A stretch of 64,000 nucleotides of DNA, taken from Eledone cirrhosa (taxonomy: Eukaryota). A program made the position numbers and the translations under genes. Position 1 is the stretch's first letter; each line of letters starts with the position of its first letter. Of this stretch, positions 1 through 64,000 are shown piece by piece. The notes beneath the pieces are model-generated. The model ran no database searches. It worked only from the letters and a program-made list of their open reading frames with translations, and was not told where the DNA came from. The stretch covers positions 93,930,001 through 93,994,000 of the forward strand of contig OZ024741.1 of assembly GCA_964016885.1 (NCBI GenBank), read 5' to 3'.

Positions 1-29
1 ATGAATCCTAGATAATCATCAGTGGATTA

Positions 30-600
30 AAAACACGACCTCTTTTGAGGCGACAAATATGAATTGATTTTTTTTCTCTTTAGAGTTTCCAGCTGTGATC
101 TCTCAATTCGGTGAAGTGGTGGGGAACGACTCTCTGATCTCCGAGCTACGCACTCTATCGAGTAACGTTTTTCCGAAGACCCTTCGGAAGGACACCATTT
201 CTGCCGTTTCTTTCGCGATCGTATTCTTTCGGTCATCACTTAAGATACATGGCCATAAAAGCAAATTGACGATTTTGAGTTTGGTTGAATGACTGAATGC
301 TGAAGCTGGCACATTACTGCACCAGCTCCTGCAATTCTTGCACTTAATTCAACATCCTGCCATCTATCACTCGTAAACACAGCCCCGATACTACATACAT
401 GTAGTCAGAAGGTTAATGACAGAATCGATGGATAGATTTTACGGGCAAAACAGACCAGCAGAAGACCCAGGGTAAACTCCGAGAAAGATGGAATAACATC
501 CATGAGTTAGGCTGGTCTTACTTGGGGAGCCAACCGGATCAATAGGAGACAGTTGCTTCTGACAGTAACCTTTGGAAGGCGTGCATGAGAACACCCACTA
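30..600 (-). mobile_element. Decayed RTE-clade LINE, post-RT C-terminal region
   Basis: Minus-strand frames give MTERIRS..., ETAEMVSFRRVFGKTLLDRVRSSEIRES and LHRIERSQL, typical of RTE ORF ends; homologous to 46420-46650 (+). Confidence 0.65.
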
Positions 601-612
601 GTATGTGGGCAA

Positions 613-669
613 AAAGAAGAAGAAGAAGAAGAAGAAGAAGAAGAAGAAGAAGAAGAAGAAGAAGAAGAA
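613..669. repeat. (GAA)n microsatellite
   Basis: Directly visible. Confidence 0.95.
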
Positions 670-754
670 ATTTCTAGTGTTGGATTACAAGTTTAAAGCT
701 AGTGTACGGTATATATATATATTTATATATGAAAAGATTTCATATATGCGAAAA

Positions 755-831
<77 letters not shown>

Positions 832-1047
832 TATATATACATATATATATAAATATATATACATATATATATATATATTTCCATTTCTTAGAGGGTTCTA
901 AACCCCACTATCAGGGTAAAATTTCTTTAGTCAAAAATACACCGAAAGCTTCTATTTCTATTTTCAAACTCGCTGGGTGTTTCAAAACATCCTTAATTAC
1001 TGTTGATAAATATATGCAACTTCTCGTGGCTGCAGAGTTGACTGTTG

Positions 1048-1088
<41 letters not shown>

Positions 1089-1161
1089 CTAATTCTTTGG
1101 GAGGGTCATGCTGCCAATGAAAAGAGATTCACACCACAACTAGAATTTACATATATATCGC

Positions 1162-1206
<45 letters not shown>

Positions 1207-1383
1207 TACAGATATACACACATATATGAATATATACGCGCGCACACATGCATACATGCACACACACATATATGTATATAAGTAAATATATATATATATA
1301 TAATATATATATATGTGTGTGTTGAATTTTTATTCCGTGCGTATTTGTATGTATTTGTATGCGTATGTATGTGGATATGTGTA

Positions 1384-1489
<106 letters not shown>

Positions 1490-1558
1490 TATATGTGTAT
1501 ATATATTTATTTTTTTATATATATACATATATATGTGTGTGTGTTTGTATGTGTGTAT

Positions 1559-1609
<51 letters not shown>

Positions 1610-1651
1610 ATGATATTAAATAAATGGAAACTATATTTATAAAACCATATT

Positions 1652-1712
1652 TATTCTATTATATATATTTCAAGGGTGCCAAAATTTTTGTACACTATCA
1701 TCAGATAAAATA
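1652..1712 (-). ncRNA. Type I hammerhead motif (inverted copy of 2821-2881)
   Basis: Reverse complement reads tattttat-CTGATGA-stem II-GAAAT-ATAT-ATA-atagaata. Confidence 0.65.
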
Positions 1713-2484
1713 CGAAGTGTGTTTTATAAATTTTGACATAACCAAAGAGAATATAGCTTAACGGTTCAAGTTTTCCTTGGATAGTGAAGGGATAAGAGAA
1801 GTAAAGTCAGATATTTAAAATTATTAAGATGAGTATGCAAATGAGGTTTAGGTAAAAGGGCTGAAAAAAAAACGTTATTTTAGACGCTATGGAAAATTTA
1901 AATAATTATAAGTTATTGTATGCGTAGGAAAGAAGAGAAAGGAAGAAGAGCTAGCATTTACGTTAATTTTGGGGAAACAAATTGAATATGATTCCAGAGT
2001 TTAAATTTAGTTATTGCTGTTCAGAACTATTATTCTGAATATTGTTGTTAGAAGTATTATTATTGCTATTTTGGTTAGTTTGGTTAGGGTTTAAATTTAA
2101 GTTTCTATTATTAATTCTATTTATATTTTGTGCTATGTTCATAGTAGTCGAGTAGGAGAACGATTTCGAAAGCACCTGCAAACCGAAATATGACTTTATC
2201 AAGATTCTGTAAATTGTGTATCGAAGAAATTTTTCATATAATTAACTGTCAAAACTCTATTAATCTCAGAACAGAATTATTTTCTTCTTGCAGACATCGC
2301 CAAAATTCCACGTTCAGAACTATTTTTAATTTATAATATTCCTATACACCTCAAAATGATCCTACATTTTAAAAAATTTAAACGTAAATTTTTTAAATAT
2401 TTTTAATATTTTAAATATTTTTTAAATATTTTTAATATTTCTAAAATTTTTCAATATCTCTAATATTTATAATATTTTTAATTC

Positions 2485-2625
2485 TATTTTATCGACCCCG
2501 TAAGGATGAAAGGCAAAGTCAAATCCCGCCGAGGTTAACTTTGCCTTTTATCCTTACGGGGTCGATAAAATAAAGTACCAGTAATGCACTGGATAATTGC
2601 TAGCCTTGTGCCAAAAGTAGAAACA
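2485..2625. mobile_element. Inverted pair of tRNA-derived SINE fragments inserted in the PLE
   Basis: ttttatcgaccccgtaaggatgaaaggcaaagt followed by its reverse complement. Confidence 0.65.
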
Positions 2626-2820
2626 ATAATTATTTAAATTTTCCATAGCGTCTAAAATAACGTTTTTTTCAGCCCTTTTATCTAAACCTCATTTGCATAC
2701 TCATCTTAATAATTTGAAATATCTGACTTTTCTTCTTTTATCCCTTCACTATCCAAGGGTAACTTGAACCGTTAAGCTATATTCTCCTTGGTTATGTCAA
2801 AATTTATAAAACACACTTCG

Positions 2821-2881
2821 TATTTTATCTGATGATAGCGTACCAAAATGTTGGTGCCCTTGAAATATATATAATAGAATA
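2821..2881 (+). ncRNA. Type I hammerhead ribozyme motif in PLE 3' region
   Basis: Stem I tattttat/atagaata; CTGATGA 2829-2835; stem II gtaccaa/ttggtgc; GAAAT-ATAT-ATA (AUA triplet). Confidence 0.75.
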
Positions 2882-3030
2882 AATATGGTTTTATAAATAT
2901 AGTTTCCATTTATTTAATATCATTGTATATTATACTCCAGAAAATCCGTCGAGTGCTCTGAATCAGTTATAAACATTTATAGTTATTGAATTACCAACAA
3001 ATTGAATATCCCTTCTGCTTATATATATAT

Positions 3031-4145
3031 ACTAGCAGCAGTACCCAGCGTTGCCTGGGTAGGTAAAATAATATCTGCTTTGATGAAAAGGTATGGATCT
3101 TAGCGACTGCTTCTCGATGACTCATCTATGGCTACACACAGGCCATGCGGGGGAGGGTGGTGATGACCTCTATCACTGAGAAACGCGGGTGACTGATGAA
3201 GGGGCATTCTGGGGGAGGGAGGTAATGACCTCTAACACTAAGCCAAATTTCCTCACGCTACTTGATTGGAAACTGATGAATTCTCAAATACACAACTAAA
3301 AGCTCAGACGACGTCAGTGGCCATCGTTTTGCCTTTGACCATCTATAAGATGTGCAATGATAGGTTCTATCGTAGTATAAAAGTTGAACCAAATAAATTG
3401 ATTTATGTGTGAGGTGGAGCCGAAGTTTCGAATTTGAACGAAATCGGTTGAAAAATGTGGGAGCTAATGATAGGTCGCCGTCCCTGAACAAAATATAAAA
3501 AGTGTAAAGATGCTATAACATGTTCAATGATAGGTTCTATGGTAGTATAAAAGTTGAACCAAATAAATTGATTTATGTGTGCGGCGGAGCCGAAGTTTCG
3601 AATTTGAACGAAATCGGTTGAAAAATGTGGAAGCTAGAGCCGAAAAGGCGGAAATTTGAGCGAAAGGGTGGTATTTTCGAATATTTAATCGGCTGCCGCG
3701 CCGTTCCTGAACAAAAAATCCAAAATGTAAAGCCACCTTAAGACGTGAAATAATCAGATCTAGCGTAGTGTAAAATTTGAACAAAGTAGGTTGATTAATG
3801 TGGGAGCTAGAGCCGAAAAAGTGGAAATTTGAGTCTAAAAGTGGTATTTTTGAATATTTAAGCGGCTGCCACGCCGTGCCTGAACAACAAATGCAAAATA
3901 TAAAGCTATTACACGATGTGCAATGATAAATTCTATTTTACTTTAAAATTTGAACGAAATCGGTGGCAAAATGTGGGAGCTAGAGCCAAAAATCTTATTT
4001 TTCGATACCTAAAAAAAGGTGAACCCCCTATCGATTTTTATCTGCAGAATGACCCCAGAATAAAATCTATGAGCCTGTAAAGTTTCATGAAAATCGGTCG
4101 TAAGATGTAGGCCCCTATAGGTAATACACAGACACACAGACATAC

Positions 4146-4150
<5 letters not shown>
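3031..4150 (-). mobile_element. Non-autonomous Helitron-like element
   Basis: Minus-strand end acccaggcaacgctgggt hairpin followed by ctgctgCTAG; internal imperfect tandem repeats. Confidence 0.55.
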
Positions 4151-4193
<43 letters not shown>

Positions 4194-4556
4194 CTTTATT
4201 TTTACGTTGTTTGTATTTATACACTCCCCCTACCCTTCGTTGTCAAAACGTCCCTTAATTACCTTATTTTGATTTTGACTTTTATTTTCTTATATATTTT
4301 TTGAATTTTTTAATCATATTTATTTAGTTATTCCTGTCTCTGAACTACTTCCCAATGGTTTGTACATATTGATATGTGATGTGCATATATATATATATAT
4401 ATATATAAATGAAGTAATTCCGTCGGAAAGGTCCAGGTTTTTCAAATCCACTGTCAATAAAGACACCAGGATTTTTTCATTCTTATGAATGAAAGCAATT
4501 TTGGTTGCTTTCAAGAAACTGGTAAATGAAATAATTATCTTATGTTGTTTATTACA

Positions 4557-4631
<75 letters not shown>

Positions 4632-4996
4632 ATACGTGCGCGTATGTATAGAGCCTTTTGTGTTTGTATGTATGTATGTGTGTGTATACATTTTTATATA
4701 TGTGAGTGTGTGTTTGTGTGTACACATATGGGTGCATATATATTTGTGTATATTTGTGTGTATGTATTTATGTGTCTGTTCGTATTTCCATGTAGACGCA
4801 AATACGCTTATGTGAGAAAGTATACGTCTACGTACTATTACGTACAAGCGCGTGGTTGAGTGTGTGTATGTTTATGTTCTGGATATTTATTTATATATTT
4901 TTCCCCTAACCCTTTTTGCCCGTTTTTTCAGCCTCACTTTCATATTTCCTAAATTTTGTTTTCAAATCCATATTTAATAAAAACACCATGTTATTT

Positions 4997-5060
4997 ATTC
5001 ATTCTGACGACTGAGGACGGATATAAATATCTGCCTTCAAGAAACCACTGGTAAATGAAA
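4997..5060 (+). ncRNA. Type I hammerhead motif in a ~1-kb non-coding element (4190-5153)
   Basis: ttcatt-CTGACGA(5004-5010)-long stem II (ggatat/atatct)-GAAAC-cactg-GTA-aatgaa; the 3' half is repeated at ~4510-4562. Confidence 0.7.
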
Positions 5061-5148
5061 TAATTATCTTATGTTGTTTATTACATAACTAATAAGCTCT
5101 GTAGTCTACATAGAGCACTCTTTTTTCCTGTACCTTTCCGACGGAAAT

Positions 5149-5220
<72 letters not shown>

Positions 5221-5222
<2 letters not shown>

Positions 5223-5966
5223 ATTATATTTTGAGAATAAACTCTCAGTCGTTTACAATAATTAAGCTCCAGGAAGGGGCTCTTCCGAGCAGTCAATAGT
5301 GTACGATAAACACGAAATGTGTTTACATTGCAACAGACAAAGTTAGCTATTAATGAAATAAACTAATAAAAGTGAATACAATTTGTCTGTCTCGATATAA
5401 GTCAATAAAATCATACACTATTGACTGCTCGGAAGAGCCCCTTCCTGGAGCTTAATTATTGTAAACGACTGAGAGTTTATTCTCAAAATATAATATAATG
5501 TATTGCTCCTTTATTGTAAGAGCTGATCCTTAATCCTGCATAAGCGGCTGTTATTTCTAGCACCGTGAATGTGGGATAGCTAGTTTTGGCCTGCCTACCC
5601 ACGTGTAGTCAGTCCTGCAAAATTTTTGATGTGATATAGACTAATCTTACTGGATTCCTGTTGATAAGCACAGAAGATTTGGGTATTTCACTCTTTTATT
5701 TCTATTCCATTTCGATTCTCTTTATTTTTCAATTCACATTCCACCGTTGCGAAACTTATTTGGGTTTCGAGGTTCAAATTCGTCTATAGAACAGGTTTGA
5801 ATTTTGAAATTTAAATATGTCCAGGAATCATGGCAGTTGCCAATATAATATTGTCTTTATTGACTTATATCGAGACAGACAAATTGTATTCACTTTTATT
5901 AGTTTATTTCATTAATAGCTAACTTTGTCTGTTGCAATGTAAACACATTTCGTGTTTATCGTACAC

Positions 5967-5970
<4 letters not shown>
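5221..5970. mobile_element. Non-coding element with permuted inverted repeats, in (TA)n
   Basis: 5221-5302 is inverted at ~5415-5497 and ~5296-5410 is inverted at ~5855-5968. Confidence 0.6.
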
Positions 5971-6000
<30 letters not shown>

Positions 6001-6182
6001 GAATTAACAAAAAGTTATCGCTCTACATGGCTGAATACAATAAATGTAATCTGAGTTTTTCGAATATTAATAATAATATTCGATTCGTTTGCAATTATGC
6101 AAACAACCCTCTTTTAAGCCATGTCAGTAGAATGAGCCCCTCATTCTTGCTCCTGTGTTGGCATATAAACATGTATATATAC

Positions 6183-6590
6183 ATATTGTTATACTTGGGG
6201 AGGGTCATATTGTTGTAATAATATTGCCAGAATTAATAACAGAACACACTCACTGTTTGGTTGGTTTTTGCTTCTGTATCTTTTATATCAGTTAATTCAT
6301 TCGGTCCTCCATTGACTGACCAACGGTCAAAAAAATACATAATGTAATATAGATATAAACACATATATATAGTCTAACATAGTATTTTCGACCGTTGGTC
6401 AGTCAATGGTAACCATTGAGGACCGAATGAATTAATTGATATAAAAGATACAGAAGCGAAAACCAACCAAACAGTGAGTGTGTTCTGTTATTAATTCTGG
6501 CAACATTATTACAACAATATGACCCTCCCCAAGTATAACAATATTTGTTTCGACACACGATTTCATATAAAAAACCTCGCAAAACAAATA
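6183..6590. mobile_element. Short inverted PLE 3'-end pair (family of 15587-17335)
   Basis: gggagggtcatatt...gccagaattaataacagaacacactcac and its reverse complement; only the right copy has the gtttcgacacacgatttc...cctcgcaaaac tail. Confidence 0.7.
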
Positions 6591-6644
6591 TATATATATA
6601 TATACATACATATATACATATGTACATATATATGTACACATACA

Positions 6645-7150
6645 TTATCTTTCTCTTCTCCTCTTTTGCCCGACCACACCTTGAATACTGTTGTCCAATG
6701 TGGTCTCCCCACACGAAACAAACTATCATGAAAATTGAAGCTCCTCAAAGGTCAATCACGAAAAAGATAGATGGCATGTCAGGCTTTGACTATTGGGGTC
6801 GACTAGAAAAACTCAAACTTTATTCTCTCCAACGCCGCCGTGAGCACTATATTATCTGCATGATGTGGAAAATATTCCATTAGCATTGCCGGAATAATGT
6901 TGGCATCACCTTTAAGGTACACCCAAGGCTTGGGCCCCGTGCAATATCCTCCCACAACAAAAATCACACTCGCATCTCATAATAACAATACAACACAATT
7001 ATTTCACCCCAATTGACCCCGCTCTCTTCAACATTACACCAAAACACATTAAAAGAGAAACAGACCCCATAAAGTTCAAGAAGTCTTTGGACAAATTCCT
7101 TCACGAAATCCCGGATAAACCTCCTGCACCCGGATATGTCTCCGCAAATT
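6645..7150 (+). mobile_element. CR1-group LINE 3' remnant
   Basis: ARPHLEYCCPMWSPH...QRSITKKI..DYWGRLEKLKLYSLQRRRE, and LDKFLHEIPDKP. Confidence 0.8.
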
Positions 7151-7828
7151 ATAAGTGGTCGTGGAGGTGTCACGACAAAAAAGCAACCAGCCCTAACTGT
7201 AAAGTGGCTGTGTTAGGCGCCACGAAAAAAAAAAAACACCCAGCACTCACTGTAAATGAGGTTAATGTTAGGAAGGGCATCCAGCTGGAGAAATCAAGCC
7301 AAAATCAGTTCCCGTATGACAAGGTCACCCGACCTGGAATTGCCCAAGACAGGACAGCCTGTCTAACCCTTGCTAGCGTGGAAGAATGGACGTAAAACGG
7401 TGATGATGATGATGATAACACCCCCCCCCCCCACACACACACATATATATATATATATATACATATATATCACCATCGATTAACGTCTATCTTCCTCGCT
7501 AGCATGGGTTAGGCGGGTTTGTCCCATTTAGAGGCAAGTTGGGTGGGGTGACGGCGTCTCGCTCATATAGGAGAGTTTCTGGCTGGTTTTCTACGGCTGG
7601 ATACACATCCTCACGCCAACTACATTGATAGTGTGTGGTAGGTGCTTTTTGCCGTGTCTTATACACGTCCACTTTACAGTGTGGGCTGGGTGCTTTTTGT
7701 TGCAACACATACATGATCACTTTACTGTATGGGCTGGATGTTTTGTGGTACCAGTGTGAACATAATGCAAACACTTCGTACTGCACTCCTTGTTTTTGTT
7801 TTGTTCCTTGTCAATATGTATATATATG

Positions 7829-7829
<1 letters not shown>

Positions 7830-7873
<44 letters not shown>

Positions 7874-7945
7874 ATCTTAAGAGCCATTTGACACACATCG
7901 CTGCTAACCATTATCACAACATCAAACACCTTACTACTACTACTA

Positions 7946-8011
<66 letters not shown>

Positions 8012-8354
8012 TTGTTGTGAAAGAGTCATTTCTCAATCTTGGCGCAAAACTAATTTTTTATTCACATGACCTCTACCGACCAATCAAAATTGTTTTGACC
8101 AAAGTAACGCTGGAGCCACTTTTTTAACATAAAAACAGGTAGAATTCCCAAAACTAATCAGATCAGAGCAAATAGCACGGACTCTCTATCTCAAAATTAT
8201 TTTTGAAAAGCATTTAGAAATGCGCAACCGGTAAAAACTTAAAAACTTAAAACCACAACTGAATACTAACCCATACAATCACTAATACTCTTTTATTCCT
8301 ATTAAACCATTTTTCAACTGTGAACAATTTGTCAGCATTTTCTATTCCGTTTAT

Positions 8355-8357
<3 letters not shown>
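7830..8357 (+). mobile_element. 3' UTR fragment of the Neptune-like PLE
   Basis: Matches ~43260-43900. Confidence 0.8.
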
Positions 8358-8438
<81 letters not shown>

Positions 8439-8536
8439 GCACATGATAATGATATACACACATATATATTTGCGTGCATATACATATACCATATATATGT
8501 AATATAGATACACATATCATACACAGGCATACACAC

Positions 8537-8577
<41 letters not shown>

Positions 8578-8734
8578 GCATATAAATATATCATCAACCT
8601 CGTCGATTAGCATCCATCATTCATGGTTAGGACGGATTAACCCTTAGGGAAAAAACAGGTCACAGGACCATGTTTACCTCACCCGGGGCAGATTTTCGCT
8701 TGGTTTCTACAGCTGGGTGCGCTTCCTACCGCCA

Positions 8735-8960
8735 ACCACATTTACAGTGTGTGCTGGGTGCTTTTTGTCGTGTCACCTACACGACCACATTACAGTGTGG
8801 ACTGGGCACTTTTTGTCGTGACACCTACACGACCACCTTACAGTCTGAGCAGGGAACTTTTTTCGTGACACCTACACGACCACTTTACAGTGTGGACTGG
8901 GTACCTTTGTCATGTCACTGACGCGACCACTTTACAGTGGGGCCTGGACACTTTTGTCTT
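8735..8960. repeat. ~47-48 bp minisatellite (about 5 units) within an RTE-related short repeat
   Basis: Recurring cactttacagtgtggactgggcactttttgtcgtgacacctacacgac; related units at 7620-7750 and, inverted, at 7160-7255. Confidence 0.75.
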
Positions 8961-9109
8961 GGGACTAGCGAGGAGGAGGAAACTTGGGGAAATAGTGGAC
9001 AAGGTAGTATGGGAGGTATGGTTACCGCTAAGGGAGGTGAATAAGAGGGGAAAAGGTTGAGGAAGGTGTTGCCTACTAGGTATAAGCCTCAGCCAGAGAA
9101 TAATAAGTG

Positions 9110-11115
9110 GTGGGTCTTCCGTAAAACTGCATAGTGCCAGAGGTGCGGCCCTGTGTCATTGCCTTTGAGAGGTGTAATTGTGCAAGGTCTGCTTTTATTA
9201 TCTCATCTCAAGTCTTCCTAGGCCTACTCACACCACGGCTACCATCGACTTTGAGTGCTCTACACCTTATTATACAGTCGTTATCCTTCATACGCTTCAT
9301 ATATCCACACCAACGCAATCTCCTCTTCTAATCCCTCTTATGCTTAACAACTAATCCCTCTTATGCTTAATTTCTCACGCAGTATATTTATACTTTGCTG
9401 TTCACGTATATTGCTATTGCACATCCATCGAAGCATGGAGGCTTCGTTTCTTTCCAATCTTCGCAGGTCCTCAGCACATAGTACCCATGTCTCGCTGCTG
9501 TGCAACATTGTTGTTCGTAAACATGCATCATACAGTCTGCCTTTCATTTTGAGGGAAAAACCTTTTGTAGTTAGTAACGGTAGTAGCTCCCTGAACTTTC
9601 TGCAGCCGGATCTCACTCTGGTTACTGTGTTTTCAGAACACCTTCCCTCACTACTGATTTGGTTAACCAGGTAACGGAAGATATCTGCCACTTCAACCGA
9701 GCCCTCAGAGAACTTGAAGGTGATTGTATCCTGAGGGTTCTTGCTGCTTACTACCCCTGTGCACCTATATTCTTTGTTATCCTGCCTGAGATCCCACTAC
9801 ATCTCTTGTGCACCCATTGCTTGCATTTGGTACATAGAATGGAATTTCTACCTATTCCTTTTATGCGCACTGAACAGAACCATTTCCCAGAGGAGATTTG
9901 GGCCCTGTATCCCTTCTACTTACTAGGACTTTAGTCTTTGCTAGGTTGACTTTAAGACCTTTAGAATCTAGGCCTTGCTTCCAGGTTTGGAATTCCATCT
10001 CTAGTTCAGCTATAGATTCGGCTATAAGTGTTAGGTCATCAGCATACAGAAGTTGTACGCTAAATTTTTCACTAAAGTCATTGTTAATTCTAACCTTACT
10101 GGCTGTTTTTCTATACATTGCTTCAATTTCCCTCACAAGCCATTGTCAACTCCTAATTTCCTAAGAGCCCACCAGATAATGGAACGGGGGACTCTGTCAA
10201 AAGCTTTCTCAAGGTCGACAAAAGCCAGGTAGAGGGGCTTAATCTTAGCTAGGTACTTCTTCTGCAGTTGTCTTACAAGGGACAAATCCAAACTGCATCT
10301 CATCTATGTTAACACGTTCTTTAATCAGCTGAGCTAAGAATCTTCCATTCACCTTCATAACCTGGGCAACCAACTTAATGCCACTATAGTTTTCTCTATC
10401 TAGAGTATTTCCTTTGCCCTTGTAGCAGTGATGCTACGATGCTGCTGCTACACCAGTCATTGGGTATGACACCATTTTGTATGACTTGGTTTACAATGCG
10501 GGAGACTATGGTATGGCCCACCATACCTGAAGTTTTCAGCATCTCAGCAACTATCCCTGAGGGGCCAGCTGCCATGCCTGACTTCATATCGTTGATTGCC
10601 TTACTTACTATACTACCGCTAACTTGAACAGCCGGTCCCTCTGTTGGTGGACATGTGACAGACACTTTATCCCATGCATTCTACTCATTCAGTAATCTTT
10701 CATAATGGCACTTCCATGCTGCTTTCTTTTCAGCGTCCGTGAGGGCAAGTTTGCCAAAATCATTTCGGACACACTTCTCTCCACCGACATCACAATTTTC
10801 CCTGACACACTGTCTAGCGATTCTGAACACCTCACGTCTTTGATCCTCACGCTGCAAAACATGCTTAATTTTTTTGTTTTCTACTTCCCTTCTAGAGGAG
10901 TAAACCTGTCACTTAACTTCTCTCTTAGCCTTCTGGTAAACTTCTCTGCCACCCCCATTACGCCAATCTTTCCAAGCCTGTCTTTTGGCCTTAATTGTCT
11001 TATCTACTTTACTATTCCACCACCAATTCACTCTCCGTCTCCCTAGAAACCTACTCCAACCACAGATTTCATCTGTCGCCTTCAGTAGGTTATCTTTCAG
11101 AAACTCCCACATTTA
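9110..11115 (-). pseudogene. Decayed RTE-clade LINE reverse transcriptase
   Basis: Fragments KAINDMKSGMAAGPSGIVAEMLK, FVDLEKAFDRVP, LLYADDL, GLKVNLAKTK, KFRELLPLL, MLRWMC, with frameshifts and stops. Confidence 0.9.
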
Positions 11116-11284
11116 TCTCCTTATAATATATAACCAGCAATTTCTCTGTCTGTCTGTCCGACGCGTAGAGTGAGAGTGAGAGTGAAAGAAAGAGACAGAC
11201 TACAAGAGGGGGATAGCGGGAGGGAGAGAGAGAGACGCTGGAAGAGGGGAAGGAAAGCTATGTCTTGCTGTCTGCATTACGATA

Positions 11285-11401
<117 letters not shown>

Positions 11402-11409
11402 AGCGCGTC

Positions 11410-12319
11410 ATAATGACGTAATGCAGACAGCCAGACATACAGACAGATATTATAAGGGCGCAACGTTATATCTATGTATCTATCTAAAAAGAAAGACTAA
11501 GAATTATATAGAGAGAACGCTAAATCGCCTAATGCGGTCCCTAGGGAATTGAAAATTTGAAATAATTTTTGCTCAAAACACTCACAGGGCCATAAGTATT
11601 ACATGTCTAAAGTTTGAAAACAATCGGTTGGATGATTCTCAAGTTTTAGTGAGCTGACAGACAGACAGACATTCTCTGTTTTAGATATATAGACTAGCAG
11701 AAAACCGTGCCGGGTGGTTTTCTGCTAGTCTATATCTATAAAACTGAGGATGTCTGCCTGTGCGTGTCTGTTTGAATCCCTAAAAATCGAAAAGCACCCA
11801 ACCGACTGTTTTCAAACTTTACACATGTAATACTTATGTTTCAGGGAGTGTTCTGAGCCCCCCAAATTTTAAATTTTCAATGCCCTAGGGTCCGCATTAG
11901 GCGATTTAGCGATCTCTCTCTATAATTCTTAGTCTTTCTCTTTTTAGATAGATACATACATATAACGTCGCGCCCTTATAATATCTGTCTGTATGTCTGG
12001 CTGTCTGATTTACGTCACTTCCTACAATTCGCTCTGCGTCCAGAACGTGCCCTTATAATATCTGTCTGTATGTCTGGATGTCTGCTTCCTCCGGTTATTC
12101 TGCCACCCTTGCTCAAGACAAATCTCACACTCATTCCCCAAACAGTTGGTAAGTGCACACAACTTCTTCCTCACGTTTTAAGCCACAGTGTTGCTTACTT
12201 ACGTACCACCAGACCCTTACTTCTTTGCCAGGCGTGGTTGTGGCAATACTAAGCTTAGCTAAGGCGGTTATATATTTCACAATACCTTATCCCGTGCAAC
12301 GCCGGGTACCACTGCTAGT
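11410..12319. mobile_element. Inverted pair of non-autonomous Helitron-like copies
   Basis: 11410-11690 is inverted relative to 11735-12020; the plus copy ends cccgtgcaacgccggg-taccactgCTAG; the central palindrome is made of two CTAG ends. Confidence 0.6.
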
Positions 12320-12329
12320 ATAATATAAA

Positions 12330-14105
12330 AATTACATTAACCGATGCGCATAGACACATATATTATTTGGTACTCTCCCCCATTCTCTTTAAGCGATAAA
12401 ACACCTTTAGCAAAGCTATTTTTTAAAGTACTAGACACATGTTTTCCTAAAGCCCACAGATACCACTCTATTTATAACAGACATACTATAAAACTATCCT
12501 GCTCTACTACTATGAACATAGCACAAACATAAATAGAATTAATAATAGAAATTTAAATTTAAACCATAACCAAAATTGCAATAATAATAATTCTAGGAAT
12601 ATCCAGTATGATAGTACCGTTCCGAGCAACAACAACTCCGTAAAATGTAACTGTAGAATCAAATCAAACTGCCCTTTATAAAATAATTGTTTAGTTAAAA
12701 ATGTAGTTTATAAATGCACAGTTAAAACTAGAGATGATATATTTAACTATGTCGGTGCCACCTCTACAGAATTTAAACAATGCTGGAATAACCAGAATCA
12801 TACTTTTAAAAGATCTGATAAAAATCTTCTACTTCACTTTCACATCTTATATGGAACTTAAAAAGCAAGAATATAGACTATTCAATATCTTGGAAAACGA
12901 TTTCAGAAGCACCTGCGTACCGAAATATGGCTTTATCAAAATTCTGTAAATTGTGTATTGAAGAATTTTTTTATATAATTAACTGTCAAAACTCTATTAA
13001 TCTCAGAACAGAATTATTTTCTTCTTGCAGACATCGCCAACATTCCACGTTCAGAACTATGTTTAACTTATAATATTCCTTAAACCTTCAAAATGATCTT
13101 ATCATTTAAAAATTTTTAATATTTTAATATCTTAATATTTCTAATTGATAATATCTCTAATATTTGTAATATTTTCACTTTTCAGCAAACACTCCTTTAA
13201 TATATATATATATTTATTTATATATATATATGTGTGTATGTATATAATTTTAATTTTTAATCTTTTAATTCTTACATTATCATTTTCTAACGAAACTCTC
13301 TAAATAAATTTTTTTAGACGTAGATTGATAATTATTAGAAACATTTATCCTCTTCACGACAGTTTCTTAGATAAACACATCACGTATCTCCTCTTTTGTT
13401 TGTTTTTATTCTAAAAATTTCACACATCTTTCGACTAAAATAATTAATTAATCTCACACTTCTTTAAATTCATCGATTAACAAACTAAATTGGAGTTATC
13501 TTTCCTTTCTCAATATTATAATACATCTTTAACGCTGAACAAAATATTCAAATCTATATATTTACATATAACTCATATTATAAACAACTAATAACAGTAA
13601 ATTATCAATATCTCTTTAACAATTATTAATATATATAGATATTTATACATATATCCTACAATATTTCAATAAGATAAATACTTACAAACATAATTCTCCA
13701 TATAAGTATAATATAGGCAAATATAAACATTTTTTTCTTCCCCCAAATTAACGTAAATATGTGGTCTTCTTTTCTTTTTCTTTCTTTTTCTCCTCTTTTC
13801 TTTCTCTCCTAATAATACAAACATATATCTAAATTTCCATAGCGTCTAAAATAACGGTTTTTTAATCATATACCCAACCTCATTTACATATTCATTAGCA
13901 TACTCATCCTAACAATTTTGAATTTTAAATCCACTATCCAAGGAATACTTCAACTGATAAGGTTGGCTATGTCAAAATTTATAAAACACAGTTTGTATTT
14001 TATCTGATGAAAGCGTACCAAACTTTTTGGTACCCTTGAAATATATATAATAGAATAAATATGGTTTTATAAATATATTTTCCATTTATTTAATATCATT
14101 GTGTA
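12330..14105 (+). mobile_element. Decayed 5'-truncated PLE, probably Hydra-clade-like (GIY-YIG region plus 3' UTR)
   Basis: IIWYSPPFS, KCNCRIKSNCP..CLVKNVVYKC..YVGAT, FCKLCIEE...ELFSSCRH across frameshifts; HHR near the 3' end. Clade assignment is from recalled motifs. Confidence 0.7.
13996..14057 (+). ncRNA. Type I hammerhead motif
   Basis: tattttat-CTGATGA-(gtaccaaa/tttggtac)-GAAAT-ATAT-ATA-atagaata. Confidence 0.75.
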
Positions 14106-14129
14106 TATATATATATATACACACACACA

Positions 14130-14187
<58 letters not shown>

Positions 14188-14198
14188 GAAAAGTATAG

Positions 14199-14280
<82 letters not shown>

Positions 14281-14868
14281 TAATTCTGTGTGCATTCATT
14301 TATTAAGCTGCTCGCTTCACTTCGGAAGCGGCCCCCTGCTTCTTTTCAAATTCCTCAACACTAGCAGAAATGAGATTTCGCCACTGGGCTCTATCGGTTG
14401 AAAGATTTTCCCATATTTCCGCGTTGACGTTGACTTTTTTTCAAGGTATCTTTCAGACAGTCTTTGAAGCGCTTGTGTGGTTTGCACCGTAAGCGTTTGC
14501 TTGCAACAATTCACCATACAAAACTTGTTTGGGAATTCTGCTGTCATTTAGGCGTACTATACAGTATACTGTCCATGTCTCACATCCATAGAGCAAGACT
14601 GTAAGCACACGTCTGACTGTGACCACAGGCGATTCTCCACCTTACCAAAAACATCGTAAGCTATAGACAGCCGGTATTTAGATTCCCTTCTAATTGTTCT
14701 TTTGTCCGAACCATTTAATACATATACACACATACACAGGCACACATATAGTCATAGATCTGCTCAATCGGTTAATCAATGACATACATAAACTGATAAT
14801 GGGTGACGGTGGTGTCTACTTCATTTTCACGAAATTATCAAACTGCATAGAGGTGACTACATGTCGAC

Positions 14869-14963
<95 letters not shown>

Positions 14964-15281
14964 CACACACAGCACACACACACAACACACACACACACAT
15001 ACACGCGCGCACACACACACAAATATGACTCGCCTAACAACATTCCACAAATAAATGATTGATGAACAATTATTACGTCTAAAGAAAAATACTTTATAAA
15101 TAAGTACAAATACGCTTTTCTATTTAAGGTATGAATATTTTCCTCACATTGACATATTTATTTGTGTACTATGAAACGTTCTTAACAAAATCTCATTGTA
15201 TAACTGAGATTACTCTCAAGAGTCGGTCTTTAGTTCACTATATATAGTGAACTAAAGACCAGCCATATATATATATATATA

Positions 15282-15458
15282 ACTGTTTCTACTTTTGGCA
15301 CAAGGCCAGAAATTATCTCAGTGAATTACTGGTACTTTATTTTATCGACCCCGTAAGGATGAAAGGCAAAGTTAATCTCGGCGGGATTTGAACCCAGATC
15401 ATAAAGGGAGGTAACTCTATGCTTCAATGCATGGCGCCCGACCCTCTACCGATACCGC

Positions 15459-15460
<2 letters not shown>
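15282..15460 (-). mobile_element. tRNA-derived SINE (Meta-domain-like core)
   Basis: B-box-like ggttcaaatccc, then gcctttcatccttacggggtcgataaaataaagtaccag; other copies at 25553-25740, 26310-26440, 26520-26740 and 45315-45425. Confidence 0.65.
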
Positions 15461-15503
<43 letters not shown>

Positions 15504-15515
15504 ACAATTCCTTCG

Positions 15516-21367
<5,852 letters not shown>

Positions 21368-21515
21368 CGAAGGAATTGTGGTAAGGAACCAGATGGACCA
21401 TAACGCACCAGAGTACTCAATACTTAGGGTAGTAGAGTGGGTAATAGGAAAAAGTATGACCCCCAACGGCAGAGCTCAAGCCGTTTCGATGGCTATTTCT
21501 GGGGTCATACTTTTT

Positions 21516-21548
<33 letters not shown>

Positions 21549-21551
<3 letters not shown>

Positions 21552-21597
21552 TCCTGATGATTTCTAAAGAATGAAACAGTTCTAGTCCTGTAGAATC
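21549..21597 (+). ncRNA. Type I hammerhead motif
   Basis: gattc-CTGATGA-t-ttct/agaa-t-GAAACAG-ttctagtc-CTGTA-gaatc. Confidence 0.75.
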
Positions 21598-21690
21598 TAA
21601 TCTATATTAAAACTATATAAATATATATATATATGGTCGGTCTTTAGTTCATTATATATATATAAATGTATATAGTGAACTAAAGACCGA

Positions 21691-21773
<83 letters not shown>

Positions 21774-21784
21774 CACATATATAA

Positions 21785-21965
21785 TATAGAAATGGCTTCT
21801 ACAGGACTAGAACTGTTTCATTCGGGAGAAATCATCAGGAAGCTCTGAATGAAACAGTTCTAGTCCTGTAGAAGCCATTTCTATATTAAATATTTATACT
21901 CTGCTATGTATTGAGTGCCTTACTTACTGTAGTTAAGCCTGATTGAACCCTGGATAAAATTACAT
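21785..21965. mobile_element. Mini inverted HHR element (HHR on minus strand 21795-21843; truncated plus copy with tail)
   Basis: Minus strand gcttc-CTGATGA-tttctcccgaat-GAAACAG..CTGTA-gaagc; same family as 48695-49010 and 57405-57600. Confidence 0.75.
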
Positions 21966-22151
21966 ATATATAATCTATAAACTACGCAAGGTGAGGTAGA
22001 CACATAATAATTTAAAATATAAATCAAAATGATTTATCACACTATATATCACACACGTACAAACCCAAAGAAATTCGTTTCGCCATAAAATTAGTAACCG
22101 AAATGGAAATAGTTATGGCTCATCAGTGCGAGACACTCTAAAAATATTTAA

Positions 22152-23075
22152 GACTAGCAGTGGTACCCGGCGTTGCACAGGATAAGTTATTTTGGAACGC
22201 GGGCTTTCAACAGACCTAATCGTGAACAAATTGCACGCCTGGACAATATGTAAAGAAAATAAACCGAATACTCTGATGGCTGGATAATCTTTAAGATTTT
22301 CGTCGATGAAGCAGGAAAAATGCAGGTTTTCACCTAATGCGGGCCCCAGGGGATCAAGAAAATGGATTTTTTAATGTGCATTATATGCCTTGAAATTTCG
22401 GGAAAATCGGCTTGACGTAACGCCTCCAAAAAGCCATAAAAAGTTGAAAAAATGAAGTTTTTCACCTAATGCGGGCCCTAGGCCATAAGAAAGTTGGATT
22501 TTCTTTGCTTACGGTATGAAGAAGAGACTGACTAATACATAGTTACAATTTCAAGGAAATAGGTCTGACGTAACGCCTAAAAAACCCCCTAAAAACCTTA
22601 AAAAAACGCAGTTTTTCACCCAATGCGGGCCACAGGAGATCAAAAAGTCGAATATTTTAATGTGCATAACACTCTCTGAAACATAAGTAATACACATGTA
22701 AAGTTTGAAAGAAATCGGTTGGGTACTTCTCGAATTTTAGGGATTCAAACTCACAGACACACACAGACAGACATCCTCAGGGAAGTGACGTAATGCAGAC
22801 AGCCAGACATACAGACAGATATTACAAGGGCGCGACGTTATATGTATGTATCTATCTAAAAAGAGAAAGACTAAGAATTATAGAGCGAGATCGCTAAATC
22901 ACCTAATGCGGTCTCTAGGGCATTGCAAATTTGAATTTTATTTTGCTCAGAACACTCCCTGAAACATAAGTATTACATGTGTAAAGTTTGAAAATAGTCG
23001 GTTGGGTGGTTCTCGAGTTTTAGGGATTCAAACTCACACACACACAGACAGAAATCGTCAGTTTTATATATATAG
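22152..23075 (-). mobile_element. Non-autonomous Helitron-like element
   Basis: Minus-strand end gtgcaacgccgggtaccactgCTAG; similar to 11735-12319. Confidence 0.6.
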
Positions 23076-23160
23076 ATAACTGCCATGCAACACGCGGTAT
23101 AGAGAAGTGAGCGCATGCGATATATATATATATATAAATTATTTTTAATTGTAATACTCA

Positions 23161-23206
23161 ACATTTGATAAGATGAATTTTAATAATACATCGAAACCGG
23201 TAATAC
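23161..23206 (+). ncRNA. Hammerhead-like motif, U3:A8 core variant, weak stem I
   Basis: TTGATAA-gatg..catc-GAAAC-CG-GTA. Confidence 0.45.
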
Positions 23207-23341
23207 TTTATATACATTATAAAACTCTTTTTTAAAAGAATTGTCCTTCTCATTTTTTCAATAATATCACTTTGACGAATTAAAGAAAGGAAAAAAAAAC
23301 AAAAAAACAGACCCTAAAATATATTTTCCGTGCTATTTCCC

Positions 23342-23454
<113 letters not shown>

Positions 23455-23776
23455 AAAAAGGAAGTTTGTTTGTTCGTACGTTGACCGCTAATAATACTAA
23501 ATTAACTTGATAATTAAGTTTTTCCGCGTTTTCAACTAATCTGACCTCCAACAAGCACACTTTCGGTTTATTTTCCGGCATGGGGGTTGTCGAGTTTGTC
23601 GAGAATTTACTGCTCTTTCTAGCACCCATATGCTGTCTGTTCGTCCCTCATGCTATCTATATAGGGAGTGAAATACTACATCTCTCACCAAATCCACATG
23701 CCCTTCTCTTTAACTAACTAAAACTCACGCACATGTATATGTATGAATGTATATATATATGTATATATATATGCAT

Positions 23777-23868
<92 letters not shown>

Positions 23869-24099
23869 GAATTTGTTTTGCAAGGTTTTTGATATGAAAT
23901 CATGTGTTGGAACAAATATTGATATATTTGGGGAGTGTCATATTGTTATAATATTGCCAGAAATAATAATAAAACACACTCACTATTTGGATTGGATTGG
24001 TTTTGGTTTTCGCTTCTGTATCTTTTATATCTCCATAGTTAATTTATCTGGCAATCAATGTTTGATTGACCAGCGGTTAAAAATACAGATATAAATATA

Positions 24100-25022
24100 G
24101 TAATATATGTATAAATAAACACAGTAAATTTCGTGTCTAAAATTACGAGGGTAGAGAATGCCACAAATGTTTTAAATATTTAATCTTAAACATACAGTAG
24201 GATATAATTTTATACTGACCGTATCAAAAACATTTCGTCTCTCGGACAGATTAGAGATTTAATCTGTTTCGCTCTGAAAATTGTGTTTGTAACAGATAAT
24301 CTGTAGGCTATCATCAGCGAGAGATTAGATCAAATGAAACAAAACACATCTAACAGCAACCGGAGGAGTAAAAATTTGTTCCTCGTGGTTATGCTAAAAA
24401 TATGTTCCTGAGTGGTTATGCTAGAAATAATAGCCTTATCACACTCAATTTACTGTGTTTATTTATACATATATTACTATATAATGCTCAGCATTTATAC
24501 TTTGAGCTTGTTTAATTGCAGGGTATCAATATGAGTTAATAACTCTGTATTTTATTTGTATTTCGGCTCCCTATCTAGGTGAGCTTATAAATTGAGTGTG
24601 ATAAGGCTATTATTTCTAGCATAATCACTCATACCACGTATAGCGTGCAGCCCACGAGGAGCATAATTTTACTCCTCCGGTTGCTGATAGATGTGTTTTG
24701 TTTCATTTGATCTAATCTCTCGCTGATTGTAGCCTACAGATTATCTGTTACAAACTCAATTTTCAGGGCAAAACAGATTAAATCTCTAATCTGTCCGAGA
24801 GATGAAATGTTTTTGATACGGTCAGTATAAAATTATATCCTACTGTATGTTTAAGATTAAATATTTAAAACATTTGTGGCATTCTCTACCCTCGTAATTT
24901 TAGACACGAAATTTACTGTGTTTATTTAAACATATATTACTATATAATGCTCAGTATTTATACTTTGAGCTTGTTTAATTGCAGGGTATCAATATGAGTT
25001 AATAACTCTGTATTTTATTTGA
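24100..25022. mobile_element. Non-coding HHR-bearing element with inverted and direct terminal repeats
   Basis: 24105-24380 is inverted at ~24660-24940; ~24447-24555 is repeated directly at ~24911-25020. Confidence 0.7.
24239..24323 (-). ncRNA. Type I hammerhead motif with long stem III
   Basis: ctctcg-CTGATGA-40 nt-GAAACAGATTA-aatctc-TAATCTGTC-cgagag. Confidence 0.7.
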
Positions 25023-25552
25023 CTATAAATATATATATATGTATAGTCTATCAAAGTTCTTTCATCACACACTTATGACATCATCAGTGGTACTATTATG
25101 CTTCCTCCCGTTGTATTGTAATATCTACGCCATTTTAATTTAATTTATTTATCTCTGTTTGCGCATGCGTTTGCGCGTGTGTTTTCTGTTTGGTGTGTGT
25201 GTTCGTGTCTGAGTCTATGTGTGTTTGAATTCTATCTTTGTTCACCAGTGTGTGTTTATGTGTAGTTGTTGTTATTGTTTATATTGTGTAGTTGTTTATA
25301 TTTACCTTAGGTCAGTAAGGTGTGTTTGTGAATGGTTGTTGTTGTTATTTAAGTCATTTCTATGTTTAGATAATATCTAAACATAGAAATGACTCAACAG
25401 GTAGACAAATCAGAGAAGCAACTAAAATAGAACTAAGAAAACCAAAGTTGAACAGAACAAATTTCGCGCCAGTTCGTGTTTGAGGGTTATTTATTTTCCA
25501 TTTCACAGTCACATAACTGGCCATATAATATAAATTTCTTTATTAAAATGAT

Positions 25553-25740
25553 AATTGTTTCTACTTTTGGCACAAGGCCAGCAATTACCCAGTACATTAC
25601 TGGTACTTTATTTTATCGACCCCGTAAGGATGAAAGGCAAAGTTAACCTCGGCGGGATTTGAACTCAGACTGTAAATGGACGTAACTATGCTAGAAAGCA
25701 TAGCGTCCAACCCTCTACCGATGCTGCCAATCCACCGCCC
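25553..25740 (-). mobile_element. tRNA-derived SINE, apparently complete
   Basis: A-box-like tggcagcatcgg, B-box gagttcaaatccc, conserved core, tail ccttgtgccaaaagtagaaac. Confidence 0.7.
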
Positions 25741-25982
25741 TATAATATAATATAGGTGCCAGAAAAGGATGGCTTGTCATAGAAAGTTTTGTGCCAAACA
25801 AAAGATAATGGTCAAGAAATGGGAGGGGGAGAAATTGTTCTGGTTCAGTGAGTATAGCTGATGTCATTCTGGGGTGTCAACATTCAGACTTTGTATTGAA
25901 ATAAGTTGAATGTTTGTGTCGATAGTGGTGGCGGCGGCGATGGATGGTGGTGGCAGGGTAGAAAAGAGAAATATATTATTTA

Positions 25983-26047
<65 letters not shown>

Positions 26048-26085
26048 AGAGTTAGCATGTTATGGTGTTAACATACTAACGTATA

Positions 26086-26262
26086 TTAAACTATATTTAA
26101 TGCTGGTCTATATTTTTGAATAAACATATTTTCCTTATTTATTTGTAATTGGTCTGTTGTATTGTCAGTGCAAAGATAAAGTGGGAAGTCTTGGAATTTG
26201 GGTGTCTTATTGTTTGCACATATGTCTAGATGTCCACTGAGTGGTATCTGTTTTGTGGTAGG
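26086..26262 (-). pseudogene. PLE GIY-YIG C-terminal remnant (Neptune-like)
   Basis: QIPLSGHLDICA..FPLY..KENMFIQKYRPALN aligns by eye with the end of ORF 40475-42748. Confidence 0.75.
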
Positions 26263-27829
26263 GTCTATATATACACTCGCACGCATATACTCATATATAT
26301 ATCTATAATTGTTTCTACTTTTGGCACAAGGCCAGCAATTAACCAGTACATTACTGGTACTTTATTTTATCCACCCCGTAAGGATGAAAGGCAAAGTTAA
26401 CTTCAGCAGGATTTGAACTTGGACCGTAAAGGACCGTAACCCTATATATCTATAATACTTATAAAAAGGAAGTTAGTACGTTGACTGCAAAAAACACTAA
26501 ATAAAATTAGCAATAATGATTTCTAGTATAGGCACAAGGTCAGTATTTTTTTTTTGGGGGGGGAGGGGGGGAGTCGATTAAATCGACCCCAGTACGTTAC
26601 TGGTATTTTATTTTATCGACCCCGTAAGAATGAAAGGCTAAGTTAACCTCAGCAGGATTTGAACTTAGACTGTAAAGGACCGTAACTCTATGTTGCAAAG
26701 CATGGTGTCCGACTCTCTACCGATACTCTCCAATCCACCGAAGGTTTTCCGTGTGTTTTCAGCTCATATGATCCCGGCATGCTCGCAATGGACCTTTTCT
26801 CCTAAAACAGAATGGGAGTGGGGGGAGATCAGATTTTCCTAGCCTCAGAGGTTTCTTCTGTGGGAATTCTTTTCTTTTTTATTTTTTTTCGTTTGTTTTC
26901 GAATGATCTTACATCCGACTTACTCGCCAACAACTACTCAGCCGTTTAAATTTATAGAAAAACACCCGCTGGGGATCGTGAAAAGAAGCTTTTTCCTATT
27001 TTCTTCATGTGTTTTCAACTAATCTGATCTCTGACATATATACCGAAACCTATCCATACATTGATCCCTGGGTGATATTTAACGGTCATTTTCTGGGTTA
27101 TCTCTTTTCGGGCGTCAACAGGTCTGAAATTGGATGATGTTGAAAGGTCATCCCTTTATTCTCAAGTGTTGGAGACAATGGAAGCGACATAGATAAATAG
27201 CCTGCCTTAGACCAGGCCAGGCAGTTCGGAACGATTCTTGATAGAGTAAACATGTAAACTATTGCTTTCCACATACCCTTTGGGTCTTACTGACTCTTAC
27301 TCCCTCTCTTTCAGTCAATCTCTATCTCTTGGTCTCTTTCTTAACCAATCTAGTGAAGTGCATGAAGTTATCTTGGTAAATACAACTTTAATTCTACTTT
27401 TACAAACAAACAAATAACGTCCATTCTTGTGTATTTTTCTTATAGCTTCGGAGTGAGCTATTTCAATAAATTAATAATATATTATCGTGGTTCATTTATA
27501 TTTTCTGCGTGATCAAGGAACTATCATATCATCATAATCTTATTGAACACTTACTCACTTACCTGCACACATGCAACCTCTGGTCACATTGTATCACACA
27601 ACAGTGACCACACGGCACAGCAAGCTACAAATGAACACACACGCAACAAACTAATCAACACCACAACACAGTCAACTACCAACACAACCATCAAATCTAC
27701 GCTATAGACATGCTTGCAATCGCCTTCTTTTCCGAAAACGGAATTGGAGACTAGGGGAAGAAATCCTCCGATTTTCCCAGCCTCGAAGACTTCTTCAGTG
27801 TGGATAATAGGGGCAGGAATGGAGAGGGA

Positions 27830-28345
27830 CACTCGGTGTTACAGATAAGCACCTCTTGGCCGTTTACATTGATAGAAAAGCAATCCCTTGATGAAGGGTG
27901 TTTTGATCTTTCATCATTTTGAACTGTTGTGGAAAGTGTTGTAAGCTTAATTAATTAAATGTTCCCCAATTTCGAAATCCACTGTTCCAATGAGGAGTGG
28001 CTGTGTGAAAGAGCAATCCTTTCCCCCCAAAACATCACAGTGAATTCCACCAACGCAATCTCTCACAAATAATCCCTGGAGGTAACCAGACCTATAAATT
28101 TATTGACAAAGTTGTCGATGAGGACGATGCTGTTCATTATCCCGTTGAATTTCTCAACAATCTGGAACCGTCCGGCAGGCTGCCACAAACCCTTGAATTG
28201 AAGAAGGGTACAGTCAGCACGTTTCTCAGAAACCTGGATCAACTATAATTGTGCAAAGGGACGTGTATTGTTGTTGCTGAATTACAGCTTCATAATATCG
28301 AAGCCCAAATCCTCACTGGGTGTGGTAAGCGACACATAGTGTATC
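27830..28345 (+). pseudogene. Helitron PIF1-type helicase remnant
   Basis: WLCERAILPPK, YKFIDKVVDEDDAVHYPVEFLNNLEPSGRLPQTLELKKG..LRNLD..LCKGT, with stops and frameshifts. Confidence 0.8.
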
Positions 28346-28657
28346 GTTGACTTTTGTTCATAAAAAATCAATTTGTTTTCATAGCTTTTACATATTACAA
28401 CTTAATCAAGAATAGTTTCAAAAGTAAGTATGGCGCCCTGGTTTCTACTTCACTGCCCATGATAACATCAGTATGTCTCTTCAATATAACATATTTATAT
28501 GTATGTACTTACATATACATATAGTTTGCGTGTGTGTGTTTGTGCATTCTATTCATTTCGGCACAAAAACTTTGAAAGAAAAAAATAACTTAGTTCGTCA
28601 TTTCGTTTTAAATAGAGCAGAATCGATATATATATATACACACTTATAAAAACGGGG

Positions 28658-28759
<102 letters not shown>

Positions 28760-29674
28760 CATATGACTCTGTTACAGTCAGAAATACACACTCTTACAGC
28801 TTTGTACAGGCCAACAACAAACACACACACACTTTTACACAGAAACACACAGACACACACTTAAACTCATATACACACAAACATAACCTCATAGCTTATA
28901 TGTGCAATAAAGTAAGTTAAACATTTAGATGTACATTGTTTATCTAAATGCTTCAAGCCCAATGAAAATTAACGGAAAGAGATATATATTAGTGGTTTGT
29001 AGAGTATTCAATATTTTGAGGAGCAGTGTAGATTTTACTATTTTTTAGGGGAAGGTGCTAAAGTAGAATTGAAAACAGAAGATTTGTACTATATTAAGTA
29101 GAAATAACTATTGATAAAATAAATATTAGGCCTTGCTGCGTAATTGGAGTTCGCTTTATAACTACGTCTTTGGGCATTCACTCCCATTTCGCGGCGTCTT
29201 GGGTGTCTTCTATTATAGCCATGAGCAATGCCTTATAAGTGAAATTTGGTAAACGGAAACTGTGGAAGCCCGTCGTACCCTCTCACATACACACGCACGC
29301 ATACATACATACATACATACATACATACATACATACATACATACATACATACATACATACATACATACACATATATTCTGTAAAATATAAAGGAAACAAT
29401 CCAGCCCAGTCAAAAGAGTTTTCATAGAATTGGGACCTTTGTAAGAACTGAGGCATAGTACATGACAAGAAATGAGCCATAGTGCCTGTAAATTCATATG
29501 AGATGGTGTAATTTAGTGGAGGATCGATAGACTTATACCATCGATTGTTTTATTTCTACCATGAAATTATTTGCAACGACGTTACATATACATAATGACT
29601 ACACACAAACACACACACACGCGCACACACACGCACACACACACACACGCGCACACACACGCACGCACACACAC

Positions 29675-29714
<40 letters not shown>

Positions 29715-29729
29715 ACATACACACACGCG

Positions 29730-29835
<106 letters not shown>

Positions 29836-30194
29836 TCACATACCCATGTATGTATGCATGTATGTATGTTCTTCTGGTTTTATAATTTCACAAATTTTTG
29901 CCAATAGAGAGAGAGCCTGTTTCTAACATAGACACAAGACCCTCTCATTGGAATTTACACAACATTGACAAGGTAGATATGTATGTCTGCATGCATGTGT
30001 GTGCATGTATGGATGTTATTGTATGTGTTGATGTGTTGTATGTGTGCATGTGCATACGCTTTGTATCTGTACATGTGTATATGTAGTTATTAGATGCACA
30101 ATTTTTGGAATGTTTTACATATTTTTACTGTTCTATTAATGGATTGTACTTGTAATTTCCTAACTAATCGTGTTCTTTCTGTTTCTGTGAAGTC

Positions 30195-30462
30195 TAGCTT
30201 GTTAAGATTTTGTATTGAGGCAGTTACTAACATACCCCAGTGCCCCAATAATCACAGGCATAAATCTGAAGGTATAATCAAGGTGGAGTATCTGCAGATT
30301 TCTCATTAGTTCTGCATAGATATTCTCTTTTTCGCTAATCTTTAATATTATATTGACATCTGCAAGGCAGCTAACTTCCACTATTGTGCATGCCTTCTTT
30401 TCCCTGTCCCATATTATATCTGGTCTGTTATGCTTACATTTTATTGGGGTTTTGACTGGAAT
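30195..30462 (-). pseudogene. R4/Dong-type restriction-like endonuclease remnant
   Basis: KHNRPDIIWDREKKACTIVEVSC..DVNI..K..EK..Y.EL..PVIIGALG. Confidence 0.75.
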
Positions 30463-31019
30463 ATGTATGTATGCATGCATGCATGTATTCAAGCATGCAT
30501 GTGTGCATGTATGTATGTATGTATGTATGTATGTATGTATGTATGTATGTATGTATGTATGTATGTATGTATGTATGCATGCATGTATGTATGCATGTAT
30601 GTATGTATGCATGCATGTATGTATGTATGCATGCATGTATGTATGCATGCATGTATGTATGTATGCATGCATGCATGCATGCATGCATGCATGCATGTAT
30701 GTATGTATGTATGTATGTATGTATGCATGCATGTATGTATGTATGCATGCATGTAAGTATGTATGTATGTATGTATGTATGTATGTATGTATGTATGTAT
30801 GTATGTATGTGTCAATAATGGTCACAAGTGTAGTGTTTGTACCAGAGTTTTCAAGTCGCTGGCTGGACTAAAATGTTCACACTTGTTCACCGCATCGGTA
30901 GGGGTTCTCCTACATGGATATAAAGTAGTGGCCGTACTCGAAAACGAGTTGGCAGCCACCATGTATGTATGTATGTATGTATGTATGTATGTATGTATGT
31001 ATGTATGTATGTATGTATG

Positions 31020-31048
<29 letters not shown>
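30463..31048. repeat. (ATGT)n/(ATGC)n tetranucleotide microsatellite, interrupted at 30812-30960
   Basis: Directly visible. Confidence 0.95.
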
Positions 31049-31052
<4 letters not shown>

Positions 31053-31267
31053 GCGTGTATTCATAGATTACTTTAATCTTAGGGTTAAATGGACCACTTA
31101 TACATTAAATGACTGAATTTGAGGGAAGTATAACAGTGAATTCCATTTATTTTTATGTGCTATACAGAAGTCTATTTGTTTCGAATATAAGTTAGATTCT
31201 TAGAGGAGAATATAATTTCCCTTCATATAAGTTTATACATATATCCATGAAAATATTTATATGAAAG

Positions 31268-31520
31268 TCACAGAGAGGCAACATTTCGACGGTGTGATAG
31301 TGATTGAAGCCGACATGATAAGCCAGGACCAATGATGTTGACGATTCTTCTTTGTATTTTATTCAGACTCTGAAGGTGCATAACAGAAGCACCAGACCAG
31401 ATGTGATAACAGTACTCAAAACAAGGACGAATAACAGATTTATAAAGATGTAAGATACTTTTAGGCGTGCAAAAAGTTCTGTTATTACAACGAACCAACT
31501 TTCTGAGCAGGAGACTTAGC
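31268..31520 (-). pseudogene. CR1/L2-group LINE remnant
   Basis: LYKSVIRPCFEYCYHIWSGA..LNKIQRR..LQSLSHRRNVASL. Confidence 0.75.
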
Positions 31521-33559
31521 AATCGATGCGATATAATCATTCCAACTCAACTCAGTGGAAAATGTGAGACCAAAAAAGCGAGAAGAGTTGCTCTCTTGAT
31601 CAGTCATGCTAATGGAAGGCAAAAGTGGTTCTCTATGGTTATGCTGTTTTTAGCATGAATCAAATCGAATATATTTGTTTGTGTTGTGAACATTTAAATA
31701 CAACCACGCTATCTCTCTATATATTATATTTTAGATGAAAATATTAGTAGTATTACATATTTATAAAGCTTATTGAAATTAATATGGTAAATTATTCTCT
31801 AAATAACATTCATGAGAAAATTTGACTCATTACTACTGTGAAAATTTGTATCTACAACTAAAAGCTGTTTTTATTTTTCTAATTCCTGAATATTCCAAAT
31901 TTTCAAGGTTACTAAAAAAAAAAAACGTTTGACTAGAGTTACATAAATAATTCTCCAAACCATTTTCAGTGTAAAATTTTATATAGTCCGGGCATAATAA
32001 CTCATGTTTGTGCATGAATTCACAATGACTTATTAGTTCATCATAGAAATTACCAACATTCTCCTGCATATGGGGATAATTTGTACCCAACTATGCAGCT
32101 AGGCGTATTAGGCAAATACTTTTATTCCTAGATTTAGTAGATATTTTTACTTAGAAGTTTCGCTAACATCTCTTTTCATATTTACTTATATTTTCGTTGT
32201 GATAAAAAAGAGAATTTATTGTAAGATATCAACAATTGTACAGGCCCAATGCCAGGTAAACTGCTAGAGACAGTCGTGATATGTTCAAAGTCTTTTTTAA
32301 ATTGGTATTAATATTAAAGTCAGTCGCTACACAATTTGTTGATTGGAGAACAGTTTGTGTAAATTAGAAACTCAGCTTCAAAAGTTTTATATATTTCGAT
32401 AGACTTGCTAATAACATGGTCCTCCATTCGGCGTATATTCGTGAAACTCAACATTCTATTATTAATATTTAAATATTTAGTTCCCTATTAAAATGTTACA
32501 ATGACCACAAATATAAAAGTAAAACTATAGTCTGGGTATAAAGTTTGTACAATTTCTCATGAAACTTTCTTTTGCGTTCATTTTAGATTACATATTTGTG
32601 TTTCTTAGTCAATTGAATCCCGCAACAATGAGTATTGTAATTATGTTCTTTTGTGCTGGCATTTTAGAAATGTGGTGCATATATTTACATTTCACCAGTA
32701 TTCATTGTTCAGTGAAGGTGAATACATTTCACATTACGCTTTATATATCGATATCCTTGTTTAGCCTTCTTAAAATATGGGTTGTATATGTTTACACCAT
32801 AATATAAAGTGTATAGTGTCACAGCGTGTTGCAATCTAGCAAGATCTGGTATGTTCTGTTCCCAAATATAATGTATGTATAAACTCTCATTCGTACACGC
32901 GTCAGCGAATATATGAGGGTGTGAATATGTATGAGTAGGTGTGTGAACTTGTCCAACCACATGAATATTTCAAATCTCAAAATCAAGCTGCTGTTAACTT
33001 TCTCATACTAATTCTACGAATAGCCAATGATAAAGTAGAATATAACGATTGACCTAGTGAGTAACAAATTTTCTTCACAAGCGTTACACACACCGTCACT
33101 AATCTTGTGAAATCCTGATGATTAAACAGACGATTAAGAGAAAACATACATACATGCAAATATACAGCGAGATTAGTAAAGAGACAAATAGATAGATTAA
33201 AACTGAGGAACAAACAAAATATAAAAAAATATAATATTACAGAAAACGAAATAAATGAAACCAAGGAACACCTAAAACAACCGATACTTAGTAAAGCACC
33301 AAGAATTCGTATGTATGAAAAACATCAATAGTTCTTTGATAAAAACTGGCAGTCTCACTCCAACCCAAAACGACCCCACTAAGAAATTCGTAGAAAGAAA
33401 ACGTAAAAGAAGAGGAAGAGTTCTGTGGAGGAGAGTGGGCAACTAGGAAGTCATTACGCACAGGACTGGTTAGAACAACCAACACATCACCTGAACAACA
33501 ATGGGATGATTCACGGTAGAAAAAAAAGTCTAACACACTGAAAACAATAACAAAAAAAA

Positions 33560-34750
33560 GAAAGAAAACAACAACAAGCGGTTGGAAAGTACCAGGATAT
33601 AACAGGAAAATTCTAAACATACAGACCCATAACCTGCCACCCTACAACCTTAACTGCAATAATATCGCAATGAATGATCAAACAGCAGGAAAACACGTTT
33701 CCAGAAGAACAAAAATGGTGATTGTAAAGCCTTATATGGCTGTAAAGATCAGTTACTGATCAACAAAGCCATAATCGAAGACTGCAGAAAGGAAAAAGAG
33801 AACTTTAGCATAGAATAGATTGATTACCAAAAGGCTTTTGATAGTGTGTCATAAACCTGGACACTGGACACTAACCATGAATAAAAGAAATAGACCTGCA
33901 ATCTGGATTTAAAAAATATGCCAAGGCAAACCTAAAAGGGAAGAACACTAGTTAAAAACAACAATATCAAGTTAGATAAAGAAAAAGCGATAAGATGATT
34001 AAATAATTAGATCAACTGAAGACATACAAACACATAGGAATCAGCGTACAACACAAATAATGAAAGAAAAGATCAGAAAGGTATACCAAAGACGCATTAG
34101 ACTATTACTTTAGATAGAAATGCAAAGATAATAGTCATCTATACTCTAGCGGTCCCGGTAATAAACTACAGTTTTAATATTTTTAACTGGACGCTAAAGG
34201 ATTAGACAGAAAAACGAAAAATAACGATTGCATTTAGAATACACCACCCAAAATCTGATGCAGAAAATTTATACTTACAACGAACACATAGGTGATCTGG
34301 GAATGATAAAACACACAGACACACACGCACACACGCACACACACACAAACACTCACACATACACACCACACACACACATACACACACACAGATACAATAC
34401 GGCTAAAATACGATGCATCGAAATGAAAGAGAAAATTAAGAAAGAATACTACAGAAGAGTTAGAGTAGTATTAAAAACTGAACTCAATCTTAGATACAAC
34501 ATACGTTGGCCACACTAGTTATATACTACAGCTTCAATATAATAACTGGAAGTTAACTGAATTGAAAAATTTAGACAGAAGAACTAGGAGATTACTGACA
34601 GCATACTGCAGCCCTGACTCCAAGGCAGATATAGACATAATATCCATATCCATCACACAAGGAAGATGTGGTTTGACACAAAAAGAAAACTATTATAAAA
34701 TAACAACATTTGGACCGGAAAATACTTAGAAGCAAATTGAAAAAGACTGA
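33560..34750 (+). pseudogene. Decayed R4/Dong-type RT
   Basis: GCKDQLLINKAIIEDC..IDYQKAFDSV (~33737-33850); MKEKIKKEYYRRVRVVLKTELN; TLAVPVINYSFNIFNW. Confidence 0.7.
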
Positions 34751-35571
34751 TAAATGTAAAGAAAAACATAGCAACCATACCAGTGCAGGACATTATCGAT
34801 TCAAAAGCATAACTCAAATAGATCAGATTTCACACACAAAACACATCCTATACAGTTGGCATCTAATAAAATAACATAATTCTTCTTCCACACATCATGC
34901 ATAACATAAGAAACTACAAAGTAAACCCCCATAACAAAGCAGCATTGAAGCAGTAGACTAACAGGAGACTATACTTCTCCAAATAAGAACACAATGCTGC
35001 ACACACTTTTTCTATACCATATTAATGGTCTCGTTAATTAGGTGCAATTCCACACACCTATAAAGGAATATGAGATTGTATGATTTCATGCTGTTTTCAT
35101 CATAAATGTATAAGTAAAAATGAATTTATTTCAGCCAACTTCAGATTTGGCTCACCACAAGCATATTTCTCATATTTTCTTAATACTGGTATATTTTAAA
35201 ATTAAAAATTAAGGTCTGATATTTTTAGGGAGAAGAAATGGGAAGCGAGTTGTGCATATCTTTATCAGGGACATTAGCAGTGCAAGTAACAGTAAAATGG
35301 CGTCAAGTACTTATTGAGAAATAGCATCGATTGGCATGACTAGTAGTTTGCTCAGCTTAGACATTCTTTCTCATTCTCTGTCGTTATAATAAATTACTTA
35401 TACTATGTGTATATGTCAGCTGATGCCCATATCAGTGTCGGGATAAAAATAAAGTATTACTGAAAAAATTTCCGAGAACAATTGTTCTCGGAAATGGTGA
35501 ACTAACTGTAGTGGAACTACCTGTACCAAACTGGTCCCATGGACTACGGATATTACCCACCAGTGTTCTAC

Positions 35572-35697
<126 letters not shown>

Positions 35698-35959
35698 GTG
35701 TATTATATAATTAAAAATTAAATGAATGAGAAAAACAGCGAAGAGGAAAAGATTGTTCCGTAGAGCAATATGGACAGGGAGAAGTAGATAGAACATAGAA
35801 TTAAAACAAAAAGAAAACAACAATAGCACATGGGAAGAGAGAATATTAGAAATACTACTAGAAAAACTGGAAAGCAGGGTTGTAACTGAAAACTTTAACG
35901 TGAATATTATTTATACGGCTCATATGCTTTTATCTTGGTCAACTATTGTTGAGCCACTT

Positions 35960-36290
35960 GTGAAGACGTGTGGCTTAGTGGGTAAAATGTTTGGTTTAAA
36001 ATTGCAAGTTCATGAGTTTGATACCAGGCAACGCGATGTACCTTTGAGCGCAACACTTTATTTACTCCAGTCCAATCAACTAGAAAAGACCCCCCCCCAC
36101 CAAAAGAAAAAAAGCGAGTTGCATCTGTATTTGAAAGTATCAGATACTACGTTACTCCAAATCATCCCGAGAACTACATTAAAAGCGCCCGTGTCTGTGT
36201 AATCCTCAGTCATTTGCATATAAATAACACGATCAGGCCGTTATTCGGACATCTAGAACGCTCGTCGTCGGATCAGACGAGCCTACCCCA
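35960..36290 (+). mobile_element. tRNA-derived SINE, second family
   Basis: A-box tggcttagtgg, B-box-like gagtttgatacc, cctttgagcgcaacactt core; related copy at 38070-38345. Confidence 0.55.
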
Positions 36291-37279
36291 CATTATCTAA
36301 AATAATATCTATATGAAATGCACACGGTCTCGCCTACATGCATACGCAACTACTCACGTTGACACATAGACACGCTCCAGCATATAGAAATACATATACA
36401 CCCACTCAGTGGTTACAGGTAAATTGTTACACACATAAATTCTACCATTTACACTTACGCTTTCAAAATATTTTATCCCCCCCCCCCCCTCATATCTTTC
36501 TTTAAACTTAACATTTACAATTATTTCTTTTCTATTTAACTCCTCAGTAGCGAACCAGCGAGGAAACTCCTACACGGCTATTTGATGTTCTAGGAATAGC
36601 AGCCAAATCACATTCGAAAAACAACTCGCCATTTAACGAAGCGAAAGATATACAGAATACACCTAGATCTCTCATAAAATAGCGTATCTGTAGATGTTGG
36701 TGATTATATATATAGCTGCAGGCTAAACAACTATATCAACAAACTTTCAGTCTATTTTCTCCCAGTACTTTTTCAATCACATAACATTCTGATATATTTT
36801 CATTCTTCCTCTTTCTCTCTCTTTCGGTGTCTCTTTATTTCTTTATCTTATACACGTTCTAATTTACACAACTCCACTAACATATTCATTTTACTGTTTG
36901 CCACTCACTCCATAAGTATTTTTAATTTTCTCTATATCCATTTGGTATTGTTGCGTTTTTTCTCGTATTAAATTGCATGCTTCGTCTTCTCCCGTCTATA
37001 TTGGTAAACAGACGTTTACCAATAACATCCCCACTAAGTGCCTACAGTAGAACAGGGGAAAGTAATCAATTAACAATAAATGTAGACAATGCAAAACAAA
37101 TACCGACGTTTTTAGCCACATTATTGCCAAATCTGAAATGCACTACGGAAGACGAAAATAATAACATGAAGGGATGAATATATTGAGACTGATGGCTCAA
37201 AGGAACATTGGTGGAACCCAAAATTAAAACAAAACAAAACAAAACAAAAACACCGAAGCAAAAAAACACACCCAATAAC

Positions 37280-37530
37280 AACAGAGCTGGCCTGATATCA
37301 GTGTTTGAGGACTACGGATTGAAAACATGCTCTGTTGTAGAAGCCAGCTGCTCACTCGATGTAAATGTACTAAGGAAAATACAAGAGGAGGATATCGACT
37401 ATTGATGAAGAGTTTGTAAATACAGTACTCAAAATACACGTCCAGTTTCATATCTATTATTATTGAAGCTACAGGATATATACCAGCCCGCCTACTTGGA
37501 CCAAAGTATGATTAAACTTAGATTCTTGGG
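37280..37530 (+). pseudogene. R4/Dong-type endonuclease remnant
   Basis: KTCSVVEASCSLDVNVLRKIQEE..FISIIIEATGYI resembles 30195-30462. Confidence 0.55.
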
Positions 37531-37731
37531 GAAAGAATGTAGCTCTTTAATTCGTAAGTTAAACATGGTTGTAATATCTGAAACCTTCAAAACCTGTTAA
37601 ACATTCTTAGGATTCTAAAGATGAACGATAGCACAAGTTTCCTTTTCTTTACAACTTTACCAATGGGAAGGTGGCCGGTCAAAATATACTCGAAACTAAG
37701 AGAAAAGGACAAGACATATATACAGACATTT

Positions 37732-37769
<38 letters not shown>

Positions 37770-38069
37770 ACATACATACATACATACGTACGTACGTACA
37801 TATACAAATACACTCACACACATGAATTTTTCAGACTAAGAAAGTGACCCGCTAACAATAAACTGTACCAATAGAATCAGTAAGAAAATAATAAAAACTA
37901 GAGATATGACCAACAACCATAGCTGGCACTTGTGCTGGCTTTGTTAGCTCATGAAACCATTGGTTGCAAACAAATGTCGTGTTTACAATAAATAAATATT
38001 AGTTCTGTTTGCATATAGAGCGTTTTCCACGTGTTGATATCCCCCTTTCACACACATATATACACATAT

Positions 38070-38345
38070 GTGAAGACGCGTGGCTTAGTGGTTCGGGTAT
38101 TCGGCAAACAATCGTAAGTTTGATTCTCGGTGGTGCGTTGTATCCTTTGAGCAAGATACTTTATTTCACATTTCTCCAGATCCTTCATCTGGCAATAATT
38201 AGTTATACCTGTAATTCAAAGAGCCTGTTTTATTTCTCACTGTGTCACACTGAATCTTCCCGAGAACTACGTAAAACACGCACTTGTCTATGGAATGCTC
38301 TGTCATCTGTCTGTTAATTTCGACCCTCAACAATGAGGATGGGAA
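38070..38345 (+). mobile_element. tRNA-derived SINE, second family
   Basis: gtgaagacgcgtggcttagtgg..cctttgagcaagatacttt. Confidence 0.55.
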
Positions 38346-38544
38346 GAGACCAGACCAGGCCATGTATATCTCTGCATATATATATATGAGAGGGATGAAC
38401 ACCGATACAAGTATACATGTGTTCGAATTGCAAATGACCAAGTTAGTTAGGTTGAAAAATACTAATTTAAAACAATATGGTTTGCCTGTCTCGATTTAAA
38501 GTAATAAATCAATAAAAATAACAAACCTATTTTGAGTTCTAACT

Positions 38545-38584
<40 letters not shown>

Positions 38585-38591
<7 letters not shown>

Positions 38592-39326
38592 TGAAGTCGT
38601 CTGTGTGTGTCCCCTAATTTTGGAAAGTCTATACAAATCCACATTTTACTACGATTGACTTCAAACTTGCATATTTATATTCCTTGTGGTCTAAAGATAG
38701 TAACTGCAGCTTTTATTTTTCAATTTTCTGTTGTTAAAGGCGTTTTTTTCACTAAAACTTTAAGCCCTTTTTGTCAGTTCGGCAATTTTGTCTACAATGT
38801 TCAAGAGAGACAACTCTTTAGTATTTTGAAAAGTTACCTCTCTTTATAGACTATATTATCCCTACTTAAACGTACATCCCTTGAAATTGTTGATGGTGAC
38901 CCCCAACAGTAACTCCGAAGCGTTCGGCATCCGATATAAAAGTTCGGTCTATATCAGATTGGGTAGATTTTTGTAACCTTAAAAGTATCCAACTAAATTC
39001 CTTCATGCTCTCCACCACTACAGTCCCACATGCTTACTGCTCTGTAACTCTCATTGTACCATAGCACAACAAATACATGTTCGGTTTGTCGAATGCCTTT
39101 TTACTTAACCGTATCGTCTTGGCTTTCGTGGGTTGAACATTTTACTCTCAGGCACCCCAATTAAGTTAAACCCCTGGTAATCTACGACAAATTTTTTTAT
39201 AAGCACAAAATGTAGAATCCATCCCCAGGCCGAGGTATTCCGTACTTCTCTGTACTGTTTCAGAAAAGAGGGATAAACATGCCAATCTATGTTTAGAAGC
39301 CCGAGCAACGCCGGGCCATTCTGCTA

Positions 39327-39328
<2 letters not shown>
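38585..39328 (+). mobile_element. Non-autonomous Helitron-like element
   Basis: Starts tataaaactga like 11735; ends cccgagcaacgccggg-ccattctgCTAG. Confidence 0.6.
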
Positions 39329-39400
<72 letters not shown>

Positions 39401-39500
39401 TAGCAGAATGGCCCGGCGTTGCTCGGGCTTCTAAACATAGATTGGCATGTTTATCCCTCTTTTCTGAAACAGTACAGATATATAATTTAATATAATTTTG

Positions 39501-39538
<38 letters not shown>

Positions 39539-40167
39539 CAAAATTATATTAAGGATGTCATGTCTGAGAATATCAGAATCATACGTCATAACACCTTTGG
39601 AATATGCTCAAAGATACCAAGTAGTAATCCGAGCATTTATATTAAATCAAAAGTAGGATGATATATATAAAATAAACGCATCAAACAATCACAGGAGATA
39701 ATTTGTAAAGAGTGTAAACACACAGAGTTACAGGGGTAACATATTTAAAATTAAACAAGCATTTATATAGATACCTTGCAATAATGATTAATCTCCTTTG
39801 TATACATCCCATTGAAGAAATATATTTCACCATTAATCGGTGAATCATAAATGTCAAATCTTGGATCATCGGCAAAGATTTAATATATATATATCTGAGT
39901 TTTTCGAATATCAATAATAATATTCGATTCGTTTGATGAAGGGTAATCACCGAGAAAAACATTAGTGTCTACCGTTCTGTTTATATGACAACACAAGAGC
40001 AAAAATGACGAGGCTGTTCTACTTACACGGCTTAAGAGGCTGTTTGCATAATTGCAAACGAATCGAATATTATTATTAGTATTCGAAAAACTCAAATTTA
40101 CATTTCTTGTATTCAGCCATATATATATATAAAACTATTTGTTATATATATATATTTGTTAATCTGA

Positions 40168-40269
<102 letters not shown>

Positions 40270-40474
40270 TGGTAAACGGAATAGAAAATGCTGACAAATT
40301 GTTCACAGTTGAAAAATGGTTTAATTAGGAATAAAAGAGTATTAGTGATTGTATGGGTTAGTATTCAGTTGTGGTTTTAAGTTTTTAAGTTTTTACCGGT
40401 TGCGCATTTCTAAATGCTTTTCAAAAATAATTTTGAGATAGAGTGTCCGTGTTGTTTGCTCTGATCTGATTAGT

Positions 40475-42748
40475 TTGGGGAATTCTACCTGTTTTTATGT
40501 TAAAAATCTTACTAGTGCAGAACCAACACCCAACCTTATCTACTTACTCTCCAAAGGTCTTAAATTCACACCGACCCCACTACGTCCTAACTACTATGAA
40601 ATGAAGGAAGACATCACAGACTTCTGTAGAAAGTTACGACTTAGTGAACAACTATTCGACCAGTACAATGAGGATGAATCATTAGCCAGAAATAGAAGCA
40701 ATTACACCCCTTCAAAAGGTAGAAATAAAATCCTGGACGAATTCTGTGAACACATCACAAACTTCCCTTACCAACACTTGCACAGACAAAAACACAAGCC
40801 AAACTTCAACAAGAAAGAATGGGAAGAATTAAATAGATTAAAAACCGACAGAACCATTACAATTAAAGAGGCTGATAAAGGGAGTACAGTAGTCCTAATG
40901 GAGACAGAATTCTATATTAACTTAGCGCTCTCCACTTTGGAAAACGAAACATACTACGAAAAGGCTGAACACTACAATCAACAGAAAATTATGAGAAACC
41001 TAAAAACTCTAATCAACCAATACAAAGAAGGACTCACTAACAAGGAATTCTGCTTCATCACAGACTTCACAAGTAAATCCAGCCTTTTCTACGGTATCCC
41101 TAAAGTACATAAAAGCGAATCAATCAGTAAGGCATGCAAGGAAGCCACAGACATAGTCATCAATGTCCCCTCACCCAATGATCTCAAATTAAGACCTATA
41201 ATAGCAGGCCCCGCTTGCGAAACGCACCGTCTTAGCAACTTCATTGATACCCTTCTCAAACTCTTCCTCAAGCACATCAAAAGCTATATAAGGGACGACC
41301 TAGATATGCTCAATCACCTCCCTAATATGCCACTTTCTGAACAAACCCTACTAGTGACGTTCGATGTAGTCAACCTATACTCCAACATCCCCCACAACCT
41401 AGGAATAGAAGCTATCCAATTCTGGCTGGATAATTTCCACAATGAACTCCCACAACGCATCAAAAAAGAATTCGTGATAGAGGGACTCAAATTTATCTTG
41501 GAGAACAATTACTTCGTTTTCAACAACAAACCCTACAGGCAGAAATCTGGGACCGCTATGGGAACGAAAACAGCCCCTACTTATGCCAACCTAGTCATGG
41601 GATACCTGGAAATCACCCTCTACACTAAAGTCCTAAACAAATTTGGAAACACCCTCCACTTACACATAGAAAGGAACTGGAAGCGATATCTAGATGACTG
41701 CTTCATCCTTTGGCACAAAAACATCGAAAAACTTAAAGAATTTCACACCCTTATAAATGGGCTCAACACAAACATTAACTTCACGATGGAATACAGCCAT
41801 CAACAACTCCCCTTCCTCGACATCCTCATTAAGATCCATAACAAAAAAATAGAAACAGACATATACTACAAGCCCACAGACTCCAAGCAATATCTCCCCT
41901 TCAACTCTTGCCACCCTAGACACGTTAACATTAATATTCCCTACAACTTAGCCAAGAGAATCTGTACTATAGTCTGCAATAAAAACATCTGCTACTTACG
42001 GCTACAAGAACTAAAGGACACACTCATAGGCAGGGACTACACTGCATCACTAATTGACAATGGAATCCAACGTGCCCTAAAACTCAGTACCCAGGACCTT
42101 AGACACCCTAAAGTAAATCAACCAAAACTAAAAGCTCTTCCATACATCTCCACACACAACCCCCTCAACAATGAGGCCTTTGACACCATCCTCCAGAACA
42201 TCCCTGTATTGAAAAAGGACCATAGAATGAACCAAATTCTACGAACACACGATATCATAAAGAGCAAAAGACAATCCAAGTCAATGAAAAACATCTTAAC
42301 ACATGCCAAAGTACTGCCAACCACAACAACGAAACCCACAGTAAAAAAATGCGATAGACCCAACTGTGGCATTTGCATCAACCTAATAGAGGGTTCGGAA
42401 TTCTATTTCAAAGATGGACAACGTTTTATAGTAAAACACAATTTCACATGTGCATCGGAAAATCTAATATATGTATTAACTTGTTCAGGTTGTCGAGAAC
42501 AATACATAGGCCAGACCAAAAACAGCCTCCGCCAACGCATGACTGTCCATAGATCCCAAATTAAAATACGGGAATACAGGAAAATACCACTGAGTGAACA
42601 CATTGATACCTGTGCCGCCCAAAATCATCCCAACTTCAGAATCTTTCCCCTCTACAAATTTAAAGATAATGCCACCCACACCCAGCGCATCAGCAAGGAA
42701 TCTTACTTCATTAACAAATACGGACCCCGTCTAAACACTTCTCCCTAA
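40475..42748 (+). CDS. PLE reverse transcriptase plus C-terminal GIY-YIG endonuclease (uninterrupted; true N-terminus probably missing)
   Basis: LSKGLKFTP, IKEADKG, FYGIPKVHK, LRPII, FDVVNLYSNIP, QKSGTAMG, RYLDD, FLD; linker CDRPNCGIC; NLIYVLTCSGCREQYIGQT..R..H..H. The first ~11 codons come from the inverted repeat. Confidence 0.93.
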   Translation: MGNSTCFYVKNLTSAEPTPNLIYLLSKGLKFTPTPLRPNYYEMKEDITDFCRKLRLSEQLFDQYNEDESLARNRSNYTPSKGRNKILDEFCEHITNFPYQHLHRQKHKPNFNKKEWEELNRLKTDRTITIKEADKGSTVVLMETEFYINLALSTLENETYYEKAEHYNQQKIMRNLKTLINQYKEGLTNKEFCFITDFTSKSSLFYGIPKVHKSESISKACKEATDIVINVPSPNDLKLRPIIAGPACETHRLSNFIDTLLKLFLKHIKSYIRDDLDMLNHLPNMPLSEQTLLVTFDVVNLYSNIPHNLGIEAIQFWLDNFHNELPQRIKKEFVIEGLKFILENNYFVFNNKPYRQKSGTAMGTKTAPTYANLVMGYLEITLYTKVLNKFGNTLHLHIERNWKRYLDDCFILWHKNIEKLKEFHTLINGLNTNINFTMEYSHQQLPFLDILIKIHNKKIETDIYYKPTDSKQYLPFNSCHPRHVNINIPYNLAKRICTIVCNKNICYLRLQELKDTLIGRDYTASLIDNGIQRALKLSTQDLRHPKVNQPKLKALPYISTHNPLNNEAFDTILQNIPVLKKDHRMNQILRTHDIIKSKRQSKSMKNILTHAKVLPTTTTKPTVKKCDRPNCGICINLIEGSEFYFKDGQRFIVKHNFTCASENLIYVLTCSGCREQYIGQTKNSLRQRMTVHRSQIKIREYRKIPLSEHIDTCAAQNHPNFRIFPLYKFKDNATHTQRISKESYFINKYGPRLNTSP

Positions 42749-43235
42749 GACGAATCCACAACATACACATGTCAACATATATACCTACATCAGCACACAT
42801 CTCTACCCACATATAAACACAATGACACACGTAAACACACATGCTCTATGGTGCAATACAAAGAAATATGTGTGCATATATATGTATGTATATATGTATA
42901 TATATATATATATGTAGTGGATATATGTATGTGTGTATATATATATAGTGAATATCATTTCACACCTTTTATTGTTAAGATTTTTGATGTTCTATTAAGA
43001 GAACCGATTTTACTGAAAAAATCGAATAATGTACACCATTTTACCAGGGGGAAAAAAATACTGGTCCACCCACACACACACACACACACACATATACACA
43101 AACACATACACACGCGTACATCAACATACAAAGAGACTTATACACACACACACACACACACGCACTTCTCCGTATAAGACAAAAGCTGAAAAATATCTTT
43201 TGACCTTCGAATGACTCTGCTATACACACACACAC

Positions 43236-43275
<40 letters not shown>

Positions 43276-43346
43276 ATCTTAATAGCCATTTGACACACAT
43301 CGCTGCTGGCCATTGTCGCAGCATCGAACACCTTACTACTACTACT

Positions 43347-43401
<55 letters not shown>

Positions 43402-43737
43402 TACACATACACACACACACACATATTCGTTGTGAAAGAGTCATTTCTCAATCTTGGCGCAAAACCAATTTTTTATCCACATGACCTCTACCGACCAATC
43501 AAAATTGTTTTGACCAAGAATTTTTGCTGGAGCCACTTTTTTAACATAAAAACAGTCTTGGCGCAAAATCAACTTTTTACATTCACATGACCTCTTCCGA
43601 CCAATCAAAATTGTTTTGACCACAAGCATTTTTGCAACACAAAAATAACGCTGGAGCCACTTTTTTAACATAAAAACAGGTAGAATTCCCAAAACTAATC
43701 AGATCAGAGCAAACAGCACGGACACTCTATCTCAAAA

Positions 43738-43780
43738 TTATTTTTGAAAAGCATTTAGAAATGCGCAACCGGTAAAAACT
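43738..43780 (+). ncRNA. Degenerate hammerhead-like motif in Neptune-like 3' UTR
   Basis: ttt-TTGAAAA-gcattt/aaatgc-GCAAC-CG-GTA-aaa; conserved in all copies of this family. Confidence 0.4.
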
Positions 43781-44361
43781 TAAAAACTTAAAACCACAAC
43801 TGAATACTAACCCATACAATCACTAATACTCTTTTATTCCTAATTAAACCATTTTTCAACTGTGAACAATTTGTCAGCATTTTCTATTCCGTTTACCAAT
43901 ATATAATAACTTGTGTGTTACACCTCTATTCTTTTAACTATATATATATATATATATATATATACATACATACGAGTATGACCATTGGACGATATACCAT
44001 TATTAATAATTATTAATTAATTCTATCGTGCAATACCTGTGCATGAAGATATTTTTTAAAGTGAGGAAAGACTGTGCACTGAGCCAATCCCACTCTCTGA
44101 GCGACAGTAGCTATAACCCGAAAAGAAGAAAATTTCAACATCATCGGTAGCTACTGAGCCGCAGGTTTTATATCGGAGTTATTCTAGTTTCCTGAGTTGC
44201 CTTCTCCTAGAAGAATGCCCTGACAAAGGCTAGGGGTCCTTCACTCCCAGTGGTTTAACCGCGCGGTACATGTGTATATACATATTTAGACACTTTCGGA
44301 TGGCCGTGGACTCTTATGAGTTCTTCCGCCCATTTGCCAGGTTTACATACATACATCATAC

Positions 44362-44430
<69 letters not shown>

Positions 44431-46039
44431 TATGATTTGAAAGTCGATCGACTGTCAATATATATATATGTCTGTTTGTCTGTCTGTATGTATGTATGTA
44501 TGTGTGTCAGGTCGCTCTCGTGTGCTACTGGAAACATGTAACCCAGTACAACCTGTCTCATGGTTGGGTCTCGGCGAATAAACCGGCAAACCCACCAAGC
44601 TTGCTTGGTGAGGAGGGTGATATTTGGACACCCTGCAAAGGGCGGAGGAACTCAGGTGAGTCAACGGCCATCCAAATAGTACTTTTTTTTCCATCTGGGC
44701 GTGAAAGCCCCCCAGTTGTTGTCACAACACCTTTCTAGGAAACTTTGAAAAAAAAACCTGCGGCTTCGGAAGCATCCGATGATGTTGACCAGTTCTCCTT
44801 TTCGGGTAGTGTTTTCGATGCTCAGAGAGTGGGATGGGTCGAGTACAAGGCCACTTAAAAAACCCTCAAAGCACAGGCATTGCTTGTTCAGGATATGTTC
44901 CAGGTTCGTGTGGTTGGCCGTAGTCTAAAAGTGCACTAAACTCTATAATCTGACAAGCGATTGCAATACTCTTAGCATAGGTTGCCGCCATCATGTATGT
45001 ATGCATGGGGACATAGAGATACTCGGTTTGGCACCCAAGCACGCGGTTAACCCACCGAGAGTGAGAAACTCCCTAGTTCTTGTTAGGGTATCATTCTAGG
45101 AAAACTGATGTAAAACTTGCGACTCTGTGACAGCCAATGTAATTGACATGTGCTTTGTTTTGGATACCTGCCACCGTTGATCAGAAGGTGGGATTGGTCC
45201 CGTGCAAAGCCTTTCTTCCGTTTTAAAAGCTTCAAGCATAGTCATCACTTGATCTAAACGACTTTCGCGTTCTGTTGCGTGTTACCAATTATTTATTTAT
45301 TTATTTTTTTTCTTATATAGGCACAAAGCCAATGATTTTGGGGGAGGGGAAAGTCGATTAAATCGACCCCCAGTGCGTGACTGGTACTTTATTTTATCGA
45401 CCCCGTGAGGATGAAAGGCAAAGTTAAATAGAGACATACTTGCATTACGGAGCCTTGCATATGTATTACATATGGATTACTTAATCCGCCATCTAAAAAC
45501 CGCGTGTCATGCATTATGACATAGTGTCATGACGTAACCATTTCACAACAAAAATACGTTGCATGGATATTGCGTAATTAAAGAAGTTATGAAGTCTAGA
45601 CTTCGTGTTGTATTATCGATGTATTTAACTCCGTCCTGCGCTACCTATACGATACCATATGAATATTGGTAGAATACACATGACGTCGAGTGCCCTACCC
45701 TTAATACACCATGATTTTTCTTGATTGGAGTCACCAACCAAAGCTCCGACTACCAATTAGGAAACACGTTCTAACATATGTTTATATATATATATATAAA
45801 TATATTATTAGTTTTGTCCAATGGTGTTGTTTTGAATACTACTTCCTTTTACAGTCAGCATATATAATGTTTCACCCATAGATGAATCATTAGGTATGTT
45901 GTCAGTGAAAAGGGCGTGACCCCAAAATACATTTAGATTTTTTTTTTCTTCTTTTTTTTTTTGCACAATCAACAACTCTGAAATTCAAAACAAACCCCGA
46001 GCGCTAATTTGAAAACCATATATAAAATAGCAGGAGGGA

Positions 46040-46650
46040 TGACAGAATGCACCCTTTGAGGTGTATGACTCCCACATTAAATGGTTTCGATTTAGCACCA
46101 GTTATCAGAACACAAATACTCGGGTATCATTATAGAGACATCAGGGCAACAAGAAGCTGGCCACTAATTCCATACTCCTGCAGAACCTTCCACAGCAGCT
46201 CCCGAGGAGCCTTTTCGGGGTCTACAAAACAAGAATATACCTCTTGACAATACTTCTACGATTTCTCGAAGATTTCCCTTTTTGAAAATTGGGATTATAA
46301 CTCCCGATTGCCACTGCTTAAGTGCCTTTTCAGAGATCCAGGCCACCCGGCACAGACGAGTCAGCTAGAAAATACCTTCTCTATTTAAGGCTTTTAACGT
46401 TTCGTTTGATAGAAACCAGGAGGCTGGATTTAGTGCAAGAGTTGCAGGAGATAGTGACATAATGCGCCAGCTTCAGCATTCGGCAATCAGAGGGTGTGAG
46501 GTAGGTTTTAAAGCCAAACTCGCAATCTTCAATTCAGTATTAGTGCCAACCCTTATCTATGGTCATGAATTGGGTAATTGCCGAAAAAATAGAATCGTGA
46601 ATATAAACCGCCGAAATGGGATTCCGCCGAAAAGTTTTTCGAGTAACGTA
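46040..46650. pseudogene. RTE-clade LINE remnants in opposite orientations
   Basis: Minus: KQWQSGVIIPIFKKG; plus: KAKLAIFNSVLVPTLIYGHE. Confidence 0.65.
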
Positions 46651-46762
46651 AAAAAAAAACAAGAATTAAAAATTAAGTGTTAGTCTGTTCATATTTCGTG
46701 TTGAGAGTCTTCCCCAACAGACCTTCTTCAACACTTAATTTTTAATGTATATATATATACAA

Positions 46763-46839
<77 letters not shown>

Positions 46840-46993
46840 GTATATATATATTTTGAGTATAGGTTGGTTGTTTACCGACACCTCAGTATGCAGATTGGAG
46901 CACTCGACGAAGTGCGCAGGTTGGTTTGGTTACTCCGGAGTAATGTAAAATAAAATAAATAAGTCAAATATTTAAAATTTGGCTTCGTTTATT

Positions 46994-47048
46994 ACTGCTA
47001 TATATATTTCGGTGATAGCCATCTTTGGCTGTGACCTCTTCAGGCAGT
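46994..47048 (-). ncRNA. Type I hammerhead ribozyme motif
   Basis: actgc-CTGAAGA-ggt..agcca/tggct..acc-GAAAT-ATAT-ATA-gcagt. Confidence 0.8.
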
Positions 47049-48032
47049 CCGAATTGGTGTGGTAGAGTCAAGTACACATGTTGTTGAGGTGTTTAACTCC
47101 GTCAATACTCCGATATGCCCAGTTCCTGGTTGGGTTGCTATTTCTCTGAGGAACTGGAATCATATGAATTCGAACAAACGAATTTCAGCGTCAAAGGACA
47201 CCCTCTCCTCCCATTGGTCAGTTGTGAGAACATTCCTCAGTCAAAAGTCTATAGAAATTCTTTCTGAGACGAGGCAATCTGTAGTGGTTGTTATAAATCT
47301 GTAGTGGTTGACAGCATATAAATATACGTACCTTCACATATATATGCTGTCTTCAGAAATAATGAAATTTGTTTATTGAAAAATACCAACAAAGATTTAA
47401 TATAATAGGTCTGTTTGGGAACAGGTTTTGAATTGACCAATAGAAAAGTAGTAAGAGGTCAAGTTGATAGAATAGTAGTAGTAGAAATTTAATTAAGGGG
47501 TAGAAGAATGCAGACTTACGTTTTGAATGGAAAGAATACTTTGAATGAAAAGAATACTTTGGGATGAAAAGAGGTCAAGCTGGTGAAGGGTACACGAAAA
47601 TTTGATGTTATTAAAGAATAATGTTAATGTTAAAAACGAAGGAGAGTAAAATTTTAAGGTAAAGGTATTAGTGAGAAATACCAATCTTATTTAAAACACA
47701 AGGAATTTAGATCTATAACAAGAAATTAAATGATAGGTATACTTATAGGGATAAATTTATATTAATTCATATAGATGTGATAAATAAGAATTAGATGTTA
47801 TTAAAGAATGTTGTTAAAAACGAAGGAAAATAAAATTTTGGGATAAGTGTAGTAGTGAGAAATAACAATCTTATATAGACTACAAGGAATCTAGATTCAT
47901 AACAGGAAATTAAATTAATTTATATGTATACTTTTAGAGAGCTGTAAGAGGGAAATAAAATTATGAAGTTCTCTGTAGTAAAGTACTAATTATAGGTTAA
48001 CTAAATTAAAAAGACTAATTATAATAATATGT

Positions 48033-48076
<44 letters not shown>

Positions 48077-48387
48077 TATACATTGCAATGTTTAGACAAA
48101 TCACAGAGGCAATAAACATAAAAGAATTACAACCAAAATTAAATAGAAAATATGAGTGGAACAGCAACATCACAACTTACAATTAAGGACAAAATGAAAA
48201 CACACACGCACATAGAACAAACAACCAACCTGTAACATGTAAATAAACAAATAAATAAACGAATATAAACACACACAGACACCCGGATGTGGCGCATGCG
48301 CAGACTGAGCACACAACACACACACAGAAACAAGATGGCGTAGGACAGAACAAAGGAGAGGCACAAAAACAAAGAAAAGAATCCCCA

Positions 48388-48430
48388 GTCACTGAAGAGG
48401 TCACAGAATGTGTGACGAAAGAACTTTGAC
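48388..48430 (+). ncRNA. Type I hammerhead motif in PLE 3'-end fragment (48075-48585)
   Basis: gtca-CTGAAGA-g-gtcaca/tgtgac-GAAAG-AA-CTT-tgac; second copy 50237-50279; diverged relatives near 17080-17120 (+), 15843-15883 (-) and 25045-25092 (-). Confidence 0.7.
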
Positions 48431-48576
48431 AATATATAAACAACCATCTGGTTGTGGAACCAACCAACCAACCGGAAATTTATAAATTCCTAAATTTATA
48501 AATTTATTGTAATAAATTGAAGTGAAAGCAACTGGTGCGTGTGTTTCTTATTGGCAACATGACCCTCCCAAAGTAT

Positions 48577-49010
<434 letters not shown>

Positions 49011-49011
49011 C

Positions 49012-49043
<32 letters not shown>

Positions 49044-49118
49044 CGTTAAGACACTCTTCCTGCTATACAGTACATTGAAGAAATATATTTGTTCAACGCT
49101 TGAAATAGCAAGAAAGAG

Positions 49119-49154
49119 TCTTAACGTTTCGGACACTAGTCCTTCATCAAAAGA
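49119..49154 (-). ncRNA. Minimal hammerhead-like motif with no stem III loop
   Basis: tctt-TTGATGA-a-ggac/gtcc-GAAACGTT-aaga; relative at ~59122-59155 has CTGATGA. Confidence 0.45.
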
Positions 49155-49896
49155 TAGAGTTAGAAATAGAAGATAAAGAGAAGATAAACAGAACGATAAA
49201 GAGTGATAAAAAATGAGAAAAGAATGCAAAAAATAAAACGCACCTGCGTATTCATTTTTGAGATTTGTTGGTCAACTGATATCTTATGCGTTAGACAGGT
49301 TTAGAGAGGAATGTAATCATTGTATATATAAGATAGACATGGTGCGTGCGTGTGTGTGTGCACCTTTTGGTGTGTTCGTATGTTTGAAAGATGATCGTTG
49401 GACTGTGACAGGCTGGTTGCTGTGAGAGTGTGGTTGTGTGAGTGAGCGTGCGTGAACAGACCAGCGTAAGGGGATGTACAAAAATGTATATGAATGTCTT
49501 CATATATACACACACACACACATATTGTAGCAACCAAGATGGGCTGTGTAGAAAGAAAGTGGTAGCGAATATGATCGTTGCCTTTATATTTCATTACGTG
49601 GTATGGCTGTAAGAGAAGCTGATTAACTTTTGATACAACAATATGGTGTTGCAACCGAAAACGGTTAAGATACAGTCGGGAAGCGGTGGGGACGGAGTAA
49701 ACGTTAGGAAACAGTCAACACCGACGCCGCCACAATCACGGTACTGAGTGTCACGCGAACACTGATGCGTGGCACAAGAGATACAAGCACACATGGACCT
49801 GAGCTCTGGGATATGTGTCGGTGGTATATATGGATATTGTAGATATGGGTGTGTGTTGTAATTGTTTCAGGAACATTGTGTAGGATAAGAGGAAGA

Positions 49897-49927
<31 letters not shown>

Positions 49928-49997
49928 AATAAGACCGTCAAATACTTAAACCTGGATGTAAATATATATTGAACAATATATATATATATATATATAT

Positions 49998-50478
49998 ATA
50001 TTGTTATGCTTTGGGAGGGTCATGTTGCTAATAAGAAACACACGCACCAGTTGCTTTCACTTCAATTTATTATAAATTAAATTTATAAATTTCCGGTTGG
50101 CTGGTTGGTTCCACAACCAGACGATTGTTCATATATTGTCAAAGTTCTTTCGTCCTACACCATCTTGTTTTAGAAAAAACAAGATGGCGTAGGACAGAAC
50201 AAAGGAGAGACACAAAAACAAAGAAAATAATCCCCAGTCACTGAAGAGGTCACAGAATATGTGACGAAAGAACTTTGACAATATATGAACAATCGTCTGG
50301 TTGTGGAACCAACCAGCCAACCGGAAATTTATAAATTCCTAAATTTATAAATTTAATTTATAATAAATTGAAGTGAAAGCAACTGGTGCGTGTGTTTCTT
50401 ATTGGCAACATGACCCTCCCAAAGCATAACAATATCGGTTTCAACACACGTTTTCAGATAAAGAATCTTGCTAAACAA
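49998..50478. mobile_element. Inverted PLE 3'-end pair containing HHR 50237-50279
   Basis: 49998-50150 is inverted relative to ~50263-50434; tail on the right only. Confidence 0.8.
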
Positions 50479-50489
50479 ATTCAGAAACG

Positions 50490-50816
50490 ATATATATAAG
50501 GTGTCCTACACGAGTGAAAGTATAAAGAAAAAGAGATGAAATCGAAAATGCAACTGGAGTCTTGTTTTTTTTTTAAATATATATATTTATTTGGTTCCTT
50601 TACCGGTTTCGCAGTTCTTCTGCTTTTCAAAAGGTGAGTTGAGATGGAGGGTCTGTGGTTTTTCTCACATCTGATGTGAGAAAAACCACAGACCCTCCAT
50701 CTCAACTCACCTTTTGAAAAGCAGAAGAACTGCGAAACCGGTAAAGGAACCAAATAAATATATATATTTAAAAAAAAAACAAGACTCCAGTTGCATTTTC
50801 GATTTCATCTCTTTTT

Positions 50817-50822
<6 letters not shown>
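50490..50822. mobile_element. Palindromic mini-element with two U3:A8 hammerheads (50597-50634 -, 50710-50747 +)
   Basis: cctt-TTGAAAA-gcag/ctgc-GAAAC-CG-GTA-aagg; ~150-bp arms. Confidence 0.75.
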
Positions 50823-50860
<38 letters not shown>

Positions 50861-50890
50861 CTAAACTGTTATATATATATATATATATAT

Positions 50891-50927
50891 AACTAAACTG
50901 ATGCGTGCATATATGTATGTGTACCTG

Positions 50928-50969
<42 letters not shown>

Positions 50970-51405
50970 TGCTACTGTACGTCTGTATACATATATGTAT
51001 TTACGTATACATACATACTTACATTTAAGTAAGTGCCATACTAAGAGTGAGAAATGAAATTTCGTTTTCATTTTTTTCAACTTATCGTTTTCGGTATGCC
51101 TGACCGATTTAACTCACTCAATATGCAAATTAGGCTGCTCAGCCGTTAATTTTCATAAGGAAAGTATATACTTTCGAACGTTCAACTATCTGGCAGATGG
51201 GTATACGGTGCTGATGATAGCTAACAAGCTTGAAACTAGTACATCGTTCCTGTGTCAGTGTTGAACAAAAAGGTGACGTGGTTGCCTTAACACCGTATGG
51301 CATAAATTCAGGCTGTTCAGTTTGTTTACAAACGAACAAAGCGGCGTTATAATAAGCGTCCGCTAAACTGATGCGTGCATATATGTATGTGTACCTGTAT
51401 GTATA

Positions 51406-51471
<66 letters not shown>

Positions 51472-53485
51472 TATAGACATAGAATATTCGAAAATATTCT
51501 GTATGTTTATAATAAACATTTTGAAGACCTAATCGCTATAGAATAGAATACGTCACGTATTACAATTAGATTCTCGATAAAAGCAAGGGAAGTAATCTAC
51601 GCGTTTCATTCTTGTTAGAAATCATCAGGACTACATATCCAGTGCTTTTATCGAGAATGACACAGCTAGAGACTTATAGAATACTTAGCTGTGTACAGGA
51701 ACTGGTTTGAAAGAGCGGTTGCCGGTCCGGCAGAAATTAGAAATTGGAATAAATGCTCTGAAATAGCGATATATATGTGAATATAGACATAGAATATTCG
51801 AAAATATTCTGTATGTTTATAATAAACATTTTGAAGACCTAATCGCTATAGAATAGAATACGTCACGTATTACAATTAGATTCTCGATAAAAGCAAGGGA
51901 AGTAATCTACGCGTTTCATTCTTGTTAGAAATCATCAGGACTACATATCCAGTGCTTTTATCGAGAATGACACAGCTAGAGACTTATAGAATACTTAGCT
52001 GTGTACAGGAACTGGTTTGAAAGAGCGGTTGCCGGTCCGGCAGAAATTAGAAATTGGAATAAATGCTCTGAAATAGCGATATATATGTGAATATAGACAT
52101 AGAATATTCGAAAATATTCTGTATGTTTATAATAAACATTTTGAAGACCTAATCGCTATAGAATAGAATACGTCACGTATTACAATTAGATTCTCGATAA
52201 AAGCAAGGGAAGTAATCTACGCGTTTCATTCTTGTTAGAAATCATCAGGACTACATATCCAGTGCTTTTATCGAGAATGACACAGCTAGAGACTTATAGA
52301 ATACTTAGCTGTGTACAGGAACTGGTTTGAAAGAGCGGTTGCCGGTCCGGCAGAAATTAGAAATTGGAATAAATGCTCTGAAATAGCGATATATATGTGA
52401 ATATAGACATAGAATATTCGAAAATATTCTGTATGTTTATAATAAACATTTTGAAGACCTAATCGCTATAGAATAGAATACGTCACGTATTACAATTAGA
52501 TTCTCGATAAAAGCAAGGGAAGTAATCTACGCGTTTCATTCTTGTTAGAAATCATCAGGACTACATATCCAGTGCTTTTATCGAGAATGACACAGCTAGA
52601 GACTTATAGAATACTTAGCTGTGTACAGGAACTGGTTTGAAAGAGCGGTTGCCGGTCCGGCGAATATTCTATGTCTATATTCACATATATATCGCTATTT
52701 CAGAGCATTTATTCCAATTTCTAATTTCTGCCGGACCGGCAACCGCTCTTTCAAACCAGTTCCTGTACACAGCTAAGTATTCTATAAGTCTCTAGCTGTG
52801 TCATTCTCGATAAAAGCACTGGATATGTAGTCCTGATGATTTCTAACAAGAATGAAACGCGTAGATTACTTCCCTTGCTTTTATCGAGAATCTAATTGTA
52901 ATACGTGACGTATTCTATTCTATAGCGATTAGGTCTTCAAAATGTTTATTATAAACATACAGAATATTTTCGAATATTCTATGTCTATATTCACATATAT
53001 ATCGCTATTTCAGAGCATTTATTCCAATATATATATATATATATGCATGCTACTGTACGTCTGTATACATATATGTATTTACGTATACATACATACTTAC
53101 ATTTAAGTAAGTGCCATACTAAGAGTGAGAAATGAAATTTCGTTTTCATTTTTTTCAACTTATCGTTTTCGGTATGTCTGACCGATTTAACTCACTCAAT
53201 ATGCAAATTAGGCTGCTCAGCCGTTAATTTTCATAAGGAAAGTATATACTTTCGAACGTTCAACTATCTGGCAGATGGGTATACGGTGCTGATGATAGCT
53301 AACAAGCTTGAAACTAGTACATCGTTCCTGTGTCAGTGTTGAACAAAAAGGTGACGTGGTTGCCTTAACACCGTATGGCATAAATTCAGGCTGTTCAGTT
53401 TGTTTACAAACGAACAAAGCGGCGTTATAATAAGCGTCCGCTAAACTGATGCGTGCATATATGTATGTGTACCTGTATGTATATA

Positions 53486-53525
<40 letters not shown>

Positions 53526-53963
53526 TGCTACTGTACGTCTGTATACATATATGTATTTACGTATACATACATACTTACATTTAAGTAAGTGCCATACTAA
53601 GAGTGAGAAATGAAATTTCGTTTTCATTTTTTTCAACTTATCGTTTTCGGTATGTCTGACCGATTTAACTCACTCAATATGCAAATTAGGCTGCTCAGCC
53701 GTTAATTTTCATAAGGAAAGTATATACTTTCGAACGTTCAACTATCTGGCAGATGGGTATACGGTGCTGATGATAGCTAACAAGCTTGAAACTAGTACAT
53801 CGTTCCTGTGTCAGTGTTGAACAAAAAGGTGACGTGGTTTGCCTTAACACCGTATGGCATAAATTCAGGCTGTTCAGTTTGTTTACAAACGAACAAAGCG
53901 GCGTTATAATAGAGCGTCCGCTAAACTGATGCGTGCATATATGTATGTGTACCTGTATGTATA

Positions 53964-54011
<48 letters not shown>

Positions 54012-54125
54012 TGTTACTGTACGTCTGTATACATATATGTATTTACGTATACATACATACTTACATTTAAGTAAGTGCACTACTAAGAGTGAGAAATAAA
54101 ATTTCGTTTTCATTTTTTCAACTTA
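50891..54125 (+). mobile_element. ~480-bp HHR tandem array (retrozyme-like, about 3.4 units), interrupted by the 310-bp array
   Basis: Unit marker gcatg(c/t)tactgtacg at 50967, 53045, 53523 and 54009; HHR acggtg-CTGATGA-t-agct-aaca-agct-t-GAAAC-TA-GTA-catcgt at 51205-51247, 53283-53325 and 53761-53803. Confidence 0.85.
51469..53028 (-). mobile_element. 310-bp HHR tandem array (retrozyme-like): ~3.8 units plus ~1.2 inverted units
   Basis: atatagacat at 51471, 51781, 52091 and 52401; inversion at ~52661; HHR gtagtc-CTGATGA-t-ttct-aaca-agaa-t-GAAAC-GC-GTA-gattac at 51592-51634, 51902-51944, 52212-52254, 52522-52564 (-) and 52827-52869 (+). Confidence 0.9.
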
Positions 54126-54194
54126 TATATATATATATATATATATAACCACTCAGCCACACGCCTTCATATATATAACCACTCACCCACACGC

Positions 54195-57357
<3,163 letters not shown>

Positions 57358-57404
57358 GGTTTGTTGGTTCACCACTGTATATATATATATATATATATAT
57401 ATAA

Positions 57405-57596
57405 ATGTATCCCGGGTTCAATCGGGGGAAACCACAGTCGGGAGTAAGTAAGGTACTCAATACATAGCAGAGTATACATATTTAATATAGAAATGGCTTC
57501 TACAAGACTAGAACTATTTCATTCGATGGAAATCATCAGAAAACCTCCTATGATTTCCTTCGAAGGAAACAGTTCTAGTCCTGTCCTGTAGAAGCC

Positions 57597-57600
<4 letters not shown>
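57405..57600. mobile_element. Decayed copy of the inverted HHR mini-element family
   Basis: aatggcttctacaagactagaactatttcattcgatggaaatcatcag plus inverted gaaacagttctagtcctg..tagaagccattt; tail on the left. Confidence 0.7.
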
Positions 57601-57640
<40 letters not shown>

Positions 57641-57645
57641 TTATG

Positions 57646-57759
<114 letters not shown>

Positions 57760-57859
57760 TATATGACAAGTAAGTATGTTTTGAAACAGTGAGCAGGTTT
57801 GAAATTAGAAAATAGAATAGCTTTCACCGTATTTTAGACCGTGAAAATACGGTGAAAGC

Positions 57860-57965
<106 letters not shown>

Positions 57966-58013
57966 GTATATATATATATATATATATATGTAAATGTATA
58001 TATGTATATGTTT

Positions 58014-58062
<49 letters not shown>

Positions 58063-58448
58063 AAGAAAGAGATAGAGATAGAGAGAGAGGGAGAGAGTGA
58101 CAGAGAGAGAGGGAGTGAGAGAGTGATATATAGAGAGAGAGTCTGTGGGGAGACTACTAATCATGGGAGTACTCAATGCATGGGAGATGCAAAGTAGGTA
58201 TAGAGATAGGTAAAATACCGACCGCAGCGACAAGCGGTTTCGGTTGAGTGTGCAGCAAGCCTTGTCGAGCATGTGTAAAAATAGGACACTGAACATGGTA
58301 GTGCTTTGCTCAAATATATATATATATATATCCAAAAATTAAATTAAGTGTTGTCATGTCTGAGAGACATGCGCCATATCCACTACAGAATAAGCTCAAA
58401 GATTCCAATGAATAGATCCGAGCATTTTATATCAACTAGAAATAGATT

Positions 58449-58521
<73 letters not shown>

Positions 58522-58953
58522 AAAACGTGCTGCGGGGTTGCTAATGGGTTATATATGAATAAAGTTAGTCCTTCATCAGTGATCTTCCAGCCATCATTGG
58601 TATTTCATCGCTTTAAAGACCATATACCTCCGGTTGGTGCGAGCAACGGCTAAAAAAAGTCGTTGGGACACGTAAATAAAAGGGAACACGAGTGTAAACA
58701 AACAAAAATGGTGAAGCAACGAAAAGTGAGGAAGAAGGAGTCAAGTCCCAAATTTCTATGAATTTAAATTCGGTGAAATCGTGAACGACTCTCTCTATAT
58801 ATAAAATAATCATTTTAAATGTATCTATATTTGAAGTTCTAGTTAAACTTTAATTGGTTACCTATCTAGCTATGTGTGCTTACATACTTTACAAATTATT
58901 CCCTGTGATTGTTCCATATGTTTATTTTATATATATGTCAATCTATTTCTAGT

Positions 58954-59032
<79 letters not shown>

Positions 59033-59246
59033 CATATATGTAAAAGGTAAACAGAAATAACAACACAATCGGTGCAGTATATGGAAGGAATAGGTTAACG
59101 CTTGAAATAGCAGGAAGAGGGCCTTAACATTTCGGACGCTAGTCCTTCATCAGATGAAACAATGAGAAATTAGAAAGATTGAAAGGACGGGCGGGTGTAA
59201 GCATGTTTGTGGGAGTGAGTGTGTGTGTATATGTATGTATGTATGC

Positions 59247-59278
<32 letters not shown>

Positions 59279-59639
59279 TATGTCGGGTCACTCTTGAGTG
59301 CTACTGGTAACATGTAACCCAGTACAACCTGTCGCATGGTCGGGTTGTCGGTGACTAAACCGGGAACCCCTCCAAGTTTACTTGGTGAGGAGGGCGATTT
59401 TGGACACACTGCAGTACAAAAAACAAAATCTGACAAAGGGTGGAAGAACTCATAAGAGGCAACGGCTATCCAAAAATGTGTAAGTATGTGTATCGAGGGG
59501 CAGCCATGATGCGTTTATGTATGTACAAGTTCATCAAAATTTGTTTTGATTTTTAAGTTTCCGTGTTTTAAAGAAGAAATGGAACTAATGTATATCAAGG
59601 TCACAGATAAATACAATTGCCCACCCCAGGACACATACT

Positions 59640-59669
<30 letters not shown>

Positions 59670-59670
<1 letters not shown>

Positions 59671-60064
59671 TGGTAAAAGGAAAAGAAAATGCTGACAAAT
59701 TGTTCCCAGTGAAAAATAGTTTAATTAGGAATAAGTATTGGTTAGTATTCAGTTTTGGTTTTAAGTTTTACCGGTTGCGCATTTCTAATGCTTTTCAAAA
59801 ATAATTTGGAGATAGAGCGCCCGTGATGATTTGCTCTTGCAGATTAGAGCAAACATCACGGGCGCTCTATCTCAAAATTATTTTTGAAAAGCATTAGAAA
59901 TGCGCAACCGGTAAAACTTAAAACCAAAACTGAATACTAACCAATACTTATTACTAATTTTTACTTATTCCTAATTAAACTATTTTTCACTGGGAACAAT
60001 TTGTCAGCATTTTCTTTTCCCTTTACCAATATATCACAACTCGTGTGTTACATCTCTATTCTTT

Positions 60065-60068
<4 letters not shown>
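59670..60068. mobile_element. Miniature inverted pair of Neptune-like 3' ends
   Basis: 59670-59838 is inverted at ~59845-60030; tail cacaactcgtgtgttacatctctattctttt on the right only. Confidence 0.85.
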
Positions 60069-60121
<53 letters not shown>

Positions 60122-60181
60122 ATGTATATATACATAAATGGACATGGTACAGTAATACATATATATATATATATATATATA

Positions 60182-60212
<31 letters not shown>

Positions 60213-60469
60213 ATATAAATGGTCATGGTACAGTAATACATATATACAGTATATATATATGTGTGTATGTATATATATACATAAAATATATACAGTAATA
60301 CATAAAATATAGACACAACTAGAGATACTGATAATATAAATTACTTGGGGAATGAGTATAGACGATTATGATTACTATTTTATGTAATCGACAGATAAAT
60401 GAAAAACTAAGTCGACCTGAAATGTTGTTGACAATAGTAATTAATTGATAAGTTTATTAATCTACTTAC

Positions 60470-60619
60470 AGAATTCTCAATATGAATGCGGATCTTTTCC
60501 TTGGCTTCTTCTAAATTAGTCACTCCACTAATATTCAATCCTAATGTTTTCATCATCATAATTGCGCTCCGAAGATCCGACAGTGAATCAACATTTTTAT
60601 GCTGCTGTGGGCTCGACAT
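60470..60619 (-). CDS. Candidate first coding exon of an unidentified host gene (50 codons)
   Basis: gaagATGt context; non-repetitive peptide MSSPQQHKNVDSLSDLRSAIMMMKTLGLNISGVTNLEEAKEKIRIHIENS; consensus donor GTAAGT at 60469-60464 (phase 0); CCAAT ~150 bp upstream. Confidence 0.55.
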
Positions 60620-60997
60620 CTTCCACTTGCGGATTTATATCTAAATCGTTTTTATGTAGTTTTAACTGTGCTGCCAACTCACCGAAGCCAACTCCTTTAT
60701 CATTTGAATAAAAGGTAGTTGAATAAAATGAGTTGTTAAAATCCTTAACTATAATATATCCTTATTTCCCATTGGTTAGCCACATTGCTTAGCCACCCGT
60801 AACATATGTCAGCGTGGAAAACTATATATGTGTAAATATATATCATGTATTACTTTAGCCTTTGTTGCTACTGTTGTAAATGTTTCTATTGTATATGTGT
60901 ATGTTTAAAACTTTGTATTTGCACTGCTTTTTACGATTTGGTAGATTAAAAACAAACAACTGCAATGGCAAAAAGATATATATTTTAGGAGTGGTAA

Positions 60998-61115
<118 letters not shown>

Positions 61116-62919
61116 TCTGTGTGTGTGTGTGTGCGTGTGTGTGTGCGTGTGTGTGTTCGCGTGCTAGTGATTATGTGTACATGTGCGAATGAAAACTGGT
61201 TGACAAAGCAGAGAAGTTAACTACGTTACAGTGAGAGTATGAATGTGTAGATGTCTACGTATGGAAAAGTATGGGTGCCTAGAATTTTGATAGGTTTATA
61301 TTTTGATAGGTCTAGGTGTGTATGCATCTGTATGCTGCTAAAATGTGTTAATAAAAATATGAGAATGTATACATAATGTACTGGTAATATTTTTTTAACG
61401 CTTACGTAATACTATTTATATCCGGGTACTTCACTCAGGTATTTTTAACATTTCGTCTCCAGCAACATACAGAATTCAACCATTTTCCTGGATGCATTTA
61501 GTTAATTTACATAGGCATATTTTGTGACAAGGGAAGGTCTATATAAAATAACAGTGGTTAGACAATTTCCTCAAGGACAATTTCCTCAAGGACAACATAG
61601 TTAGTGACGCAATGCTGGTGAGTCCGGTATGTCGTATGGTATTAATCATTGGAAATAAATATATTTGACAGGTGTATGGGCAACGTTATAACAGGATATA
61701 ACTGTCTGTTTAAGAGATCTATGCCAATCGTTTTTTTTATACATATACACATACACATACACGCGCACATACATGCGCACGCACATAAAAACGCGCGCGC
61801 ACATACACAGCACAGATACGCGTAACAAAAGATTACATCAAAGTGAATGAATAAATAAATAAATAAATATCTAAACAGATCGAAATGAATAAGGATGAAA
61901 TGAGATAAGAAAACCAATAATGATTGAACTGCTACCAACCAAAAGCAGAACCGAAGGTCTCAGTTTAGATGCTGAAGCTCAATGGATAGCCAATGAGTAA
62001 CTATAGAAAGATATGATGAAATAAGAAGTTTATGTTAAAGAAAATGATCAACCACAAAACCCGATTTCTCAGTCCCTTCAAAAGCAGAATGAACCTACAT
62101 ACTTAACTAAATATTTATTGGGCAATATGCAGACTCATCCGTATGAAAACTGAAGATGAATAAGATAAGCATGGATCAAACGGGTTAGGCGACAATGATA
62201 GCAACGATACTCTGGAACATATCTGAACAAACTGGCTTTCTCTAACTTAAACTTAAGCTTAAAAATGTAGCAACGTTTCGTATACACCATTTTAAGGCTC
62301 AAATATCTATGTAACACTGACAGATTTCTCATTTGATGCCAAATTACTTTTACAACATAAAATTACGCGTGTGTATGCGTGAATGCAGAGGTATATACAA
62401 ATATATACATACAAACACACACACATATGTATATTTGCTCACTCACCGATTTGTTTCAATCCTATAATTGAGCAATCGAGAATTCATTCGGTACCTATCA
62501 ACAACTAAAATTTATTAAACAGGTTTAAGGAGAATTTTGCACCCACTTTAACACTATCCAGCATGCGTCTAATGATGTATTTTCAATCTTTTGATAACAC
62601 TAATGAACGAGAGGTCCCCAAGAACATTTCCAGATGCCTCATAATGTATGATCACCTGACCCATGTTCCCCATTCCCAACAAATCACTCTGCTACTCATG
62701 TCGGAGGCTACATGCATAATGACTGAAAAATCTTTCCTTCCTAAAAATCAATGCCGTTCCGAAACAATATTAACATTAGACATTCTCTTTTAATAGTACA
62801 ATGATACAATCAGTACATATTTAAAAAAATCTATTCTCCACCCCCATGCAAGGTAATAAAGCCACTAAAATGGGGTTACTGAGAAAGGAAAAAGACAAGA
62901 CAGAGAGAACATAATTGAT

Positions 62920-63065
62920 GGAGACAAAGGATTACGATTGATATTGCTTTGGAAGTTTTGTAAATTGTAGTGGCCAGGAAAGTAAGAAGCCAGAAGAGAA
63001 TTCCATAGGTGAGATGTGCAAGGGAAGAAACTCTCAGAATAGAATTTGTGATTGCATTTAGGAAC
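62920..63065 (-). pseudogene. CR1/L2-group LINE extreme 3' remnant
   Basis: FYSESFFPCTSHLWNSLLASYFPGHYNLQNFQSNINR. Confidence 0.65.
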
Positions 63066-63213
63066 TTCTATAAAGGAATGAGACTATCTATCTATCTGTT
63101 TGTGTATCTATCATCTATTTAACTATCTGTCTGCGTGTCTGCCTATCTATTCTATCTTTGAACTGCTTCTGAGATTTGTTATTATTGGTCTTGTTTAAAG
63201 AGAGAGAGAGAGA

Positions 63214-63259
<46 letters not shown>

Positions 63260-63267
63260 GAGAGACA

Positions 63268-63351
<84 letters not shown>

Positions 63352-63374
63352 GATATATAGATAGATAGATAGAT

Positions 63375-64000
63375 ATCTTTCTTTATTTGCCACAGGGGCG
63401 TACAAAAATGGGACATTACAAGACGTGACGGCGGGGGTTTTACATAAAAATAACTTTAACATTAATAAATAACAATAAACTATATATAATAAAATAACAA
63501 TTGAAATCCCCAATAGGGAGGAACGTTACCGCAGGGTTGTTTTACACCCCGTGGATAGAACAACCCTCAACGCCAGGTGTTTTGTAGGTGTTCCTGTCTT
63601 CCCTCTGTTTATCTTCCTCAACATACAGGTTTATATACAGAGAAGGCCCATTCACTCGGGCCATTTTCGCCACATTCACCCACTTTACAGCGAATTTACT
63701 GGGGTGTAGCACCTCTCTCTCCACTCTCACCTTCCTCCTAAAGTGATACTTAAAGAAGGGAATAAGTTGTTGTGCGGAGAGAAAGGTGTTTGCCCTCAGT
63801 CCTTTTAACCTCGTCCACCATATTACCTCTTTCGCCATAGCCACCAGACAGAGGAAAACCGCCTCTACTTCATTCTTAAATGAAGGCAGCGGGGTGATCC
63901 TCACGATGGACTCGGCTGACAACTGGATGCGTCTCACACGTGACAGTAGCTGTTCGACATAATTCCACAGGTCGGTCACCCCTGGGCACTGAACAATTGC
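63375..64000 (-). mobile_element. L1/Tx1-type LINE ORF2 C-terminus and 3' UTR (runs off the window)
   Basis: AIVQCPGVTDLWNYV...AKEVIWWTR...F..KW pattern after the zinc knuckle; aataaa just before the (GATA)n/(GA)n tract. Confidence 0.6.

Follow-up and report, generated by a model that had tools for sequence, protein, structure and literature searches.

Paired start sites and clonal head-to-head arms in arrays of two hammerhead retrozyme families: evidence for probable twin-primed rolling-circle copying

Two families of short hammerhead-bearing repeats, A and B, form head-to-head, internally clonal arrays with outer ends at two fixed unit positions. It is probable that an endonuclease-reverse transcriptase of a Penelope-like element (PLE) makes these arrays by copying a circular RNA in rolling-circle fashion from two primers. 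The window, i.e. the whole stretch of DNA analysed, is 64 kb of a 3.0-Gb animal assembly and contains much (TA)n and many PLE frames. The original prediction for this DNA centred on a locus at which an A array is nested in B. The informative features that it overlooked are the inversion and the paired start sites, not the nesting.

Anatomy of the arrays

Unit A is a 310-bp tandem repeat (51459-52661, 3.9 copies, 99%, found with TRF), and unit B is a 478-bp tandem repeat (53027-54126 plus 50893-51450). The hammerhead core is the sole sequence that they have in common. The longest ATG frames on the ribozyme strand encode 30 aa (A) and 54 aa (B). On the opposite strand they encode 17 aa (A) and 136 aa (B), the latter passing through the (TA)n of B. 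Neither unit contains an RT plus GIY-YIG frame, and thus neither is an autonomous PLE. Two non-coding tandems with one type I hammerhead per unit had been predicted, and both tandems, with one such motif per unit, were confirmed. The 310-bp array splits the (TA)n of one ~480-bp B unit, again as predicted, and the host, expected to resume at ~53029, is picked up at ~53029-53040. The description of A as one tandem array was only partly correct. The 310-bp tandem is real, but 3.9 minus-strand units are joined head-to-head to 1.2 plus-strand units. Unit positions are numbered here from the predicted cut, and the outer ends S1 and S2 lie at ~131 and 165 in A and at ~261-264 and 322 in B. The features of the locus and two coding PLEs of the window are as follows.

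40263..43940, plus strand: coding PLE with a 768-aa RT plus GIY-YIG frame at 40442-42748
50893..51467, plus strand: left part of host retrozyme B; begins at unit position 122, includes one ribozyme and reaches the split internal (TA)n
51205..51247, plus strand: B type I hammerhead motif, predicted cut after 51241
51468..52660, minus strand: left arm of retrozyme A, 3.9 units, outer end at S1 (unit position ~131 past the predicted cut)
51592..51634, 51902-51944, 52212-52254 and 52522-52564, minus strand: four A hammerhead motifs on the left arm
52655..52668, no strand: head-to-head inversion joint of A, left arm to unit position 177, right arm from unit position 108, 1-nt overlap
52661..53028, plus strand: inverted right arm of retrozyme A, 1.2 units, outer end at S2 (unit position 165)
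52827..52869, plus strand: A hammerhead motif on the inverted arm, predicted cut after 52863
52995..53028, plus strand: PLE-type tail of A, 34 nt (S1 to S2), at this end only
53029..54126, plus strand: 2.3 units of host B with the remainder of the split (TA)n, up to B S2 (unit position 322)
53283..53325, plus strand: B hammerhead motif, predicted cut after 53319
53761-53803, plus strand: third copy of the B hammerhead motif
54069..54126, plus strand: tail of B, ~58 nt, from S1 near unit position 261-264 to S2 at 322
55124..57238, minus strand: second coding PLE frame, 704 aa, RT plus GIY-YIG

The left part of host B has no inverted arm at this locus.

Both units carry a predicted self-cutting hammerhead. 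In each unit, stem I has 6 pairs and the core reads CUGAUGA...GAAA. A U-U pair closes a 4-pair stem II with an AACA loop, and a palindromic 2-pair stem III stands ahead of GUA. The canonical animal type I layout, as set out in the available part of PMC4209133, has 6, 4 and 1-2 pairs with a palindromic loop, and the stem lengths of the predicted A and B motifs fit it. The catalytic core is almost invariant across 604 A and 123 B segments, and the common variants are located at tolerant ribozyme positions. The circular fold of A has an energy of -67.8 kcal/mol (shuffles -47.8 +/- 4.9), and that of B, a value inflated by its (TA)n, is -154 kcal/mol (shuffles -103 +/- 6.5).

The Rfam scores count against the proposed mechanism, being far below threshold. 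Against a gathering score of 52, Hammerhead_HH9 matched with 19.2 bits (E 0.054) and 18.6 bits (E 0.087), and these matches arose only in a 661-base search. In the whole-window scan, no hammerhead was present among the 150 of 179 matches listed; the scan gave chiefly matches to microRNAs, which lay in palindromes or simple repeats and stayed under their gathering scores. The isolated motifs also fold no better than shuffles (z -1.3 and -0.5). A third point against comes by analogy from Xenopus, where just one of nine retrozymes self-cleaved in vitro and eight did not, according to the available part of bioRxiv 10.64898/2026.07.22.740005.

We sampled loci mostly from the first part of contig C1. 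Simple head-to-head pairs make up 57/64 A segments and 31/55 B segments, and no simple tail-to-tail array occurs among these 64 and 55. One S1 and one S2 outer end are found in 57/57 two-ended inverted A arrays (55 scored automatically and 2 by eye; one array is a local duplicate; a further array, L011, interrupted by an N gap, was left out). Most A arrays were chosen by their S2 end, so that for these the real test is the absence of S2/S2 pairs. The arrays chosen by the ribozyme word alone were S1 plus S2 in 8/8 cases. For B, where all arrays were chosen by the ribozyme word regardless of ends, 21/21 scorable arrays among the 31 inverted ones pair S1 with S2; 10 with a broken end were left out. 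Both arms are longer than one unit in 41/54 A arrays. Arms reach 27 units, and the lengths of the two arms of an A array are uncorrelated (rho 0.08).

The S1-S2 stretch, present at one end of the array, corresponds to the PLE 'tail'. It is 34 nt in A and about 58 nt in B, the latter longer than the optional 30-40 bp tail described in the available parts of PMC3846280 and PMC8557442. Both families are inserted in (TA)n, in which a target-site duplication is unreadable. The exception is an A array at C1:35890086, in plain AT-rich DNA. The coding PLE at 40263..43940 is alike, with an inverted 5' arm ending at S1 and a 3' end ~38 nt longer, both in (TA)n. By this anatomy, A and B are tied to PLE machinery. 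The suggestion that two families use the local (TA)n-targeting PLE machinery is supported as regards non-autonomy, insertion into (TA)n and the tail. In the loci searched, no PLE that shares sequence with them was found. A and B have no match in three local PLE families, and the frame at 55124..57238 has no sequence likeness to either. No coding PLE with A or B sequence came up when tblastn and low-stringency blastn were run over the fetched loci, 30 loci of an older A-like family and the flank to the left of L147. It had been named as a refuting outcome that the units could prove to be mere terminal repeats of coding PLEs. A is more than such a repeat, since the 57 two-ended arrays contain only A units between their outer ends, besides short junction inserts and one 272-nt insert, and no PLE frame. 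The 272-nt insert (L077:2598-2869) is an unrelated sequence at the inversion joint, with no second copy among the fetched loci.

One arm only is present in 22/55 B segments, including the host B of the window, and some B arms are joined to other families; both observations count against the mechanism. At L053 (C1:14405357), L141:3506 and L054:1279, B arms stand head-to-head with arms of other families, and the outer ends are in (TA)n. These are possible two-template insertions, and one molecule is thus not always the sole template.

Clonality, joints and the nature of the template

The route that we consider probable has six steps. The arrays would be transcribed, for which there is only a hint (see below). 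By analogy with published retrozymes, the hammerhead would cut the transcript to monomers and a host ligase would close them. A PLE protein would then cut both strands of the observed (TA)n target. On the ribozyme-sense RNA, synthesis from one of the resulting 3' ends would begin at S1 and from the other at S2; the paired ends are observed, and reading them as start sites draws on in vitro work on another PLE. Each cDNA would circle the template from <1 to >25 times, as the observed arm lengths and clonality suggest. Finally, the two cDNAs would join by short complementarity or small templated inserts, such as are observed at the joints.

The two arms of an array are alike. At four marker sites they agree in 51/51 A arrays, with 24% expected if they were independent. 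Among the A variants, 68 are fixed in both arms, 18 are partial and 120 are confined to a single unit (19 low-coverage variants were left out). Among the B variants, 127 are fixed in both arms, 1 is arm-specific and 8 are partial (188 plus 33 were left out as uninformative). Substitutions that are fixed but private to one array number 11 in A and 17 in B. Because such private changes are present in all units of both arms, a monomer stage is required.

The fixed changes are biased. On the ribozyme strand, A>G accounts for 18/56 array-fixed changes and for 19/203 single-unit changes (P 7e-5), and for 10/28 private fixed changes (P 6e-4). Among the array-fixed changes, T>C is not significant. When the analysis was repeated with a rotated reference, one further fixed A>G and a lineage with a one-base insertion were added. 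A276G turns up repeatedly, on four haplotype backgrounds. The simplest reading is that one edited base in one RNA molecule was read in each round of copying. Part of the A>G excess could come from selection for G-U pairing, though without a matching rise in C>T.

A hint of transcription comes from run X6, whose kind is unrecorded and which is from another sample than run X2. Relative to the window, A>G is seen at 22 places in X6 and at 4 in X2, and T>C at 14 and 5, respectively, while the other change classes are nearly equal (21 and 19). All 16 listed X6 rows within A are A>G or T>C. The change at A276 makes up 43% of summed depth in X6 and 1% in X2, and a change at the cut-site A makes up 43% and about 0. 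The excess resembles edited double-stranded RNA, which inverted arrays would be expected to yield, but may instead reflect alleles; contig depth is a poor measure, and contigs reveal neither RNA ends nor circles. In runs X4 and X5, from two other organism labels and studies, A was seen as one cyclic 340-base contig each at low depth. This may be contamination, diet or a shared element.

The strongest competitor retains the twin priming by a PLE enzyme but takes as template, in place of a circle, a homogeneous source array transcribed into one long linear RNA that stays uncut. It accounts for the paired ends, the intact cut sites and the concordance of the arms, and possible sources exist as homogeneous one-direction arrays of >25 units. 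In vitro work on PAc, a Poseidon-type PLE of the green anole, also speaks for it and, by analogy, against a need for the ribozyme: cleavage was dispensable and uncut RNA was the main substrate, in experiments with linear templates only (PMC11167929). Nevertheless, we consider this reading unlikely. Lacking a monomer stage, it cannot fix a new one-unit change in both arms, as the private substitutions of both families demand. The A>G bias fits one edited base read repeatedly, whereas editing of a multimer would give patchy units. A unit-order pattern common to both arms of an A array was looked for and not seen.

Copying of a cut linear monomer, with the enzyme jumping precisely from the 5' end to the 3' end in each round, would make arrays just as clonal as a circle does and would fix A>G changes in the same way. 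The joints at the cut site make it improbable, clearly more so than the uncut transcript. Inner arm ends show no enrichment at the cut site (3/110). From unit to unit, the cut-site dinucleotide is retained. The unit joints at this site are exact in 547/614 cases; the rest differ in stem I, 1-3 nt past the site, by variants that are mostly fixed within an array. Arms run scar-free through the cut site, as on a closed circle. A ligation scar was considered and rejected, because the additional nucleotide falls within stem I, 2-3 nt past the cut, and is for the most part the mark of a single sublineage.

The inversion joints bear on a further scenario, in which short insertions were later expanded and homogenised as a satellite by unequal crossing-over, the inversion arising by self-priming on an antisense template (the PMC3846280 model). 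Symmetric A joints (within 10 nt) number 5/54, with 3.7 expected, and the joints are thus asymmetric; 2/57 unanchorable joints and 1 duplicate were left out. An overlap of at least 2 nt is found at 21/34 clean joints (18.5% expected), and other A joints contain short templated inserts. These features argue for the annealing of two cDNAs and not for hairpin self-priming. The ~1,300 dispersed A arrays are 96-100% alike with both arms multimeric, the fixed changes have a sense-strand A>G bias, and the outer ends are strictly S1 plus S2, none of which fits later expansion. A satellite origin is thus very unlikely, even though it is the model preferred in the available part of bioRxiv 10.64898/2026.07.22.740005. 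Some later change did occur. The longest A arrays contain scattered shared variants, a 3.2-kb repeat at L069-L070 reads as a local duplication, and in L109 only some units have the A276G change: the four outermost scorable units of one arm lack it, while the remaining scorable units of either arm all have it, as though copying had moved to a different template. Later expansion or template change therefore also acts.

Relation to known systems

A and B join the known animal non-LTR retrozymes, and what is added here is genomic evidence for a mechanism so far only proposed. In the available parts of PMC7229834 and bioRxiv 10.64898/2026.07.22.740005, these retrozymes are likewise short non-coding tandem units with one type I hammerhead each, in thousands of copies, and their host genomes contain PLEs too. 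Axolotl HHR_Amex2 shares with A and B the U-U pair at the base of stem II. With its 478 nt, unit B exceeds the 170-400 nt given in PMC7229834 and is within the 51-972 bp of the bioRxiv study. Tandem cDNA made from a circle by a PLE enzyme is put forward as a hypothesis in PMC7229834 and also in PMC4209133, and the bioRxiv study argues the kinship with PLEs from distribution and terminal-repeat trees. Unlike our description of A and B, the available text of PMC7229834 and of the bioRxiv study does not mention head-to-head arms, paired start sites, (TA)n targeting or array clonality.

The endonuclease-bearing PLEs described in the available parts of PMC3846280 and PMC8557442 resemble A and B in having an inverted 5'-truncated copy, head-to-head, with a tail at one end. 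The clades Neptune, Hydra and Naiad share the (TA)n preference. Chlamys PLE derivatives such as MRC1 are non-autonomous and head-to-tail. A and B differ from the coding PLEs in that they encode no protein and both arms are many units long. Their arrays point to two primers on a sense template, in contrast to the self-priming on an antisense template proposed in PMC3846280. In vitro, PAc cuts AT-rich DNA on both strands and extends both (PMC11167929). Two neighbouring internal positions downstream of the hammerhead serve as its start sites and define the tail, and the protein is predicted to be a dimer; a start-site difference between the strands was not seen. A strict pairing of one site per end is not reported for PAc; this rule and the multi-round copying are read here from the genome.

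In the twin priming of LINE-1, two target 3' ends likewise prime on a single RNA, and joining of the cDNAs through microhomology gives a head-to-head inversion. The first LINE-1 primer sits at the poly(A) end, the second at an internal site that varies, and no arm is known to be longer than one unit. A and B differ in that both start sites are fixed and the arms reach >25 units.

Our literature search, which covered the text of openly available papers, returned no report of a strict one-site-per-end pairing, of clonal multimeric arms or of edit-like fixed changes. How the tandem and inverted structures of PLEs form, and whether a retrozyme circle is the template of retrotransposition, are posed as open questions in the available parts of PMC8557442, PMC3846280 and PMC7229834. 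A young family with ~1,300 insertions and a 310-nt template offers clear genomic predictions and a minimal in vitro substrate. The predictions are that each insertion uses two fixed start sites once each and that a single molecule is copied over many rounds. Should this hold, it would be natural target-primed rolling-circle reverse transcription in an animal, in which RNA edits become heritable DNA. A bolder proposal, which we hold tentatively and rate at somewhat below even, is that each insertion is the fossil of one circular RNA, rolled by an asymmetric PLE dimer with an S1 and an S2 subunit. A-to-I edits would be written array-wide and feed the evolution of ribozyme elements, and the tandem and inverted structure of PLEs would be explained generally.

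Nesting and neighbouring families

The exact 40-base ribozyme word has 4,470 copies (A) and 10,122 copies (B) genome-wide, and reversed control words have 0, so that the matches are beyond chance. By exact sequence patterns, 1,310 S2 and 1,225 S1 ends of A adjoin TA. The mapping of copies and flanks that had been proposed as a check thus gave thousands of dispersed copies of both families, with A ends in (TA)n. Junctions between an A end and a B tract gave 5 plus 3 matches (two tract sides) at 7 loci. B tracts number 7,837 by exact pattern, and (TA)10 runs bounded by C or G number ~1.72 million.

The strong form of the nesting idea, that A targets B specifically as a parasite of a parasite, is rejected as highly improbable. 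Like for like, 8/1,310 A ends are nested in a B tract, with 6.0 expected (P=0.25), both counts being lower bounds. Other insertions are also found in B tracts (3/107), and >96% of sampled A ends sit in other (TA)n. At L098 the pattern overlooked a nested insertion, and among the first 55 S2 ends listed, 2 (3.6%) are nested. A few-fold preference for B is therefore possible, though B variants outside the pattern would raise the expected number as well. With a (TA)n of its own, B is one target among many, and the rate at which A enters it is close to background. The nesting, which our search of the literature (same scope) found undescribed, is real but ordinary. It is a by-product of target choice and is itself of little consequence.

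An older A-like family (~330 bp, 73-83% to A, 2,758 first-look candidates) has its own S1 and S2 ends. It was sampled at L143:1828-2145, L147:814-1145 and L175-L204, and its inverted copies have the same two ends. At L147, one A-like copy abuts a PLE fragment head-to-head. No kinship to a coding PLE was found among 30 loci of this family. That the inversions are assembly or library artefacts (fold-back reads or amplification chimeras) is hardly credible: they are known here from the assembly and not from raw long reads, and the window has several near-perfect palindromes, but fold-backs would be symmetric, with neither fixed ends nor polarity, whereas the A and B arrays are asymmetric, head-to-head and S1 plus S2, the same ends recur in this older third family, and short-read contigs contain a loose (TA)n end at S1 (the run may be the assembly's own sample).

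The near-perfect palindrome at 15587-17336 contains a PLE 3' fragment with minimal hammerheads at 15854-15881 (minus) and 17083-17110 (plus). It obeys the two-site rule, as one arm carries a ~41-nt tail, and a longer frame of the same PLE family is present in L170 and L088. A perfect palindrome at 50490-50823 with 151-nt arms belongs to another (TA)n-inserting non-coding family; its left arm has an apparent tail, and its end resembles the S2 region of B. A further short family occurs as tandem and inverted copies within (TA)n at 21551-21979, 48581-49040 and 57378-57722. Its hammerhead is much like that of A, with the same U-U base of stem II and a longer stem III region. More hammerhead-like cores of other families lie at 1668-2865, 14004-14041, 25060-25087, 47007-47043, 48392-48420, 50241-50269 and 59130-59153. 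At least six families in the window have such cores.

At L069-L070 (C1:289416600-289426500), B trimers occur four times with a period of ~3.2 kb, two with a palindromic insert and two with an identical A array. This is a local duplication or an assembly duplicate. We did not adopt the view of the 3.2-kb B-plus-A composite as a larger retrotransposed circle, as other inserts in adjacent blocks fit local duplication. Within the window, 18558-20446 and 40442-42748 belong to the same PLE family; they are 96% identical, in opposite orientation and 20 kb apart.

What the first reader, a model, noticed from the sequence alone, without database searches (positions are those of the whole stretch)
51469..53028. 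310-bp unit: near-identical copies, palindromic stem III, 16-bp clamp and terminal inversion
Seen: the units look identical by eye at an exact 310-bp period. Stem III is only ACGCGT, which is self-complementary. The HHR is enclosed by a perfect 16-bp inverted repeat (attctcgataaaagca 51570-51585 / tgcttttatcgagaat 51643-51658) that extends stem I. Copy number is non-integer and the orientation flips at 52661. Established: minimal HHRs with palindromic stem III cleave efficiently as dimers. Inference: a recent insertion copied from a circular or multimeric RNA.
Basis: partly seen in the sequence, partly recalled or inferred. Interest (0 to 1): 0.8.

Follow-up and report, generated by a model that had tools for sequence, protein, structure and literature searches.

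The report
Two-armed ribozyme repeat with Penelope footprint
This is one of over a thousand young genomic insertions of a 310-base non-coding repeat with a predicted self-cutting RNA fold, most laid down as two back-to-back arms with one short and one long fixed end, which likely records a Penelope-type jumping-gene enzyme copying one RNA, often a circle, from both sides of a DNA cut.

Summary
In detail: 3.85 identical 310-bp units (hammerhead on the minus strand), then a 1.19-unit inverted arm from 52661; helix III is the palindrome ACGCGT; the 16-bp clamp is real. It is a young animal non-LTR retrozyme: about 12,000 units at over 1,000 loci. The inversion is the family's normal form: 83 of 101 loci examined have two divergent arms, and in 82 of 82 with both ends visible one arm ends near unit position 130 and the other near 165. 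That is the 35-bp Penelope 'tail', in (TA)n, with 12-15-bp target duplications where readable. Both arms carry the same haplotype at 62 of 68 loci (12% across loci). Best reading: a Penelope-like protein primes on both strands of a staggered cut, at two fixed sites of one RNA, and the two cDNAs join by microhomology. Fixed private haplotypes and no run-off at the ribozyme cut favour a circular template; three loci point to multimers. Cleavage, expression, circles and the partner enzyme are untested. The class is known. The scan noted this family and reading before on other DNA of this genome (e1-8803611).

The parts
51468..52661 (-). Left arm: 3.85 identical 310-bp units, ribozyme-sense on minus; 5' end at unit position 177, outer 3' end at position 130 (the short end). 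Unit numbering starts at the base after the GUA cut.
52661..53028 (+). Right arm: 1.19 units, ribozyme-sense on plus; 5' end at unit position 108, outer 3' end at position 165 (the tail end)
52661..52661 (.). Head-to-head (5'-5') junction of the arms, one shared base
52994..53028 (+). 35-bp tail (unit 131-165), present at this outer end only
   Evidence: tail defined for Penelope-like elements in PMC8557442 and PMC11167929
53001..53017 (+). Motif between the two end sites (unit 138-154; also 52691-52707), kept in older sister families; likely protein-binding site (inferred)
52827..52869 (+). Type I hammerhead, plus-strand copy: helix I 6 bp, core 52833-52839, U-U plus 4-bp helix II with AACA loop, helix III ACGCGT, predicted cut after 52863
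51592..51634 (-). Type I hammerhead, first of four minus-strand copies (cores start at 51628, 51938, 52248, 52558)
51570..51585 (.). 16-bp clamp arm (unit 13-28 on minus), repeated in every unit
51643..51658 (.). 16-bp clamp arm (unit 250-265 on minus), repeated in every unit
51412..51467 (.). Left (TA)n target, 56 alternating bases
53029..53044 (.). Right (TA)n target, 16 alternating bases; a target duplication cannot be read in pure TA
50949..54126 (+). Host array: about 478-bp hammerhead-bearing units (cores at 51211, 53289, 53767; helix III ACTAGT), split by the 310-bp insertion inside the TA tract of one unit

Best explanation
This is a young non-coding hammerhead repeat (non-LTR retrozyme) inserted in a TA microsatellite as two divergent arms with two fixed outer ends, likely by a Penelope-like reverse transcriptase-endonuclease that primed on both strands of one staggered cut and copied one RNA, likely often a monomer circle. 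Shown: identical units, two divergent arms, one end near unit 130 and one near 165, TA target, 12-15-bp duplications where readable, same haplotype in both arms, short microhomology or templated filler at the junction. Inferred: (1) multimeric transcripts are cut at GUA by a double hammerhead that pairs the ACGCGU palindromes of neighbouring units; the clamp holds the monomer's ends together for ligation, and a monomer circle would cleave poorly; (2) a Penelope-like protein, likely a dimer, binds near unit 138-154 and cuts (TA)n with 3' overhangs of about 12-13 nt; (3) one 3'-OH starts cDNA at the short site and the other at the tail site of the same RNA; (4) each runs for a variable number of units and stops at no fixed place; (5) host end-joining fuses the two cDNA ends; (6) some long arrays later expand as satellites.
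For: 83 of 101 loci are two-armed and divergent; 82 of 82 with both ends visible pair one short with one tail end, 42 of them not chosen as pairs. Of 73 listed tail ends 47 had a short-end partner and 0 a tail-end partner. An intact, young Penelope-like family of this genome shows the same rule in 8 of 8 loci with two divergent ends in view, with a 38-bp tail. In vitro a Penelope-like protein cuts and extends both strands at AT-rich DNA, starts at two internal RNA sites that bound the tail, and is predicted to be a dimer (PMC11167929). Same majority haplotype in both arms at 62 of 68 loci against 547 of 4556 cross-locus pairs; 24 haplotypes among the 62, 17 seen once. Private variants fixed through up to 25 units (A88T in L127) need a one-unit bottleneck. 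Only 2 of 166 arm 5' ends lie within 5 nt of the ribozyme cut, so cut linear RNAs do not show run-off. No arm of 183 has a phase jump above 23 nt, whereas a rough model has 53% of arms reaching the 5' end of a linear source arm. Tail arm longer in 41 of 82. At junctions without filler 31 of 53 have 2 or more shared bases against 18% at random. None of 29 fixed variants hits the 16 core and helix III positions (about 1.5 expected, so weak alone); 7 of 10 helix substitutions keep pairing against 30 of 174 at random.
Against: No cleavage, RNA or circle is shown. The unconstrained fold of a two-ribozyme transcript forms neither the double nor the single active core, and helix II has a U-U base. 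Of nine Xenopus retrozyme dimers tested in vitro only one cleaved (preprint 10.64898/2026.07.22.740005), and the anole element did not need cleavage for insertion in vitro. Three loci (L081, L107, L120) share unit-private variants between arms in register from the outer ends, which a monomer circle cannot give; three more (L108, L036, L047) share them out of register. 17 of 101 loci have one arm only. In vitro the two start sites did not differ between strands, so strict pairing is not yet reproduced biochemically. No autonomous element sharing sequence with the unit was found.
Confidence: 0.65

Rival explanations
1. Same enzyme and two-strand priming, but the templates are only linear multimeric transcripts of a few long genomic arrays; no circle is involved.
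For: In-register unit-private variants in both arms of L081, L107 and L120 show heterogeneous multimers as templates at least sometimes. Arms of 23-45 units exist as possible sources. Uncleaved RNA was the main substrate in vitro (PMC11167929).
Against: 24 haplotypes among 62 loci, each fixed in most or all units, need many one-unit bottlenecks. No inherited junctions: 82 distinct junctions in 83 loci, the one repeat being the clamp-to-clamp join of L041 and L059. No run-off cluster of 5' ends (best 10-nt window P = 0.28).
Confidence: 0.2
2. One cDNA is made, folds back and copies itself (self-priming), and the endonuclease resolves the intermediate at the other fixed site, as proposed for Penelope inverted repeats.
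For: Self-priming and endonuclease resolution are proposed in print (PMC3846280 passages; PMC8557442 passages). A few junctions are near-perfect palindromes (L056, L064).
Against: Variants mirror across the junction in 2 of 87 comparisons, both in L107 where the two registers coincide, against 16 of 94 in the outer-end register. In L120 the short arm repeats the outer, not the inner, part of the long arm. Either end type can be on the longer arm (41 of 82). The test loses power if most minor variants arose after insertion.
Confidence: 0.08
3. A satellite that spreads and inverts by DNA-level recombination or replication slippage, with a hammerhead-like motif as a passenger.
For: The 45-unit arm of M130 shows shuffled recurrent variants typical of unequal exchange; L097 and L036 show some too.
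Against: Fixed paired ends, divergent polarity, target duplications, dispersed TA sites and the same footprint on a coding Penelope-like family are not expected.
Confidence: 0.04
4. Collapsed or chimeric assembly (fold-back read artefact).
For: Units are 100% identical; no contig listed from four public runs bridges 52661 (a hole proves nothing).
Against: The same ordered anatomy at 82 loci with different junctions, haplotypes and duplications; contigs of run X3 leave the unit for TA at unit 139 and 170. The unit count at this one locus could still be off.
Confidence: 0.02

Closest known systems
Animal non-LTR retrozymes (Cervera and de la Pena 2020, PMC7229834, parts 1-4 of 6 read; Li, Clavereau and Pollet 2026, bioRxiv 10.64898/2026.07.22.740005, parts 1-3 of 5 read)
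   Same: Non-coding tandem units of 150-450 bp, low GC, one type I hammerhead per unit, thousands of copies. Axolotl HHR_Amex1 has a 1-bp helix III with a palindromic tetraloop and HHR_Amex2 a U-U at the base of helix II; both cleave better as dimers. Penelope-like elements are proposed as the mobilisers.
   Different: In the parts read neither paper describes inverted second arms, fixed paired ends or shared haplotypes. Circles and cleavage were shown there, not here. No sequence link to an autonomous element was found here.
Endonuclease-bearing Penelope-like elements (PMC8557442 and PMC3846280, passages; PMC4209133, passages; PMC11167929, parts 1-2 of 4 and supplement search)
   Same: Head-to-head inverted 5'-truncated copy, 30-40-bp tail at one end only, AT-rich or (TA)n target, hammerhead upstream of two internal start sites, short target duplication.
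   Different: No reading frame; both arms are multimers of one 310-bp unit; the tail is called optional in print but here pairs one-to-one with a short end in 82 of 82 loci.
L1 twin priming (recalled, no call)
   Same: Two primers on one RNA give an inverted arrangement joined by microhomology.
   Different: In L1 one primer uses the poly(A) end and the second an internal site that varies; here both sites are internal and fixed, and both arms run through many units.

Membership tests
Animal non-LTR retrozyme | Tandem units of about 150-450 bp with low GC | tested here: met
   310-bp period, 3.9 copies; GC 0.32-0.34
Animal non-LTR retrozyme | One type I hammerhead with intact core in each unit | tested here: met
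   Core with 0 mismatches in all five copies; aligns to Rfam HH9 below its gathering score
Animal non-LTR retrozyme | No coding capacity | tested here: met
   No frame of 120 aa inside the arms; one 129-aa simple-repeat frame overlaps the left edge only
Animal non-LTR retrozyme | Dispersed, high copy number with target duplications | tested here: met
   12,345 exact matches of a 63-nt internal pattern; 12-15-bp duplications at 8 loci with readable flanks, read by eye; not readable at this locus
Animal non-LTR retrozyme | Self-cleavage | not testable with these tools
   Only folding energies and variant patterns
Animal non-LTR retrozyme | Expressed as linear and circular RNA | tested here: inconclusive
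   The run search listed no holder on record as RNA, which says nothing either way; contigs cannot tell a circle from a tandem array
Insertion by a Penelope-like protein | Inverted 5'-truncated copy, head to head | tested here: met
   83 of 101 loci
Insertion by a Penelope-like protein | 30-40-bp tail at one end only | tested here: met
   35 bp between the modal ends; 82 of 82 loci with both ends visible
Insertion by a Penelope-like protein | AT-rich or (TA)n target | tested here: met
   77 of 79 loci have an alternating TA run of 6 or more on at least one side
Insertion by a Penelope-like protein | An autonomous element that shares the terminal (pLTR) sequence | tested here: inconclusive
   Intact RT plus GIY-YIG elements exist but none examined shares sequence with the unit; the search covered a small part of the genome's families
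Autonomous Penelope-like element | Single frame with reverse transcriptase and GIY-YIG endonuclease | tested here: not met
   None in the insertion

The most novel reading that the evidence does not exclude
The family is a genomic record of the missing step in Penelope-like retrotransposition: a protein dimer loads one RNA, assigns its two internal start sites one to each strand of a staggered cut, and copies a covalently closed ribozyme RNA round and round from both sides. This would explain the inverted copy and the one-sided tail of all Penelope-like elements as one concerted reaction, and would be direct evidence that animal retrozyme circles are reverse-transcription templates.
Probability: 0.45. 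Interest if true: 0.72.

Novelty: new member of a known kind. Interest (0 to 1): 0.5.

Why it matters
How Penelope-like elements make their inverted, one-tailed insertions is called open in print (PMC8557442), and that retrozyme circles are copied by Penelope enzymes is a hypothesis. Because this unit is short, young and repeated, each locus keeps a readable record: fixed paired start sites, shared haplotypes and unit order. It gives a defined 310-nt substrate and two mapped start sites for an in vitro test, and a both-strand, rolling insertion reaction would interest genome engineers. The element class itself is known.

Tried and rejected
DNA search of the own genome with the unit returned nothing because common words are skipped; patterns were used instead. 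Partner search: the 16 single-arm loci join TA or host DNA at their 5' ends (two at assembly gaps); the coding element across the gap at L033 has an unrelated end; the 272-bp filler in the L037 junction comes from an unrelated repeat clustered on contig C25; 30 loci of the window's 768-aa element share no sequence with the unit; 30 loci of older sister families gave one neighbouring fragment and no link. A 'ruler' idea (tail site set by distance despite an insertion) was dropped: old and young units align without a gap there. Expression: no RNA holder listed; this is no evidence either way. No listed contig bridges the junction. Run X21 gave no reads and is no test. Lünse et al. 2017 (PMC5785218) is not held; its title was seen in a reference list only. 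Literature searches listed no paper that, by title or start of abstract, reports paired fixed ends or two arms for retrozymes; most subscription papers are not in the library, the bioRxiv supplements are closed, and the supplement of PMC7229834 (its model figure S9) was not read, so absence from print is not established.

Full report
Observation. The stretch 51468-52661 has an exact 310-bp period with no differences between units, and 52661-53028 is an exact inverted copy of 368 bp. Each unit has a type I hammerhead with an intact core, a 6-bp helix I, a 4-bp helix II closed by U-U with an AACA loop, and helix III ACGCGT. The 16-bp clamp is exact, beyond 2000 of 2000 shuffles, and continues helix I through internal loops. 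Rfam gives nothing at gathering score and HH9 at E 0.012 below it. The insertion lies in the TA tract of an older array of about 478 bp that has its own hammerhead. The window comes from a 3.0-Gb assembly rich in simple repeats; I did not determine the organism.

Family. The exact 37-nt ribozyme occurs 4,541 times and a 63-nt internal pattern 12,345 times. End patterns give 682 and 613 forward-strand matches (the reverse counts list some places twice), so there are roughly 1,300 ends of each kind as a lower bound. I numbered the unit from the base after the GUA cut. From the first 100 rows of each end search I kept 73 tail ends (165-167) and 72 short ends (130 or 139), dropping duplicates and six short ends beyond the range of the other list; 47 tail ends have a divergent short-end partner, none a tail-end partner, and the two short-short rows are neighbouring separate loci. 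I then fetched loci. After removing duplicates (L070, L121, the second element of L035) and merging overlaps, 101 loci including the window remain, all but the window from the first 160 Mb of contig C1: 83 two-armed, 17 one-armed, 1 complex. All two-armed loci diverge, with 5' ends joined. In 82 of 82 with both outer ends visible one end is at 118-139 and the other at 155-172; by my tally 40 were picked as pairs and 42 by one end or an internal pattern. The tail arm is the longer in 41 of 82; median arm 1,066 bp, longest 14,079 bp. One-armed loci end at either site (most were selected by that end). 77 of 79 loci have a TA run on at least one side, and eight with readable flanks show 12-15-bp duplications (read by eye). 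At junctions 31 of 53 without filler share 2 or more bases (18% expected), 30 of 83 have filler, often copied from nearby unit sequence, and two use the clamp itself.

What the variants say. Both arms have the same majority haplotype at 62 of 68 loci where both cover the unit, against 12% of cross-locus pairs; 17 of 24 haplotypes are seen once. Two of the six mismatches rest on arms of one or two units. So both arms come from one RNA or one source. Private variants fixed through many units imply a one-unit bottleneck, as in rolling-circle copying. Arm 5' ends avoid no region and do not pile up at the ribozyme cut (2 of 166; best window P = 0.28, though 32 of 181 fall at unit 13-40, the clamp, against 16 expected). 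No arm of 183 shows a read-through of an older junction, which a rough model expects in about half of arms if existing arms were linear templates (the model fails if a few long arrays are the sources; L089 has a doubled junction). Against a pure monomer circle: L081, L107 and L120 share unit-private variants in register from the outer ends, and L108, L036 and L047 share them out of register; about 0.08 such sharings were expected by chance among the 73 loci. These point to multimeric templates or later gene conversion. Fold-back copying is disfavoured: 2 of 87 mirrored, and L120 repeats the outer part. The longest arm shows satellite-type shuffling after insertion.

Ribozyme. With the cores constrained, the double hammerhead in a two-ribozyme transcript scores -113.2 kcal/mol against -105.5 for two single ones; the free fold (-118.9) keeps the local clamp and misfolds the cores. 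In the monomer, linear or circular, the clamp and helix I bring the cut ends together. None of 29 fixed variants touches the core or helix III, while 5 of 132 minor ones do; common variants sit at position 7 of the core, in loop II, and at the U-U, which T287A turns into A-U. Seven of ten helix substitutions that I listed from the majority variants keep pairing. This suggests selection on the fold; activity is not shown.

Relatives. Older families of about 320 bp (4,760 matches of a shared motif) align over the whole unit at 74-78% of aligned positions, with longer helix III palindromes and a clamp of different sequence; 18 of 30 sampled copies end at the homologous tail site (one search printed 17 and misfiled L146). 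The window holds two RT plus GIY-YIG frames. One belongs to a young family with many intact 784-aa copies whose divergent pairs have one short and one 38-bp-tail end in 8 of 8 cases. It shares no sequence with the unit, so the partner is not identified.

Comparison with print. Animal non-LTR retrozymes match in size, ribozyme type, palindromic helix III, U-U base of helix II and dimer dependence (PMC7229834); a 2026 preprint ties them to Penelope-like elements by distribution and sequence. The inverted copy and one-sided tail are known for Penelope-like elements, and two internal start sites with both strands extended were shown in vitro. The dimer switch is described in PMC4209133. I found no paper stating strict pairing of the two sites or same-molecule copying of both arms, within the library's limits.

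Earlier notes of the scan, seen after my own analysis, report the same family elsewhere in this genome with the same reading, and similar families here and in other genomes. They are not independent evidence.

Verdict. Real feature; new member of a known kind; the mechanism reading is well supported for two-strand priming at fixed sites and moderately for a circular template. Interest 0.5.

Noticed in passing
window 50949-54126: Host array of about 478-bp units, over 99% alike outside the TA tract, with its own hammerhead (U-U base of helix II, AACA loop, helix III ACTAGT); it looks one-armed. A retrozyme nested in a retrozyme.
   Followed up: partly
window 50521-50823: Perfect 151-bp inverted repeat with a degenerate hammerhead (helix III ACCGGT) and a short extra stretch on the left arm; it resembles the end of the coding family at 40442-42748.
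   Followed up: partly
window 40442-42748 (+), 18410-20350 (-): Young Penelope-like family, RT plus C-terminal GIY-YIG, at least 138 scored copies at 98-100%, many with intact 784-aa frames; its hammerhead-like motif lacks the canonical core.
   Followed up: partly
window 55124-57238 (-): Second Penelope-like frame (704 aa) whose 3' end lies in TA at about 54325, next to the arrays; no sequence shared with the 310-bp unit.
   Followed up: partly
window 4482, 5004, 14004, 47043 and palindromes 15462-17457, 11414-12017, 39249-39478, 6183-6544: Further hammerhead-like motifs and head-to-head relics; the region is dense with Penelope-type insertions.
   Followed up: no
L037:3099-3370: 272 bp of an unrelated repeat, otherwise clustered on contig C25, captured between the two arms.
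   Followed up: partly
L089:2129-2306: Junction present twice with short pieces of both arms between, as if the joined ends were extended, released and rejoined.
   Followed up: no
runs X1, X2, X8, X10: The unit is held by runs under 17 organism labels; in four of the seven runs laid it is a single 340-nt contig at low depth with little or no flank, while a genomic run of one such label gave no reads. Cross-contamination or diet is the plain reading; run kinds are not on record.
   Followed up: partly
G000:C1:97461500-97476500 (L130, L131): A 45-unit arm with recurrent shuffled variants: a retrozyme arm turning into a satellite.
   Followed up: partly
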